Positions 1 to 64,000 of a stretch of 64,000 nucleotides of DNA are shown one piece after another. The DNA comes from a virus, in the IMG/VR virus record IMGVR_UViG_3300032220_000872, positions 1 through 64,000 of that record; one strand, written 5' to 3'. Position numbers and translations under genes: made by a program. How positions within the stretch are numbered: the first letter of the stretch is position 1; every line of letters starts with the position of its first letter. The notes beneath the pieces were generated by a model. That model ran no database searches. It was not told the DNA's origin and was given only the letters and a program-made list of their open reading frames with translations.

Positions 1-305
1 AGATACTGTCTCAGGATGGTCATTTCTGAGTTGGTGGCTTTCTGTTTGAAATTCAGTTTAAAATTAGTGTCGTTTTGTTTGTTCAATTGCGAACAAAATT
101 CAGCCAGTATGTCCAAAGCAGCATTCACTTCAGAATCCATGTCCATGGTGTTGTATTGACCATATCTCTCCACTCTGTTGGGAGATCCTGAATACACATC
201 AGGCAGATAGGAACTGTAGTTGGTCTTGGCTGGTCCTGCCAAACGTCCTGTGCGAGTGTAGATCTCGTTGTCACTTACCTGATTAAAATATCTTTTCCAG
301 CTCAT
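1..305 (-). CDS. Portal vertex protein (T4 gp20-like), 5' part; runs off the window edge
   Basis: Missing from the ORF track. Reading minus from ATG at 305 gives MSWKRYFNQVSDNEIYTRTGRLAGPAKTNYSSYLPDVYSGSPNRVERYGQYNTMDMDSEVNAALDILAEFCSQ. The Y..M..D.EV..A.D motif is typical of gp20-type portal N-termini. The start overlaps the upstream stop (TAATG). Confidence 0.75.
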   Translation of the reverse strand, partial: MSWKRYFNQVSDNEIYTRTGRLAGPAKTNYSSYLPDVYSGSPNRVERYGQYNTMDMDSEVNAALDILAEFCSQLNKQNDTNFKLNFKQKATNSEMTILRQY

Positions 306-2470
306 TATGTTAATTCTTCTGTGTTTTCAGCAGTTCGTTTTTGATATCTTTTGCCTGTTTGTAATTCATCTAACACTGCTCTCATAGTCATATTTAACTC
401 GTCCAGCTTGTCACTAGAACTTTTGCCAGAAGCACTGATGCTTTTTGTCATGTTGTTGTTTAATCCTGCAAAAGATTCGCTCAATCCGTTCAATGCTGTA
501 GTATAGCTGTCTATTTTGTCTTTGTCAAGAGAATCCAGTGTGGCATTGATATTTTTGGCTAATGATTCACCGCCACCACCAAACAGCTTGCCAAAACCAG
601 CAGCAATGCCGCTCACACCAAAATTGGCCATGGCGCCACTTAGGGCCATTGCTCCTGATGCAACACTTTTCAAATTCTGCCCGTCGATGGAGTTAAATTT
701 TTGCATGTCATCGGCAAATTTGCCAAATGCTCCACCCATTAACCATGCTGCTCCTGCTATGCCTGCTCCTATTAATGCAATGGCTGTGCCCAATCCTGCT
801 GCTCCTAATAACACCGCGGGATTGGCAAATGCTGTCAATCCTGATGCAAATCCTTTTAAACCAGCACCCAATCCTCCACCAGATTTACCGATGCCTTCCA
901 ATACTTTACTGCCACCACCACCACCGCCTGTTGTTGTGCCACCACCACCTGTGAAAAAATTCTTAACTCCTCCTACCATGCCGCGTCCCACTGAAATCGC
1001 TTTCAAAGCCACTCCTGCTGCTACGGCTGCTCCTGCTAACCCAATCAGCACTTTGCCAACACCTTCTGACTTGCTGATCATATTAGCTAAAGCACCAACC
1101 ACGCTGGTCAAATATGAAGCAACTGCTGTCACTCCTTCTAGGAATGGTGCAAACAAGGCAATTAAACTGTTGGTGAGTTTGGTCATTTGACTGCTGAAGT
1201 CTGCCACTGACTTGCTGCCAGTTTGAGATGCTTGCATTTGAGCTTTTTCTGCTTCAGCTCTGGCATCAGCAAATTTTCCAAATTGAGCTAACTCTGCTCC
1301 CACAGTGAGAATTTCATTGCCCATGTAACCTATCAAGGCATTGTTGGCTCCCATGGCTGCTCCTTGCTCCTTGGCTCGGATGGCTGCTCTTTGTAATGCT
1401 TGAGAAAATTCTTCTTGAGAGACAGAACCATCTCGTAATCCTCTGGCCATGTTGCCTAGATTGGAATCCACCAACAGCAAACCTTTGGCAGTGTCGCTGA
1501 TAGGAGCACCACCGGTAATCACCAATTCCTTCACAGCATCTGCAATTTGTGGGCTGGTCTTGTTGATACTGGCCAACATGCCTCCCAGTTGAGCTTGTAG
1601 CTCTGCAGGCATGCTCATCATCAAACTTCTTAAATTTCTATCTTTCTGTTGAGCTTTCAATGCTTCTGATGCTTCTTTGCGACTCATGCCAGTCACACGA
1701 GCCAATAGATCCAATTCTTGAATATAATTTTTTGTGCCTTCCACCAAGTCTTCATTGCTCATCTCTTGAGCTCTGCCTAATCCTGTTTGTATTTCAAGAT
1801 AGTCAGTCATCAGATCGTTGGTTTCGCTCATGCTCAAACCCAATCTGCTGAATGTGGGTTGTAAATCTCTTTGGATCACTCGACTCATGCTTTGGAATCT
1901 TCTCACACCTGCTATGGTGCTGCCACCCAACAGTGCAAATGTGCCTGCATTGGATTCCACTTGACCTTTGAATTCTTCCAGACTCAATCCTGCATCGATA
2001 GCAGCATATCTGGACGCAAATATACTGTCGCCAAAGTCAGCACCCACCATGCTGAGCTGTCTGAATCGCACAATCTGTAAATCCAGTTCATCCACCAATC
2101 TCTGTAAACCTTGAGCCAACAGTGCATATCCAAAACCCATCTGACTGATATAACCTGTGAGACTGGAAGTGAAATCACCAAACTTGTCTGTGCCTTTGAT
2201 GATGTTGACGCTGAAATCTTGAATGGCTTCTCTGGCTGCGTTGTGTTTGACTTTGAAGTCGTTGAATGCTTTGGTGGCACCTTTGGTTTCTTTGGTGAGT
2301 TCGCCGAGAGTTTTGGGTGCTTGTTTGCCCAAATTTTGAGCAGCAGCTCCTGCAGCAGTGCCAGCTCCACCCAGTGCTTTCACCAGCTGTTGCAGTGTGG
2401 CTTCCGTGGCAGCACCTTTCAGTATAGCACCATCCAGTTCACCGCCGCCTTCTATGCGCACTTCTGCCAT
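305..2470 (-). CDS. Tape-measure-like tail protein (721 aa)
   Basis: Long Ala/Gly/Leu-rich helical protein with a hydrophobic Gly/Ala-rich C-terminal segment. It lies next to the hub/chaperone gene and is preceded by a minus-strand TATAAATA box (2541-2548). Confidence 0.65.
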   Translation of the reverse strand: MAEVRIEGGGELDGAILKGAATEATLQQLVKALGGAGTAAGAAAQNLGKQAPKTLGELTKETKGATKAFNDFKVKHNAAREAIQDFSVNIIKGTDKFGDFTSSLTGYISQMGFGYALLAQGLQRLVDELDLQIVRFRQLSMVGADFGDSIFASRYAAIDAGLSLEEFKGQVESNAGTFALLGGSTIAGVRRFQSMSRVIQRDLQPTFSRLGLSMSETNDLMTDYLEIQTGLGRAQEMSNEDLVEGTKNYIQELDLLARVTGMSRKEASEALKAQQKDRNLRSLMMSMPAELQAQLGGMLASINKTSPQIADAVKELVITGGAPISDTAKGLLLVDSNLGNMARGLRDGSVSQEEFSQALQRAAIRAKEQGAAMGANNALIGYMGNEILTVGAELAQFGKFADARAEAEKAQMQASQTGSKSVADFSSQMTKLTNSLIALFAPFLEGVTAVASYLTSVVGALANMISKSEGVGKVLIGLAGAAVAAGVALKAISVGRGMVGGVKNFFTGGGGTTTGGGGGGSKVLEGIGKSGGGLGAGLKGFASGLTAFANPAVLLGAAGLGTAIALIGAGIAGAAWLMGGAFGKFADDMQKFNSIDGQNLKSVASGAMALSGAMANFGVSGIAAGFGKLFGGGGESLAKNINATLDSLDKDKIDSYTTALNGLSESFAGLNNNMTKSISASGKSSSDKLDELNMTMRAVLDELQTGKRYQKRTAENTEELT

Positions 2471-2472
2471 TA

Positions 2473-2548
2473 ATTAAATACCCAGTTAATTCCGACTATA
2501 AATATACACACATTATACAAGAGTGTGTGAATCACACACTTATTTATA
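2473..2548. promoter_or_regulatory. Face-to-face pair of late promoters with a central palindrome and an upstream ATTAA-N8-TTAAT site
   Basis: TATAAATA on + at 2497-2504 and on - at 2541-2548. Perfect inverted repeat AGTGTGTGA-A-TCACACACT at 2522-2540. ATTAA-atacccag-TTAAT at 2473-2490. Confidence 0.7.
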
Positions 2549-2559
2549 CGGAGGTAATA

Positions 2560-3426
2560 ATGCCAGAAAATCAAGTCAAACAGGGTGCAAATCCTTTACA
2601 GAAGTATTTTAGACAGCCCAAGAATTATGTGCGATTGCCCAGCAGAGGCAAATATTACCCCGCGGGCGCTTTGGATTTACCAGTCACAGGAGAACTGCCT
2701 GTGTATGCCATGACAGCCAAGGACGAATTGACTTTTAAAACTCCAGATGCACTGATGAATGGTCAGGCCACAGTGGATGTGATACAAAGCTGTGTGCCCA
2801 ATATCAAAAATGCTTGGCTCATGCCCAGCATAGACTTGGATGCTGTGCTGATTGCCATTCGTGTTGCCACCTACGGTGAAAGCATGGATGTCAGCATCAC
2901 TGTGCCCAATACCACCATCAAGCGAGACTACAGCATGGATCTGCGCAGAGCATTGGATGATCTGATGTTGGGAAAATTTTCGGACTCGTTGATGATTGGC
3001 TCAATGAAAGTGAACATACGCCCAATCAATTACAAAGAATTCACTGACGGTGCTGTGAAAACATTTGAAGAACAAAGAATTTACAATGTGGTCAACGACA
3101 ACAAGATTGATGATCAAACCAAACTGGACATGTTTCATCAGAGTTTTAGAAAGCTCACTGACATCACAATCAGCATGGTGAGCAACAGCGTGGTCAGCAT
3201 CGAAGTGGATGGGGAAACAGTGACTGATTCCAATCACATCCGAGAATTCATTGCCAATGCAGACAAAAATTTCTATTCCGCAGTGATGGAACACGTGACC
3301 AAACAGCGTGAATCTTTCAGCATCAAACCCATTAGAGTCACCAGCACACCCGACGACATCAAAGCGGGTGCACCTGCCACTTTTGAAGTGCCTGTGACAT
3401 TTGATCAATCAAATTTTTTCGCATAA
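2560..3426 (+). CDS. Baseplate hub assembly protein / tail assembly chaperone (T4 gp26-like)
   Basis: NPL..YFRQP..Y..LPS.G..Y, MTAKDE..., D.D..LIAIR.A.YGE and a C-terminal NFF are features of gp26-like proteins. GGAGG SD precedes ATG 2560, the likely true start rather than 2527. Confidence 0.7.
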   Translation: MPENQVKQGANPLQKYFRQPKNYVRLPSRGKYYPAGALDLPVTGELPVYAMTAKDELTFKTPDALMNGQATVDVIQSCVPNIKNAWLMPSIDLDAVLIAIRVATYGESMDVSITVPNTTIKRDYSMDLRRALDDLMLGKFSDSLMIGSMKVNIRPINYKEFTDGAVKTFEEQRIYNVVNDNKIDDQTKLDMFHQSFRKLTDITISMVSNSVVSIEVDGETVTDSNHIREFIANADKNFYSAVMEHVTKQRESFSIKPIRVTSTPDDIKAGAPATFEVPVTFDQSNFFA

Positions 3427-3650
3427 AAATCTTACCTCGCTCTCTGCCGGATATTCTGAAAGAAGTCCGGGACATGGAGGGTGAAACCAAAAATTTCAAG
3501 ATGGATCTGTTCAAAATGTGCTGGTACATGCGCGGCAGCATGACAGTGGAAGAGGCATTCATCACCACAGCGGAAGATCGTGAGATCATCAGTCGTATCA
3601 TCAAAGAAAACCTGGAAACTGCCAAAAAAACTGGTTTGCCATTCTTTTAA
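3420..3650 (+). CDS. Small hub-assembly/chaperone ORF, probably made as a -1 frameshift extension of the upstream gene (own ATG at 3474)
   Basis: The -1 frame is open from the slippery run (T TTT TTC, 3414-3420): RIKILPRSLPDILKEVRDMEGETKNFKMDLFKMCWYMRGSMTVEEAFITTAEDREIISRIIKENLETAKKTGLPFF*. There is no clear SD before ATG 3474. Confidence 0.6.
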   Translation, partial: RIKILPRSLPDILKEVRDMEGETKNFKMDLFKMCWYMRGSMTVEEAFITTAEDREIISRIIKENLETAKKTGLPFF

Positions 3651-3721
3651 TCGCCCAGCACGGCATCTAAAACCAAATAATATATTTTAATCACCACACT
3701 GTGACATTAAATAATCTTACG

Positions 3722-4297
3722 ATGAGAGTGTTTACACAGTCAAACGTGAATCACACCATACCGGACGGGGACATTTGGTTGCCCTGTATCACCACTGAAT
3801 CTGTGGCACATGATCCTGCTGTGGCTCAGCCACTGCTGATCACACACATCGCTGCCATACAACACTATCAACATTCACTCACAGAATTATTGAATCAACC
3901 CATACAATGTGTGGGACGTCACACAGCAGAACGCCTGCGTGACTGTGGATTCCGTCACATACGCTGCAGACTGAGAGCTGCGGATGTGATGATCAGTGGC
4001 CACACCACGTGGTTGCGTGGCTGCCACTACGCCCGAAATTTTTCACTGTATCCAGAAGTCACTGAGATTCAAACCTATCGCAGCACACTGAATCTGCACA
4101 ACATTGAAAAATTATTGCGGGAGAATCCTCACAGCATCCATGTGTACAGTGCTGCTGTGTTGCAAGCATTGGAAACTCGTGCATGGCCTCACACTGAGTT
4201 GTACACAGTGCCATCGGCACCTGCCGCCGAAAATTTATGGCGCACTGTGCATGAGTTTGATCCTAGCGATGCCCACAATCAACTGATCACACACTGA
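3722..4297 (+). CDS. Uroporphyrinogen-III synthase (HemD)-like protein
   Basis: HemD-like motifs appear in the expected order: LP.I.T, LLITH..AI (cf. IFTS.NAV), CVGRHTAERLRDCGF (cf. AVG..TA..L...GF), WLRG, QTYRS, VYS. TAAATA lies 8 nt before ATG 3722. Confidence 0.55.
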   Translation: MRVFTQSNVNHTIPDGDIWLPCITTESVAHDPAVAQPLLITHIAAIQHYQHSLTELLNQPIQCVGRHTAERLRDCGFRHIRCRLRAADVMISGHTTWLRGCHYARNFSLYPEVTEIQTYRSTLNLHNIEKLLRENPHSIHVYSAAVLQALETRAWPHTELYTVPSAPAAENLWRTVHEFDPSDAHNQLITH

Positions 4298-4307
4298 AAG
4301 CACTGAT

Positions 4308-4376
4308 ATGGAAATAATTTTGGGAATTTTTGTGATTGCGATGGCTGCTTACATAATATTCAGAAACGAAGATTAA
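4308..4376 (+). CDS. Putative 22-aa single-pass membrane peptide
   Basis: MEIILGIFVIAMAAYIIFRNED*: a hydrophobic core with a charged tail. Below the ORF-track size cutoff. Confidence 0.45.
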   Translation: MEIILGIFVIAMAAYIIFRNED

Positions 4377-4394
4377 CCCACAGAGGACAACACC

Positions 4395-4514
4395 ATGATA
4401 GAACATATACTGACCATATCTACCTTGTTGCTGATCATAGCAGTGGCCTTGCATATTGTGGACTCCGACACTGATAAAACCACAAACAGAAAAGATCAAT
4501 CTCGTATCAAGTAG
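4395..4514 (+). CDS. Putative 39-aa membrane peptide
   Basis: GAGGA SD, then MIEHILTISTLLLIIAVALHIVDSDTDKTTNRKDQSRIK*: one TM helix plus a charged tail. Confidence 0.5.
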   Translation: MIEHILTISTLLLIIAVALHIVDSDTDKTTNRKDQSRIK

Positions 4515-4874
4515 TGGACGAACCCGTTCGTCCAAGTGATCGCTGCGCTCTCACTGTTTGAATCAATCAAGTTGCGAAGCAACTGCTCGCTCATACAGAT
4601 AGTGGATCCATACTTCTCCCAGAATCGGGAGAAGTGGTGACGTCATACGAGATGAGCACGCCATCTTGAACAGCCATTTCACTGCGGGGCGGTAGCCCTA
4701 TACCCCTCTTGGCTGACTTCATTGCTACGGAACACGGGATCAGCGGTTCAAGCCACTGATCTGTGTGGGTGTTGTGTCTTTTTCACAGAGCACCATCCTT
4801 TTTGCCTCCAGTGCAACTCAGGATTCACTTTCCCTTGCGGGCGCATTTCCTGGATCTCACGATCACCATTGTTG
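4515..4874 (-). ncRNA. Candidate ~360-nt structured non-coding RNA of unrecognised family
   Basis: No credible ORF. GC- and CpG-rich compared with the genome. At least 8 stems, including GNRA-capped hairpins on the minus strand (GAUC-GUGA-GAUC, CCC-GCAA-GGG), ACTTCTCCC/GGGAGAAGT, CAGCCA/TGGCTG and a terminal TGGACGAA/TTCGTCCA hairpin. Confidence 0.6.
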
Positions 4875-5309
4875 CTATGATTTTGCCTTGAGCCTTTTTA
4901 ATTCTTCTCTCAGTAAATTGCTGCCGCCTATGCGTACATTGATGATGCCATTGTAGTATTCATCTGATTCCAACACTCCACGTTCAAACTGTTCCAAAGC
5001 CTCCAAATAGCCCATCACGCCTCGGCTGCGACAAATGTACAGTATTTCTCGGGTGAATTGATCCTGGCCCAAACGCTGCACATCCATCATCAACACATCG
5101 TTGCTGCCCCAATAGTCTCTCCAGTCACTCTCCACCAGACTGCGACGTCTGTTGGTGCGACCTTTCAAAGGTGGACGTGATTTTTTGAACTGTGCCAATT
5201 TTTTGCCCACGTACTTGCGACCTGTTTGAAGATTGGTGATGAGATACACAAATCCCACTGTGCCTTCCGGCAGAGAATCTATGGCTTGACCTTGATACAT
5301 CCATGGCAT
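4875..5309 (-). CDS. Stand-alone GIY-YIG family endonuclease (144 aa; type widespread in T4-like phages)
   Basis: GFVYLITN...RKYVGKK, ESDW..YWGS, F.REIL, E..EQF and YYN match the GIY-YIG catalytic motif order. TAAGTA lies 5 nt upstream of the ATG. Confidence 0.8.
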   Translation of the reverse strand: MPWMYQGQAIDSLPEGTVGFVYLITNLQTGRKYVGKKLAQFKKSRPPLKGRTNRRRSLVESDWRDYWGSNDVLMMDVQRLGQDQFTREILYICRSRGVMGYLEALEQFERGVLESDEYYNGIINVRIGGSNLLREELKRLKAKS

Positions 5310-5361
5310 GCAGCTACTTACATGAGTGAGATTTCATTAGGCAGAGTCTTGGATCTTTGTG

Positions 5362-5395
5362 ATATTTTGGTAGTGAATGAAATATTTTGGTAGTG
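5362..5395. repeat. 14-bp direct repeat, two copies 20 bp apart
   Basis: ATATTTTGGTAGTG at 5362-5375 and 5382-5395, in the intergenic region upstream of the GIY-YIG gene. Confidence 0.8.
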
Positions 5396-5474
5396 TGAGA
5401 AGTCAAAAAATTTTTTGTGCCGCAGCTTTGTACTTCGTACAAACTGTAGCGTCTGCCGCAGCGGCTGCGCCGTG

Positions 5475-5675
5475 CTACTGGCTGCGATTCTTCTCTTTGT
5501 GCTGTTTGTATTCGCGAGCAATCTCCGCTCGGCGTGTGCGACTGAGTTTGCGTATCTCACTCAGCCATTTGCGTGAATGTATTTTGCTTTGACGACTGGG
5601 TCTTTTGGCAAACTTTTCATTGTATTTGAAATAGTTCATGTAGGCTTTGGTCAACTGATCATGTGTGTCATCCAT
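5475..5675 (-). CDS. Small basic DNA-binding protein, Hc1/histone-H1-like (66 aa)
   Basis: Basic helical pattern Y...NEKF......SRKWLSEIRKLSRTRRAEI resembles phage/bacterial Hc1-like proteins. GGAG SD; follows gp46. Confidence 0.45.
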   Translation of the reverse strand: MDDTHDQLTKAYMNYFKYNEKFAKRPSRQSKIHSRKWLSEIRKLSRTRRAEIAREYKQHKEKNRSQ

Positions 5676-5683
5676 AAATGCTC

Positions 5684-7462
5684 CTAGATTTCATGCACTT
5701 CCATAGCATTGCTGTAGGAAGTGAATCCATTCTCTTTGATCACTTTCAATGTGTTGTTCACTCTACCCATCAATTCATCTTTGTGACTGATCAAATATAT
5801 GCTCTTGCCACGCTCTCTGCTCATGCGTTTCAATATGGCCAAGGATGATTCCACACCTGCTGTGTCCAAACCAGAATCTATCAATTCATCTATGAACAAC
5901 AGGTTGATATCCTGATACAAACTCTCCCAAACATCGCGGAAAGCAAAGCTCAATCCTAATATCAATCTATTACGCTCACCTCTGCTGAGATTGTCAAAGT
6001 CCAAATCCTGACCCAATAGAGTGATTTCCACACTCAAATCGTTTTTGAATGTGACTGTGTGTGGCAAGCCCAGTGCTGTGAGATAGTGTGTTAATCTGTT
6101 GTTTAAGAATGCCAAGTTTTGATCTATGATCTTCTTTCTTATGAAACTGTCTTTGTTGGTCAACAGTTTTAATAAAAATTCTTGATGATCTTTGAATGTT
6201 TGCAAACGATTCACTTCGCTCCAATCCAATTCTTGCAGTGCTTCTGTGCTCAATTCCGTGATTTGATCCACATAAGGATTCTGTTCTGCTTTTTTGTTTT
6301 TTAAAGTGCTTTTGTAAGTTTCCAAATACTGTCTGTGTTCATAGGCTTCTTTGACGGTGTTGTAAAATGTTTCAGGACGCTGTGCTTGTGTGCCCAGCAG
6401 TTTGATTGCTTCTTCTATCACAGCAATTTCATCCACAATGCTCATGCTGTAATTCACAGCATCACCATATTCTTCTTCCAGTTTGCGTTGTATTTCACAA
6501 AATTTATCATTGTGTAATTCTTGACCACAAGCATAACAAGTGGCTTTGTCATGCAGTTTGTCCAGATCCTGTCCCACTTTGTTCACAGTTTTGTCTGATT
6601 GCAACAGTGTCATTTCCAAACTGTTCTTGTCTTTTTGTAATTGTTTCAGTTCATTGCTGAATTTGGTCCATTCTTCCAACTGTTGATGTGCTTCCAGTTC
6701 TTGTTCAATATTAACTGCTTCCAACTCTGTGATGGACTTTTTAAGTTTTTCAATGTCTAAATTCTTTTGTGTGTTCCAAATTTTTTCTTTGTTGCTCAAT
6801 GAATTGATGGTTTCTTTGATCTTCTCATTGCTCATTTTGAGACCTTCCAAACGAGCATTTTCCATGGCCATGTCTTCTTTGCTGATTCTAATTTTGTCTT
6901 TGAGCAATTCTGCCTTCTCGCTCAGCAGTGTTATGCCCAGCAATTGTTCAATGATGTCTTTTTGTTCATTGGCACTCATGCTTAAAAACGGTTCAGTGTA
7001 AGTGTTCAATGCCAATATGTGTTTGAACATGGAATGTGACAATCCCAACATGTGATTGATAGCAGCCTGAGTCATACGACTGTCTCCTTGACTCTCATCT
7101 GTGATCTCTTGTTCAGAGTCATTGATAAAGTATCTCAAAGTATTAGGGCGTCTTCCCCTCTCAATACGATATTTCACACCATCTTTTTCAAAAGTTAATG
7201 TGACCAACATGTTTTTGTTGTTGGTTTTATTGACCAAATTTTCTCTGCGTATTTTTGTCAGTGCTTCTCCAAACAAACCATAACTCAATGCATTGATCAG
7301 TGTGGTTTTACCAGTGCCGTTTCTGCTGCCAGCATCATCTCCACCTTGATCCAAATTTTCTCCCAACACCAATGTGAGTCTTTGATTGTCAAAATCCACT
7401 CCTTGAGTTTGATTGCCCACACTCATGAAATTTTTAACTGTTAGACTCTTGATTTTTATCAT
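5684..7462 (-). CDS. gp46: Recombination exonuclease ATPase subunit (T4 gp46 / Rad50-SbcC-like)
   Basis: KNFMS, Walker A GSRNGTGKTT, coiled coil with zinc hook CYAC, signature LSRGE, Walker B LLFIDE, H-loop ISH. Confidence 0.93.
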   Translation of the reverse strand: MIKIKSLTVKNFMSVGNQTQGVDFDNQRLTLVLGENLDQGGDDAGSRNGTGKTTLINALSYGLFGEALTKIRRENLVNKTNNKNMLVTLTFEKDGVKYRIERGRRPNTLRYFINDSEQEITDESQGDSRMTQAAINHMLGLSHSMFKHILALNTYTEPFLSMSANEQKDIIEQLLGITLLSEKAELLKDKIRISKEDMAMENARLEGLKMSNEKIKETINSLSNKEKIWNTQKNLDIEKLKKSITELEAVNIEQELEAHQQLEEWTKFSNELKQLQKDKNSLEMTLLQSDKTVNKVGQDLDKLHDKATCYACGQELHNDKFCEIQRKLEEEYGDAVNYSMSIVDEIAVIEEAIKLLGTQAQRPETFYNTVKEAYEHRQYLETYKSTLKNKKAEQNPYVDQITELSTEALQELDWSEVNRLQTFKDHQEFLLKLLTNKDSFIRKKIIDQNLAFLNNRLTHYLTALGLPHTVTFKNDLSVEITLLGQDLDFDNLSRGERNRLILGLSFAFRDVWESLYQDINLLFIDELIDSGLDTAGVESSLAILKRMSRERGKSIYLISHKDELMGRVNNTLKVIKENGFTSYSNAMEVHEI

Positions 7463-8466
7463 TGTAGATCTCTGTAAATTTCCAGCAGTGTGTTTTTGTT
7501 GTAACTGTCTGATTCTATGGCATTGATCTCTTTGCTAACTATTTCATCCACAGATTCAAAACGTGTGATATCCAATGTACTGGTTAATTCATCATCTTTT
7601 TTGCCTGGTATCAGCACAATTTCTCTACAGTTGTAATCTTTTATGAAAGTTTCTTTGATAAAACTGGCTTCTTCATAGCTGATATCTATGTCCAGAGTGA
7701 CTTGCAAATGCATTTTGGGTTTGATAATGTTTTTGGCATCATTTAATAATTCACCAAGATTAACTTTTAGATATCTAGGACAATTGTACCAATTGATGTA
7801 TCTGGGAGTGCCACCATGTTCCATAATCATCATGCCTCGTTGATCATCATTCACATCAGCATAGTTGTGCGGCATGGGATTGCCTATGTAATGTATATTT
7901 TTTGCTGTTTGACGTTTGTGGAAGTGTCCTGTGAACACATATTCTTGATTCACAAAGTCTCCAGTCTGTATCAATCCAGTGTCTGGCATTTCTATCATAG
8001 CATTCATTAAGAAGTGAGGCAATTCAAAATGACCAAACATGTATCTACTTTTGACTTTTTTGATCTGTTTGTATTCATCTCCCACCAACCAAGGCACCAA
8101 AGTCACATCATCTATGGTGGTGGTTTCTGTGATCACAGTGATACCCGGAATAAATCTAGCAAACTCCACTGAATGAATGTCTCGTTTATCTTTGTAATAC
8201 AAATCGTGATTGCCAGGAAAGAAATAGAATTTTTCAAATGCTTTGCCCAATTTTTCCAAACATTTGATGGAAACATCCATGGTCATCAAATTTAATGAAT
8301 TTCTATTGTGATGCCAGTCACCACAGAATATGCCTGTTTCGCAATTGTTTTGTTTGGCTTGTTCTATGAACCAATCCACGAATTCTTCACAATCTTGATT
8401 GTGAATCACGCTGTTGCTCTTCAAGCCAAAATGTATGTCAGTAAAGACTGCTGCTTTTTTAAACAT
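7459..8466 (-). CDS. gp47: Recombination endonuclease subunit (T4 gp47 / Mre11-SbcD-like)
   Basis: Metallophosphoesterase motifs DIHFG, GDWHH, GNHD, GHFE, GHFH; adjacent to gp46. Confidence 0.93.
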   Translation of the reverse strand: MFKKAAVFTDIHFGLKSNSVIHNQDCEEFVDWFIEQAKQNNCETGIFCGDWHHNRNSLNLMTMDVSIKCLEKLGKAFEKFYFFPGNHDLYYKDKRDIHSVEFARFIPGITVITETTTIDDVTLVPWLVGDEYKQIKKVKSRYMFGHFELPHFLMNAMIEMPDTGLIQTGDFVNQEYVFTGHFHKRQTAKNIHYIGNPMPHNYADVNDDQRGMMIMEHGGTPRYINWYNCPRYLKVNLGELLNDAKNIIKPKMHLQVTLDIDISYEEASFIKETFIKDYNCREIVLIPGKKDDELTSTLDITRFESVDEIVSKEINAIESDSYNKNTLLEIYRDLQ

Positions 8467-8489
8467 CAAATATAAATTTCCAAGACTTC

Positions 8490-8518
8490 ATTGTAAACAA
8501 AAAATTGAATAAAGTCAA
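8490..8518 (-). promoter_or_regulatory. Sigma70-type promoter for gp47/gp46
   Basis: Minus strand TTGACT-17 bp-TACAAT (-35 at 8518-8513, -10 at 8495-8490). Confidence 0.75.
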
Positions 8519-8522
8519 TAAC

Positions 8523-9347
8523 TTAAATTTTCTTTTTGAATTCCCTGTCCACAGCATTTTGATATGCTTCTGCGTTTTGACGTGTGTGACTGGGCATCAT
8601 GTCATTCATTTCCAGAATGTCATCTCTGATATTTTGATTTCTTTTTTCGATATTGATGATTCTCACAAATGAATTGGTCACTGCTGCTGTATAATAAGCA
8701 AATGGATTATTGGATTTGCTCTCATCAAATTGTAAACCAATCTGAGTTAATTGTAATATGGCTTGCCCTTGCATTTCGTCATTGTAGGTATAACCTCTCA
8801 CATTGCCTCGAGTGGCATAACGTTCACACAGTTTCATCCACATCATAGCCAGTTTGGCTGTGGGCTTGCCGCCCTCCTTATTAAACTTGCCATTGTGCAT
8901 GCCGCCTTCCCAGTGACTCTTACCCACACATGAAAGATTGTCTTTCTCGTCATACTTCCAATGTTGGAAAGCAGGAAAGTTCACTTTGATCTTGGAATCT
9001 GCAGAACTTTTGGGATTTTTTTTGCGACCTGGTTCATTGGGTATGTGTTCATAAGTCATCACTCTAAACACCAAGTCTTCTTTTTTAATTTTTTTATAAT
9101 CCACCTCACACTCAGACAATTTAACTTTGGGATCCACTGCTTTGCGTTTTTCAAACTCTTCCTGAGCTAATCTTTTAGCTCTAGCACGTTTGGCTTCTGC
9201 TATGGTTCTAACATTGATACGTTCCAAAGATGACACAATAGCATCGTATCTATGATGCTCGTCTTTGGTGTAGCTGCAATAGCTGTTCTTGGATTTGTGT
9301 ATCTCTTCCAACAGATCTTTGTTGTTTAGATAGTTGATTTTTTTCAT
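8523..9347 (-). CDS. gp55: Late-transcription sigma factor (T4 gp55-like)
   Basis: N-terminal NYLNNKDLL and C-terminal RGYTYNDEM...A......FDESKSNNPFAYYT....NSF.R....EK are gp55-family hallmarks. Typical position next to gp47. Confidence 0.85.
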   Translation of the reverse strand: MKKINYLNNKDLLEEIHKSKNSYCSYTKDEHHRYDAIVSSLERINVRTIAEAKRARAKRLAQEEFEKRKAVDPKVKLSECEVDYKKIKKEDLVFRVMTYEHIPNEPGRKKNPKSSADSKIKVNFPAFQHWKYDEKDNLSCVGKSHWEGGMHNGKFNKEGGKPTAKLAMMWMKLCERYATRGNVRGYTYNDEMQGQAILQLTQIGLQFDESKSNNPFAYYTAAVTNSFVRIINIEKRNQNIRDDILEMNDMMPSHTRQNAEAYQNAVDREFKKKI

Positions 9348-9371
9348 TGAATTCCTTTGTAATTAGCCTTC

Positions 9372-9406
9372 AGTATAAACTACGCAGTTAATTTTGTCAA
9401 TAAATA
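9372..9406. promoter_or_regulatory. Overlapping divergent promoters: sigma70-type (minus, for gp55) and late TAAATA (plus, for the baseplate operon)
   Basis: Minus TTGACA (9400-9395)-17 bp-TATACT (9377-9372). Plus TAAATA at 9401-9406. ATAAA-ctacgcag-TTAAT site at 9375-9392. Confidence 0.75.
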
Positions 9407-9423
9407 CTTGATATATTTGACAT

Positions 9424-10281
9424 ATGGCAGATTTATCAAACCAATATTCTCAAAAAGATGCACAGAACTCGGTGTCCGACCTTCTGGGCAGTGATGCCAG
9501 CATCACAGGTTTTGTGAGCAAAGCAGCAGCTACAACGGTGGATTTTGCCAATCCAGCAAAATTTGGTTCTGCTCTCAGATCTAAATTTTTACCAAAAGAC
9601 GGCATGAGTGCAGCCAAGACATTCACACAGGGTGAATCAGCCAGCAAGCCTGGCGAAAAAGACTGGCGTGTGAGATTGAGCGTGCCAGACAACTTCAAAG
9701 AGAATAGTTTTTTGTTGCCATTGCTCAGCACTGGTGGTTTGGTTTTTCCATACACTCCCAGCATTCTTATGAGTCACACAGCCAACTACACTCCAACTAA
9801 TCCCACTCATACCAACTACGCAATGAATTCTTTCAACTACAGCACAGTGGACAACATTCAAATCAACGGTGATTTTTTTGTGCAGAACGGTTTGGAAGCG
9901 CGATACTGGGTGGCAGCAGTGCATTATTTGAGAAGCATCACAAAGATGCGTTATGGTGAAGCCAGCACTGACGCAGGATCACCACCACCAGTGGTGTTGT
10001 TGAATGGCTACGGAGATTTTGTTTTTAAAAATGTACCTGTGGTGGTCACAAGTTTCAACGTGGAATTGCCTCAGGATGTGGATTACATCAGTTGTGGACT
10101 CAATGCAGAAGCTCAAGGAGATTTTGATGAAGGCACATATAAAAATGTGGCTTGGGCACCAGCACAGAGTCAACTCACTGTGCAATTGATGCCACAATAC
10201 AGCAGAACGGCCATATCACAATTTAACATGAATGATTTTGTCAAAGGCAACTACATCAAAGGTGACGGAGGATACATCTAA
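9424..10281 (+). CDS. Baseplate tail-tube-like/initiator protein
   Basis: First gene of the baseplate operon. FPYTP, G.PPPVV.LNGYG and VPVVVTSFNVELP motifs fit tube-fold baseplate proteins (gp48/gp54-like, by inference). Confidence 0.55.
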   Translation: MADLSNQYSQKDAQNSVSDLLGSDASITGFVSKAAATTVDFANPAKFGSALRSKFLPKDGMSAAKTFTQGESASKPGEKDWRVRLSVPDNFKENSFLLPLLSTGGLVFPYTPSILMSHTANYTPTNPTHTNYAMNSFNYSTVDNIQINGDFFVQNGLEARYWVAAVHYLRSITKMRYGEASTDAGSPPPVVLLNGYGDFVFKNVPVVVTSFNVELPQDVDYISCGLNAEAQGDFDEGTYKNVAWAPAQSQLTVQLMPQYSRTAISQFNMNDFVKGNYIKGDGGYI

Positions 10282-10583
10282 TGGCAAATTACAGAATAGA
10301 AAGTCCTTGGACAGCCACACCCATAGTGAATGATCAATATTTGGATCTGTTGTCCATCAGACCCATCCCAGCCACCGCTGATGATGTGTTGTACACAGTA
10401 GGAGTGCAGTACACACACAGACCGGATCTGTTAGCGTATGATTTGTACGGATCTTCAAAATTATGGTGGGTGTTTGCACAAAGAAATATGGACACAATCA
10501 AAGATCCCATATATGATTTGGTTGCAGGTGTAAAAATTTATCTTCCACAAGGACCTAAATTGAGACAATCTTTAGGAATATAA
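10281..10583 (+). CDS. Baseplate wedge LysM-like protein (gp53-like)
   Basis: RPDLLAYDLYGSSKLWWVFAQRN...DP is the gp53/LysM-type signature. Confidence 0.75.
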   Translation: MANYRIESPWTATPIVNDQYLDLLSIRPIPATADDVLYTVGVQYTHRPDLLAYDLYGSSKLWWVFAQRNMDTIKDPIYDLVAGVKIYLPQGPKLRQSLGI

Positions 10584-10586
10584 ACT

Positions 10587-12800
10587 ATGCCTACAGATAC
10601 TCGCAACAATATACAAGTTAGATCATCCGACGATACATTTGGATCTTCCACAGCAGACGATATTCAAAGATCCACATATGACGCCAATAACACTGTGTTG
10701 TTTCCAAATAAAATTCCCAATCCTCTGCACAATTATAATTCATTCAACACCATATTCACTCTGGCCTGTCTCACTCCGGAAGAACTGAATTTTCCTTACA
10801 GATTGCGTGTGAAATCTCCCACAGTGACTATTTTACGCAGTGGTGGATCTGGAACTTCCAAATACAAAACATTGTATGATCTGGATTTTAATGGTGGAGG
10901 ATCCAACACAAGAATTGCCAGAGAATATTTTATCAACAATGTTCAAATACAAACAGTGATGTCACCCAACAAAAACAGCATGACCAATGCCACCAAAGTG
11001 AATTTCTCTGTGTTTGAACCCTACAGCATGGGCACTTTTATAGAGACTATCAAAGCTGCAGGAGCCCAAGCAGGTTATAAAAATTACGCCCAAGCACCTT
11101 TTTGTCTCATCATGGAATTTGTAGGCACAGATCTCAGCAATAAGACAGTGAACATCACAGATCAAAACAATCGTCCCACCAAAAGAATTCTGCCCATACT
11201 GTTCACAGGCATAAATTTTTCAGCGGATCAAGCAGGTGCTACCTATCAAGTGGATGCTGTGGCACAACCCGAATACAGCATGCGTCGCAGTGTACAATCA
11301 TTGAACACTGATGTCACTATCAGAGGCACCACTGTGCAACAATTCTTGCAAAACAGCCTGCAGGAAGAACTGAACAAAAACAAAAAATCCAAAAACAAAG
11401 AAGGCGATAAAAAATACACAGTGATAGATGACATTATTGTAAATTTTCCCAAACTGGATCAATTGAATCAGCAGAGTCAAAGAACTGCATTCACAGATCA
11501 AAAAGCCACATATGATCCCAATGAACAGAGAACACAATTGGTAGGCACGGGATCACAAGTGCTCAGCACTCCCAGCAGCATTTCCTATGAACAGTCATAT
11601 GCTTCCATGAATGACATAGGCAAGTCTTTGATGAATTTCACTGACAATCAGTTAAAAAATGTGCTCAACGATGATGATAAAAAATTTTATGACAGCAAAA
11701 AGAAAATAATAACCAAACAAAAAATAATCAATCAAAGACTGGGAGAGTTGTCATTCAAAGCAGGTACATCCATAGAAAACATCATAACCAACGTGATACT
11801 GTACAGTGATTACACAAAATTTTTGTTGGCAGACAGTGATGTTAATGGTTTTAAAAAATGGTTTAAAGTGGTTCCTCGAGTGTTTTTGATCAACGATGCT
11901 GAAATTTTAGAAAAAACTGGAGCCTATGCTAGATTGATCGTGTTTGATGTGATAGAACACATGGTGCATGAATCTTTGTTTGTGAAACCCAATGTTAAAA
12001 CCGACACAGTGAAAATCAATAACTTTGTGGTGAAAGAATATGATTATCTTTTCACAGGAAAAAATTTAGACGTTTTAAAGTTTGACATCCAAATCAATAA
12101 TTCTTTACTGGCTCAATTGCCCAGTGATCAGGCGGATTCCAAAGAAGATCCCAACAAAAAATCTAAAGCGGAAAAAGAAAAAAAATCACAAATTGATGAC
12201 AGCAAAGGTGACACAGCTGACAGCAAGACTGCATCAGCACAAACCACTACCAATTATTTTTACAGTCCCACAAAAAACACCATGGAATCTGTGGGAGAAT
12301 TGAGCACTGAACAAAAAATGGCTTTGGAATTCCATGATTTTATAACCACAGGTCAGGTAGCCTTTGTCAAAGCAGACTTGAGCATATTGGGTGATCCATA
12401 TTTTATTGCTGACAGCGGCACCGGCAATTACTATTCACAAATAGAAACAGACCCTAAAACAGGCAACCCTAAATTTATCAACAAAGACGGCAGCATGGAG
12501 CCCACATTTGCCGGAGTGTATGTGGTTTTAAATTTCCGCACACCTATAGATTATGCCAGCAATGGTCAGATGATATTCAAAGACACTGCCAGTCAACTGA
12601 ATAAAAATTTTGTTAAACTAGCTCAGTTCAGTGGAGTTTTCCAAGTGGTGCAAGTGGAAAACATTTTTGAAAATGGTGTTTTTAGGCAAGAATTGCAACT
12701 GACTAGAATTCCCAATCAAGAAGTTAAAAAAGAAAAAGGAAAATCCACAGGTTCTTTTTTAAAAGATAATATTCCAACAATTGATAACACAGGTGCATAA
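10587..12800 (+). CDS. Baseplate hub protein (gp27/GpD-like, 737 aa)
   Basis: Position between the gp53-like and gp5-like genes. C-terminal L.ILGDP and G.F.V..V...FENG.F.Q.L.L.R motifs of hub proteins. Confidence 0.55.
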   Translation: MPTDTRNNIQVRSSDDTFGSSTADDIQRSTYDANNTVLFPNKIPNPLHNYNSFNTIFTLACLTPEELNFPYRLRVKSPTVTILRSGGSGTSKYKTLYDLDFNGGGSNTRIAREYFINNVQIQTVMSPNKNSMTNATKVNFSVFEPYSMGTFIETIKAAGAQAGYKNYAQAPFCLIMEFVGTDLSNKTVNITDQNNRPTKRILPILFTGINFSADQAGATYQVDAVAQPEYSMRRSVQSLNTDVTIRGTTVQQFLQNSLQEELNKNKKSKNKEGDKKYTVIDDIIVNFPKLDQLNQQSQRTAFTDQKATYDPNEQRTQLVGTGSQVLSTPSSISYEQSYASMNDIGKSLMNFTDNQLKNVLNDDDKKFYDSKKKIITKQKIINQRLGELSFKAGTSIENIITNVILYSDYTKFLLADSDVNGFKKWFKVVPRVFLINDAEILEKTGAYARLIVFDVIEHMVHESLFVKPNVKTDTVKINNFVVKEYDYLFTGKNLDVLKFDIQINNSLLAQLPSDQADSKEDPNKKSKAEKEKKSQIDDSKGDTADSKTASAQTTTNYFYSPTKNTMESVGELSTEQKMALEFHDFITTGQVAFVKADLSILGDPYFIADSGTGNYYSQIETDPKTGNPKFINKDGSMEPTFAGVYVVLNFRTPIDYASNGQMIFKDTASQLNKNFVKLAQFSGVFQVVQVENIFENGVFRQELQLTRIPNQEVKKEKGKSTGSFLKDNIPTIDNTGA

Positions 12801-14281
12801 TGTTTTCTATAGATAAAAGATCCAGCAAAAATTCAACAATGAAAAATCCTGGACCCTACGAGGCTAGAGTAACCAGTCATTTGGACAGCAAGTATTCAGG
12901 CACGCTGGAAGTAGAACTTTTGAGATCCAACGATCCCAGTATGGATTCATTGGAACCCAATCAACGTGTGCAGGTGAGATATCTCAGTCCATTCTATGGT
13001 GTGACCAACTATGATGGTGTGACCAAAAATCATGACTATGCCAGCAGCCAACAGAGCTACGGCATGTGGTTTATACCACCTGATGTGGGCAACACAGTGC
13101 TGGTAATATTTGTGGAAGGCAACATCAACAAAGGCTATTGGTTCGGTTGTGTGCAGGCAGAAAATCAAAACTTTATGTTGCCAGATGGTAGAGCAGTCAC
13201 CACATTTACCGACACCAATGAAGATCCCGCACAGAGTGGTAAAAAATTACCAGTGGGTGAATACAACAAAGAATTACTGGTGAATTTGAGAAATCTCACA
13301 GACTCTACTAAAAATTTAAAACCCATCAATCAGCAGTTTGTGGACATACTCAACAATCAAGGATTGTTAGAAGATGAAACCAGAGGCTTGACCACATCAA
13401 GTGCTAGACGTGAAGCACCTAGCAGCGTGTTTGGAGTCAGCACTCCAGGACCTTTGGACAAACGTGGCAATACTCGAGGCAAAGGTGGCAGATACTATTC
13501 AAGATTGGGTGGCAGCAGTATTGTGATGGATGATGGTGATGACAAATTTTTACGCAAGACATCAGCAGCCACAGGACCATCAGAATATGTGAATAAAATC
13601 ACAGACGATATAACTCCAGCAGATGAAACTATACCTCACAATGAATTGGTGCGTATTAGAACCAGAACAGGTCATCAAATATTGTTGCACAATTCAGAAG
13701 ATTTGATCTACATTGGCAATTCAAAAGGCACCACGTGGGTGGAATTAACAGCCAATGGAAAAATTGATATCTATGCTGAAGACAGTGTGAGTATTCATAC
13801 CAAACAAGATTTTAATTTTAAAGCGGACAGAGATGTGAACATAGAAGCAGGCAGAAACGTTAATATTAAATCTGCTTTGAATACAAATATTGAAAGTGCT
13901 GAATTATCGTTGAAAGCCAACAGCAATGGTTATATCACAGTGGGCAGTCAACTGCATGAAAACATTGGAACAGATTATTTTTTCACTTTGGGCGGTGACA
14001 GTCACACAGTCAAAGCTGATGGCAAAACAGATCACGCCACACCTTCCTCTAGAAGTAGCAGTACCAGTGCTACCACTGCCACTAGTGTGGTCAATTTAAC
14101 AACTTTTGTTCTACCAGAAACAGAAAGTATTATGAAAAGAGTGCCACAACACGAGCCTTGGCCACAGCATGAAAATTTAAATCCTAACAATGTCAGCAGT
14201 GATTTAACAGATAGAGAAAATCCTAATAATATCATTGATTCTTCTCTCAATCAAATAAATGACACATTTGCAAAAAATTAA
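12800..14281 (+). CDS. Baseplate central spike (gp5/VgrG-like OB fold plus beta-helix)
   Basis: YGMWFIPPDVG..VLV.F..G.....YWFGC OB-fold motif, RTRTGHQILLH and beta-helix repeats. No lysozyme domain is evident. Confidence 0.75.
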   Translation: MFSIDKRSSKNSTMKNPGPYEARVTSHLDSKYSGTLEVELLRSNDPSMDSLEPNQRVQVRYLSPFYGVTNYDGVTKNHDYASSQQSYGMWFIPPDVGNTVLVIFVEGNINKGYWFGCVQAENQNFMLPDGRAVTTFTDTNEDPAQSGKKLPVGEYNKELLVNLRNLTDSTKNLKPINQQFVDILNNQGLLEDETRGLTTSSARREAPSSVFGVSTPGPLDKRGNTRGKGGRYYSRLGGSSIVMDDGDDKFLRKTSAATGPSEYVNKITDDITPADETIPHNELVRIRTRTGHQILLHNSEDLIYIGNSKGTTWVELTANGKIDIYAEDSVSIHTKQDFNFKADRDVNIEAGRNVNIKSALNTNIESAELSLKANSNGYITVGSQLHENIGTDYFFTLGGDSHTVKADGKTDHATPSSRSSSTSATTATSVVNLTTFVLPETESIMKRVPQHEPWPQHENLNPNNVSSDLTDRENPNNIIDSSLNQINDTFAKN

Positions 14282-14296
14282 CGAATAAATATTAAT

Positions 14297-14743
14297 ATGA
14301 GCACACAAGAGAAAAAATTATACAAGGACATTGTTCTTAAATCCAAAAAAACTTCCAACAGTCCGTTGGGTGCTAGAGCCTACAAAGGCATCAGCACAGT
14401 GGATCCCAATGCCAACAGTTTCAATCTGTATGATATTGCTCTGATCAAACAAGATCTGTTGAATCACTTCCACATTCGTCAAGGAGAAAAGCTGGAAAAT
14501 CCAGAGTTTGGCACTATCATTTGGGACGCATTGTTTGAGCCTCTCACAGAGGGCATGAAACAAGCCATTGTTGAAAATGTCACACAGATTGTGAATTACG
14601 ATCCCAGAGTACAAGTTAATTCGGTCACTGTGGATACCTATGAAAGCGGCATCCAAATTGAGTGCGATCTCACCTATCTACCCTATAATATTTCCGAAAG
14701 CATGCGTCTTAAATTTGATGAAAGTCAGGGATTAATCAGCTAG
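14297..14743 (+). CDS. gp25: Baseplate wedge subunit (gp25-like)
   Basis: D..LIKQDLLNHF.IRQGE....PEFGT.IW..LFEP and DPRV motifs of the GPW/gp25 family. Confidence 0.88.
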   Translation: MSTQEKKLYKDIVLKSKKTSNSPLGARAYKGISTVDPNANSFNLYDIALIKQDLLNHFHIRQGEKLENPEFGTIIWDALFEPLTEGMKQAIVENVTQIVNYDPRVQVNSVTVDTYESGIQIECDLTYLPYNISESMRLKFDESQGLIS

Positions 14744-14744
14744 A

Positions 14745-14777
14745 ATTAACTGAGCATTTAATCAAACATAATAAATA
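14745..14777 (+). promoter_or_regulatory. Late promoter with upstream ATTAA-N8-TTAAT site
   Basis: ATTAA-ctgagcat-TTAAT at 14745-14762, TAAATA at 14772-14777, then AGGA SD before gp6. Confidence 0.65.
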
Positions 14778-14797
14778 AGTTCATACAACAGGAACTT

Positions 14798-17700
14798 ATG
14801 TCATCCACAGATAGATTAAACAAATTATTGTTGGCTGAAGACTGGAAAAAGGTCTATCAGAGCTTCCGCAATGCGGACTTCAAAAGTTACGATTTTGACA
14901 ATCTACGTAGATCCATGATCAGTTATCTGCGTCAGAACTATCCTGAAGATTTCAATGACTATTTGGAAAGCAGTGAATATCTTGCTTTGATTGATTTGAT
15001 CGCTTTCTTAGGACAAAACATTGCTTTTAGAATTGACCTAAACGCTAGAGAAAATTTCATCGAGTTGGCTGAACGTAGAGAATCTGTGCTGAGACTGGCT
15101 AGATTATTGAGCTACAATGCCAAAAGAAATCAATGTGCCAATGGATTGTTAAAAATAGATTCAGTCAGCACTTCAGAGGAAATCATCGACAGCAACAATG
15201 TGAATCTCAGCAATCAAACCATCTTGTGGAATGATCCCAGCAATGAAGATTGGTATGAACAATTTGTAAAAGTACTCAATGCAGTGTTGCCTGTGAATAC
15301 CAAAGTGGGCAGACCCAACAAGACAGACACAGTGGATGGAATACCTGTGGAGTTGTATCAATTCAATTCTGATTTACAATCAGTACCAGTTTTTAGTTTT
15401 TCCAAAAGTATTGATGGCAGAAACACTCAATTTGAAATCGTGAGCGTGGATCTAAACAATGGCGCTGTGGAAGAATTGTCTCCATTACCCACCAACAAAC
15501 TATCATTTATTCACAAAGATGACGGCAGAGGAAATGCCAGCAGCAACACAGGATTCTTTTTTCATTTTAGACAAGGTGTACTTCAACAGGGAGAATTCAC
15601 AGTGGACTTGCCCACTCCCAATCAGATTGTGTCCATAGATGCTTCTAATATCAATCAATCAGATGTGTGGTTGTATTCGTTAGATACCAATCAAGCAGAA
15701 AAAGAATTATGGACCAAAGTGAGTGCTACCGAAGGCAACAACGTGATCTACAACAGCACTGCCAAGTCAATCAGAAATATCTACAGCGTGATCACCAGAA
15801 CTGAAGACAGAATCAATCTACAGTTTGCTGACGGCACTTTTGGCAATTTACCTAAAGGCGGATTTAGAATCTATTACAGAACCAGCGATAACAGACAGTT
15901 TAAAATTGTACCAAGTGACATGAGCAATATTCAGATTGTTATACCTTACGTGAGCACCGCAGGCAAAGACGAAACACTCACTATCAGTTTGGCACTGCAG
16001 TACACTGTGGATAATGCAACCAATTCTGAATCAGATGATTCAATTAAAACAAATGCACCATCCACATATTACACACAAAACAGAATGATCACTGGAGAAG
16101 ATTATAATGTAGCTCCTCTGTCTGTGAATCAAGAAATTATAAAAATCAAATCAGTGAATCGAGTATCCAGCGGCATATCGCGATATTTTGATCTGTTGGA
16201 TGCCACAGGCAAATACAGCAATACCAATCTGTACGGTGCTGATGGTATAATCTACAAAGAAACTGTGGACAACAGCATCACATTCAGCTATGTGACTCGC
16301 ACAGACATTGAAGGTATCATTAACAATACCATTGAACCTTTGATTTCAGACAAAAAACTTTTTAATTTTTATTTGAATAATTTTCCCAAAATACTAACCA
16401 CTGACACGGCGTATGTGTGGAATCAAAGCAGTCAAGGCAGCAATATTTCCACTGGATATTTCACAGACGAAGACACGAATAAATTAGAAGTGGGGTCATT
16501 CACAGAAAGTTCTTTGAAATATTTAGAAATTGGTGCTCTTTTAAAATTCACAGCACCTTCAGGCAAATATTTCAATCAAGATGGAGAACTGGAGTTGGGT
16601 ACACCTTCACAATTGGGCGACAACACTGTGAAATGGACCACTGTGGTGAATGTGATTGACAATGGCACTGTGATACAAAATGACAACAGCGGCCCTATAA
16701 TTTTCAACGATCAAATACCTTCATCTGCTGTATTGACACAAATAGTGCCTAAATTTACCAAAGCTCTATCTTCGGATGTGAAATTACAGATGTTGGATCA
16801 AATATTTGCCAACAGCACATTTGGATTGAGATACAATGTGTCTGATAGAGATTGGGCAGTGATTGATGAAAACAATCTTAATATCTACGGTGATTTCAGC
16901 ACAGGTAAAACAGGTGACACCAGCAATCAACAGTTGGATGCCAGCTGGTTATTGTTGTTTACCACAGACACAGAGCTGTACACAGTGACCTATAGAGGAG
17001 TGCGTTATGTATTTGAAAGCGACCAAGAAATTCGTTTCTATTACGACAGTGGCGACAAAAATTACAACAACAACAGCGGCAAAGTGATCAAAGACAAAAT
17101 CACAGTGCTGTCTATTAATACAGCGCCAGCATCATCCAATCCTTTGCTGTATGACGTGGATTGGCAAGTGGTTGAAGAGTACAGAGACAGTCAAGGATAC
17201 GTGGACAGCAAAAAAATTGAAATCACAAACTTTGATTCAGATGATGATGGATTAATGGACAATCCTGAATCTTTTGAAAATTTAGTATCAGCCAACACAT
17301 ATATCTATCAGAAAAAAGTTATCACAGAAGGTGTGGAGGATTTCAACTATGTGAATGCTGCTGATGAAAATATTGTAACCATCACCAGTGAAAATCAAAT
17401 AGGTGCTTATAGTTCTTATGATACCAACACCATATTTTACAACAGCACCACAGATATTTTTAAAATATTAGATGTGTCCACAGACACATTGAGTGTCACA
17501 ACGGATTACAAAGCACATTTAGGCAGAAGTGAATTAAAATTCCATTATGTTCACAGCACAGACAGTTCCAATAGAATAGACCCCAGCGTGAGCAATATCA
17601 TTGACATATTTGTATTGACCAGAACCTATGACACAGACTTTAGATCTTGGTTGGATGGCAATGTGGAATCCAAACCATTGCCCATGAGTACAGATGCCAT

Positions 17701-18211
17701 GTATCAAAATTTTGGCAAGCAAATCAATCTAATCAAATCCATCAGCGATGAAGTGATCTATCATCCAGTCAAATACAAAATATTGTTTGGTGACAAAGCA
17801 GATGTTAAATTTCAAGCAGTGTTCAAAATAGTTAAGAACAGCAATGAAGTGGTGAATGATGATGATGTCAAAGTGCGAGTGATACAAGCCATCAACGAAT
17901 ACTTTGCTTTGGAAAATTGGGACTTTGGAGATACATTTTATTTCTCAGAACTCAGCACCTATGTGATGACTCAACTGGCTCCAGACATTGTGACATTTAT
18001 AATGGTTCCTGATCAAAGTTCACAATCTTTTGGCAGCTTGTATGAAATTAAATCCGAAAGCGATGAAATTTTTATTAGTGGTGCCACAGTGTTTGATGTA
18101 GAAATAATTGACGCTGTCACAGCTTCTAAATTAAAAGCCAGTGGTTCAGTGATCACTGCCACTTCCACAGTTAACACAGGTATTAACAGTACTGCTTACA
18201 GTGGGAATTAA
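14798..18211 (+). CDS. gp6: Baseplate wedge subunit (gp6-like, 1137 aa)
   Basis: DFDNLR, F.DY..SS...LID..A, ENF...A.RRESV..LA..L.Y, FADGTFG..P and QNRMITGEDY are gp6/baseplate-J motifs. Follows gp25. Confidence 0.85.
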   Translation: MSSTDRLNKLLLAEDWKKVYQSFRNADFKSYDFDNLRRSMISYLRQNYPEDFNDYLESSEYLALIDLIAFLGQNIAFRIDLNARENFIELAERRESVLRLARLLSYNAKRNQCANGLLKIDSVSTSEEIIDSNNVNLSNQTILWNDPSNEDWYEQFVKVLNAVLPVNTKVGRPNKTDTVDGIPVELYQFNSDLQSVPVFSFSKSIDGRNTQFEIVSVDLNNGAVEELSPLPTNKLSFIHKDDGRGNASSNTGFFFHFRQGVLQQGEFTVDLPTPNQIVSIDASNINQSDVWLYSLDTNQAEKELWTKVSATEGNNVIYNSTAKSIRNIYSVITRTEDRINLQFADGTFGNLPKGGFRIYYRTSDNRQFKIVPSDMSNIQIVIPYVSTAGKDETLTISLALQYTVDNATNSESDDSIKTNAPSTYYTQNRMITGEDYNVAPLSVNQEIIKIKSVNRVSSGISRYFDLLDATGKYSNTNLYGADGIIYKETVDNSITFSYVTRTDIEGIINNTIEPLISDKKLFNFYLNNFPKILTTDTAYVWNQSSQGSNISTGYFTDEDTNKLEVGSFTESSLKYLEIGALLKFTAPSGKYFNQDGELELGTPSQLGDNTVKWTTVVNVIDNGTVIQNDNSGPIIFNDQIPSSAVLTQIVPKFTKALSSDVKLQMLDQIFANSTFGLRYNVSDRDWAVIDENNLNIYGDFSTGKTGDTSNQQLDASWLLLFTTDTELYTVTYRGVRYVFESDQEIRFYYDSGDKNYNNNSGKVIKDKITVLSINTAPASSNPLLYDVDWQVVEEYRDSQGYVDSKKIEITNFDSDDDGLMDNPESFENLVSANTYIYQKKVITEGVEDFNYVNAADENIVTITSENQIGAYSSYDTNTIFYNSTTDIFKILDVSTDTLSVTTDYKAHLGRSELKFHYVHSTDSSNRIDPSVSNIIDIFVLTRTYDTDFRSWLDGNVESKPLPMSTDAMYQNFGKQINLIKSISDEVIYHPVKYKILFGDKADVKFQAVFKIVKNSNEVVNDDDVKVRVIQAINEYFALENWDFGDTFYFSELSTYVMTQLAPDIVTFIMVPDQSSQSFGSLYEIKSESDEIFISGATVFDVEIIDAVTASKLKASGSVITATSTVNTGINSTAYSGN

Positions 18212-18213
18212 TA

Positions 18214-21200
18214 ATGGCTTACGATAACAATCAAGAAGAATCTGCTCTACCAATCGGATCAGATAACTCCACCGATAGAAAATCCAGCAATCTACTGCCA
18301 AGATATTTTAGAACTCCTACCAACAATAAATTTTTATACAGCACACTGGATCAATTATTGAATCCAGGCACAGTGCAAAAGATCAGTGCTTTCTATGGAA
18401 GAAAAACAGCCAAAGCATTTGTGCCCAATGATAGTTACATAGAAGAAGTCAGCGACGATAGGCAAAACTATCAGTTGGAACCTGTGGTGGTGCGCAGAGA
18501 CAATCTCAACAACGTGGTATTTTACAAAGACTATGTGGACTACATCAACCAGATCAAAAGTTTGGGTGGCAATGTGGACAACCACAGCGTGTTGAATGCA
18601 CAAGAATACTACAGTTGGAACCCCAACATTGACTGGGACAAGTTTGTAAATTTTAGAGAGTACTACTGGTTAACCTATGGTCCAGATCCCATAACTATCA
18701 CAGGATTGCAGCAGCAGGTACAAAGTACCTACACAGTCACACTGAGTGACAATCAGGACAACTATGCCTATCTATTGACACCAGATGGTCAGACAGTTAA
18801 TGCAACTATCACATTGTACAGAGGTATCACTTATCGTTTTGAAATTAATACTCCAGGCTTGCCATTCACTATTAAAACTGCTAGAACTTTGGATGAAGAT
18901 TTTTTATTTGCTGAATCTCCCAATGGTGTAAGTGATCAGAACATAGAGCAAGGCGTGATAACTTTTGTGGTGGATCAAAACACACCAGACACTTTATATT
19001 ATGTGGCTGCTAATGATATCAATGCTTATGGATTGATACAAGTAGCAAACATTGAGGAAAACAGTGAAATAGATGTGGAAAAAGAGATCATAGGCAAAAA
19101 AGATTTCACATTAAACAACGGTATTGCTCTTTCCAACGGTATGAAAGTGAATTTTAAAGGCAATGTTACTCCTGCAAAATATGCACAAAATGATTGGTAT
19201 GTGGAAGGTGTGGGCAAATCCATTCAATTGATCAATGAACAGGACCTAGCAGTGCCCAATGACATTGCAGATGAAAATTTAGATCAGTTTGATGATGCAG
19301 AAGGCTTTGACAGAGCAACTTATGACATTGACGACACTGCTGCAGATCAGAAAGATTACATAACAATTAAAAAAAACTCTTTGGATCGAAATCCCTGGTC
19401 TCGAGCCAATAAATGGACACACAAATCAGTGCTGCAAGCAGTGGCCACCTATAATGGTGTTACTTTGGATGTGGATGAAACATTAAGAGCCAAACGACCT
19501 ATCATAGAATTTGATGCTGGACTAAAATTGCATCGCTTTGGTACATTTGCCAAACAATATGTGGATGTGGTGGACACATTCACCACTGATGTGTTTTCCG
19601 ACATAGAAGGAGCCACAGGCTACAACGTGGATGGCGTGGACCTAGTAGACGGCATGAGAATATTAGTGACTGCAGACACAGATGTACTGGTCAAAAATAG
19701 AATATTTCAAGTTAACATTATAAACTTTGGCGGAGACGGTGATCCCACCAATAAACAAATTTCATTGACTGAACCCACTGATTCACAGCCATTAGAGAAC
19801 GAAGTTGTGTTGATTTTAAGCGGGCAAGCGAATCAAGGCAAGATGTTCTATTACAATGGTGCCACGTGGCAAGAAGCACAAGCAAAAAACACAGTGAACC
19901 AAGCACCTCTGTTTGATGTGTTTGATGATGAAGGTGAAAGTTTTTCTAATGCAGCAAAATACTTCAGTACGAATTTTTTAGGCAACAAAGTTTTCAGTTA
20001 TAGAGTGGGCACAGGCACAGCAGACACAGAATTAGGATTTGCACTTTCTTACAGGAACGTGAACAATGTGGGTGACATTGTGTATGATTTCAATCTTCTC
20101 AAAGATTCATTCAGCTATCAGTTGGAGAATGAAATAGTAGATCAATCCACAGACGTGGGATTTTTAAAACAATACAGTGATAGAACCACGTTTGAAAATG
20201 TGCATGGATGGACCAAAGCCAAAAGTTTCAGCAAACAAATGGTGATAAGACAATATCTTGGTTCTGAACAAACCAATGATTTTGCAGTGGATGTGTATGA
20301 TCGCAGTGGCACATTAAGTGATTTAATTTTAAAAGTTTATGTGGATAATAAACTGTTGAATGCCAGCAATTATGAAACAGTCAGCATCAATGACATATTA
20401 TATGTGCAGTTGGATCTAGATCTTAACAGCGATCAGAGTATTATTTTAAAAACACACAGCAGTGCTGTGAAAAATTCAAATGGATATTATGAAATCCCCA
20501 TCAATTTAGAGAGCAATCCATTGAATGCCAATCTCAATGATTTTACTTTTGGAGAAGTAGTCAATCATGTGGACAGCATCATTGAACAACTGGATTCTTT
20601 TGTGGGTATCAACCCAGGTGCAAATAATTTGAGAGATTTGGGCAATCTTACTGCTTACGGAACCAAGTTCGTACAACACAGTGCTCCTATAAATCTTGCT
20701 CTATATCATATCACAGAAAAACAAAACAATGTGATCAAGTCTGTGGCATTTGCTCAAAAGGAATACGACAAATTCAAAAAAACATTCTTACAAGTGGCAG
20801 AAAATTCAGGATTCAGCGGCACCACACGTGAGCACGTGGATAAAATCATGCACATCATCAACGAAGACAAAAACAACAACATGCCATTCTATTTCAGCGA
20901 TATGATTCCTTATGGTGCTGCTAAAAAATTATCTTTCACTGTGTTTGATGACAGCAACATATATTTTGCTTTGAGTCGAGGATTCAGCATGAGCACGTTG
21001 AGTACCAAAGCAGTACAAGTGTATTTGAATGGTGAACAATTGTATCACGGCATTGATTACACATTCAACACAGATGGTTTTTGCGTAATTTCTAAAGCAT
21101 TGGTTGTGAATGATGTGGTGGAGATATTTGAATATGAAAGCACAGTTGGTAATCATGTACCACCCACTCCTACCAAGTTGGGTTTATATCCCAAATACAA

Positions 21201-24200
21201 ACCTGAAATCTACACAGACAACACACTATTAGATCCAGTGGAAGTAATACAAGGTCATGACGGCAGCATCATGGTGGCTTATGATGATTACAGAGATGAT
21301 CTATTATTGGAATTAGAAAAAAGAATCTACAACAACATAAAAATTTCATATGATAAAGACATAAGAAACATTTTTGACTTTGTTCCAGGTGAAAACAGAA
21401 ATACTGGATACAACATAAACAACATTAATCAATCCATGTCTGCTGATTTCATTAGATGGAACAGCATGGCTGGCACATTGGATTACACAGATAATTTTTT
21501 CTATGATAGCGCAGACAATTTCACATACAATCATTCTCACATGCTGTCATTTGCTGGCACACCATTACCAGGATTTTGGAGAGCCATTTACAAACAAGCC
21601 TATGACACAGATAGACCACACAGTCATCCTTGGGAGATGTTGGGCTTCAGCGAGCAGCCCACTTGGTGGAACCAAGTGTATGGTCCAGCACCATACACAC
21701 GTGACAACTTGATTCTTTGGGAAGACCTTCAGGCTGGTGTGATTAGAGAACCAGGCAAAAAATTAGTGTATGACAGCAGATACAAACGCACTGATTTATT
21801 AAAACACTTACCAGTGGATGAAGATGGAGCATTGCTGAGCCCCATTAACAGCAATTATGCTAAAAATTTAATAATAACATTGTCTGACGACCAATTCAAA
21901 TATGGTGATCAAGCACCAGTAGAGACTGCTTGGAGACGCAGTTCTAACTATCCTTTTGCTCTATTAAAATCCATGCTGTTGAATAGACCTGCTCACACCA
22001 TGGGTGTAAATTTTGATGCCAGCAGAATACAAAAAAATATTGCAGATGAAATTGTATACACTGACACTAAAAAAAGAATCACACTGTCTGATCTAGCATT
22101 TCCCAACAGCAGAACTGATGAAAATTTGATATTAACTTCTGGTTTGATCAATTACGTTTCCAATTATATCAAAACTGATGTGTTGAGCAATTACACAGAT
22201 TATCAAACTGCTCTAAAAGGATTAACTCAACAATTGGGCTTTAAAGTGAAAGGGTTCACTGAAAAAGAAAAATTTAAACTGTTATTGGACAGCAGATCAC
22301 CTTTGAACAAAAGCAATGTGTTCGTGCCGGATGAAAACTATGACATACATTTAAACACCAGTTCACCCATTGATGTTTTGGTGTACAGTGGTGTGATAGT
22401 GGAAAAATTACCTGCAGGATTCCTTGTTAAAGGATATGATCTAACATCTCCTCAATTTAAATATTTTGCTCCATTGCGAAAACAAGATGATCCTGTGAAA
22501 CGAGTAGGTGGAGTGAGCCAATCGTTTATTAAATGGATCAGTGATAAAGTTTACACTGCTGGACAAATTGTGCAGTATCAAAATCAATTCTATCAAACAA
22601 AAATAGATCACCTTAGTGCAAGTAAATTTGACGTGACCAAGTTCACCAAATTGGTTTCATTGCCTATGGAAGGTGGAGTCACGGCTGTGTTCAGTAGAAA
22701 TTTTGAAAAAACTACCAGCGTGATGAATTATGGCACAGTGCTGCCCACTCAGCAAGAAGTGGTGGATTTTATTTTGGGTTATGCCAAGTATCTTGAATCC
22801 AAAGGATTTGTGTTTGATAATTTCAATAGAGACATCAACACTGTGGAAAATTGGAACTTGAGTGCTCAAGAATTCATGTTCTGGACCACACAAAACTGGA
22901 AAGAAGGAGCAGTGTTGAGCATGAGTCCCAGCGCCAACAAACTGAAACTGCAAACATCTTATTCCACAGCAGACAATGTATTTGATAATTTTTATGACTA
23001 TGCTGTGTTGAAAGCAGATGGCACAAAAATAGCCAGAGACAAATTGAGTGTAGTGCGTCAAAACAATGATTTTACATTGAGTGTAAAAAACACCAGTGAT
23101 GGCATATATTTTGTTAAGATTCCGTTGATACAAAAAGAACATGTGGTTTTGATTGATAATGTCACAGTGTTCAATGACGTGATCTATGATCAAGCGCCAG
23201 GCTACAGACAAGACAGAATCAAAGTTATAGGTTATGTAGTGAGTGACTGGAACGGTTCTTTAAACATACCAGGATTTGTGTATGACGAAGTAAAAATTAG
23301 AGAATGGCAAGCATTCACAGATTACAATATGAGTGACGTGGTCAAATACAAACAATTTTATTACAGTGCCAACGATCATATCACAGGCAGCAGCACTTTC
23401 AAAGATAGTGAATGGAGTCAACTAACAGAGAAACCAGTATCATCTCTCAAACCCAACTTTGAATACAAAACCAATCAGTTTGGAGATTTTTATGATTTGG
23501 ACACAGATAATTTTGATGTGGAGCAGCAAAAACTTGCTCAACATTTGATAGGATATCAAAAGAGAGAATATTTGCAGAATATCATCAATGATGATGTGGC
23601 ACAGTACAAATTCTATCAAGGATTTTTACAGGACAAAGGCACCAAGAATGCTTTGGAAAAATTATTCAATTCATTGGCCAGTGCCAATAAAGACAGCATT
23701 GAATTCTATGAAGAATGGGCCATTAGAACCGGACAATATGGAGCAGCCAAAGGTTTTGATGAAGTGGAATATCTTTTGGACGAAACACAATTCAAATTGA
23801 ATCCTCAGCCAATCGCATTGACTAATTCACCCAATCCTACTGATCCTGATTTTGTTTATAGAATCAAATCAGACCAGACTTATTTGACATCAGAAAATTA
23901 CACGCATAATCCTTTTCCATTGAAAACCAACAGCGAAGAATATATTAAAACAGCAGGTTTTGTGGATCCAGCAGATGTAAATTTTGTGCTGAAGAACTAT
24001 GATGAAATATTAAACATTAACACTGCTGAATTAAAATTTGATCAGTATGTTTGGATTGGATTCTATAAACAGAGCTGGCAGGTATACAAACACGTCAAAA
24101 CAGAATATAAAGTATTAACAGTGTCTGAAGCCAACAACTTGGTCACTGTGACCACAAATTTATATTCCAATGTCAATGTGGATGATATCATATCAGTGAC

Positions 24201-27200
24201 TATTCCACAACAAAATTCTGTGCAATTATTCAAAGTAAAAAGTGTGGCATTGGATCAGATCGTATGTCACAAGAATGGCAACACAGTGCTCACTGCAAAT
24301 GATGGATCTTCCTATGGATATTTGGGTAGATTTGTCAGCAACAAAATTGCAAATTTAGAATTGATTAATGTCAAAGCTTCTGAACAGCAAGGCTTCAAAG
24401 ACAATGATTTGTTTTGGGTAGAAAACAACAATCAAGGCGATTGGGTCACATTAAAAAATAAAAAAGTATATGCACAGCATCAAGACATTGCCAACTTTAA
24501 CACAGTTTCAGATGGAACTTATGGCACAGCAGTGGCAGTGGACAGCAGCAACAACATCATGGTGGTGTCAGATTTAAATCTAGGAATTTATGTGTACAAA
24601 AGAGAATCCGATGCAGGACAATTCACACTGAGACAAGTGATTGATCCACCACAAAACATATGGACCGGCACTGCTGATTTTGGAGCAGCACTGGACATCA
24701 GTCCTGATGGCAAATACATCGTTGTTGGTGCTCCCAAAGCATCCAATGTGAAAACCTATTACAAAGGAGCCTATAACTCCAGCACTGCTTACGATGTGGG
24801 TGATATTGTGCAGCACAATGAACAGTTATGGCAAGTGTCAAATCCTGTGTTGGGCGCAGATCCTTCTGTGGATTTCACCACATTTGATGCTGCGAGTTTT
24901 TGGAGTGAAGCAGAATTTGATGTGAGTGAAAATGAATATCCTGTGATCAAACAGATGATCACGGGCAATTACACTTTTGTAGGTGTGGGCGCTGATCACA
25001 TTTTAATCAGAGCCAGCACAGATCAATACAGAGGCAGTGCAGTGGGTGACACTTTAGTATTGTATTGGAACAATCTAACCACAGAATATCCCACAGGCAA
25101 CACACCATTCAACGGCACAGCCACAGGCATTGACAAGACATTCATTGATGGTGCTCATACCATACAGGAGAAAGTGGATGAAATCATCAGTATAGATTTG
25201 CTCATAATCACACCCACAGTGGGAGACACATTGAGCACTGATGACGCAGTGGGCACAGTAAGTTACATCTTCACACAAGGAACACAAGCTATCATTTATT
25301 TGAGCAACGTGGAAGGCAATTTAGCAGATGCAGATCAGATTAGATTGGGACCTATTCCTGTGGGAGATTACGTTAGAGAAATCACAGAAGATTACGACAG
25401 TGTGGCCGGATGGTGGAAGATAGATGTGTCATCACCAGGCACAACTTCAGGCCAGACAGATAGCAAACGATCACTAGTGGTGAGAGACATCATCAAAGCA
25501 GGTGACCCACGCACAGCTTTCTTGTATTTCAATAGTTTAGACACACAACTATCACAATCAGTATTGCCAACTATTATCACACCTGCCAGTCAGTTAAGCA
25601 TACTGACCTATGACAAACAATTCACTATTCCAGGTTACAGTGCATTCACAGGCACCATTGACGACAACAGATATTTGATCAGAGCACCCAAAGCAATGAG
25701 TGATGTGCTGCCCACTGCTACCTATGATGAAGTGGGAGTTTGGTTCAACACCATACAGACAGGAGCTCCTCTATCGGTAATAGAACCCACTGCTTTGGAT
25801 CTACCTTTTGAAGATCTCAATGGTGTGAAAGAAATAATTGATGTATGGAATGGTTTTTTAAGAGTGCTGGCACAGCCAGATGGTTTGGGAACATTCTATG
25901 TGCCCACAGTGGGTGACACAGTGCAGGATGATGCCACAGGCAGTCAAGCAGAAGTTACCTATGTTAAAGTGGTGGGCTTTAATATATTACAGATTTATGT
26001 CAAAAATAAAACTGGATCTTTCAGTGCGGGTACTGACTTTGGTGCTCCGGTTAATTTGACTTTGATTGGCACACCCAATAGAACTGTGGGAGTGATTCAA
26101 CGCAGTGAATTGGAAGACTCAGTGGTGGGCTCTTTGTTTGTGTTTGATCATGGATCTGCTCTGGCTCCTACCAGCAGCAGTGCTTATCATTATTTGAACG
26201 GATTGGAATACTATTTGTATCAAGATATCACTCAAGATGGAGTGAGTAGATCAGCCAGTGTGCCATCATCTGTGAATAGAGATTACACACAAGTGTTCAA
26301 TATACCTGCGGGACTGGGATATCCGTCAGCATTCACCAATCAAGGATTGTTTTTGGTGTATGAACGTTTGACCAATGGCAATTATGTTTTGAACAGTTCT
26401 TACACTGTGCCAGAACAAGACAACAACACACAATTAGGATCAAAAATTATCCTTAGACAGAAAGACGCAGTGACCACTCTGTATGTCAGCAGCACTGTAA
26501 CTGTTACAGATTCAGGCAAAATTTATTTCATTAAAAAATCTAGCACACAAAATTGGCATCTCAGTGTGGATCCTCATTACACAGGATTGTTTGATCCAAG
26601 CAGAGTGTACTACACCAATGACTTGGTGGCCTACAATGACGTGATATTCAAAAGTTTAACCAATCAAGGACCTGGTGCTTTCATTGCTACGTTTTGGGAA
26701 GAACAACCAGAAGGCATAGACTATTTGGGTTTTGTGCCTCACAATCCTACAGACGATTCTACTCCCACATTGATGGGAGACAGCACAGTCAACATCAATC
26801 AGTTGCAAAATTTTGGATACACATTTGATGTGAATGATTCAGGATCAGTGTTGGCAGTGTCTGTGATAGATTTTATTGACAGCAGCACACCTACTCAAAA
26901 CAAAGTGGTGGTGTATAGATTGGTATCAGGCAGATATCAGTATTCACAAACATTAACTTCACCAGACAGTGGTGAAGACAACACAGAATTTGCCAATAGA
27001 GTGGCCATCAGCGGTGACGGAATGTTCATTGCTGTGGGCAGTCCACAAGCAGATCAAGTAACCACAGATGCCGGAGTGGTGTATGTGTTCAAACAAGTGA
27101 ACGGAGTGTATGTGAACACTCAAACACTCACCAGTCCACAACCTCAAACCACAGAAAAATTTGGAACCAATTTAGATTTCGACGGTGACACATTAATTAT

Positions 27201-30200
27201 TTCCAGCCTTAATGGTGATATGGAGATTAATTTTTCTTTGGACAACAATGTCACATATTTTGATGCAGGAGCTACCACATTCAATAGCAAAATATTAGAC
27301 ACTGGCTCTGTGTATGTGTATGAAAATTACAATGATGTGATGATATATGCTGATGAATTCAGTGTGAACGATCAGGATCTTACAAATTTTGGAAAAAATG
27401 TTAAAATTGTGGACAATCATGTGTATGTTTCGTTGCCTAACTATTTGAACAACATTGGTTCTCCCATGACAGAGGGATTAATTTTTAATTTTAGAAAACC
27501 TCATCAGAGCAAAACTTGGACAGCACACAAGAGTCCTATAGGAGCTGTTGATATCAGCAAAATCAAAGAAATATTTTTATACAACACAAAAAATAAAAAA
27601 TTATTGCAGAGATTGGATTATATTGATCCTGTGCAAGGTAAAATTGCTGGCATAGCTGAGCAAGAATTGTATTATAAAACATCATACGATCCTGCTGTTT
27701 ATTCCATAGGCACTGCTGGATTGAGTGCGGATGCTAAAAACAGTTGGGGTTCAGAACAAGTGGGTAGATTGTGGTGGGATCTCAGCACAGTGAAGTTTTA
27801 TCTAGCCAATCAGAACAATATTATATTTGCTACCAATTATTGGAATAAAATATTTCCAGGCTCTTCAGTGGACGTGTATGAATGGGTAGAATCCAAATAC
27901 TTGCCACAAGAATGGAATACTCTATCACAAAACAACACACTAGCTGCTGTGAGTGCAGGTATCAGTGGCACAACCAAATACAACAATTCAGTGTATGTGG
28001 TCAAACAAGTGTATGATTTTATTTCCAATAGTTTCAGCAACAAATATTACTATTGGGTCAAAAATAAAAAGACATTACCCAATGTAGAAGGTAGAAAATT
28101 AAATGCCTATGATGTGTCTAGATTGATTGAAGATCCTCGCAAACAATCTTATAGATTTGTGGCATTGTTGTCCACCAATCAATTTGCTGTGAATAATGTG
28201 AGTACTCTGTTGGAAAACAAAGATGTGGCAATTAATTTTAAAGTGTGGACCATTGCAAATCAAAACATTAATATTCACAACGAATATCAGTTGATCAGCG
28301 ACGGCGTTAGTTACAGTAGACCTAAAACTGAAATAGAATCAGTATGGTTCAACAGTTTAATAGGATATGATGAACAGTTTAGACCAGTGCCAGACGAAAA
28401 TCTCAGTGCCAAATACAGATACGGCACACTGAGAAAACCTCGTCAAGGATGGTTTGTGAATCGCATTGAAGCACTCAAACAAGTGATAGAGAGAATAAAC
28501 TCCATTTGCAAAAAAAATCTAATTGCTTATACCTATGACATCAGCAGACTGTCTGAATTGGAAGATGCTCCCAGCACTATTACCAGATTGTATGATTTGA
28601 CTAAAGACACATTTGCTGATCTAGCTTTTGTGGGCACTGCCAATGTGGAACAAGCAGTGTTGAACCCTATAATTGTGGAAGGCAAAATAGTTGATGTGTT
28701 TATTGCTAATCCTGGCAGAGGTTACAGAGTGGTTCCCACTTACAAAATCACTGATCCTAACCAATCTGGCTCTGGTGCAGAATTTACTCTAGAAATTAAC
28801 TTGTCAGGACAGATCACATCAGTCACAGTGAACAAACAAGGCAACAATTACAGTACCAACACAAGAATTGAAGTGAGAAAATTCAGTGTGCTGATACAGT
28901 CAGATTCTGTGATCAATGGCAAATGGTCTGTGCATAGTTGGGATGATGCAGCAGAAGAATGGCAACGTATATTATCACAAAGTTACAACGTGAATCAGTA
29001 TTGGAATTATGTGGATTGGTATATGGACGGTTACAATCAATTCACCGAAATAGATCACAACATATCAGACAGTTATAAATTGCAATTGCTGGATGATGAC
29101 ATAGGCGATATTGTAAAAATTGAAACTGTAGGCACTGGAGGCTGGTTGTTGCTGGAAAAAATAGACAATCAAGAAAATGTGGACTACACAATCAATTACA
29201 AAACCATAGGTAGACAGAATGGAACTATTCAATTCTCATCAGCATTGTATAATTTTGCTCAATCCACTGTGGGATTCAACAGTACCAGTTATGACGTGTC
29301 GATCTATGACAATCAACCTATCACAGAGACCAGAATCATATTGGAGACCATAAGAGATTACATTTTTGTGGACGAGTTGGAAACTGAGTACAATCAATTA
29401 TTTTTTGCCAGTTTGCGATATGTATTTTCTGAACAATCTTCAGTGGACTGGGCATTTAAAACTAGTTTTGTCAAAGGCAAACACAATGTGGGAGAATTAT
29501 TGCAAAAAACATTGTATAGAAATGACAATTTAGAAAATTATCAAGATTATATTGACGAAGTTAAACCTTACAAAACTAAAGTGAGAGAATATATCAGTGC
29601 TTATGAATCCATTGACAATTCTTCCACCAGTGTGACAGACTTTGATTTACCGGCCACTTATAATCCTGTAACCAAAAAAATCGAAGTAAGTTATGCCAAA
29701 GTGATCAACAATCAGATTGTGGGATCTAATCTTACTGATGCTTATCCTAACAAACACTGGTTGGATCATGTGGGATTTAAAATAACAGAAATTAAAATTT
29801 TCAACGGTGGAAGTGGATATTTGGGTATTCCAGTGATCACTATCACAGGTGGTGGTGGCACAGGAGCCACAGCTCAAGCATTTGTGACCAACGGCAGAGT
29901 GACCAAAATTAAATTGATCAATCAAGGTAGTGGGTACGTTTCTGCACCCACAGTGACCATACAAGGCACATTAAACACCAACGGTGTGCAAGCCAAAGCA
30001 GTAGCTATATTGGGAGATTCATTGGTTAAATCCACTCACATCAGAGTTAAATTTGATAGAACCACAGGAACTTTGTTAATAACCAATTTGAACAGAACAG
30101 AAAATTTTGTGGGCACTGGCAACAGATTAAAATTTCAATTGAAATGGCCTATCAATCTTAGATCCAACAAGATTTCAGTGACTGTGAATCAAAGAACAGC

Positions 30201-32907
30201 ATTGTACAGTGAATATGTGTACAACAATGAAGAAAACAACAGTTTGTCATATTTGAGAAACAAAGGTTTTGTAACATTTAATCAGCCTCCAGCATTGGGC
30301 AGTGCAATTCAAATACAGTATGAAATAGATTCCAATGTGTTACAAACACAGGATAGAGTAAATCTACTGTATGAACCCACCACAGGACAGTTAGGTCAGG
30401 ATCTGGCTCAATTGATTGATGGTATAGACTACGGTGGAGTAGAAGTGCGCAGTTTGGACTTTGGCGGTGGCACAGGTTGGGACGCAGAACCTTATTTCAC
30501 CACCACTTGGGATACCTATGACACCACATATGAAGATGAAGTGTTCAGATTGGATGGCAGCACCAATACTTTTGTTTTGAGTCAACCATTGGCATCAGGA
30601 GTCAATTATAACATTTACAAAAACGGCGTAAGAATAGACGATCCTAACTATGGCACACCTCAACCAGTGACCAATCCTAATGCGCTGATGAAAACTATTG
30701 TGGGTGATGGCAGTACCACCGTGATACAGATTGACGAGCAAGTGATAACCACAGTGGCCAATGATTTAATTGTGATACGCAAATCCACCAGTGATGGCAG
30801 TTTCTTACCTGATCCAGATGCTTACGACACATTATTGTCAGGTGGTAACTTGGCCTACAGCACAGCAACAGGAATTTTAGCACAGGACATCATTGTGGAT
30901 GGTGATGGGTTTGTGACACCTACCACCAGCAAAGGACCAGAAGAGTTGGTTCCTGGACAGGTTTTAGACACAGTGGACATACAGGTGTATGACAGATCAG
31001 GTGAAACTGGTAGCAGAATCAACAGTTACAACTACAAAGGTGATGGCAGCACGGCTGTGTTTGCTATAGACTCATTGCCACAAAGTCAAGAAGGTGTGTT
31101 TGTCAAAGTGAACAATCAGATATTGGATAATTCAGCATTCACCACAAACTTTGCCAACAAAACAGTGGTATTAAACAGTGTGCCAGCCAACAATACTCAA
31201 ATCAATATCATCACTATGAGTATCAACGGTGAAAAAATTGTGGACACAGATGTGTTCACTGGTGATGGCAGCACATTTATATTTGTGACCAGAGCTGTGT
31301 ATGACGTTAATCAAATTTCTTACGTCAAAGTAAATGGACAATTTGCAACTTATGTTACAGAGGCTACTGACAGTGGTTATCAGTATGTGAATAGAACATT
31401 GATAAAATTTGCAGTGCCTCCAGCAGTGGGCAGCGTGATCACTTATGTGATCTACAACAGCACTAGCAAATCATTCAGTGAAGTGACTTATGATGATTTC
31501 ACTGGTGATGGCAGTACTGCTGTGTTTGCACTGAGTACAACTCCTTTCAATCAAGAACCACTCACACACAATGTGATAGTGAAAGTGGGCAATAATATAT
31601 TGAATGCTGGCTACAACGAAAGATTTAATGTTACTGCTTTGAGAGAATATGCTCTCAACAGTTGGCAACAACCTTTTGGCACAGTGTTGTACACAGATGT
31701 GCGAGTATTTTTAAACGGAGTAGAACTAGTCAGTCCTCAGTACACATGGAACAGTCCTAACAGCAGCGTGATTCTAGAAGCTGGTGTGGGCACAGTGGGT
31801 GATGTTTTAAAAGTGTATGTGATTTCAGATGGAGACTACACAGTGGTGGGTGATGTTTTAACTTTAGACACTGCTCCAACATTAGGTCAAACAATAAAAG
31901 TTTGGCAGTTTACCAATCATGATGTTTTAGAAATAGAACGTATCAACTATGATATTATTGCCAGAGACACTGTAGTAGTCAACACAGAAAATTATTTTGA
32001 ATATCAAAATCTTACCAATGGTATTGTAAGATTAAGACAGAGCGCAGCAGATGCACAGTATGTTTGGGTTTCAGTGAACGGTGTGATGTTGTCTCCTAGC
32101 GTGGATTACAAAGTTTCCAATGATCAACAATATTTAAAAATTAAAAAAGTTCTACAACAGAATGATGTGTTGGACATTGTGCATTTTACAGCACCCAAAT
32201 ACACAACAAAATTTGGATTTAGACAGTTCAAAGACATGTTGAATCGTACCACATACAAACGTTTGGGCAATGATAACAAATATTTCCTTGCTCAAAATTT
32301 AAATTGGAGCAGCCAAGAAATATTTTTAGATTCCACAGAAGGATTAACTGAACCCAATGTGAATTTGGGCAGACCTGGAGTGTTGTTTATTGAGGGTGAA
32401 AGAATTGAATATTTCTTAAAATACAGCAACAGAGTGGGTCAATTAAGACGAGGCACATTGGGCACTGGTATTAAGTCCACTTATGCTGCAGGCACTGAAG
32501 TTTTTGACCAATCAGCGTCGCAAACTGTGCCATACAAAGATGAAATTATCACTGAAATATTCACCAGCGATGGATCCACAGAAAATATCACTCTCAGCTG
32601 GATACCTCAATCGGTGAACGAGTTTGAAGTGTTTGTGAATGGTAGAAGATTGAGAAAAAACAGCATCAGCAGCTACAATGCCACTTTGGGCATGGATAGT
32701 CCTGAAGCAGATGTGGTATTACCCGCTGAATTCAGTGTGACGGGCACAACCACTACCTGTACTTTGTTGGTAGCACCACCAATAAATACCAAAATTATAG
32801 TGGTGCGCAAAATAGGCAAACTGTGGAATACGGACACTCCTTTAAGCCAAACTGAGAATGACATAGCAAGATTCTTACGAGCAAAAGAAGTGAGTTTGCC
32901 GCAATAA
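18214..32907 (+). CDS. Giant virion structural protein (4897 aa), gp7-position baseplate wedge/appendage
   Basis: Uninterrupted 14.7-kb ORF after gp6. Starts with LLPRYFRT. Contains FG-GAP-like propeller repeats, W/Y...Y..GD.V.Y repeats, N.GSGY repeats and C-terminal GDGST repeats. Confidence 0.75.
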   Translation: MAYDNNQEESALPIGSDNSTDRKSSNLLPRYFRTPTNNKFLYSTLDQLLNPGTVQKISAFYGRKTAKAFVPNDSYIEEVSDDRQNYQLEPVVVRRDNLNNVVFYKDYVDYINQIKSLGGNVDNHSVLNAQEYYSWNPNIDWDKFVNFREYYWLTYGPDPITITGLQQQVQSTYTVTLSDNQDNYAYLLTPDGQTVNATITLYRGITYRFEINTPGLPFTIKTARTLDEDFLFAESPNGVSDQNIEQGVITFVVDQNTPDTLYYVAANDINAYGLIQVANIEENSEIDVEKEIIGKKDFTLNNGIALSNGMKVNFKGNVTPAKYAQNDWYVEGVGKSIQLINEQDLAVPNDIADENLDQFDDAEGFDRATYDIDDTAADQKDYITIKKNSLDRNPWSRANKWTHKSVLQAVATYNGVTLDVDETLRAKRPIIEFDAGLKLHRFGTFAKQYVDVVDTFTTDVFSDIEGATGYNVDGVDLVDGMRILVTADTDVLVKNRIFQVNIINFGGDGDPTNKQISLTEPTDSQPLENEVVLILSGQANQGKMFYYNGATWQEAQAKNTVNQAPLFDVFDDEGESFSNAAKYFSTNFLGNKVFSYRVGTGTADTELGFALSYRNVNNVGDIVYDFNLLKDSFSYQLENEIVDQSTDVGFLKQYSDRTTFENVHGWTKAKSFSKQMVIRQYLGSEQTNDFAVDVYDRSGTLSDLILKVYVDNKLLNASNYETVSINDILYVQLDLDLNSDQSIILKTHSSAVKNSNGYYEIPINLESNPLNANLNDFTFGEVVNHVDSIIEQLDSFVGINPGANNLRDLGNLTAYGTKFVQHSAPINLALYHITEKQNNVIKSVAFAQKEYDKFKKTFLQVAENSGFSGTTREHVDKIMHIINEDKNNNMPFYFSDMIPYGAAKKLSFTVFDDSNIYFALSRGFSMSTLSTKAVQVYLNGEQLYHGIDYTFNTDGFCVISKALVVNDVVEIFEYESTVGNHVPPTPTKLGLYPKYKPEIYTDNTLLDPVEVIQGHDGSIMVAYDDYRDDLLLELEKRIYNNIKISYDKDIRNIFDFVPGENRNTGYNINNINQSMSADFIRWNSMAGTLDYTDNFFYDSADNFTYNHSHMLSFAGTPLPGFWRAIYKQAYDTDRPHSHPWEMLGFSEQPTWWNQVYGPAPYTRDNLILWEDLQAGVIREPGKKLVYDSRYKRTDLLKHLPVDEDGALLSPINSNYAKNLIITLSDDQFKYGDQAPVETAWRRSSNYPFALLKSMLLNRPAHTMGVNFDASRIQKNIADEIVYTDTKKRITLSDLAFPNSRTDENLILTSGLINYVSNYIKTDVLSNYTDYQTALKGLTQQLGFKVKGFTEKEKFKLLLDSRSPLNKSNVFVPDENYDIHLNTSSPIDVLVYSGVIVEKLPAGFLVKGYDLTSPQFKYFAPLRKQDDPVKRVGGVSQSFIKWISDKVYTAGQIVQYQNQFYQTKIDHLSASKFDVTKFTKLVSLPMEGGVTAVFSRNFEKTTSVMNYGTVLPTQQEVVDFILGYAKYLESKGFVFDNFNRDINTVENWNLSAQEFMFWTTQNWKEGAVLSMSPSANKLKLQTSYSTADNVFDNFYDYAVLKADGTKIARDKLSVVRQNNDFTLSVKNTSDGIYFVKIPLIQKEHVVLIDNVTVFNDVIYDQAPGYRQDRIKVIGYVVSDWNGSLNIPGFVYDEVKIREWQAFTDYNMSDVVKYKQFYYSANDHITGSSTFKDSEWSQLTEKPVSSLKPNFEYKTNQFGDFYDLDTDNFDVEQQKLAQHLIGYQKREYLQNIINDDVAQYKFYQGFLQDKGTKNALEKLFNSLASANKDSIEFYEEWAIRTGQYGAAKGFDEVEYLLDETQFKLNPQPIALTNSPNPTDPDFVYRIKSDQTYLTSENYTHNPFPLKTNSEEYIKTAGFVDPADVNFVLKNYDEILNINTAELKFDQYVWIGFYKQSWQVYKHVKTEYKVLTVSEANNLVTVTTNLYSNVNVDDIISVTIPQQNSVQLFKVKSVALDQIVCHKNGNTVLTANDGSSYGYLGRFVSNKIANLELINVKASEQQGFKDNDLFWVENNNQGDWVTLKNKKVYAQHQDIANFNTVSDGTYGTAVAVDSSNNIMVVSDLNLGIYVYKRESDAGQFTLRQVIDPPQNIWTGTADFGAALDISPDGKYIVVGAPKASNVKTYYKGAYNSSTAYDVGDIVQHNEQLWQVSNPVLGADPSVDFTTFDAASFWSEAEFDVSENEYPVIKQMITGNYTFVGVGADHILIRASTDQYRGSAVGDTLVLYWNNLTTEYPTGNTPFNGTATGIDKTFIDGAHTIQEKVDEIISIDLLIITPTVGDTLSTDDAVGTVSYIFTQGTQAIIYLSNVEGNLADADQIRLGPIPVGDYVREITEDYDSVAGWWKIDVSSPGTTSGQTDSKRSLVVRDIIKAGDPRTAFLYFNSLDTQLSQSVLPTIITPASQLSILTYDKQFTIPGYSAFTGTIDDNRYLIRAPKAMSDVLPTATYDEVGVWFNTIQTGAPLSVIEPTALDLPFEDLNGVKEIIDVWNGFLRVLAQPDGLGTFYVPTVGDTVQDDATGSQAEVTYVKVVGFNILQIYVKNKTGSFSAGTDFGAPVNLTLIGTPNRTVGVIQRSELEDSVVGSLFVFDHGSALAPTSSSAYHYLNGLEYYLYQDITQDGVSRSASVPSSVNRDYTQVFNIPAGLGYPSAFTNQGLFLVYERLTNGNYVLNSSYTVPEQDNNTQLGSKIILRQKDAVTTLYVSSTVTVTDSGKIYFIKKSSTQNWHLSVDPHYTGLFDPSRVYYTNDLVAYNDVIFKSLTNQGPGAFIATFWEEQPEGIDYLGFVPHNPTDDSTPTLMGDSTVNINQLQNFGYTFDVNDSGSVLAVSVIDFIDSSTPTQNKVVVYRLVSGRYQYSQTLTSPDSGEDNTEFANRVAISGDGMFIAVGSPQADQVTTDAGVVYVFKQVNGVYVNTQTLTSPQPQTTEKFGTNLDFDGDTLIISSLNGDMEINFSLDNNVTYFDAGATTFNSKILDTGSVYVYENYNDVMIYADEFSVNDQDLTNFGKNVKIVDNHVYVSLPNYLNNIGSPMTEGLIFNFRKPHQSKTWTAHKSPIGAVDISKIKEIFLYNTKNKKLLQRLDYIDPVQGKIAGIAEQELYYKTSYDPAVYSIGTAGLSADAKNSWGSEQVGRLWWDLSTVKFYLANQNNIIFATNYWNKIFPGSSVDVYEWVESKYLPQEWNTLSQNNTLAAVSAGISGTTKYNNSVYVVKQVYDFISNSFSNKYYYWVKNKKTLPNVEGRKLNAYDVSRLIEDPRKQSYRFVALLSTNQFAVNNVSTLLENKDVAINFKVWTIANQNINIHNEYQLISDGVSYSRPKTEIESVWFNSLIGYDEQFRPVPDENLSAKYRYGTLRKPRQGWFVNRIEALKQVIERINSICKKNLIAYTYDISRLSELEDAPSTITRLYDLTKDTFADLAFVGTANVEQAVLNPIIVEGKIVDVFIANPGRGYRVVPTYKITDPNQSGSGAEFTLEINLSGQITSVTVNKQGNNYSTNTRIEVRKFSVLIQSDSVINGKWSVHSWDDAAEEWQRILSQSYNVNQYWNYVDWYMDGYNQFTEIDHNISDSYKLQLLDDDIGDIVKIETVGTGGWLLLEKIDNQENVDYTINYKTIGRQNGTIQFSSALYNFAQSTVGFNSTSYDVSIYDNQPITETRIILETIRDYIFVDELETEYNQLFFASLRYVFSEQSSVDWAFKTSFVKGKHNVGELLQKTLYRNDNLENYQDYIDEVKPYKTKVREYISAYESIDNSSTSVTDFDLPATYNPVTKKIEVSYAKVINNQIVGSNLTDAYPNKHWLDHVGFKITEIKIFNGGSGYLGIPVITITGGGGTGATAQAFVTNGRVTKIKLINQGSGYVSAPTVTIQGTLNTNGVQAKAVAILGDSLVKSTHIRVKFDRTTGTLLITNLNRTENFVGTGNRLKFQLKWPINLRSNKISVTVNQRTALYSEYVYNNEENNSLSYLRNKGFVTFNQPPALGSAIQIQYEIDSNVLQTQDRVNLLYEPTTGQLGQDLAQLIDGIDYGGVEVRSLDFGGGTGWDAEPYFTTTWDTYDTTYEDEVFRLDGSTNTFVLSQPLASGVNYNIYKNGVRIDDPNYGTPQPVTNPNALMKTIVGDGSTTVIQIDEQVITTVANDLIVIRKSTSDGSFLPDPDAYDTLLSGGNLAYSTATGILAQDIIVDGDGFVTPTTSKGPEELVPGQVLDTVDIQVYDRSGETGSRINSYNYKGDGSTAVFAIDSLPQSQEGVFVKVNNQILDNSAFTTNFANKTVVLNSVPANNTQINIITMSINGEKIVDTDVFTGDGSTFIFVTRAVYDVNQISYVKVNGQFATYVTEATDSGYQYVNRTLIKFAVPPAVGSVITYVIYNSTSKSFSEVTYDDFTGDGSTAVFALSTTPFNQEPLTHNVIVKVGNNILNAGYNERFNVTALREYALNSWQQPFGTVLYTDVRVFLNGVELVSPQYTWNSPNSSVILEAGVGTVGDVLKVYVISDGDYTVVGDVLTLDTAPTLGQTIKVWQFTNHDVLEIERINYDIIARDTVVVNTENYFEYQNLTNGIVRLRQSAADAQYVWVSVNGVMLSPSVDYKVSNDQQYLKIKKVLQQNDVLDIVHFTAPKYTTKFGFRQFKDMLNRTTYKRLGNDNKYFLAQNLNWSSQEIFLDSTEGLTEPNVNLGRPGVLFIEGERIEYFLKYSNRVGQLRRGTLGTGIKSTYAAGTEVFDQSASQTVPYKDEIITEIFTSDGSTENITLSWIPQSVNEFEVFVNGRRLRKNSISSYNATLGMDSPEADVVLPAEFSVTGTTTTCTLLVAPPINTKIIVVRKIGKLWNTDTPLSQTENDIARFLRAKEVSLPQ

Positions 32908-32932
32908 ATACACTGTACAAAAGGATAATGTA

Positions 32933-33544
32933 ATGAACAAACTGAATGAACACAACGGCACGCTGATACAAGGACACATCAAAATACACGACCCTAAAAC
33001 GGGCGAAATATTTGTCAACAAACGCAACGCCATACACTATGAAAACATGAGCATAGCATTGGCAGAAAGTTTGGCCAATGAAGGACAAGGATTTATCAAC
33101 TCTATGGTGTTCGGTACAGGTGGAACCTACATTGACCCCACAGGTATTGTGACCTATCTTACTCCCAACAGCACAGGGACTAATGCCACATTATACAATC
33201 AGACATTCAGTAAAGTGGTAGATGACAGATCAGTCAGCAACACAGATCCAGTGAGAAACAAAATTGAAACACGTCACGTGAATGGAACCAATTACACAGA
33301 TATTTTAGTCACGTGTTTGTTGGACTACGGTGAACCCAGCGGTCAAGATGCTGTGGACAATGCCACAGGCACAGAAAGTTTGTATGTGTTTGATGAATTA
33401 GGATTACAAAGTTATTCTAGTTCAGGCACAGGAAGATTATTGACACACGTGATCTTTCATCCAGTGCAAAAAAGTTTAAACAGATTAATTCAAATAGATT
33501 ACACAGTAAGAATACAAAGTTTATCAGGTTTTAACGAGGTTTAA
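32933..33544 (+). CDS. Virion structural (baseplate) protein
   Basis: Located in the baseplate operon. GHIKI.D......NAIH, FDELGL and LLTHVIFHPVQKS.NR...I.YT resemble tail-collar/baseplate-anchoring proteins. TAAATA and AGGA upstream. Confidence 0.6.
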   Translation: MNKLNEHNGTLIQGHIKIHDPKTGEIFVNKRNAIHYENMSIALAESLANEGQGFINSMVFGTGGTYIDPTGIVTYLTPNSTGTNATLYNQTFSKVVDDRSVSNTDPVRNKIETRHVNGTNYTDILVTCLLDYGEPSGQDAVDNATGTESLYVFDELGLQSYSSSGTGRLLTHVIFHPVQKSLNRLIQIDYTVRIQSLSGFNEV

Positions 33545-33547
33545 CGG

Positions 33548-35572
33548 ATGTCTTACACAGTTAATAGAACAGACGTGGTCAACAACGGCACAATCACAGT
33601 TGATGACGGCACGGTGAATCAACAGACCAGTTTGTCTTTGCCTGGACGTAATACCACATCGTATGGTACCATCATAGCAGAAAATTTTATACATCTTTTA
33701 GAAAATTTTGCCAAGAACACTGCTCCTGTGAACGCCATTGAAGGCCAATTATGGTATGACACCACAGTGGGTGTGGATCAATTAAAAGTTTATGACGGCA
33801 CACAGTGGGTAGCAGCAGGCGGATTAAAAAAAGCACTCACTCAACCAGCAGCTGGAGAGAGCGTGGTGGGTGACCTTTGGGTGGACACAGACAATCAACA
33901 ACTGTATCTTTTCACAGGATCAGGTTGGGTATTGGTAGGACCAGAATTCAGTCAAGGATTAAGCACAGGAACCAAACCCTACACCATCACCGGCACAGAC
34001 AATTTAGAATACACAGTGGTATTGATTGAAGTTCAAGCCAAACCAGTGGCTATCATCAGCACCAAGGCCTTTACTCCCAAAGCTGCCATCACAGGATTTT
34101 CTGTCATACAACCAGGATTTAATCTCAGCTCTGCCAACATTGAAGGCTCAGGAGTGGGTAAATTTTATGGCACAGCACAAAAAGCTGAAGCATTGATTGC
34201 TGCCAACAATGAAGTGGTTTCAGGTTCAAATTTTTTAAGAAAAGACAAAGACAATATTGCTGATTTTTCTTTGACTATCAACAACAATGATGGTTTAGAT
34301 GTGGGCAACAGTGCCACACTGAACATTGGTATTGAAGGTCAAGCCGGCATCATCAGTCATAAAACTGCAGGAGCCAACATAGATTTTAGAGTGAATGATC
34401 AAGGTGTCACTCGCACAGTGATGAGAATAGATTCCACTACCAATGTAGGTATCAATAATTTAGCACCAGCTGAAGCATTAGATGTCACAGGCAATATCAA
34501 AACCAGTGGTGAACTGTATGTGGATGCAGTGACTGATGCCAACAGCGTGAGCACAGGTGCAATGATAGTGAAGGGTGGAGTAGGCATTGCAAAAAAATTA
34601 TATGTGGGAGATGATGCAACATTTCAAGACAACATCACTGCCAGAGACATCATGCCCAACAGCAACAATACCTACAACATCGGCACAGTCAACAATAGAT
34701 ATTTGAACATATATGCCAACTCATTTGTGGGCAACGTGGTGGGTAACATCACAGGCACAGTGAGCGGAGCATCTGGAACCAGCAACAAATTAACCAGTCT
34801 GACCACATTTGAAATGAGTGGTGATGTGAGTGCTCCAAGTTTCACATTTGATGGTCAAACAGGCGGCACAGTAAAAAGTTTTGTGACTTCGGTCAGCAAC
34901 AGTTTTATTGCCAGCAAAACTGCTCAAGCTAGTTCTTTATCCAGTGATGAATTTATTTTTAATAGAGTTTCAGGCACCACAGGAGTTTTTAAAATCAATA
35001 GAGATAATCTATTCAACGCCATTGCTAAAATACCCACAGGCAGCGTTTTCCCTTATGCTGGATCCTCAGCGCCAGCATATTGGCTATTGTGTGATGGATC
35101 AGAAGTGTTGAGATCCACTTATCCAGAATTATTTGCAGTGATAGGCACCAGCTTTGGTACACCTCCCAGTGGAGGATCTTATTTTTTACTGCCAGACATG
35201 AGAGGCAGATTGCCTTTGGGCAAAGACAACATGGGTGGCACCGGAGCCAACAGAGTAACTGCTTCAGCTGCAGACTCAGTGGGTGGATTTGGTGGTACAG
35301 AAAGCAAAGTTATTCCCATACAAAATTTACCTGAACACGAACATGATTTGCAAGGAGCAGCAGGTGCTCAATACTATGCTATTAGAGACGTGCCAGGCAT
35401 AGGCGCAGGCGAAGTCACAGCAATCACTTATGATGCTCCCACAGGTGCAGGACAAGGTTCAGCTATCGCTACCAGCGGTGGAGTGAATAATCCTACATTG
35501 GGTCAAGCACAAGACGTGATGAACCCTTATTTGACTATGAATTATATAATTTACACAGGACAAACACCATAA
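33548..35572 (+). CDS. Tail fibre/baseplate protein with a C-terminal tail-collar domain
   Basis: Shared fibre N-terminus (ENF.HLLENFA, GQLWYD). PTGSVFPYAG..AP..WLLCDG......YPELFAVIG..F.LPDMRGR collar motif. C-terminal NPYLTMNYIIYTG. Confidence 0.8.
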   Translation: MSYTVNRTDVVNNGTITVDDGTVNQQTSLSLPGRNTTSYGTIIAENFIHLLENFAKNTAPVNAIEGQLWYDTTVGVDQLKVYDGTQWVAAGGLKKALTQPAAGESVVGDLWVDTDNQQLYLFTGSGWVLVGPEFSQGLSTGTKPYTITGTDNLEYTVVLIEVQAKPVAIISTKAFTPKAAITGFSVIQPGFNLSSANIEGSGVGKFYGTAQKAEALIAANNEVVSGSNFLRKDKDNIADFSLTINNNDGLDVGNSATLNIGIEGQAGIISHKTAGANIDFRVNDQGVTRTVMRIDSTTNVGINNLAPAEALDVTGNIKTSGELYVDAVTDANSVSTGAMIVKGGVGIAKKLYVGDDATFQDNITARDIMPNSNNTYNIGTVNNRYLNIYANSFVGNVVGNITGTVSGASGTSNKLTSLTTFEMSGDVSAPSFTFDGQTGGTVKSFVTSVSNSFIASKTAQASSLSSDEFIFNRVSGTTGVFKINRDNLFNAIAKIPTGSVFPYAGSSAPAYWLLCDGSEVLRSTYPELFAVIGTSFGTPPSGGSYFLLPDMRGRLPLGKDNMGGTGANRVTASAADSVGGFGGTESKVIPIQNLPEHEHDLQGAAGAQYYAIRDVPGIGAGEVTAITYDAPTGAGQGSAIATSGGVNNPTLGQAQDVMNPYLTMNYIIYTGQTP

Positions 35573-37764
35573 TGAGTTACAAAATAAACAAAACAGATGG
35601 TACATTGTTGGTAGATTTGATTGACGGCACAATCAATACTGAATCAACTGATATCACACTGATTGGAAGAAACTACAAAGGCTTTGGTGAACTGATCAAC
35701 GAAAACTTTGTGAAGATGCTGGAAAATTTTGCTAGCTCATCTGCTCCAGCCAATCCTTTGCGTGGACAATTATGGTATGACACATCAGAAAGCAGATTGA
35801 AAGTTTACAATGGTACAGAATTTGCCACCAATGGTATTATTGTAGCCAGCACACAACCTAATTTAGCCACTGGAGATATTTGGCTCAACAGTCTCACCAA
35901 TCAGATGAGTTTCTTTGACGGCACTGATCTGGTGTTGGTTGGACCAGTGCATACTGCAGCACAAGGCGTGTCAGGATTTGTGTCACAAAGCATACTGGAC
36001 ACACAAAATCAAACCAAGACTGTGCTGAAATTTTTTGTGGGCAACACACTGATAGGTGTGTGGAGTGCTGCACAATTTACTCCAGTTTCTGCTCAATTGA
36101 TTACTGAATTAGTTTCAGGAAGTAATCCCACAGGCACAATCTATCAAGGATTCAACACCACTAATACAGCCTACAAATACAGAGGCATTGCCACACTGGC
36201 AGAAGGATTGATTGATGGATTAGGAACCACCATATTGGCTGATTCATTTTTGCGCAGTGATGCCAACGACATCACCACAGGCAGTTTAAAAATACAAAAT
36301 AATTCAGGATTGACTTTGGGATTGAATGACAGTCTTCAATTAAAATTTGGCAGTGTGACTCTGCCCAACACTAACATTATTGTGAGCAATGTGAGCAATG
36401 CTGATATCGCTATCAATGCTAAAAATCCTGCAGAATACACAGCCATATTTGTGGATGGCAGTGCTGCACGAGTGGGCATATTCAATACCACTCCTGCGTA
36501 CTCATTGGACATCACAGGAGATGTGAGAATACAAGGTAATTTAATCACCAGCGGCAGCAGCACAGCAGTCACAGCAGAAGATTTAAGAGTGGAAGACAAA
36601 ACCATTCAATTGGCCACCATCACTGGATCAGCCATAGGCAACGATGCCTATATAGATGGAGGTGGAATAATAATCAAGTCCACAGTGTCAGACAAATCAT
36701 TGTTGTGGGAAGATTCCACAGATTCTTGGAAAAGTTCAGAACATTTTAATCTAGCCACTGGCAAAGAATACAAGATCAATGGTACCAGCGTGTTGAGCAG
36801 CACCACATTGGGTGCTACAGTGATCAACGCTCCTGGTTTAACCAGCATAGGCACGTTGACCAGTTTGAATGTGGGCAATTTATCACTGTCAGGTATCACT
36901 ATCAGCGCCACAGGAAATTTACAATTACAAACCAGCACCAACATTATCAGCATACAAGGTTCAGCCCGAATCACTGGATTAGGTTTGCCCACTGCGGCTT
37001 CAGATGCCACCAGAAAAGATTATGTGGATGGATACTTGCCTATCAGTCTAGTGGCAGACATCACAGGATTTTCCGCATTGTCAAATGGAGTGAATGGCAG
37101 CATCATAAGATTATTGAATGATCTTTACCCAGTGGCTGGATATGCTGGAGCAGGATTAGGAATACCCGCAAGTGCCACAGGTAGAATAGCTAGAGTACAC
37201 ACAGTGGAGTCAGGTTCATTGAACGTGAATATTCCTGGAGCAAATTTAGAATCAGGATTAGATGAATCATTCACAGCAGTGGATCAAACATTGAGCACTG
37301 CTCCCAACACAGTGCAGACCATTCAAACTTATCTCAGCGGTGCAGCATTGTTGGATCCAGGACACATTAGAATTACCACCCCATCAGGACATTTTTATGA
37401 AGTGGGCAACACAGTGACCATTTCAGGTTGTAACGGATCAGGAGTATTTGCTCCCACAGGATTTGATGGCACATACACAGTGGCCAAAGTGATAGAAAAT
37501 GCCACTCCCAGCACACAATTTGACATAAACATTTCAGCCACTATACCCGGCATAGATTCAGTGTCAGGTGCACTGTACAACACCAGCAGTGCTGCTGTGG
37601 TAAGAACACCAGCTTTGGGCAATTCTAACAAAACTGTGCTGCAAGATATTGCTTTCAGTACTGTGACAGGTACTGTGACTGCTGTGGTTAACAGAGGTCT
37701 CAAACAATTCATAGTTTCAGGGGGTGCTTGGACTTTTCACAGCGATTTAACATCCACTGTGTAA
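35572..37764 (+). CDS. Tail fibre protein (paralog)
   Basis: Same N-terminal module (GRNYKGFGE..NENF..MLENFA...P..GQLWYD). VEDK.I.L and PT..SDATRKDYVD fibre motifs. Confidence 0.75.
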   Translation: MSYKINKTDGTLLVDLIDGTINTESTDITLIGRNYKGFGELINENFVKMLENFASSSAPANPLRGQLWYDTSESRLKVYNGTEFATNGIIVASTQPNLATGDIWLNSLTNQMSFFDGTDLVLVGPVHTAAQGVSGFVSQSILDTQNQTKTVLKFFVGNTLIGVWSAAQFTPVSAQLITELVSGSNPTGTIYQGFNTTNTAYKYRGIATLAEGLIDGLGTTILADSFLRSDANDITTGSLKIQNNSGLTLGLNDSLQLKFGSVTLPNTNIIVSNVSNADIAINAKNPAEYTAIFVDGSAARVGIFNTTPAYSLDITGDVRIQGNLITSGSSTAVTAEDLRVEDKTIQLATITGSAIGNDAYIDGGGIIIKSTVSDKSLLWEDSTDSWKSSEHFNLATGKEYKINGTSVLSSTTLGATVINAPGLTSIGTLTSLNVGNLSLSGITISATGNLQLQTSTNIISIQGSARITGLGLPTAASDATRKDYVDGYLPISLVADITGFSALSNGVNGSIIRLLNDLYPVAGYAGAGLGIPASATGRIARVHTVESGSLNVNIPGANLESGLDESFTAVDQTLSTAPNTVQTIQTYLSGAALLDPGHIRITTPSGHFYEVGNTVTISGCNGSGVFAPTGFDGTYTVAKVIENATPSTQFDINISATIPGIDSVSGALYNTSSAAVVRTPALGNSNKTVLQDIAFSTVTGTVTAVVNRGLKQFIVSGGAWTFHSDLTSTV

Positions 37765-37793
37765 GATAAATAAACTTGTAAGAGGAAAAAAAT

Positions 37794-39230
37794 ATGCCAT
37801 ATCAAATAGATAGATACGCAGGTACTACACTAACAACAGTGCAAGACGGCACAGTAGACCAGACCACCAACCTAAAATTAGTGGGAAAAAACTACGCTGG
37901 CTACGGAGAAATTCAAAACGAAAATTTTGTACATTTATTAGAAAATTTTGCAGGAGCCAATCAGCCCAGCAGACCTCTTTCAGGACAGTTATGGTACGAC
38001 AGTGCTGCTAACAAATTAAAATTTTATGATGGTGTTAAATTTAGAACCACAGGTGGGGCTGAAGTAGGAACCTCACAACCAGCTGGATTAACCACTGGAG
38101 ATTTTTGGTGGGACACTGCCAATGATCAGTTGTATGCTTACAATGGCACAGGATTTGTACTAGTAGGACCACAAGGAGTAGGAGCCACAGTTACTCAATT
38201 AAAAAGTCGCACAGTGAAAGATACATTCAATGTGGATCAACCTATCATTGAAGCATTGGTGGATGATGAAGTGATTTTCATAGTGAGCGGCACAGAATTC
38301 ACCATCAACACAGTGGATCCTTTGCAGGCTATCACAGGATTTAATGCAATCAAAAAAGGTATCACTATGGTGAACACCTTGGCAGCTGCCAACGGAGTTA
38401 CCACCACAGATCATAGATTTTGGGGCACAGCAGCCAACGCACTAAAATTAGGCGGAGTAGATGCTGCTAACTTTTTACAAGTGGGTGGCAATACCAGTTT
38501 CAATGACACAGGTTTCACAGTAGGTACTGGCAATGATCTTAGAGTGAGCATCATCAATGGTAACGAAGGTAGAATTATCAACGAAGTAGGTTCAGTGATC
38601 AAAATGGGAGCCAGCAACACTCACACAGTGAGCGTGACTGCAACAGGCTTTGAACCTAGAATAGACAGCACTTATGATATTGGAACCAATGGCAACAGAT
38701 TTGCCAATGTGTTTGCTGACAATTTTTATGGACTATCAGAAAAAGCCACCAACATCACAGTGGGTGTGACCAACTATTCAGGATCCACAGCATCAGGAGT
38801 GAACACAGTGGCATTACGAGATGCTTCAGGAAATTTATCAGCCAATATTTTCAATGGCGTGGCCACTCAAGCAAGATATGCGGATTTGGCAGAGAAATAT
38901 TTGGCAGACGGCAATTGGCCCATTGGCACAGTGATGAGCATAGGCGGTGCAAAAGAAATTCAAAAAGCCACTGAAGGCAGCATAGTGGTGGGTGTGGTGA
39001 GCGGTGCTCCAGCATATTTGATGAACGCTGAATTACAAGGCGGCACTGCTGTGGCCATCAAAGGCAGAGTGCCAGTTTTGGTAACAGGCACAGTAACCAA
39101 AGGTGATAAAATTGGAGTCAGCAGCACAGCAGGAATTGGTATCAAAGTCACAGAAGGTGATTATTTTGCAGTGGCTTTGGAAGCTGACAGCAGATCAGGC
39201 GTCAAACTGGTTGAGTGCTATATCAAATAA
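37794..39230 (+). CDS. Tail fibre protein with a C-terminal intramolecular-chaperone/peptidase G2-like domain
   Basis: Same N-terminal module. A.YADLAEKY...GTV..IGG..E...GVVS..PAYLMN...VA..GRVPV...KGD is the autocleaving chaperone-type tail. Confidence 0.75.
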   Translation: MPYQIDRYAGTTLTTVQDGTVDQTTNLKLVGKNYAGYGEIQNENFVHLLENFAGANQPSRPLSGQLWYDSAANKLKFYDGVKFRTTGGAEVGTSQPAGLTTGDFWWDTANDQLYAYNGTGFVLVGPQGVGATVTQLKSRTVKDTFNVDQPIIEALVDDEVIFIVSGTEFTINTVDPLQAITGFNAIKKGITMVNTLAAANGVTTTDHRFWGTAANALKLGGVDAANFLQVGGNTSFNDTGFTVGTGNDLRVSIINGNEGRIINEVGSVIKMGASNTHTVSVTATGFEPRIDSTYDIGTNGNRFANVFADNFYGLSEKATNITVGVTNYSGSTASGVNTVALRDASGNLSANIFNGVATQARYADLAEKYLADGNWPIGTVMSIGGAKEIQKATEGSIVVGVVSGAPAYLMNAELQGGTAVAIKGRVPVLVTGTVTKGDKIGVSSTAGIGIKVTEGDYFAVALEADSRSGVKLVECYIK

Positions 39231-39290
39231 TAATCAATATGATGTCTAAAATATTCATGGGACAGTTCAACCCAACTAAATACTTTTAAT

Positions 39291-40190
39291 ATGGCAGTAG
39301 GTGATCTAATAACAGCAGCAAGGTACAACGTGATTCAATCCACAGTGGCCAATGTGCTGAGCACAGGATCAGGAGATTCTGGTTATGGTCAAGCACTGCA
39401 AAGTTCGCAAGTGGCACAAAATCAGTTGATTGAAGACGATCACATGAACACTTTGAGATTGGACATTCGCAAAGCCTATCTGCATCAGAACAATTCATAT
39501 CCCACACTCACAACAGTGAGCACTGCAGACACAGTGACTGATAACACACTAAACAATTCATATGCAACTTTTGAAACATTGGCCACCAACATCAACACCA
39601 ATAGAAACACCATCAGTGCCAGCAGATTGACCACAGGCAACACTGCTTCCAGTTATGTGAGAACCACCACTTGGAATGCCACACGTGTGGGCAATTTCAC
39701 AGTGACTTTTGCCAGCACCACTGCTGCTAGACATTTTTTTAATTCAGGCGGAGCTGTGCAGATTGATATGAACATATCCGGCAGCACCACTGCTAAGGTC
39801 AACGATTGGAACACATTGTTTGGAACCAATATGGGCACACTAACTTTTGCCAATCTAGCTTCCAGCAGATCAGGATCAGCTGGCACACTGTCTTCATCAG
39901 TGGCCTATACCACACTGACCACCACGTTCCAAACTGTGTACACCACCAGTGCTGCAGGCACTTACAGTTCCAACAATTTTAATATTCAAGTGCGATTCAC
40001 TGATGTTTCTAATCTAGTGATAGAGTTTCAAATCACCCTGAATGATGCTGCTGCAGGCACCGTGGACGAAGATGTGAATGGCAATCTCAACATCAACGTG
40101 AATAGACGTATTGCCAACGGGGCACTGAGTGATCCTATCACCATCACGGAACCTGTTTTTGGTGCCATGAGCGGCACTGTGACTGCCTAA
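39291..40190 (+). CDS. Virion structural protein (Thr/Ser/Asn-rich)
   Basis: MAVGD.ITA..YN, GYGQ and F.....ARHFFNSGG motifs seen in virion proteins of large myophages. Late TAAATA 8 nt upstream. Confidence 0.6.
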   Translation: MAVGDLITAARYNVIQSTVANVLSTGSGDSGYGQALQSSQVAQNQLIEDDHMNTLRLDIRKAYLHQNNSYPTLTTVSTADTVTDNTLNNSYATFETLATNINTNRNTISASRLTTGNTASSYVRTTTWNATRVGNFTVTFASTTAARHFFNSGGAVQIDMNISGSTTAKVNDWNTLFGTNMGTLTFANLASSRSGSAGTLSSSVAYTTLTTTFQTVYTTSAAGTYSSNNFNIQVRFTDVSNLVIEFQITLNDAAAGTVDEDVNGNLNINVNRRIANGALSDPITITEPVFGAMSGTVTA

Positions 40191-40223
40191 ACCATTTCAC
40201 CAATCACCAAAACCTAATCTATC

Positions 40224-40268
40224 TAAATATCAACAGCAGTTGACTTTTGGCTGAAAATCTTATATAAT
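40224..40268 (+). promoter_or_regulatory. Tandem late (TAAATA) and sigma70-type promoters heading the glycosyltransferase/radical SAM operon
   Basis: TAAATA at 40224-40229. TTGACT (40240-40245)-17 bp-TATAAT (40263-40268). AGGAG SD at 40276-40280. Confidence 0.75.
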
Positions 40269-40284
40269 TTCAACTAGGAGAATC

Positions 40285-40623
40285 ATGAATATGACAGACA
40301 TAGAAGATAGACTCAGTGCAGTCAATCAAATGGAAAATTTTAATAATCAGTTGCAGTTATTAAAAGACAAATTTGTGGACAGCAATATTTTGTTTTATCA
40401 AGGACATCAGTTCACAGTCACGGGCAATCTGTTGAGCTTGTGCAAGTCATACATAGACCTACATAGAACCAAAGATGTAGTATTATTGGATGACTATCAA
40501 ACACCAGTTTTGGTGAACAATTTGGAAGAATATAACTCTGCTGCTTGGCACACATATCAAACCAATCTCAATCAATATTACACAGAATATCAAACGCTGA
40601 TCAAAAATAAAGGACAGATTTAA
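40285..40623 (+). CDS. Hypothetical protein (112 aa)
   Basis: Strong SD; first gene of a tightly coupled operon. Confidence 0.7.
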   Translation: MNMTDIEDRLSAVNQMENFNNQLQLLKDKFVDSNILFYQGHQFTVTGNLLSLCKSYIDLHRTKDVVLLDDYQTPVLVNNLEEYNSAAWHTYQTNLNQYYTEYQTLIKNKGQI

Positions 40624-40626
40624 GCC

Positions 40627-41478
40627 ATGAAATCTCAAGGCATTGTGATGTTTGCTCACAACAATGAAACAGTTGATTACGTGAAGCAGGCTATTTTTGC
40701 TGCTGTGCAGGTCAAAAAACATCTACATCTACCAGTGACTTTGATCACTTCCAATCAAGCACATCTCAATAACAAATATAAAAAACAAGCCACAGTGTTT
40801 GATCAAGTGATAGATATCAATGAGCATCAAACTCATCAGACCAAAGATTTTTACAATGGTATGGAACACAAGATTAAAGATGTTTGGAAAAATCATTTGA
40901 GATCCACTGCTTATGAACTGACTCCATATGATGAAACCATTGTGATGGACACTGACTATATAGTGGGCAATGCCAATTTACTAAGATGTTTTCACAGCAA
41001 AGAAGATTTTTTAATACATCAGAAATCCATTTATATCAATTATTTCAATCAACCCGAATGGAAAATCAAATACATCAGTGAAACAGGCATGGAAATGTAT
41101 TGGGCCACTGTGTTCTATTTCAAAAAAACTCACAGAGTCAAACAATTGTTTGATCTGATTGCACACATTAAAAATCATTGGGACTTTTATAGATTCACAT
41201 GGCAGATACATGAACCAAATTTTAGAAATGATTTTGCTTTCAGCATGGCCATACACATGTTGAATGGATATTGCAAAGGTGCATGGCCACAACGCTTGCC
41301 AGATTCGTTGTATTATATCACTGACCGAGACAAAGCCGACAATTTCGACCAGGACTGTTGGACTGTTTCATTGTACAACACCCAAGGATATACAAAAACT
41401 TTAGCCAAACACATTAATCTACACGTGATGAACAAATTTAGTTTGGACCACATCATTGATCAGGAGTTTTCCAAATGA
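40627..41478 (+). CDS. GT-A fold glycosyltransferase-like protein
   Basis: G..MFA.N....DY...A, R..AYELTPYDETIVMDTD (DxD), RND.AFS.A.H. Confidence 0.7.
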   Translation: MKSQGIVMFAHNNETVDYVKQAIFAAVQVKKHLHLPVTLITSNQAHLNNKYKKQATVFDQVIDINEHQTHQTKDFYNGMEHKIKDVWKNHLRSTAYELTPYDETIVMDTDYIVGNANLLRCFHSKEDFLIHQKSIYINYFNQPEWKIKYISETGMEMYWATVFYFKKTHRVKQLFDLIAHIKNHWDFYRFTWQIHEPNFRNDFAFSMAIHMLNGYCKGAWPQRLPDSLYYITDRDKADNFDQDCWTVSLYNTQGYTKTLAKHINLHVMNKFSLDHIIDQEFSK

Positions 41479-42323
41479 TAGAACAAGGATTCTGTGTGTT
41501 TGCACAGCAAAATGAACAAGTGGACTATGTGAGACAAGCACATGCATTGGCCATGAGCATCAAAACGCACATGCCTCACAGCAAAATATGTTTGATCACA
41601 AATGTTAACATCACAAAAGCTGTGTCCTCAGTATTTGATCATGTGGTGGATATTCCTGGCATGGATGAAGCTGTGGATCAAGATTGGAAAATACAGAATA
41701 GATATAAAATTTACACAGCTACTCCTTTCAAACATTCAATAATATTGGATGCAGATATGTTGGTGTTGAATGATATCAGTCATTGGTGGAAGTTTTTAAA
41801 AAACTACAAAATGTATTTCACCAGTGCAGTTAAAAATTACAGAGATGAATTCAATCACAGTGATCACTATCGCAAAACTTTCACAAGCAATAGTCTACCT
41901 AATCTTTACTGTGGTGTGCATTACTATCAAAGATGCAAAGAAAATGATCAGTTTGTGGAACTTTTACGAGATATAGTGAGAAATCACACATTGTTCTATG
42001 ACAGATTCACTCCCAAACACACTCAAAAATGGTGCAGCATGGATGTGAGTGTGGCGCTGGCCAGTAAACTATTGGGTATCACTGAAAAAATTACCAGCCG
42101 AACACCTTACATCACATTCACTCATATGAAACCTCATCTTCAAGACTGGAAAACAGTGCCAGATCATTGGATGAAAAAAGTAAATGTGTATCATGACATG
42201 GAAGGTCATATTAAAATTGACAATTTTCGTCAACGTGGAGTATTGCATTATGTGGAGAATGAATTTTTAACTGATGAATTGTTTGAAATTATTGAAAAAA
42301 AATATTATGAATCAAACCAATAA
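41475..42323 (+). CDS. GT-A fold glycosyltransferase-like protein (paralog of the upstream gene)
   Basis: VDY..QA..LA.SIK, NR.KIY..TPF...I.LDADM (DxD), F.HMK, LHY. Confidence 0.72.
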   Translation: MIEQGFCVFAQQNEQVDYVRQAHALAMSIKTHMPHSKICLITNVNITKAVSSVFDHVVDIPGMDEAVDQDWKIQNRYKIYTATPFKHSIILDADMLVLNDISHWWKFLKNYKMYFTSAVKNYRDEFNHSDHYRKTFTSNSLPNLYCGVHYYQRCKENDQFVELLRDIVRNHTLFYDRFTPKHTQKWCSMDVSVALASKLLGITEKITSRTPYITFTHMKPHLQDWKTVPDHWMKKVNVYHDMEGHIKIDNFRQRGVLHYVENEFLTDELFEIIEKKYYESNQ

Positions 42324-42885
42324 TTATATGTACGTGACATTTGATCCAGAATCAGGAAAAATTTTAGGCTGTTCAGGTAGCAAAACCAACAACAGTCTGG
42401 CCATAGATACTGCTTTAGGTGAAAAATTTATCATGGGTGCAGAGTCCATACACAAATACAAGGTGATATATCATAATGGTCAATATCAAATTCAAAAACA
42501 TGGAGTGTTAAACCCCGTGGAAAACGTAATTCATTCTAAAAAAACTGAAATAATCAATCAGAATATTTACAAAATTCCTAATAAAATTAAAACTCACAGT
42601 GGCATACAAATAAAATTGCATTTGAATCAAAACAAAATTGAATTTGTTGCGGACAAAATATTCAAAAAAACTTTGGAGACCATAGTTTCCAAAGAAAACC
42701 ATCGTACCCATAAGTTTTATTGTTGTAAACTCAACGATGCCACACAACTGATTCAAACATTGGATCTAAATCTTTATGAATTACTTACTCAAGACAGTGT
42801 GCAGATCGATATGAATGCAAAAACAAACATGGACATTTACTGTAGAAAGATTTTTGATTACTCTATTGAAAGGATTTATGCATAA
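42307..42885 (+). CDS. Hypothetical protein
   Basis: ORF within the operon, overlapping both neighbours; likely start ATG 42307. Confidence 0.6.
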   Translation: MNQTNNYMYVTFDPESGKILGCSGSKTNNSLAIDTALGEKFIMGAESIHKYKVIYHNGQYQIQKHGVLNPVENVIHSKKTEIINQNIYKIPNKIKTHSGIQIKLHLNQNKIEFVADKIFKKTLETIVSKENHRTHKFYCCKLNDATQLIQTLDLNLYELLTQDSVQIDMNAKTNMDIYCRKIFDYSIERIYA

Positions 42886-43786
42886 GATTGCTATCAAAGA
42901 TTGTGATATTATATTTTTAAGTTATGATGAGCCCAATGCTGACAGAAATTATGCAGATTTAAAAAGAAAAATACCTTGGGCTAAAAGAGTTCACGGCGTG
43001 GAAGGGTCAGATGCTGCACACAAAGCCTGTGCTGCTGTGTCTGACACAGAATATTTTTTAACTGTGGATGGAGACACACAAATAGATTCTAAATTTCTTA
43101 ATGTTCAACTGGATCTCAACAGCATGGGCATGGATGATTCATACATCTTCAGCTGGTGTGGACATACCAATGTGAATGGATTGAAGTATGGCAATGGCAG
43201 TTTAAAGTTATGGACTAAAACTTTTGTGAATGAGATGAAAACACATGAAAATTACTCTGGTAAGGATAACAATGAGATAGAATTTTGTTATTTTGATAAA
43301 CTATTTCAATTCAATGAAAATTATTCTACCAGTTACATCAATAGCACACCCAAACAAGCATGGCGAGCTGGATTTAGAGAAGGCGTCAAAATGAGTTTGT
43401 ACAAAAATTTTAAAATACAGTCGTTGGACCAACTGTGGTGGCAAAATTATCATAGATTATTGATTTGGATGACTGTGGGTCAGGATGTGGAATATGGTAT
43501 TTGGGCTATTGCGGGAGCCAGAGAAGGATGCTACAGAACACTTTGCACCACATGGGATTTCAAACAAGTGAGAGATTTTAAAATTTTAGAACAATTATGG
43601 ATCAGTACCAGCAACAATAACAGCATGAATGCACAGGATGTCAAACAAAAATGTGTTTCTTTGGGCAAAATGATCAAAGAAAAATTCCAAATGGAATTTC
43701 CCACTGAACCATATGATGCAGAAAGCAGTGCATTTTTCAAAAAGGTATATATTAATTCACCTAGAACTATTAGAAAGACCATATGA
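42878..43786 (+). CDS. Glycosyltransferase family 2-like protein
   Basis: DIIFLSYDEPNA, RVHGVEG...AH, TVDGD (DxD), YGNG..K.W, AWRAGFREG.K. Confidence 0.65.
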   Translation: MHKIAIKDCDIIFLSYDEPNADRNYADLKRKIPWAKRVHGVEGSDAAHKACAAVSDTEYFLTVDGDTQIDSKFLNVQLDLNSMGMDDSYIFSWCGHTNVNGLKYGNGSLKLWTKTFVNEMKTHENYSGKDNNEIEFCYFDKLFQFNENYSTSYINSTPKQAWRAGFREGVKMSLYKNFKIQSLDQLWWQNYHRLLIWMTVGQDVEYGIWAIAGAREGCYRTLCTTWDFKQVRDFKILEQLWISTSNNNSMNAQDVKQKCVSLGKMIKEKFQMEFPTEPYDAESSAFFKKVYINSPRTIRKTI

Positions 43787-44490
43787 TGTACGATATATTT
43801 TTTATCAGTTACAATGAACCCAACGCAGATCAAAATTATGCTCTGTTAAAACAAAGATTTCCATTGGCACAAAGAGTTCACGGTGTAAAAGGCATTCAAC
43901 AAGCACACATTAGAGCTGCCACGTTGAGTTTAACTCAAATGTTTTGGGTAGTGGACGGTGATGCTGTGGTTAAAGATGATTTTCAGTTTGATTATGAAGT
44001 GCCTGACAGAGACATGGATGCTGTGCATGTGTGGAGGAGTTCAAATCCCATCAACGAATTAGAATATGGTTACGGTGGAGTAAAATTATTGCCTAAAAAA
44101 TTAACCATGCATATGGATCCTAACAGAATAGACATGACCACCAGCATATCCAATAGATTTAGAGCCATGTACGAAGTATCCAACAGCACAGATTTCAACA
44201 CAGATCCATTCAACACATGGAAAAGTGCTTTCAGAGAGTGTGTCAAACTCAGCAGCAAAGTGATTGATCGTCAAGTGGACAAAGAAACTGAAAAAAGATT
44301 ATTGATCTGGTGCACAGTGGGTGCAGATCAACCATATGGAGAATATGCCATTGCTGGAGCACTGGCAGGCAGAGTGTATGGCACAGACAACAGAAGTAAT
44401 TCAGATGCTTTAAGAATGATCAATAATTTTGAATGGTTGCGATTGGCGTTTGTGGGACAATTTCCATACATGGAGAAAGAAATATTATGA
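43783..44490 (+). CDS. Glycosyltransferase family 2-like protein (paralog)
   Basis: DIFFISYNEPNA, RVHGVKG...AH, VVDGD, YGYGGVK, W.SAFRECVKL. Confidence 0.65.
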   Translation: MMYDIFFISYNEPNADQNYALLKQRFPLAQRVHGVKGIQQAHIRAATLSLTQMFWVVDGDAVVKDDFQFDYEVPDRDMDAVHVWRSSNPINELEYGYGGVKLLPKKLTMHMDPNRIDMTTSISNRFRAMYEVSNSTDFNTDPFNTWKSAFRECVKLSSKVIDRQVDKETEKRLLIWCTVGADQPYGEYAIAGALAGRVYGTDNRSNSDALRMINNFEWLRLAFVGQFPYMEKEIL

Positions 44491-45488
44491 TAGATTCTAA
44501 CATTCCATTTGATAAAATCATAAACTTTGGTCAACGCACCATGCTGGACAGCAAATTGTTTTCTGTGAGTTGGATCTTGGCTCGTTTTTGCAACTATGAT
44601 TGTTCTTATTGCTGGCCTTATGCCAAAAGCAAACAGAAAGATCACAGACCATTGTCAGTTTACACAGCAGTGGTGGATGAAATCAAGCGCCAGGCTAGAC
44701 TGAATGGATTCACAGACTATCATTTCAGTTTTTCAGGTGGAGAACCCACTGCCTACAAAGATTTTTTACAATTGGTACAGCATTACAGTGCTGATTCTGC
44801 TCCAGAATATCAGAGTATTCACATGACCACTAACCTAAGTCCTTCAGAAAAATGGTGGGAAAGATGGTTAGAAGCCACAAAATCATTAAACCGTCGCAGC
44901 ATCACTGCAAGTTTTCATGCTGAATTTGCTGATGAACAAAAATTTGGAGATAAAATATTACTGTTGATGAAGAACAATGTGTTTGTCACAATCAATCAAG
45001 TGATGGTGCCTAATAGATTCACAGAATACTATGACAGGTGTGCAAGATTTAATTCCAGAGGTATCAATGTCACACTCAAACCACAGAGTGATCCCACAGC
45101 AAGTTTTGTTGTTGAAGGTTATACTCCGGATCAACTGAATACTTTACAAACAGGTTTCCCTCAACGCATACAAGAAGGTGAAAATTACAAAAATTTATTT
45201 CAAATTGAAATGACGGATGCTCAAGGCAACAAGTATTACATGGATCAAGCAGAGAGATTTAATGCTTTTGGCTTTAATAAATTCAAAGGATGGCACTGTA
45301 ATGCTGGATATCAAAGTTGTGTCATAAGAGAACCAGGTGGAGAAGTCAAAAGAAGTTACAGTTGTCATGATGAACCACTGGGCAGCATAGAACAAGGATT
45401 TAAACTGTTTGATAAACCAAGAATTTGCATAACTCCCACTTGTGTGAGTTCAGCAGATTCAAAAATTCCCAAGGCCAAACATGTATAG
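44487..45488 (+). CDS. Radical SAM protein with a C-terminal Cys-rich (twitch-like) domain
   Basis: CNYDCSYC, GGEP, TTN; C-terminal C.AG...C...C....C. Confidence 0.88.
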   Translation: MIDSNIPFDKIINFGQRTMLDSKLFSVSWILARFCNYDCSYCWPYAKSKQKDHRPLSVYTAVVDEIKRQARLNGFTDYHFSFSGGEPTAYKDFLQLVQHYSADSAPEYQSIHMTTNLSPSEKWWERWLEATKSLNRRSITASFHAEFADEQKFGDKILLLMKNNVFVTINQVMVPNRFTEYYDRCARFNSRGINVTLKPQSDPTASFVVEGYTPDQLNTLQTGFPQRIQEGENYKNLFQIEMTDAQGNKYYMDQAERFNAFGFNKFKGWHCNAGYQSCVIREPGGEVKRSYSCHDEPLGSIEQGFKLFDKPRICITPTCVSSADSKIPKAKHV

Positions 45489-46470
45489 ATATCAAGATAT
45501 AAAAGATATTCATTTGGAAATCACCAGCAAGTGTCAAGCCCGATGTCCTATGTGTCCCAGAAGAATCAGTGGAGGACCATTGAATCCATTTATCAAACTG
45601 GATGAGATAACTTTGGATGTATTTAAAAAATGGTTTGAACTGGATTTTATAAAACAATTGGACAGTTTGTTTATGTGCGGTAATTTGGGAGATCCTATCA
45701 TATCCAAAGACACATTGGAAATATATCAGTATTTGCGTGAAGCGAATCCCAATATTAGATTGGCCATGCACACCAACGGCAGTGCTAGAGATCCAGAATG
45801 GTGGCAAAGATTGGCTCAATTGAAAGTGAAAGTAACATTTGGCATTGATGGCCTGGCTGATACTCATCATCTTTATAGGATCAGTACAGATTTTAACAAA
45901 ATAATTGAAAATGCTCAAGCATTTATCTCAGCAGGTGGAGTGGCCAAATGGCACATGCTGGTGTTTGCTCACAATGAACATCAGATTGAAGAAGCAAGAA
46001 CTATGAGTAAACAAATGGGCTTTGTGGATTTTTCAATCAAACACACTTCTAGATTCAAACAAGATTATCTGCAAGTGATTGATGATATGGGTAGACCCAC
46101 ACACAGAATTCAACCCACTCAAACCAGTTTGGACATGATTCCTTTGGCTGAAGCAGCACAAAAAGAAGTCAAACCACACATTGTTTGTAAGGCACAAAAA
46201 TACAAACAGTTGTATGTGAGTGCGTGTGGCAATGTATCACCTTGCTGTTGGTTGGATATGGAATGGATACCTCCCATGCAAGAATCTAGAATAGATTACA
46301 TGGAAAAAATTTCAGAATTTCCCAACTTGCATCGTAAAACATTGAAAGAAATATTTGACGGTGGATTTTTTTCAAAAATAGAAGCACAATGGAGTACAGT
46401 GGGATTGAAAGAATGCACCAAACAATGCGGTTCATTTGATAAACTAGGAGTACAATTTGTTGAAAATTAA
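45481..46470 (+). CDS. Radical SAM/SPASM protein
   Basis: CQARCPMC, GNLGDP, HTNG, FGIDG; C-terminal C...G.VSPCC...C...C. Confidence 0.88.
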   Translation: MYRYQDIKDIHLEITSKCQARCPMCPRRISGGPLNPFIKLDEITLDVFKKWFELDFIKQLDSLFMCGNLGDPIISKDTLEIYQYLREANPNIRLAMHTNGSARDPEWWQRLAQLKVKVTFGIDGLADTHHLYRISTDFNKIIENAQAFISAGGVAKWHMLVFAHNEHQIEEARTMSKQMGFVDFSIKHTSRFKQDYLQVIDDMGRPTHRIQPTQTSLDMIPLAEAAQKEVKPHIVCKAQKYKQLYVSACGNVSPCCWLDMEWIPPMQESRIDYMEKISEFPNLHRKTLKEIFDGGFFSKIEAQWSTVGLKECTKQCGSFDKLGVQFVEN

Positions 46471-47071
46471 TATACAAGACGTTTTATTTTGGATGGATGC
46501 TATCAGACAATCTGATGATAGATATCGCACACTGGAAAGTTTTTGGAAAGGTCAAATCAACAGCAAAGTATGGTTGATTGAACAATTAAAAAAATTACCC
46601 AGAGCACACAGTATGGATATTTTAATTTGTGGTGGATGGTATGGAGTGATGGCCACACTTTTATTCAACAGTGATCTGTATGTGAACAAAATAACCAGCA
46701 TGGACATAGACAGCAAGTGTGAAAACACAGCAAACACCATGAACAAACAGTATGAAATCGCTGGAAGATTCCGTGCTGTCACTCAAGACATGATGACTTA
46801 TAAAGATTATGATCGTTATGACATGATTATTAACACAGTGTGTGAGCATTTGACAACAGAACAATACAATGAATGGTTGAATTTAATACCCAAAGACAAA
46901 ATTATTGTGTTGCAAAGCAATGACTATGTGATTCCTGAACATGTGAATCCCATGAAAGATTTAAATCAGTTTGTTTCACAAAGCAAACTGTATCCTATAA
47001 TGGAACCCAGCGAATTACAAACAGAAAAATACAAAAGATTTATGATTGTAGGAAAGAAAAATGAAAAATAA
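46457..47071 (+). CDS. Class I SAM-dependent methyltransferase
   Basis: ILICGGWYG motif I, SMDID, INT.CEH, LQSN. TTG start after AGGAG. Confidence 0.75.
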   Translation: MLKINIQDVLFWMDAIRQSDDRYRTLESFWKGQINSKVWLIEQLKKLPRAHSMDILICGGWYGVMATLLFNSDLYVNKITSMDIDSKCENTANTMNKQYEIAGRFRAVTQDMMTYKDYDRYDMIINTVCEHLTTEQYNEWLNLIPKDKIIVLQSNDYVIPEHVNPMKDLNQFVSQSKLYPIMEPSELQTEKYKRFMIVGKKNEK

Positions 47072-48329
47072 AAGTTGTACATTTTGTATGCATCCATTCA
47101 CAGGATTGGCCACCAGAGAAGATGGTGCTATCAAGGTGTGTTGCAGAAGTTTACCCATCAGTAACATACAAAATGAAACCATAGAACAAGCATGGAACAA
47201 TGAAAAAATGCGTGAAGTGCGACGTCAAGTGTTGAACAATGAGCGACCCGATGTGTGTGCACCTTGTTTTGATTTGGAAGATCAAGGAGTGCAAAGTTTG
47301 CGACAAAGACACATCAGTGACAATATTCCAGAATCAAGGATCAATCTTTATCCCACAGCACTGGACAGTTTAAAAGAAGATTACACCATGCCTTTTGAAT
47401 TGCCCACTATGGAAATTAAAATTAATAACTTGTGTAATTTAAAATGTCGTATGTGTAATCCATTGGACAGTACTCAATGGAAAGATTGGAACAGCATAGT
47501 GGATCATTACAAGAAAGAAAACAATTACTTGGTCAAAGCAGTGGAAGATCTTGGTTTGACACAGGCACCACACGTGGATCTTTTCGAAGATAAACCACAC
47601 TTTTGGGACAATTTAAAAAAACTTATTCCTCATTTTAAACGTGTGGAGTTTGCTGGTGGTGAACCTCTGATGGATCCCACACATTACAAAATATTAGACC
47701 TATTAAGCACCAATGGATCCAACATTGAAATCAAATATGCCACCAATGGCACAGTGTTGGGAATCAAAGGTGGAAGAACCATACAAGACTACTGGCCTAA
47801 ATTCAAAAGTGTGGCAGTGAATGTGAGCATTGACGGAATCTTTGACACTTATGAATATATCCGAGGCAATGGCAAGTTTATGGATGTGGTCAACAACATA
47901 AAAATAATGAAACAAATACCCACAGTGAGTAGAATAGTGGGAGCATTCACAGTGCAAGCCAACAATATTATGCAAATAGACCGTGTGATTGATTACTTTT
48001 TAAATGATTTGGGCATTGTGTTTTACAGTCACAGAGTAAACTATCCCCGAGCATTGAGTGCTCAAGTGTTGCCTACAAAATTAAAAAATCAAGTGATAGA
48101 CAAACTGGAAGCAATGAAACCTCGAATTAAAGATTATGCATTGGTCCAACAGCATCCAATATTGGAAAAAATTACTCTACAACAAATACAGGACAACATT
48201 AATTTTTTAAAAGCCAGAGATCTTAATCAATACTGGATGGATTGTGTGGACTTTAATCGTAAATTAGACATCACAAGAAATCAAGGACCTTTTGAAAAAA
48301 TAAATCCGGAGTTTGCTGATTATGTTTAA
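47061..48329 (+). CDS. Radical SAM protein with an N-terminal twitch/SPASM domain
   Basis: N-terminal FCMHPF...G..KVCC...C..C, then CNLKCRMC, FAGGEP, TNG, SIDG. Confidence 0.88.
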   Translation: MKNKSCTFCMHPFTGLATREDGAIKVCCRSLPISNIQNETIEQAWNNEKMREVRRQVLNNERPDVCAPCFDLEDQGVQSLRQRHISDNIPESRINLYPTALDSLKEDYTMPFELPTMEIKINNLCNLKCRMCNPLDSTQWKDWNSIVDHYKKENNYLVKAVEDLGLTQAPHVDLFEDKPHFWDNLKKLIPHFKRVEFAGGEPLMDPTHYKILDLLSTNGSNIEIKYATNGTVLGIKGGRTIQDYWPKFKSVAVNVSIDGIFDTYEYIRGNGKFMDVVNNIKIMKQIPTVSRIVGAFTVQANNIMQIDRVIDYFLNDLGIVFYSHRVNYPRALSAQVLPTKLKNQVIDKLEAMKPRIKDYALVQQHPILEKITLQQIQDNINFLKARDLNQYWMDCVDFNRKLDITRNQGPFEKINPEFADYV

Positions 48330-49224
48330 GGTAGAACATTTACATCCTCATATTAGAAACAGTGTCAAAGTGGAATGGAATCTTGGCAAACGATGCAATT
48401 TGGATTGCAGCTATTGTCCAGCTGAAATACATGACAATCACAGTGAACACACTGATATAAAAATACTGAAACGCACTGTGGACACATTGAGCGTCATACC
48501 CAATGTGAGAATCAGTTTGACTGGCGGTGAACCTTGTGTGCATCCACACATAGAACAGTTATTACAACATGCTAAAAATAAAATTGGTTGGATCAATGTC
48601 ACCACCAATGGTACCAGAACTGTGGAATTCTACCAAAATATTTTGGAAAATTATATCAATCACATTGTGTTCAGTGTGCATTTCGAATCTGATTGGCTGA
48701 AGGTGATAAACACAATTATCAAGGTTTACACACAGTCTGCCAACAAAAATGTTCTAGTGCATATGATGATGCTACCAGGGCGTTTAAAAGACGTTAAAGA
48801 CGCTTGCAAGGCTCTTTTAGATGCGGGCATACGCTATGCATTAAGACCCATACGCTGGACCAAAACACACGATGATTTTGAAGACATGATTCATTACAGT
48901 GAAGAAGAGAAAGAATTTTTGGCAGTAAGCAATCACACACCACCAAAAAATACTCTTATAGACAACACAGTGGAATGCAATGTGAATGATTTGCTGATCA
49001 ACAAAACCAATCAATTCCAAGGATGGAGTTGTATGGCTGGTGTGGAAAGTTTAATGATCAATTGGGATGGTGAAGTTCACCGAGCCACTTGTAGAGTGGG
49101 TGGCAGTTTGGGCAACATTTATCAAGACACTTTTATAAAACCCACAACCTCAGTTGACTGCACTCGCACATGGTGCACTTGTGCTGCAGACATAAACATA
49201 ACCAAGTTGAACAATGCTGATTGA
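48322..49224 (+). CDS. Radical SAM protein with a C-terminal Cys-rich domain
   Basis: CNLDCSYC, TGGEP, TTNG; F.GW.C.AG...C...C...CTC.AD. Confidence 0.88.
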   Translation: MFKVEHLHPHIRNSVKVEWNLGKRCNLDCSYCPAEIHDNHSEHTDIKILKRTVDTLSVIPNVRISLTGGEPCVHPHIEQLLQHAKNKIGWINVTTNGTRTVEFYQNILENYINHIVFSVHFESDWLKVINTIIKVYTQSANKNVLVHMMMLPGRLKDVKDACKALLDAGIRYALRPIRWTKTHDDFEDMIHYSEEEKEFLAVSNHTPPKNTLIDNTVECNVNDLLINKTNQFQGWSCMAGVESLMINWDGEVHRATCRVGGSLGNIYQDTFIKPTTSVDCTRTWCTCAADINITKLNNAD

Positions 49225-50194
49225 AAAAATAGATTATAAATTTAAAGAATTTAATCGTGTGCTGCAGATTGAATGGACACTGGGCAACACTTGCAATTAC
49301 AATTGTTCATACTGCCTGCCCATACTGCACAACAATAGTTTTCCTTGGATAAACTTGGATGAAAGCAAAACATTCATAGACAAGTTGCACAATCATTACA
49401 GCAACCTAGGTATCACAGATTACATTTGGAAATTTGGTGGAGGTGAACCCACGCTATACAAAGATTTTGCCGAATTGTGTGCCTACATAAATTCCAAATC
49501 CAACAATTATATCATACCCATTACCAATGGCAGTAGAAAATTACACTGGTGGCAGGAGCATGCTAAAAACTTTTTTGCTGTGCATTTCAGCATTCATCCA
49601 GAATTTGTGGATCCCAATCACATTGTGGCAGTGTGTGATAATTTGATAGAACAAAAAATCGACAGCATCTGTCATGTGATGATGAAGCCCAACGATTGGA
49701 ATAAATGTTTGGAAATAGTAGAAGTATTAAAAAACAGTCAACACAAACAATGGGGCATACAAGCCAAGCCTTTACATCACACTTGGGAATCAGACACTGC
49801 AGAAGAAAGAGATTTATATCCTTACACTGCAGAACAAAAACAAATTTTTCAAGCTCCTATCAGAGCACAAAGCAGAATCAGTCCAAGAGTGGATTCTAAA
49901 TTGAATAGAGACATGTACATGGTCACTGAGGAAGGCATCAAAGATTTTGATCCTTATTGGGCAGTCACTCATGACATTGTGGACTGGAGTGGGTTCAAAT
50001 GCGACGCAGGCATCAATAGAATATACATAAATTATGACAAACGTATGTATTTGGGAGCAGGCTGTAGAGTTGAATTAAATAATTTTGTTGGAAAAAAATA
50101 CAATGAAGAATTTGAATTTCCCACAAAATCAATCATTTGTAATCAAAGGAGATGTGTATGTATCGCGGACGTGCAGGTGCCCAAAAACAGATAG
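49214..50194 (+). CDS. Radical SAM protein with a C-terminal Cys-rich domain
   Basis: CNYNCSYC, GGGEP, TNGS; C.AG...C...C...CVC.AD. Confidence 0.88.
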   Translation: MLIEKIDYKFKEFNRVLQIEWTLGNTCNYNCSYCLPILHNNSFPWINLDESKTFIDKLHNHYSNLGITDYIWKFGGGEPTLYKDFAELCAYINSKSNNYIIPITNGSRKLHWWQEHAKNFFAVHFSIHPEFVDPNHIVAVCDNLIEQKIDSICHVMMKPNDWNKCLEIVEVLKNSQHKQWGIQAKPLHHTWESDTAEERDLYPYTAEQKQIFQAPIRAQSRISPRVDSKLNRDMYMVTEEGIKDFDPYWAVTHDIVDWSGFKCDAGINRIYINYDKRMYLGAGCRVELNNFVGKKYNEEFEFPTKSIICNQRRCVCIADVQVPKNR

Positions 50195-50844
50195 GATTTT
50201 TTGGAGATAGTTTTTGTTCCTATGCTGAAAAACACAATTGGATGGGACAATTAGCAGATCATTTTGACAGCAAAGTTGTACATAACGGTATAGGTGGATC
50301 CAGTTACTGGACCACTGTGATAGACTACACAAAAAACTTTGATCAATACAAAAATTTAGATTACACAGTGTTCTGCTGGACCGAACCTTACAGAATATAT
50401 CATCACAAAGGAGATTTTACAGGTCCTAAAGCATACAAAAAAGACGATCCTAGATCTAAAGCAGCACAGATGTACATAGAACATTTGCGTGATTGGAACA
50501 AAGAAAGGATGGAATTCACAGCCACAGCATATTGGTTGGATCATGAATATCTCAGCAAAGTGTCTGGAAAAATCATACACCTTTGGAGTTTTGGAGATAT
50601 ACGCATACATGATTGGCCCAAAGCAGAATTAAAAGACATTAAATTTTTACATGATTGGAAACACGGAGTGGAGATGCGTACACCTTTGTTTTATATCAGT
50701 TGTAGAACAGATTCTTTTAGACACAAATTTGAAAATCACTGGTTGAATGATATATTTCATTTCACAGTGAATCACATGGGACCAGAAGGTGATGCCTGGG
50801 TGTTTAAGGCTATAAAAGATGTGCTAACTCAGGAAAAATTTTAG
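50158..50844 (+). CDS. SGNH/GDSL-like hydrolase or acyltransferase
   Basis: IGFFGDSF block I, G..GSS block II, WT.P.R and C-terminal NH...G. AAGGAG SD 6 nt before ATG 50158. Confidence 0.6.
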   Translation: MYRGRAGAQKQIGFFGDSFCSYAEKHNWMGQLADHFDSKVVHNGIGGSSYWTTVIDYTKNFDQYKNLDYTVFCWTEPYRIYHHKGDFTGPKAYKKDDPRSKAAQMYIEHLRDWNKERMEFTATAYWLDHEYLSKVSGKIIHLWSFGDIRIHDWPKAELKDIKFLHDWKHGVEMRTPLFYISCRTDSFRHKFENHWLNDIFHFTVNHMGPEGDAWVFKAIKDVLTQEKF

Positions 50845-52228
50845 CAGCACTCAATCCTCTGATAGCGTCCAATTTATTCACGTACTCTTTGAATCCAGGC
50901 AGCAGTCTAGAATTATCTTTGGCTTCCATGTGCATCAACACTGCTTCCCAACGTCTCCATCCATAAGGATTAGTTTTCCAAAAATCATCGTCCTGTCTAT
51001 AATTGTGCCTCAACCAATCTTTAAAATCCATAAACAGTTCTCTTATTTGTTGTTTGTCTTCTCGGGGTAATATTTGTATGCTTAAAAAAGTTGGTATGTA
51101 TAATAAATGCATGTTAACCAATCCACCACCCATTTGTACTCCACCAGGCACTGTGCCCACATTTAATTTTTTAAATCCGCTCTGTATTTTCCATTTCATA
51201 AAATCAGGCAAGTGTTTGATATTGAAAATTTGTATGGCAGTGGCTAAACTCACTTGTATGTTGTCAGGAGTATTGTCCAACATGTGTAAATTTTTTTCCA
51301 CTGTGGCCCATTGTGTGGGAAAACGTATGTATTCATCACGCTGATGTGTGGCGTCCATGCTCACAGCAAATTTAACTTTTTTAAATTTACTCCATAACTG
51401 GATTAAATCTTCATCCACTAATATACCATTGGAATTGTAACGCAACAATATACGATCTTGATAACCTTGACGTATGATTTCTTCAATAAATGTTTTATGC
51501 TCTTTGATCATCAGTGGTTCGCCACCAGCAAAATACACCTGTTTTAAATTGGGTATCTGACGGTACATCTCCTGCCAGAATGTGTCCTTCTCATGCCAGA
51601 AGTTGTTGAATTCTTTGCGATCCCATTGGATTTGATCTTTGACTTCTTTGTTTTGTAATTGTGGCATCAGTTGTTGCCAGTCATTCACCCATTTGCTGCT
51701 GTCGTGTGGAGAACACATCACACATTTGATATTACAAGTGTGTCCCAAACGCAGATCCAAATACAATAATTTTTCAGGCACTGTGCCATCTTCTTTGGTC
51801 TGTCGTATCAGTTCAGGCACGTCCACACCATCACGATACCAAGTGCCAGTCTCCCAAATTCTTTTGCTCACCACTCCCACACGTTCTTCATCAAAACACT
51901 TGCGACAACTGGCAGGTATCTCGCCTTTCAGCATGGTGGTACGCACACTTTTCATATAATCATTGTTCCAAGCGCTCATGGGAGTATCCACTCCAAAGTT
52001 GGCAGGTGTGCCATCTTCTTTTTTAATAATACCCACTGTGTGATCTGATCCAGCACCACTGGCGTTGGCTGAACAACACAGCCTCATGTCACCATTGGGC
52101 CTGGTGGCAAAATGTATCCAAGGCAATATGCAATAGGTGGGTGTGCCTGTGACAGATTCTATTTCTCTCTGCCATTTGCCCAGTTGTGAATCTTCTGGAT
52201 TCATCCAATATTCATTATGATCTGACAC
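50810..52228 (-). CDS. Radical SAM protein with an N-terminal twitch/SPASM domain (paralog of 47061-48329)
   Basis: YCILPW.H.ATRPNG..RLCC...C..C, then CNIKCVMC, FAGGEP, NSNG. Confidence 0.88.
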   Translation of the reverse strand: MSDHNEYWMNPEDSQLGKWQREIESVTGTPTYCILPWIHFATRPNGDMRLCCSANASGAGSDHTVGIIKKEDGTPANFGVDTPMSAWNNDYMKSVRTTMLKGEIPASCRKCFDEERVGVVSKRIWETGTWYRDGVDVPELIRQTKEDGTVPEKLLYLDLRLGHTCNIKCVMCSPHDSSKWVNDWQQLMPQLQNKEVKDQIQWDRKEFNNFWHEKDTFWQEMYRQIPNLKQVYFAGGEPLMIKEHKTFIEEIIRQGYQDRILLRYNSNGILVDEDLIQLWSKFKKVKFAVSMDATHQRDEYIRFPTQWATVEKNLHMLDNTPDNIQVSLATAIQIFNIKHLPDFMKWKIQSGFKKLNVGTVPGGVQMGGGLVNMHLLYIPTFLSIQILPREDKQQIRELFMDFKDWLRHNYRQDDDFWKTNPYGWRRWEAVLMHMEAKDNSRLLPGFKEYVNKLDAIRGLSAAKIFPELAHLL

Positions 52229-53036
52229 TGTCTACTCCCCATTGTCGCTCTTGACACCAAAAACATTTTCCACACACAGGCACGGGCTGCCCTGGCACAT
52301 AAGTCCTGTAGTCCAAGTCTCCAAAGATTTCAGGTGATGTGTCACGGTCACCTTCACAACTGCGAGTGAGATTGAATAGGTCCATTATGCCTAATTTTTT
52401 GTATTGGGCAACTATCCAATCTTTCTGCACATAAGTGAAAGGGTGACAAGCATAGCCGCCCATGTGTGCTTTGATTAATCTGTCCAGCACTGTGTCAGAT
52501 AATGTGTCGAGCAACACATCTCTGTCAGTGAGACGATGATCAAATTCTTTATCGGGATTCTTGGTCACTCCACAGTACCAAGCATCTAATTTTTTTGTGT
52601 GAGCCACATATTCAGCATGTGCTCTTAACTCTATTTGATTACCACTCTTTAATCTACCGTATTCATCCACAATGGTAGGTCCTTTTGATCCCCATTCTAA
52701 TTCAGGAGCAATGAAATTTTCGTGTCTTTTAAATTTTATGCTTTTAAATTCATCAGTCAACCAATCATAAACTTCCATACTGTTGTGACGTTGCCAAGGT
52801 CTGGTTTTCCAACATCTAACATTGGTAATAATATGAACAGTGATATTCAATTGATTTTTTACAATCAAATCGCACAGCAGATATGCCATTAGAGCACTGT
52901 CAGCACCACCACTCACACTGACGCCAATATTTTTCCATTGGCTGGACAAAGGAAAATACACATCATCAATGAGATGCAGTATGTTTTTGAATACACTGGT
53001 TTCGTAAATTGTTTTTAATTGTGCTGTGTTACTCAT
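52215..53036 (-). CDS. QueC-like PP-loop ATP pyrophosphatase
   Basis: SVSGGADS PP-loop; TRSC and CGKCFWC.ER zinc motifs as in QueC. Likely start at 53036. Confidence 0.7.
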   Translation of the reverse strand: MSNTAQLKTIYETSVFKNILHLIDDVYFPLSSQWKNIGVSVSGGADSALMAYLLCDLIVKNQLNITVHIITNVRCWKTRPWQRHNSMEVYDWLTDEFKSIKFKRHENFIAPELEWGSKGPTIVDEYGRLKSGNQIELRAHAEYVAHTKKLDAWYCGVTKNPDKEFDHRLTDRDVLLDTLSDTVLDRLIKAHMGGYACHPFTYVQKDWIVAQYKKLGIMDLFNLTRSCEGDRDTSPEIFGDLDYRTYVPGQPVPVCGKCFWCQERQWGVDSVRS

Positions 53037-54075
53037 AAATTTTTTTATTACAGTTGATTTCGGGTTGACATTTGCAACGTTCTCTTTCGCAGATTGTGGG
53101 CACAATATCAGGGTAAAAGTTATCAGTAAAATCATGGTTAAACAGATTGAATGAACGATTCAAATTATAAAGACGATTGCCACAAGAACCTTTGATCAAT
53201 CCATGTTTGTCGATCTGTATGGTGTCTACACCCACGTTACATTGCCATCCTTTAAAATTGTTCATACCATTTAATGAAAGATAATTTTGCAATACTCTTT
53301 TCTTTTTCTTATTGTTAAAATGCAATGTGGGAGTGGAATTAAATTTTTCAAATCTTCTTTTTTTCCAGTTAAACAGTTCAAAAAATGATGGATTTCTTTT
53401 GTTACAATCACTGAGATATTTCTTTTGTTCTTCATTGTAATTTACGGTGCTGTGATAAATTTCTAATACATTTATGGCCCATTTTTTTCGGCTGGATTTT
53501 AACTGCTCCACTATGGCCACACATTTATCCCAAGCATGTGGATCCATCAGCACGTTAGCATCCACGCTGACTCCTTTTTTGTACAACAGATCTGCCACAG
53601 CAACAATATGTGGCACGTCCACTCTTTCATGATGACAGCTCAGCATCACAATGTCATTGTAATGACCATATTCTTCCCACCATCTCAGTGTGCGTGATCC
53701 ATTGGTGCTCATGCTGATCAAACAGTTGAATTGTTCTTTGAAATATTTGGTAAATTCTCCAAAATCTTTCCATATGGTTGGTTCACCTCCTATGAGGTGC
53801 AGATAGAAATCTTTTTTGCCAATATTTTTTTTGTAATGTTCAATGAGATGGGAAAGATTCTTTTTGATCATTTCAAGATTGGGCCAACCATGTGTGCCTT
53901 CATTGGATCCAGGAAAACAATACCAACACTTGTAATTGCATCTGTTGCTGAGGAATAACTCTATCCTAAAACTATCTTTTTTTTGGTTGCTCTGTATTCT
54001 AATTAACTGTTCAGATGATTGGCCATCACTGGCTGATGATACATCACTGGAATTTGACTGCTCGAAATTGGACAT
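53029..54075 (-). CDS. Radical SAM protein with a C-terminal Cys-rich domain
   Basis: CNYKCWYC, IGGEP, STNGS; F.GWQCNVG...C...C...CKC. Likely start at 54075. Confidence 0.88.
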   Translation of the reverse strand: MSNFEQSNSSDVSSASDGQSSEQLIRIQSNQKKDSFRIELFLSNRCNYKCWYCFPGSNEGTHGWPNLEMIKKNLSHLIEHYKKNIGKKDFYLHLIGGEPTIWKDFGEFTKYFKEQFNCLISMSTNGSRTLRWWEEYGHYNDIVMLSCHHERVDVPHIVAVADLLYKKGVSVDANVLMDPHAWDKCVAIVEQLKSSRKKWAINVLEIYHSTVNYNEEQKKYLSDCNKRNPSFFELFNWKKRRFEKFNSTPTLHFNNKKKKRVLQNYLSLNGMNNFKGWQCNVGVDTIQIDKHGLIKGSCGNRLYNLNRSFNLFNHDFTDNFYPDIVPTICERERCKCQPEINCNKKIYE

Positions 54076-54088
54076 AGTATGGACAGAG

Positions 54089-54132
54089 TATTTATCGTAA
54101 TTAAATACCCACATAATATTTTGCGATAAATA
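54089..54132. promoter_or_regulatory. Divergent late promoters with an ATTAA-N8-ATAAT site
   Basis: Minus TAAATA at 54094-54089. ATTAA-atacccac-ATAAT at 54100-54117. Plus TAAATA at 54127-54132, 5 nt before ATG 54138. Confidence 0.65.
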
Positions 54133-54137
54133 TCAAT

Positions 54138-54833
54138 ATGCTCCAAAAATTAGATGTCAAATTTTCATCAGATGACATTTTGAAAACTCTCACAAACATT
54201 CATTTGGAACAAGATTCAGAAGATCTTATGCACAAAATTGAGATCAATGCTCCCAGCGGAAATTGGTTTTACGATCCTTGGCATTTAAAAACGGAATTTC
54301 AAAATACCAATTTAATTTCATTGTTTGATCAATTGGGACCAGTGGGTCAAGCAAGAATAGTGATGATCAAACCCGGTTGTAATTACACAGCCCATGCAGA
54401 TATAGACGACAGATATCATATCAATCTGCAGGGTGAACACAGTTATTTGATTGACTTGGACAATACAAAAATGTATCCTACATTGGTGGACAATTATTGT
54501 TATCTTATGGACACATCACGCATACACACTGCCGTAAATTTTGGTTATTTAGATAGAATTCAATTGGTCATAAGGAAATTACTGAACAGAAGTCAGTTAC
54601 AAAATCCAACACATGTTAAAATTAAAGCCATAGATGCACCTTATAATTTAAGATATCTTTTTGATCAAACTTTTTCTATTTGGTTAAACAAAGCAAATAA
54701 GAAAAAAATTATTGATAACTTTAAACCAATCACAGATGAAGAAATAGATCTTGATTTGGAACGAGAATATTTGGAAGAATTAAAAAACATTTCTTTGAAT
54801 TGTGGATTTAAAGTTGAGATCAATCATGATTGA
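54138..54833 (+). CDS. Aspartyl/asparaginyl beta-hydroxylase-like Fe(II)/2OG oxygenase
   Basis: ARI....PG..Y..HADIDDRYH ... HTAVN.G..DR..LV (HxD...H). Confidence 0.65.
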   Translation: MLQKLDVKFSSDDILKTLTNIHLEQDSEDLMHKIEINAPSGNWFYDPWHLKTEFQNTNLISLFDQLGPVGQARIVMIKPGCNYTAHADIDDRYHINLQGEHSYLIDLDNTKMYPTLVDNYCYLMDTSRIHTAVNFGYLDRIQLVIRKLLNRSQLQNPTHVKIKAIDAPYNLRYLFDQTFSIWLNKANKKKIIDNFKPITDEEIDLDLEREYLEELKNISLNCGFKVEINHD

Positions 54834-55461
54834 ATATTGGAATAATTTTTATAAACATGAATTAGGCACATTAGCCATTGCCAACATGGTGTATGAGCCA
54901 TTGATTAATCCTGACAAAGATATATTTAAAATGAATTTTAACAGTAATCAATATTTTGTTAATCCCAATATGACGGATGACTTTAGACAAAATTGGTTTT
55001 CAAGAGAAATCAATTATATAGAAAAATTAAAACACAAATCATATGCTCCTGAAATCAACAACATTGATCACAGAAATAGAACTGTGGAATTCAAATGGTA
55101 TGATCGTAGTCTAAGCAAACTCATACACACAGGCGAAATATTCGCAGTGCCCAACTGGCAACAACAGATCAAAGATATTTTGTTAGACTTATTGTCAATG
55201 AATATACGCAAATCTAATTTGTATCCACACACATTTTATTTGGATGATAAAAACAAAGTTCGCATAATGGATCTTTACGGTTGTACCTGTGACGAAGATA
55301 GATACGTGTCCAAAGAATTGTTGACTTCCATATTGTTTGATCCCACCCATCCTAGATTTGCTCAAAGTCTTGTGGGTGAATTATATGACACATTTAAATT
55401 GTATGAATTAACTGTGAAACTGAATTATGGCAATTGGCCAGGAGATTTTTTAAATGCTTGA
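54826..55461 (+). CDS. Protein-kinase-like fold protein with a non-canonical catalytic loop
   Basis: F.RE...I..L....APEI (helix C), KSNLYPHTF in place of HxDxxxxN, and IMDLYG (DFG-like). Confidence 0.5.
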   Translation: MIEYWNNFYKHELGTLAIANMVYEPLINPDKDIFKMNFNSNQYFVNPNMTDDFRQNWFSREINYIEKLKHKSYAPEINNIDHRNRTVEFKWYDRSLSKLIHTGEIFAVPNWQQQIKDILLDLLSMNIRKSNLYPHTFYLDDKNKVRIMDLYGCTCDEDRYVSKELLTSILFDPTHPRFAQSLVGELYDTFKLYELTVKLNYGNWPGDFLNA

Positions 55462-56002
55462 ATATGTGGGTAATTGCAAAGACGTGATTGATTGGCACAG
55501 TGTTATAGAAAGCATTGAAGATCAGCAGAGTGCTTACATAGGACCAAGACATGATGTGGGGCATCATGTGCCAGGAGTGGAAGAAGTGGCCAAACCATTG
55601 CGTGAAGCTGGCTATAAAATGAAACACGAAGGCGGCAATGCCAGTTGGGACATGTACCTACCAGGCACAAATTTTGATAAAAAGATAGCGGAAAAGTTTT
55701 GTGAATGGGTGGGAATGAGCAGTTACATCAATGCTTGGATCAGCAGAGTAAAACCTGGTGACGTAGCACCTTGGCATTGGGATATAACTGATGATGAAAA
55801 AACTTTAGAACACAAAAAAGAAATAGTTCGATATCATTGCCACATAAGTCCACCAGCACCAGGACATGTTTTAATTGTGGAAGATCATTGTCTATACAAT
55901 CAAGAGATGGGCGCTACCTGGAAATGGCCTCGACGCACTGCATGGCATGCAGGATCCAATGCAGGATTAGTGCCCAAATATATTTTTAACATATGGGGAT
56001 AA
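55454..56002 (+). CDS. Fe(II)/2OG oxygenase (AspH/cupin-like)
   Basis: WISRVKPG..APWHWD ... WHAGSNAG..PKY (HxD...H). Confidence 0.7.
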   Translation: MLEYVGNCKDVIDWHSVIESIEDQQSAYIGPRHDVGHHVPGVEEVAKPLREAGYKMKHEGGNASWDMYLPGTNFDKKIAEKFCEWVGMSSYINAWISRVKPGDVAPWHWDITDDEKTLEHKKEIVRYHCHISPPAPGHVLIVEDHCLYNQEMGATWKWPRRTAWHAGSNAGLVPKYIFNIWG

Positions 56003-56003
56003 T

Positions 56004-56759
56004 ATGAAAGGTGTTTACGGCAAACCATACATCTGTATGGATTCTTATGTGAATATACAACAATTAAAAGATATCTCAAAAGATGTGAATTATGGTATTG
56101 GCAAAGCTCATGCATTTATTAGATTAAATTATGGTATAGAAAATCATAAAGAATATACAGACGATATCAGAGGAGCTTATAATTATTGGCGTGACAAAGA
56201 AACAGACCCTAAACTAAAACAGTATGGTGTAGAGTTAGAAAAAAATGATAAAGTAGGGTTTCACTATTGGTTAATGTATCAGTATCCTGTGTATGAATCA
56301 CTGAATTATCTTGTGATAAGAGAATTTGATAGATGCATCAATGATCCGTGTGTGCCTTATGATGCAAATAAAAATCCAGTGTATGACTGTAGATGGACAG
56401 AAGAATCCAAATATTTTCCATCACTAGTGGATTGGGCTAAAAAACTGCCATTTGAACCATTGGGACCAATCATACTATTGTTGAAAAATTCTGGATTAAA
56501 AACTATCAAACACAGAGATTGTTTTTTACAGATGGAACCTTATGAGCATGAAGAGCATTTCATATGGTTTGACCCTATGAATGACCGATCTTTGTATGTG
56601 GAAAATGGAGACGAAAAAATACACATGAAACCTGGCAACTCATTCTATTGGAACAATCATGATTGGCACGGCGGATTAGAAAACACCAACAAAGTCAGTT
56701 GGTCCATGAGAATAGAAGGTATTTTTACTAAAGAACTGGTGGCACAATTAAAACAATGA
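56004..56759 (+). CDS. Putative Fe(II)/2OG-type oxygenase (paralog of 61796-62602)
   Basis: HRD ... WNNHDWHGG ... SMRI. Confidence 0.55.
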   Translation: MKGVYGKPYICMDSYVNIQQLKDISKDVNYGIGKAHAFIRLNYGIENHKEYTDDIRGAYNYWRDKETDPKLKQYGVELEKNDKVGFHYWLMYQYPVYESLNYLVIREFDRCINDPCVPYDANKNPVYDCRWTEESKYFPSLVDWAKKLPFEPLGPIILLLKNSGLKTIKHRDCFLQMEPYEHEEHFIWFDPMNDRSLYVENGDEKIHMKPGNSFYWNNHDWHGGLENTNKVSWSMRIEGIFTKELVAQLKQ

Positions 56760-57337
56760 AAAAAACATTACAGTTTGATTATTTTCCAGTGATGCGTTCT
56801 TCTTATGTACCCAATGAACTGGTTGCTGAAGGCAAACTGCAGGATCAATTAACACTACAATGGAACAATTCTGCTCTGTTTGATACCATAGAATTAAGCA
56901 AGGAAACTGCTGAAAAAAAAAGCATAAACAGAAGCGCTGAAATTGTTTTACAAAAAAATAATAACACATTGGTGTTACAAAATAAACAAAGTTGGCATGA
57001 TGACAAACACATAGAACTCACAGCACAGATTGATTTAATTTATAAAGACGCAGACTGGTGGTTGTGTAAATTTATCTACAATTTATCACTGTGTGATGCA
57101 CAATCATTGCAATCATTCAATGACAAGTTTGGTATCAGTCAGGAGTACTTTCATTTTAAATTGAATGGCGAAACACTGATACACAATCAACCAGTGCAGG
57201 CAGGCACTGCCTTGAGTGCAGAAAAAGAATTCTATTGGCAAGGACACAATCCCATAATGTTCGAACTAGAGGAGTATGGCAATGGAGCCAACACGGACAG
57301 TAGATTTATTCAAATTGTAAGGTTCACAGTGTTATGA
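56756..57337 (+). CDS. Hypothetical protein
   Basis: 193-aa ORF coupled by ATGA overlaps on both sides. Confidence 0.6.
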   Translation: MKKTLQFDYFPVMRSSYVPNELVAEGKLQDQLTLQWNNSALFDTIELSKETAEKKSINRSAEIVLQKNNNTLVLQNKQSWHDDKHIELTAQIDLIYKDADWWLCKFIYNLSLCDAQSLQSFNDKFGISQEYFHFKLNGETLIHNQPVQAGTALSAEKEFYWQGHNPIMFELEEYGNGANTDSRFIQIVRFTVL

Positions 57338-57882
57338 AAATATTAATGACAGGGCATACATCTCCCATAGGTTCGGCGTTGTATGAACATTTTAAACATC
57401 AGGCACACGGTTGCAGTAGATCCAATGGTTATGACTTGACTCAACTGCAAGACATAGAGAAGATAGCTGAACTCAGCCTACAATACGATCATTTTTTAAA
57501 TTTAGCCCATGTGGGCACAGCTCAAACTCAATTGCTTAACTTGATACACAAGTCATGGACAAATAATAATAAGTGTGGTAAAATTGTTTCTTTTGGAACC
57601 TTAGGTACTGAATTGCCTTTAAAAATTTTACAAACTTTCAATACTCCAATGGAATATTTCAAACAAAAACAAACATTGGAAGCTGTGCATAGACGTTTGT
57701 GTGTTGAAAAACCATTTGGCCCACAACCACAAAGCATATTAATACGAATAATGAATTACGGTGTAAAAGTGGGTGAAAGATCTGGAGAGCCCAGTTGTGA
57801 CAGCAAAGATATCATACGTACTGTTGAATATGTGTTGAATGAATCTTGTTATATCAGCACAATTGATTTAAGAAAAATTTAA
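57334..57882 (+). CDS. Short-chain dehydrogenase/reductase-like NAD(P)-binding protein
   Basis: MKILMTGHTS.IG Rossmann start, SRSNGYD, F.N.A, Y...K catalytic motif (YFKQK). Confidence 0.7.
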   Translation: MKILMTGHTSPIGSALYEHFKHQAHGCSRSNGYDLTQLQDIEKIAELSLQYDHFLNLAHVGTAQTQLLNLIHKSWTNNNKCGKIVSFGTLGTELPLKILQTFNTPMEYFKQKQTLEAVHRRLCVEKPFGPQPQSILIRIMNYGVKVGERSGEPSCDSKDIIRTVEYVLNESCYISTIDLRKI

Positions 57883-58949
57883 ACTATTTGTCTTTTGGTT
57901 CCTTTGCGTTTGGTATCCAATGTAAAACAATGAATCCCACCTTCCCAATATACCTGATGTCTCTGATTGACCACGTGACATTCAATGCCTAAGGTTTTTA
58001 AATATCTAAAAAGTTCAGGAATATGTCTGCCAAACAATACATTTTTAGAATCCAATACCACCACATTTAAATCAAAACAAACTTCTTGATTGTATCCTCT
58101 CCAATTATTAAGATATTTTTCCAGCCATAACTCAGAATATTTTCCATCTGTGCTGACATAATCTTTCACATAATTGTCTATGTACACTTCTGAAACATAC
58201 TGTGAAATATCAATTAATTTCTTATTTTGTAATATTGTTGGAACCCATTTTAATCCACAATGCACCACAGTGTCGTCGTCCAGCATAAAAAATCCGTGAT
58301 CAATGTGCCCATAATTTTTAAATATGTTTTCAGGCAAATTGGGAATAAATTTATAAGAAGCATATATTTTTTTAATCCATTCATACCCCAATTGAGTTCC
58401 AGGACCTGCAGAATTCACAATAACGCTGTCGCCCAATTTATACATGGTAGCAGTGTGCCACAACAATTGTTCTTTATATGTGTCTTTGTAAATTTTATCT
58501 GATATAAACCAACTTTCTTCTGCGGTAATATTTCTCAATTGAGGAGCGGGCTGACAGTGTATTTGATAATTTTGTTCAGCAAAATAACTGAATATTTGTT
58601 TGTAACACAATACATCCAAATATCTATCAGAATAACTGGTATATGTTTGAGAGAATGTATTATCCATTACAAAATATTGATCACGTGGCACTATAGGACA
58701 CATAGGTACAGATATTTTTAAATCTCCTATTATTACAGGTGTATCGTATCTCAACACTGTGGGTCTAAGAACTTTTATGTTAGAATCTGTAAAAAATTTT
58801 GCTAAAGCATCAAGATCCTGTTTCGTTTCTTCAAGAATAAGATTAAATTTTTTTAAACAAGGTTGAGGTAAAAAATTATCTAAATCACCTGGTAGATAAC
58901 TGTCACCTACTATGATTTCCTGTAATTTATCATATTCGGTGAATATCAT
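57879..58949 (-). CDS. Amidinotransferase (glycine/inosamine-phosphate amidinotransferase-like, pentein fold)
   Basis: EYD.L.E.IVG, V.RP, PRD, HID and C-terminal GGIHC.TLD..R with the catalytic Cys. Confidence 0.8.
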   Translation of the reverse strand: MIFTEYDKLQEIIVGDSYLPGDLDNFLPQPCLKKFNLILEETKQDLDALAKFFTDSNIKVLRPTVLRYDTPVIIGDLKISVPMCPIVPRDQYFVMDNTFSQTYTSYSDRYLDVLCYKQIFSYFAEQNYQIHCQPAPQLRNITAEESWFISDKIYKDTYKEQLLWHTATMYKLGDSVIVNSAGPGTQLGYEWIKKIYASYKFIPNLPENIFKNYGHIDHGFFMLDDDTVVHCGLKWVPTILQNKKLIDISQYVSEVYIDNYVKDYVSTDGKYSELWLEKYLNNWRGYNQEVCFDLNVVVLDSKNVLFGRHIPELFRYLKTLGIECHVVNQRHQVYWEGGIHCFTLDTKRKGTKRQIV

Positions 58950-59554
58950 TGTATTAGATGTGCATGATTGATAAACATCTGCAAAGAATATCTGGTCACT
59001 GTGCTGTTGGAAATTTGTGTGACTGCATGCACTTGGTCTTTAGAATTGATTATTATTCTATTTTTTTTAGGTTCTACAAATATTCCTTGTGTGTCATTAT
59101 CTTGTTCTTTGTACACAAATAATCCACCGTTGTCCGAATTCCAATCATTTAAAAATATTGTTATGCCAACATAATCCACACCACCGTCTTTTTCATAAAG
59201 TCCATCTTTGTGCCATGTGGCTCTGTAAGGAGCAGTGTTCACATGATATCTCAACATGCAGTCTTTGGATTTAAACCCTTCCTCTGTTAGATGTTTTTTA
59301 TCATATAAATTTTTTAAAATAATATCCACTGCGGTATTTTTTAAAAGATAATATCTGCAATTATCCAATCCAAAATGTTCATTTTCTATTAACAATAAAT
59401 TTTTATCTTCGAGTCCATCATGATCACTTTCCGTTGGAGCATGATGTTGTTCTTTGTAGAACAATTCACGATTTTCCATTGTGATTTCGTTGTCAATAAC
59501 TTGCTTCAACTGTTCTAATGTCTGCTCATCAAAAAAATTATCTATTATTTTCAT
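58946..59554 (-). CDS. Fe(II)/2OG oxygenase (prolyl-4-hydroxylase-like)
   Basis: IIDNFF, WHKD, TIFLN.W...GG.F, P..NR, HAV, RYS.Q.F. Confidence 0.8.
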   Translation of the reverse strand: MKIIDNFFDEQTLEQLKQVIDNEITMENRELFYKEQHHAPTESDHDGLEDKNLLLIENEHFGLDNCRYYLLKNTAVDIILKNLYDKKHLTEEGFKSKDCMLRYHVNTAPYRATWHKDGLYEKDGGVDYVGITIFLNDWNSDNGGLFVYKEQDNDTQGIFVEPKKNRIIINSKDQVHAVTQISNSTVTRYSLQMFINHAHLIQ

Positions 59555-60657
59555 AAATTACTCAAGTCGTTTGCTAATATTTTAAAATATTCTTTGTTAG
59601 CATTCAAAGGCATCTGATATAGATTTTTATATTCTCTTTTTTGAACCATGTACATACTGCCGTATGTGTTCAGTATAGTAACTCCATTGTTTTTAAAACA
59701 TTCAGTGGCTTGCTGTTGCACTTGTTTAAAATTGGACAATGTTTGTTCTTTCTGCAGTATATCAATGTATTTCAAAGCACTGTAGACACCTGATAGACTG
59801 AAATTGTATGTGAATCCGTGATCCCAATCAAAGTCTTTGGGCAGCACCTCATGCAGTTTTTCATTGTACAGCATCATGCTGAGTGGAAAATATCCTGCAG
59901 TAATGGCCTTGCCCATGGTGAATATGTCCGGCTGCAAAGGTATACTGTGATATCCAAAATAGTCACCTGTTTTTCCACCACCCACAAATATATCATCCAA
60001 GATAATCAACACGTCATGTTCTTGTTGTAGATGTTGTAGTTTTTTCCAAAACTCCACTGAGTTGGATTCCATATTGCCACCATAAGAACAGGTTTCCACA
60101 ACCACTGCCATCACTTCACTCCAATCGGTATGAGTGATATCAAAAGATCGTGGCAATCTTTGGATGGCTGAATATTTGGGCAGATTATAAAATGGATTTT
60201 TAAATAGTAAATCACCCATGTTATAATTTAAAAACGTGCTGCCGTGATAACTGCCTTCAAAACTGATTATTTTTGTTTTTTTTATATTTTTTTTAATATG
60301 ATGATAGGCAGCTGCCAACTTTACGGCACCTTCATTGGCATCACTGCCACTGAGAGCAAATACACTTCTGTAGCCATTGCTCATAGAGTATAAAGTGCTG
60401 CTCAATTGATAGGTGGCATCGTTCAATCTTAATTTTTCGTACTCCAGCACTGATTCAGCTATTTCAGGTTTTTTATTTTTCATTTCATTGCACACATAAT
60501 CCACTATATCGTCACGCTGAAATCCCAACACAAAGCAGCCATAATGCAACAAAGGATCCACAGTTTTACAATTATTTTCAATCACACCAAATTGCCAGTG
60601 TGCTGCTTCTTTGTGTGTAGACTGCTGTCTGCCAGGTATAAGTCCTTTGAGAGTCAT
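59551..60657 (-). CDS. Class III PLP-dependent aminotransferase
   Basis: SGSDANEGA.K, SYHGST, LIILDDI..G.GKTG, PDI.T.GKAITAGY.PLS (PLP Lys), HG.TY. Confidence 0.85.
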   Translation of the reverse strand: MTLKGLIPGRQQSTHKEAAHWQFGVIENNCKTVDPLLHYGCFVLGFQRDDIVDYVCNEMKNKKPEIAESVLEYEKLRLNDATYQLSSTLYSMSNGYRSVFALSGSDANEGAVKLAAAYHHIKKNIKKTKIISFEGSYHGSTFLNYNMGDLLFKNPFYNLPKYSAIQRLPRSFDITHTDWSEVMAVVVETCSYGGNMESNSVEFWKKLQHLQQEHDVLIILDDIFVGGGKTGDYFGYHSIPLQPDIFTMGKAITAGYFPLSMMLYNEKLHEVLPKDFDWDHGFTYNFSLSGVYSALKYIDILQKEQTLSNFKQVQQQATECFKNNGVTILNTYGSMYMVQKREYKNLYQMPLNANKEYFKILANDLSNL

Positions 60658-60665
60658 ATTTTTAA

Positions 60666-61208
60666 TTATAGTATTTCAAATTGCAATTGATCGTATGTGA
60701 TGACAGAAGTGTTATCAAAAACTTTTTTGGTTTGCACACTGAAACAACAATAACCGCTGGCATCTATTAGATCCTTGAAATTTATGTTTTGATTTTGCCC
60801 TTGATGATATTCTTTGCCCACTGTGTGAGTGTATTGATTACATTTTACTGTGATGCAATAGTCATCCGACACATGTTCACTGCCTTGCACACCGTTCAGT
60901 CTGATCAACTGCACATGACTTTGATACAGATAGTTTATTGGTTTGAGACTCCATATAATTTTAGCCTGCTCTTCAACCGAATGAAATTTAATATCATAAT
61001 GGAATTCAAAAACATTGATAATATTTTTATCCAACACAATAGACTTTTCTAATATTATAGGTAGATTTTCCTCTGCATCATCAATATTGGTGAATATTTT
61101 TTGTGTGTTATGGTAAACGTCTAACTTGTTGATGTAATTGTCGTGTTGACGAGACATGTATCTTTTGTTAAGATCTTTGGGGCAGGTAATACGCACGGTT
61201 CTATTCAT
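60666..61208 (-). CDS. Hypothetical protein
   Basis: ORF in a minus-strand operon; likely start at 61208. Confidence 0.55.
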   Translation of the reverse strand: MNRTVRITCPKDLNKRYMSRQHDNYINKLDVYHNTQKIFTNIDDAEENLPIILEKSIVLDKNIINVFEFHYDIKFHSVEEQAKIIWSLKPINYLYQSHVQLIRLNGVQGSEHVSDDYCITVKCNQYTHTVGKEYHQGQNQNINFKDLIDASGYCCFSVQTKKVFDNTSVITYDQLQFEIL

Positions 61209-61794
61209 GGATATAATCTTTGAATATTTGCACAGCTTCTTCAAATTGTAGATGTGTGTTATCTAATTTTAATAGAGTAAAGCATAATGTCCAACGATCT
61301 TCAGTCATGTTGGGATTGAATGTGCTGTGCAATTGTCCTATGTTCATTAGGCTGGGTTGATTGATCACTTGTTCATGCATCAGATCACAATCTTCTTCAC
61401 GTGCTGTATAAGCATCTGTGATCACTATATCGGACACTAACCCTGCAGCTGATATGTGACGATTGTCTGGTTTGACTGGTTTTAGATATTCTGGTTGTTT
61501 CACACGCCACCATCTGGTTACACTGTTGTCTGGACCCCAAGTAAAATTTATTTTAGTAGCATTACACAGTGTGGGGGTGTCATTATGCATGGGTATCTTC
61601 CCACCATTTGTGGGAGTATAAAATCCTTCCATAAGATTGGAAACCTTTACACCGTGCAGTTGAATCCAATCGATAACACGTGTGTCAACGTATTGTGAAT
61701 CTACCAACACAATATCAGCATGATCTAAAGTTTTAAAACAATCAGGTTTTTTCACTGTGAAAGGCAGTTGTAGATATCTATGATAGATGTTCAT
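61201..61794 (-). CDS. Putative Fe(II)/2OG or cupin oxygenase
   Basis: FYT....IPMHND...KINF.WG ... PSL.N.GQLHS..N....RW.L. Confidence 0.55.
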   Translation of the reverse strand: MNIYHRYLQLPFTVKKPDCFKTLDHADIVLVDSQYVDTRVIDWIQLHGVKVSNLMEGFYTPTNGGKIPMHNDTPTLCNATKINFTWGPDNSVTRWWRVKQPEYLKPVKPDNRHISAAGLVSDIVITDAYTAREEDCDLMHEQVINQPSLMNIGQLHSTFNPNMTEDRWTLCFTLLKLDNTHLQFEEAVQIFKDYIHE

Positions 61795-61795
61795 T

Positions 61796-62602
61796 TTAGT
61801 AATTTTGTAGATGTTCTATGCCTAATTTTTTTCTAAATTCATCTGTGAACACACAATCAATTCGTAATCCGTACTCTTGTTCACGATTGATTTCACCACC
61901 ATGCCAGTCTTGGTCGTTCCAGAAAGCTGCATTGGCATTGATGTAGGTTTTGTTCTTGGACTCAGGATCCCAAATATAGAATCCTCTTTTAGTATTGTGA
62001 CGTATGTGTATGAACTCATTGCGATGATCACTGTAGCCTTGTTGATCGCCCAGTTTACCATCCAAATCTCTGTGTTCAAAAGGCTGTCCGTCATGCTCAC
62101 AGTGAAAGAATATCACTCTACCTATCTGACTAATAATGTTTTGATTCATAAGATTTTTAACCCATGTGACTAATCCAGGAAAGTATTTGGATTCTTCTGT
62201 GAGATTTCTTTCTGAATTTCTATGATCCCAATCTCCTTCGTTCCATAAAAAATAATATATGTAAGGATCTTTAGCACCCAGCACTGCTTTGAGATAGCGT
62301 GTGAATTGATTGCGTGTGCGATAGTCTTTGATGTTGTTCATCAAATCATCACCGTGCTGTCTTATGGGATGATTCTCTGGCAAGGCTTTGTATTCTGCCA
62401 GTGCTTGATAGATTGGTTTCCAATTGAGAGTATAGCTCATGTCTTTGATGTTGAATCCTGGTGACATCCATGTGCCTTCTTTGGCATATTCTCTAGCCAA
62501 AGCAAATCCTCGACAAATTTCAGGATGTAATTTCCTAAAACCTTCTATATCCAAATGTGGAGTTAAATCAATATATGGTCGACCACCAATTCCTCTTATC
62601 AT
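61796..62602 (-). CDS. Putative Fe(II)/2OG-type oxygenase (paralog of 56004-56759)
   Basis: EHRD ... FWND.DWHGG ... LRID. TAAATA 5 nt upstream. Confidence 0.55.
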   Translation of the reverse strand: MIRGIGGRPYIDLTPHLDIEGFRKLHPEICRGFALAREYAKEGTWMSPGFNIKDMSYTLNWKPIYQALAEYKALPENHPIRQHGDDLMNNIKDYRTRNQFTRYLKAVLGAKDPYIYYFLWNEGDWDHRNSERNLTEESKYFPGLVTWVKNLMNQNIISQIGRVIFFHCEHDGQPFEHRDLDGKLGDQQGYSDHRNEFIHIRHNTKRGFYIWDPESKNKTYINANAAFWNDQDWHGGEINREQEYGLRIDCVFTDEFRKKLGIEHLQNY

Positions 62603-62641
62603 TCAAATATTTAGTGTTAAATATTGTGGACAAAAATATTT

Positions 62642-63214
62642 ATGAATTACAAATTGGTACCATATTCTGAATCAATTGATTTGACAGAATTTTATCTTCA
62701 AGCGGAATCCAAAGGGTTCAAAAACAACAGCAGCAAAAAAATGTTGGTGGACAGTGTCTCCACAGAACGACTTTCACGTGTCTGGATTCTCTATTACAAC
62801 AATGAAATAGTTGGTACCACTGCTGCTCACAGTTTTGATGAAATGGGACCAAATTGTTTTCGTATTGCTGTGAGATCTTGTGCGTTCACAGATCGTATGC
62901 CCATTAAAAGAGTAAGAACCCGAACGGGAATAGTCGAACATCAGCATGTGAGTCCACAATTTTTTATGACTGCTGGCATAGAATGGGCAGGCAAAGATAA
63001 AAATTTTTATATCACTTCAAACAAAAACAGCTGGGGCACTCAACAGAGAGTTCACAGAACTTGGGCTCCCATATTGGCCAAAACAGGTTGTTTGGAGCAC
63101 TGTGGTGAAATGTTTTACAGAGGAACCGAACAAACCATTTGGAAAGTGAACGTAGAAGTGTTCTATCAACAATTGGATCAATACGGCAGATGGCCTATTG
63201 ATTGGACTTTATAA
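62642..63214 (+). CDS. GNAT-like acyltransferase
   Basis: The translation given in the track actually reads on the PLUS strand (TTG 62624, ATG 62642), although it is labelled minus. WILY.N.EIVG..A.H and RI..R.C resemble GNAT beta strands. Confidence 0.5.
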   Translation: MNYKLVPYSESIDLTEFYLQAESKGFKNNSSKKMLVDSVSTERLSRVWILYYNNEIVGTTAAHSFDEMGPNCFRIAVRSCAFTDRMPIKRVRTRTGIVEHQHVSPQFFMTAGIEWAGKDKNFYITSNKNSWGTQQRVHRTWAPILAKTGCLEHCGEMFYRGTEQTIWKVNVEVFYQQLDQYGRWPIDWTL

Positions 63215-63902
63215 GTCGAATAAAAAATCCAGACAAATCCGGAAAAGGATTACGCCAAGCAGTGGAATTGATGTGATGATATTTGTGCCATCCTTCACCA
63301 GCCACAGTCCATGCTATTAATTTGCTGTCAGACACTTCACCATTCCAATGATTGAAAACATTCACTATGCCACCCATGACCACACTCAACACTGTGGGAA
63401 ACACCCACAAAGGAAAAATCAATATGGGGTTAATAATAGCCAATAATACAATATAAAAAGATAACAGTTTAAAATAATGTTTATGAACAAATTTATGTTC
63501 AGAATATTTTAAAAGTCTTGCTGCATATCTAGGTTCCACATCATAAGCATCAAAGAAATATCCAAAAAATACTTTGAAGTGTCCTTTGAATTTGGGAGAG
63601 TGTGAATCTTGTTCAGTGTCAGAAAATCTATGATGTTTCAAATGCACAGCAGTCCACGCCACAGTGGAACCTAAGGTGACTATGCTGCTGCAGAACAATA
63701 AAAAATAATGCCAAAATTTATTTGTGTTGAAACTTTTATGAGTGAAGTATCTGTGCAGTCCTATGATGTGTCCAAACACTGCCAGCAAATAGCCAATGAT
63801 TAAACAGTATATCAGTGTGACAAGTGGTAAAAAAACAAGACTGATAAAAAATAAAAACCATCCGATAGAATGAAATACCAATAATTTTTTATTGTCTGAC
63901 AT
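63195..63902 (-). CDS. Membrane fatty-acid (acyl-CoA delta-9-like) desaturase
   Basis: Histidine boxes HRYFTH, HLKHH..SDT..D.HSP, NH and GEGWHKYHH, plus TM helices. Confidence 0.88.
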   Translation of the reverse strand: MSDNKKLLVFHSIGWFLFFISLVFLPLVTLIYCLIIGYLLAVFGHIIGLHRYFTHKSFNTNKFWHYFLLFCSSIVTLGSTVAWTAVHLKHHRFSDTEQDSHSPKFKGHFKVFFGYFFDAYDVEPRYAARLLKYSEHKFVHKHYFKLLSFYIVLLAIINPILIFPLWVFPTVLSVVMGGIVNVFNHWNGEVSDSKLIAWTVAGEGWHKYHHINSTAWRNPFPDLSGFFIRLIKSNQ

Positions 63903-64000
63903 GATGTATTACTTATGTGTGAACACATTTATTTTTGGACCTTTTGAATGACCATAAATACTTGCACAAACACGCTCTAATATGAAACCAAATTATCATT

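What the first reader, a model, noticed from the sequence alone, without database searches (positions are those of the whole stretch)
4515..5320. GIY-YIG nuclease gene followed directly by a ~360-nt highly structured RNA: possible ribonucleoprotein or RNA-guided system
Seen on the minus strand, starting at the nuclease stop: GCAAC/GUUGC closing a junction that holds GAUC-GUGA-GAUC (4864-4853) and CAGGA...CCC-GCAA-GGG...UCCUG (4852-4819), both with GNRA tetraloops in this orientation only. These are followed by GGUG..CACC, GAUCAGUGG/CCGCUGAUC with a G-U pair (4761-4738), CAGCCA/UGGCUG enclosing GGGG/CCCC (4715-4671), AGAUG/CAUCU, a 9-bp ACUUCUCCC/GGGAGAAGU stem (4635-4612) and a terminal UGGACGAA/UUCGUCCA hairpin. 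A possible long-range GUGAUCGU/GCGAUCAC pairing links the two ends (4866-4859 with 4543-4536). The nuclease has its own late-type box, so gene and RNA would share one transcript. The 144-aa protein is essentially a catalytic domain with a basic insert (KKSRPPLKGRTNRRR) and lacks the DNA-binding domains of homing GIY-YIGs. Known: compact nucleases paired with adjacent large RNAs (IscB/HEARO, TnpB/omegaRNA) are RNA-guided. Inference: this could be an undescribed nuclease-RNA complex or a new large phage ncRNA class. I could not match it to tmRNA, RNase P or group I/II introns.
Basis: partly seen in the sequence, partly recalled or inferred. Interest (0 to 1): 0.85.

Follow-up and report, generated by a model that had tools for sequence, protein, structure and literature searches.

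The report
Large knotted phage RNA behind nuclease gene
Directly after a small nuclease gene of an uncultured giant lake phage lies a real, conserved, doubly knotted non-coding RNA of about 360 bases from a widespread and almost uncatalogued phage RNA family; it does not look like a guide for the nuclease, and its job is unknown.

Summary
Window 4516-4877 (minus strand) encodes a ~360-nt structured RNA that starts at the stop codon of a 144-aa SegE-type GIY-YIG gene. Nine helices are 96.1% paired in 42 relatives, against 42-49% in slid controls, and 31 of 49 pairs show changes on both sides. G-U pairs place the RNA on the nuclease strand.

Two proposed pairings and the "late-type box" are not supported.

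The RNA has no Rfam match. Sister RNAs share its central and 3' domains but carry Rfam Polynucleobacter-1 (RF01718) in place of its 5' junction.

Linkage to the nuclease is tight:
- 70 of 70 nuclease loci with enough downstream sequence have the RNA.
- 97 of 99 RNA loci with enough upstream sequence have the nuclease.

Linkage is not obligate:
- One 302-kb record, 85% complete, keeps the RNA and has no nuclease.
- Seven cultured phage genomes, five of them with the nuclease homologue, show no match to the RNA model.

There is no guide-like variable segment, so an RNA-guided nuclease is unlikely. Two identical 6-nt words ("twin boxes") co-vary in 152 of 154 RNAs and remain unexplained. This scan found the same family earlier on four other genomes.

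The parts
4875..5309 (-). 144-aa stand-alone SegE-type GIY-YIG nuclease gene
   Evidence: Pfam PF19835, E 9.6e-32, residues 3-123. 7428 homologues were found, and most of the 120 listed are 143-144 aa. Y22, Y33, R55, E103 and N120 are invariant in 7 aligned homologues.
4516..4877 (-). The whole structured RNA (Type I twin-box RNA), from the stop codon to the last hairpin
   Evidence: Conserved without an open frame. 96.1% of cells are paired on the sense strand against 84.9% on the antisense strand, with 238 against 7 G-U cells. G+C is 51.5% against 38.8% for the window.
4813..4875 (-). 5' three-way junction: P1 GCAAC 4875-4871 with GUUGC 4817-4813. It encloses the GAUC-GUGA-GAUC hairpin (4864-4853) and CAGGA/UCCUG (4852-4848 with 4823-4819), which in turn holds CCC-GCAA-GGG (4841-4832).
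   Evidence: P1 is 100% paired in 42 sequences, with 3 of 5 pairs changed on both sides. The inner stems covary. In sister RNAs this domain is replaced by RF01718.
4768..4794 (-). P2 hairpin GGUG/CACC, with inner UGUG/CACA and a nearly invariant A-rich loop
   Evidence: 100% paired, 3 of 4 pairs changed on both sides. The loop letters are invariant.
4739..4760 (-). P3 hairpin AUCAGUGG/CCGCUGAU. Its loop supplies the 5' strand of pseudoknot 2 (UUGAA, 4751-4747).
   Evidence: 99.2% paired, 5 of 6 pairs changed on both sides.
4666..4670 (-). 3' strand of pseudoknot 2 (UUCAA), pairing with the P3 loop at 4751-4747
   Evidence: Found by a helix scan. 96.2% paired, 4 of 5 pairs changed on both sides. 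Complementary words also seen by eye in the two RF01718-type RNAs inspected, L027 and L060: AGCGU/ACGCU and AGCAG/CUGCU.
4724..4728 (-). 5' strand of pseudoknot 1 (GUAGC)
   Evidence: Pairs with GCUAC at 4696-4692. 100% paired in 38 distinct sequences aligned by a model that did not contain this helix, with 4 of 5 pairs changed on both sides.
4686..4715 (-). The stem CAGCCA 4715-4710 with UGGCUG 4676-4671 encloses the hairpin GGGG 4706-4703 with CCCC 4689-4686. The loop of that hairpin holds GCUAC 4696-4692, the 3' strand of pseudoknot 1.
   Evidence: The outer stem has 4 of 4 pairs changed on both sides and is 97.4% paired. The inner hairpin is 97.4% paired.
4643..4661 (-). Module A: weak hairpin GCGUG/CUCGU, ending in box A (CUCGUAUGA, 4651-4643)
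   Evidence: 71% paired on the Type I alignment, 2 pairs changed on both sides. The word GUAUGA is identical to that of box B.
4612..4635 (-). 9-bp hairpin ACUUCUCCC/GGGAGAAGU between the two boxes
   Evidence: 97.3% paired, with U-G/C-G and G-C/G-U/U-A exchanges.
4591..4599 (-). Box B (UCUGUAUGA), the twin of box A
   Evidence: The 6-nt words of boxes A and B are identical in 152 of 154 RNAs in which both were located. Nine different words occur. In Type I the words are identical in 40 of 40.
4571..4583 (-). Hairpin GUUGC-UUC-GCAAC
   Evidence: 4 of 5 pairs changed on both sides, 84.3% paired.
4536..4554 (-). Hairpin GUGA/UCAC capped by the conserved GAGCG..AGCGA motif (possible tandem G-A pairs)
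   Evidence: The stem covaries across the 57-sequence core alignment (GUGA/UCAC, GCUU/AAGC, GUUC/GAAC, GCGUU/AACGC). The inner C-G changes to U-A.
4516..4533 (-). Terminal hairpin GGACGAA-CGGG-UUCGUCC. No U tract follows it.
   Evidence: All 7 pairs changed on both sides. The terminator scan found 0 sites in 4200-5800.
5475..5675 (-). 66-aa basic ORF between the gp46-like gene and the nuclease gene; conserved upstream neighbour
   Evidence: Among 162 loci, the nearest upstream ORF of at least 70 aa fell in the small-ORF cluster (87) or the gp46-like cluster (33). It is not specific to phages with the RNA: it matches S-SRM01 at E 9e-5.

Best explanation
Window 4516-4877 (minus strand) is a gene for a large non-coding RNA that works as a folded RNA in its own right. 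It is a Type I member of a modular family of phage RNAs of about 370-620 nt.

It is probably transcribed together with the GIY-YIG gene, because no terminator-like site separates them. It folds into a 5' three-way junction, two hairpins, a double-pseudoknot core and a 3' domain. The 3' domain displays the same 6-nt word twice, followed by three hairpins.

Inferred, not shown: the conserved unpaired stretches and the twin words are contact surfaces for one partner bound twice, or alternately. That partner could be a host or phage RNA, a dimeric protein, or another copy of the RNA. Under this reading the nuclease gene is a neighbour that shares the transcription unit rather than an obligate partner.
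For: Structure:
- 9 helices are 96.1% paired in 42 sequences, against 42-49% when partners are slid.
- 31 of 49 pairs changed on both sides, and 0 of 500 shuffles reach the covariation score.
- Pseudoknot 1 is 100% paired in an alignment made without it.
- Strand: 238 G-U cells on the sense strand against 7 on the antisense strand.
- Non-coding.

Family:
- 192 of 201 loci carry the core, and 90 of them carry an RF01718-like 5' domain.
- A simple anchor rule for pseudoknot 1 is met in 80 of 87 RF01718-type RNAs, against 1 of 173 shuffled sequences.

Autonomy:
- The RNA is kept in L110/G001, which has no PF19835 match in 302,518 bp (CheckV 85%), while controls score 8e-35 and 1e-33.
- L090 also lacks the upstream nuclease.
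- The nuclease family exists without the RNA.

Twin words: identical in 152 of 154 RNAs.
Against: - 97 of 99 RNA loci with at least 900 nt upstream do have the nuclease directly upstream on the same strand. 70 of 70 nuclease loci with at least 400 nt downstream have the RNA. A functional tie therefore remains possible.
- That linkage could equally be vertical synteny, since the upstream gp46-like gene and small ORF are also conserved.
- G001 is 85% complete and G002 26%, so a nuclease gene could lie in the missing parts.
- No discrete RNA species has been shown. RNA-library contigs are at depth 2-4 and span the ORF-RNA border.
- No partner for the twin words was found in cis.
Confidence: 0.5

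Rival explanations
1. Nuclease-RNA complex without guiding. The RNA binds the (probably oligomeric) GIY-YIG enzyme, perhaps through the twin boxes. It holds the enzyme in check, localises it or tunes its specificity, much as an RNA antitoxin or scaffold would.
For: Same strand and immediate adjacency: P1 starts at the G of the stop codon. Linkage is 97 of 99 and 70 of 70 across nuclease identities of 46-99%. The two identical words would suit a symmetric dimer. The protein lacks a DNA-binding domain of its own.
Against: The RNA is retained without any PF19835 gene in G001. The nuclease, with the same basic insert, is found in Melnitz, phiN3 and cyanophages without the RNA. Nothing in the protein alignment sets apart the proteins of phages that have the RNA.
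Confidence: 0.2
2. New self-cleaving or otherwise catalytic RNA that frees itself from the nuclease transcript or acts on another RNA.
For: There are many invariant unpaired nucleotides around a double-pseudoknot core. The element starts exactly at the stop codon. Conservation of this degree is unusual for a mere scaffold.
Against: No Rfam ribozyme family matches at E<=10. No processing site is visible, because only contigs were available. At 360-620 nt it is far larger than known small self-cleavers.
Confidence: 0.1
3. Cis-acting untranslated region: a 3' UTR that stabilises or regulates the nuclease mRNA, or a 5' leader or riboswitch for the next gene. Rfam's source paper labelled Polynucleobacter-1 as cis-regulatory.
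For: It is co-directional with, and contiguous to, the nuclease ORF. In 56 of 134 loci the next gene downstream is co-directional. Weinberg 2010 lists Polynucleobacter-1 as cis-regulatory 'y' and switch '?' (one table row seen).
Against: In the window the next ORFs converge on the RNA. The same holds for at least the 17-locus and 9-locus downstream clusters. The RNA persists without the nuclease gene. A 360-620-nt double-pseudoknot fold is much more than stability elements usually need.
Confidence: 0.12
4. RNA-guided GIY-YIG nuclease (like OMEGA or CRISPR systems).
For: A compact nuclease lies beside a large RNA, and the protein has no DNA-binding domain.
Against: There is no room for a terminal guide. 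The 5' end is the stop codon and the 3' hairpin ends 2 nt before a convergent ORF. Close relatives (96% and 88% identical) differ only at scattered positions and at a peripheral loop. The RNA occurs without the nuclease and the nuclease without the RNA. HEARO and other guide-RNA families in Rfam do not match.
Confidence: 0.03
5. Not an RNA: a DNA-level element (origin, packaging or recombination site made of hairpins), or a decayed C-terminal half of a longer homing endonuclease gene.
For: The region is G+C-rich and hairpin-rich between convergent genes. Homing Seg enzymes have C-terminal DNA-binding domains that this protein lacks.
Against: G-U pairs are strand-specific: 238 against 7, and 96.1% against 84.9% paired. 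Pseudoknots covary. Most of the 120 nuclease homologues listed are 143-144 aa long, which argues against truncation here. No frame is conserved in the region.
Confidence: 0.03

Closest known systems
Polynucleobacter-1 RNA motif (Rfam RF01718; Weinberg et al. 2010, PMC2864571; one table row seen)
   Same: RNAs that carry this 141-nt motif sit in the same place, just after the homologous GIY-YIG gene. By nhmmer they share the part of the window's RNA that runs from the pseudoknot region through the twin-box domain to the 3' hairpins. An anchor rule for pseudoknot 1 is met in 80 of 87 of them. In the two I read by eye, the A-rich linker, P2, P3 and pseudoknot 2 are also recognisable. The habitat label, fresh water or estuary, fits the lake RNA libraries that hold the window's sequence.
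   Different: The window's RNA has no RF01718 match, even at E<=10. A 63-nt three-way junction stands where the motif would be. Rfam describes only the 141-nt piece, as a candidate cis-regulatory element. Here that piece proves to be one exchangeable 5' module of a 370-620-nt RNA.
HEARO / IscB omega-RNA and TnpB omega-RNA (RNA-guided OMEGA nucleases; properties recalled, not from a call)
   Same: A compact nuclease gene lies directly beside a large structured RNA of about 300 nt on the same strand.
   Different: The nuclease fold is GIY-YIG, not RuvC/HNH. There is no guide segment. No transposon ends were seen. Co-occurrence is not obligate. Rfam gives no match.
GOLLD and ROOL large ornate RNAs of phages and prophages (abstract of 10.1101/2024.12.08.627333 seen in a search listing; the rest recalled)
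   Same: A large, pseudoknotted, highly conserved RNA of unknown function encoded by phages. It has many invariant unpaired nucleotides.
   Different: There is no sequence or model match. It is smaller, and it is linked to a nuclease gene. Whether it forms oligomers is untested.
T4 SegE and other GIY-YIG homing endonucleases (Pfam PF19835)
   Same: The catalytic domain matches over its full length, profile positions 1-123 of 123.
   Different: The protein has 144 aa and no C-terminal DNA-binding domain. It sits at a fixed position after the gp46-like gene in this phage group, so it does not behave like a mobile homing gene. GenBank records often label it 'NAD synthetase'.

Membership tests
Rfam RF01718 Polynucleobacter-1 | Covariance-model match at or above the gathering score (37 bits) | tested here: not met
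   No match in the whole window at gathering score, and none at E<=10 on 4200-5500. Sister loci L027, L060, L071 and L036 score 64-90 bits.
Twin-box RNA family (uncatalogued; includes the RF01718-bearing RNAs) | Shared 3' core: two modules ending in the same 6-nt word, a hairpin between them, a UUC-loop hairpin, a G-A-motif hairpin and a terminal hairpin | tested here: met
   nhmmer finds the core in 192 of 201 loci, the window included. The words are identical in 152 of 154 RNAs. The window carries GUAUGA twice.
Twin-box RNA family (uncatalogued; includes the RF01718-bearing RNAs) | Double-pseudoknot central domain | tested here: met
   Pseudoknot 1 is 100% paired and pseudoknot 2 is 96.2% paired, each with 4 of 5 pairs changed on both sides. 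The window's strands are perfectly complementary.
RNA-guided nucleases (IscB/TnpB OMEGA type) | A variable guide segment at one end of a conserved scaffold | tested here: not met
   The alignment of close relatives shows no terminal variable segment, and both RNA ends abut ORFs.
RNA-guided nucleases (IscB/TnpB OMEGA type) | Obligate co-occurrence of nuclease and RNA | tested here: not met
   G001 has the RNA and no PF19835 match. Five cultured phage genomes with the nuclease homologue, plus two cultured jumbo relatives, have no R1 match; the best E is 0.027.
tmRNA | tRNA-like domain plus a tag reading frame, as detected by ARAGORN or the Rfam tmRNA models | tested here: not met
   ARAGORN finds 0 genes in the window and 0 in 59 related elements. 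Rfam gives no match.
Group I / group II introns, RNase P RNA | Match to the family models; for introns, an interrupted host gene | tested here: not met
   No Rfam match at E<=10. The flanks are a complete ORF and convergent ORFs, not exons.
GIY-YIG nuclease, SegE type (the protein) | Full-length match to the catalytic-domain profile | tested here: met
   PF19835: 110.3 bits against a cut-off of 25, profile positions 1-123 of 123.
GIY-YIG nuclease, SegE type (the protein) | Catalytic Tyr, Tyr, Arg, Glu and Asn retained | tested here: inconclusive
   Y22, Y33, R55, E103 and N120 are invariant in 7 homologues. Assigning them to catalytic roles rests on recalled I-TevI literature. No structure was predicted here, and no PDB sequence relative was found at E<=1.
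Homing endonuclease (mobile Seg-type gene) | A C-terminal DNA-binding domain and sporadic, mobile distribution | tested here: not met
   The protein has 144 aa and only about 20 residues beyond the catalytic domain. In 120 of 162 loci the nearest upstream ORF of at least 70 aa is the small basic ORF or the gp46-like gene.
Intrinsic terminator / simple 3' UTR | A G+C-rich hairpin followed by a U tract | tested here: not met
   0 terminator-like sites in 4200-5800. The terminal hairpin is followed by ACUACUUG.

The most novel reading that the evidence does not exclude
The twin-box RNA is a new functional class of large phage RNA. It is a doubly knotted scaffold that presents the same 6-nt word twice. 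It would use the two copies either to seize two copies of one partner (a host RNA such as a tRNA or mRNA, a dimeric protein, or a second RNA molecule) or to toggle one strand between two equivalent docking sites. It acts on its own during infection by giant T4-like phages, and in most of them the neighbouring GIY-YIG nuclease may serve as an optional effector.
Probability: 0.3. Interest if true: 0.8.

Novelty: new variant of a known kind. Interest (0 to 1): 0.62.

Why it matters
- New large, intricately folded RNAs are rare, and each one decoded so far has revealed a new mechanism.
- This RNA was found in more than 190 of the uncultured phage contigs fetched here, and freshwater RNA libraries hold parts of it.
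- It shows that an orphan Rfam motif described in 2010 is only one exchangeable module of a much larger RNA.
- Two distant words that always mutate together give a sharp, testable structural puzzle.
- The clean negative on RNA guiding saves effort for anyone mining nuclease-RNA pairs for genome-editing tools.

Tried and rejected
Known RNA classes
- Rfam over the whole window at gathering score found nothing. The region at E<=10 found nothing.
- ARAGORN found nothing.
- Ideas I considered by eye and dropped because the motifs are not conserved: box C/D or K-turn, T-box, HDV-like and group I topologies, and short ORFs starting at the AUGAUG words. These comparisons rest on recalled consensus features, not on a tool result.

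Searches that found nothing
- blastn against 50,697 phage records with three queries: the window, L013 and L027.
- PDB sequence search with the nuclease.

Analyses that failed or misled
- The first column-pair scan was too noisy to use.
- In the first structure count I nested the brackets of pseudoknot 1 and the CAGCCA stem wrongly, so its helices 7-9 are meaningless. The other helices of that call are cited.
- MAFFT and model R2 both place the three or four rows of the window's own subgroup one column off around 4703-4715. These rows appear as 'other: 4'. I checked the window's pairs directly instead.
- Model R2 found only 44 Type I RNAs among 100 sources and no RF01718-type RNA. I showed their shared pseudoknot with an anchor rule instead.
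- The columns were chosen by a scan of the same alignment, which favours them. One search is the unbiased test for pseudoknot 1.

Twin boxes
- A search for a cis partner of the twin words found only an invariant GU and the end of the 9-bp hairpin. The latter fails in 5 of 40 sequences.
- The small basic upstream ORF as a specific partner was rejected, because it also occurs in the RNA-less phage S-SRM01.

Expression
- Only contigs at depth 2-4 were available, in 4 RNA libraries.
- Parts without cover, and the small shares in the other runs, say nothing.

Literature
- I made two searches for prior description: 'Polynucleobacter-1' gave 1 paper, and 'GIY-YIG / noncoding RNA / phage / covariation' gave 96 papers, of which 15 were listed and none was relevant by title or abstract.
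- I make no claim beyond these two searches.
- Supplements of Weinberg 2010, which may describe the motif's gene context, were closed.

Other gaps
- No positive control of model R1 through the genome search was run. The model's own seed sequences match by construction.
Full report
**What is at the coordinates**

On the minus strand, a gp47-like gene (7459-8469) and a gp46-like gene (5684-7462) are followed by three things:
- a 66-aa basic ORF (5475-5675);
- a 144-aa ORF (4875-5309);
- about 360 nt with stops in all three sense frames.

The 144-aa protein is a full-length match to Pfam PF19835, the SegE GIY-YIG domain, with E 9.6e-32 over residues 3-123.

Two tiny plus-strand ORFs, which I read by eye at 4308-4376 and 4395-4514, converge on the region. 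The last RNA hairpin ends 2 nt from a convergent stop codon.

The window belongs to an IMG/VR virus record of 83,837 bp that CheckV rates 23% complete. Its gp46-like protein is closest, at 48% identity, to PA5oct-like and other jumbo phages.

**Is the structure real?**

Single-sequence folding is only mildly unusual: z -2.35 on the sense strand and -3.19 on the antisense strand. The case rests on comparison.

I fetched 80 IMG/VR loci through the nuclease protein. The stretch after the stop codon is conserved at DNA level, at 96%, 88% and about 68% identity. It has no conserved open frame. In 57 elements the longest stop-free stretch has a median of 69 aa, where a median of 146 would be possible.

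On a 42-sequence alignment of full-length relatives (A3):
- nine helices are 96.1% paired, against 41.9-48.8% when the 3' partners are slid by 1-3 columns;
- 31 of 49 pairs changed on both sides;
- 0 of 500 shuffles reach the observed covariation score.

These columns came from a scan of the same alignment, which favours them. As an unbiased check I built a covariance model that contained only two nested helices. On the alignment it produced, the pseudoknot helix left out of the model is 100% paired in 38 distinct sequences, with 4 of 5 pairs changed on both sides.

The RNA strand is the nuclease strand. The same columns give 96.1% paired with 238 G-U cells on that strand, and 84.9% with 7 G-U cells on the other.

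Confirmed:
- the GCAAC/GUUGC junction and its two inner hairpins;
- GGUG/CACC;
- the GAUCAGUGG hairpin;
- CAGCCA/UGGCUG around GGGG/CCCC;
- the 9-bp stem;
- the terminal hairpin.

Not supported:
- AGAUG/CAUCU and the long-range 8-bp pairing. They are 56-78% paired, and their covariation score of 0.087 equals the shuffled mean of 0.080.
- The 'late-type box'. TATAAATA occurs only at 2497 and 2541, and the promoter scan flags nothing upstream of the gene.

**Anatomy in window coordinates, minus strand**

1. P1, 4875-4871 with 4817-4813, closes a three-way junction.
2. An A-rich linker follows.
3. P2, 4794-4768, has an invariant loop.
4. P3, 4760-4739.
5. Pseudoknot 2 joins the P3 loop (4751-4747) to 4670-4666.
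6. Pseudoknot 1 joins 4728-4724 to 4696-4692. The latter lies in the loop of the GGGG/CCCC hairpin, which itself lies inside the CAGCCA/UGGCUG stem.
7. Module A ends in box A (4651-4643).
8. The 9-bp hairpin, 4635-4612.
9. Box B, 4599-4591.
10. A UUC-loop hairpin, 4583-4571.
11. A hairpin capped by a GAGCG..AGCGA motif, 4554-4536.
12. The last hairpin, 4533-4516. No U tract follows it.

G+C is 51.5%, against 38.8% for the window.

**The twin boxes**

The 6-nt words that end modules A and B are identical in 40 of 40 Type I RNAs. Across all types they are identical in 152 of the 154 RNAs where both were located.
- Nine different words occur.
- The two mismatches look like mislocations by my pattern.
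- In 5 further RNAs a box was not located.

In module A the first two letters of the word pair within a small hairpin. For box B I found no consistent cis partner. I cannot explain the identity. Possibilities are one strand that toggles between the two boxes, one partner bound twice, or contacts between RNA molecules.

**Family and its one catalogued piece**

Iterated nhmmer found the element in 72 of the 81 loci held at that point: 80 IMG/VR loci plus Melnitz.
- Eight misses are contigs with at most 374 nt after the gene.
- The ninth miss is Melnitz.
- So 70 of 70 loci with at least 400 nt downstream have the element.

Rfam, run on 13 divergent loci, matched RF01718 (Polynucleobacter-1) at 64-90 bits in 4 of them, over the first ~140 nt after the gene.

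Over 201 loci, 192 have the core and 90 carry an RF01718-like 5' domain. The window does not.

RF01718-type RNAs also share the window RNA's middle:
- Reading L027 and L060 by eye shows the A-rich linker, P2, P3 and both pseudoknots, each with different but complementary words.
- An anchor rule for pseudoknot 1 is met in 80 of 87 of them, against 1 of 173 shuffled sequences.

RF01718 is therefore an exchangeable 5' module that stands where the window has its three-way junction.

The only paper found for the motif lists it in one table row: RNA 'y', cis-regulatory 'y', switch '?', Burkholderiales and fresh water or estuary. Its supplements were closed.

**Linkage to the nuclease**

Of the 99 confirmed loci with at least 900 nt upstream, 97 have the nuclease directly upstream on the same strand. 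Its identity to the window's protein is 46-80%.

The exceptions are L090 and L110:
- L090 has a 98-aa ORF that looks MazG-like to me, by eye, and short tandem repeats in front of the RNA.
- L110 has about 700 ORF-less nt with tandem repeats where the nuclease gene would be.

L110's record (G001: 302,518 bp, CheckV 85%) has no PF19835 match at E<=1. Two control records score 8.2e-35 and 1.4e-33. L090's record (G002, 26% complete) has only a 15-bit match elsewhere.

The nuclease also occurs without the RNA:
- tblastn finds the nuclease family in 708 phage records.
- In phiN3, S-SRM01 and ACG-2014f the next CDS starts 0-88 nt after the gene.
- In Melnitz the homologue is 62.5% identical, and only about 150 nt follow it.
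- Model R1 of the core finds nothing better than E 0.027 in seven whole cultured genomes: Melnitz, phiN3, S-SRM01, Variovorax V45v66, ACG-2014f, PA5oct and Phosso.

Context:
- Upstream is conserved. In 120 of 162 loci the nearest ORF of at least 70 aa is the small basic ORF or the gp46-like gene.
- Downstream varies: 20 clusters among 134 loci, some co-directional and some convergent.

Much of the linkage could therefore be inherited synteny.

In the species-genome collection only 4 of 40 pattern matches were real. All four lie on contigs of metagenome-derived assemblies, one of them labelled Polynucleobacter sp., and the nuclease is upstream in the three where the sequence allows a check.

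**Expression**

Twenty runs hold parts of the stretch, 18 of them on record as RNA. They are mostly lake or freshwater metatranscriptomes.

I laid four on the window. Contigs at depth 2-4 cover both the ORF and the RNA, and two contigs bridge the stop codon (4733-4978 and 4724-5232). This is compatible with co-transcription. It shows neither abundance nor RNA ends, and DNA carry-over cannot be excluded.

**Reading**

Shown:
- a real, sense-strand, doubly pseudoknotted non-coding RNA;
- membership of a widespread modular family;
- linkage to the nuclease gene that is tight but not obligate.

Inferred:
- It acts as a folded RNA on its own (confidence 0.5).
- A nuclease-binding regulator (0.2), a cis-acting UTR (0.12) and a new ribozyme (0.1) are the live rivals.
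- RNA guiding (0.03) and DNA-level or coding readings (0.03) are close to excluded.

**Relation to earlier notes of this scan**

After I had found the RF01718 link and the repeated modules, a look-up showed that the scan had met this family on four other genomes, with similar verdicts. One of those notes called the RNA 'doubly knotted'. That prompted the scan in which I found pseudoknot 2.

**Limits**

- No full-length covariance model or R-scape could be run.
- The window's own subgroup is misaligned by one column around 4703-4715 in A3 and A5.
- Virus records are incomplete.
- Only two literature searches were made.

Noticed in passing
window 5362-5395 (minus strand): A 14-nt direct repeat (CACTACCAAAATAT) occurs twice, 20 nt apart (5395-5382 and 5375-5362), in the 165-nt gap upstream of the nuclease start. 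It could be a promoter or an operator.
   Followed up: no
window 5418-5462 (minus strand): Just after the stop of the 66-aa ORF, a 9-nt direct repeat (GCTGCGGCA at 5462-5454 and 5426-5418) flanks a 7-bp A/T-rich hairpin. A run of A and then T follows. The terminator scan did not flag it.
   Followed up: partly
window 4308-4376 and 4395-4514 (plus strand): Two tiny hydrophobic ORFs, which I read by eye at 22 and 39 aa, converge on the RNA. The second stops 2 nt from the last RNA hairpin. The listed 82-aa minus-strand ORF 4287-4535 (TTG start) overlaps that hairpin and looks spurious.
   Followed up: no
L090 (about 10,780-10,850) and L110 (about 9,700-9,990): In the two loci where the RNA lacks the upstream nuclease gene, short tandem repeats built on a TAGGCACA-like word lie directly in front of the RNA. 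A TAGGCA word also follows the nuclease stop codon in several other loci.
   Followed up: partly
GenBank phage records: The stand-alone GIY-YIG protein family is widely annotated as 'NAD synthetase' in cyanophage, rhizobiophage and Felixounavirus records. Given the PF19835 match, this looks like a propagated mislabel.
   Followed up: partly
L260 (Sinorhizobium phage Phosso) 4849-5488: In this cultured 469-kb phage the gp46-like gene is followed by a 70-aa ORF and a 146-aa ORF, the same order and sizes as in the window. A convergent gene starts 29 nt later, and model R1 finds no match in the genome. I did not check whether the 146-aa ORF is the nuclease homologue.
   Followed up: partly
Melnitz L081 and ACG-2014f L246: In these phages the nuclease homologue lies a few small genes downstream of the ribonucleotide reductase small-subunit gene, not after gp46. 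The gene's position therefore differs between phage groups.
   Followed up: no
window 3701-4297 (plus strand): The 198-aa ORF has only a weak, sub-threshold Pfam HEM4 match: E 0.0095, 15.5 bits against a cut-off of 27.5. Homologues of it are the convergent downstream neighbour of the RNA in 17 loci.
   Followed up: no
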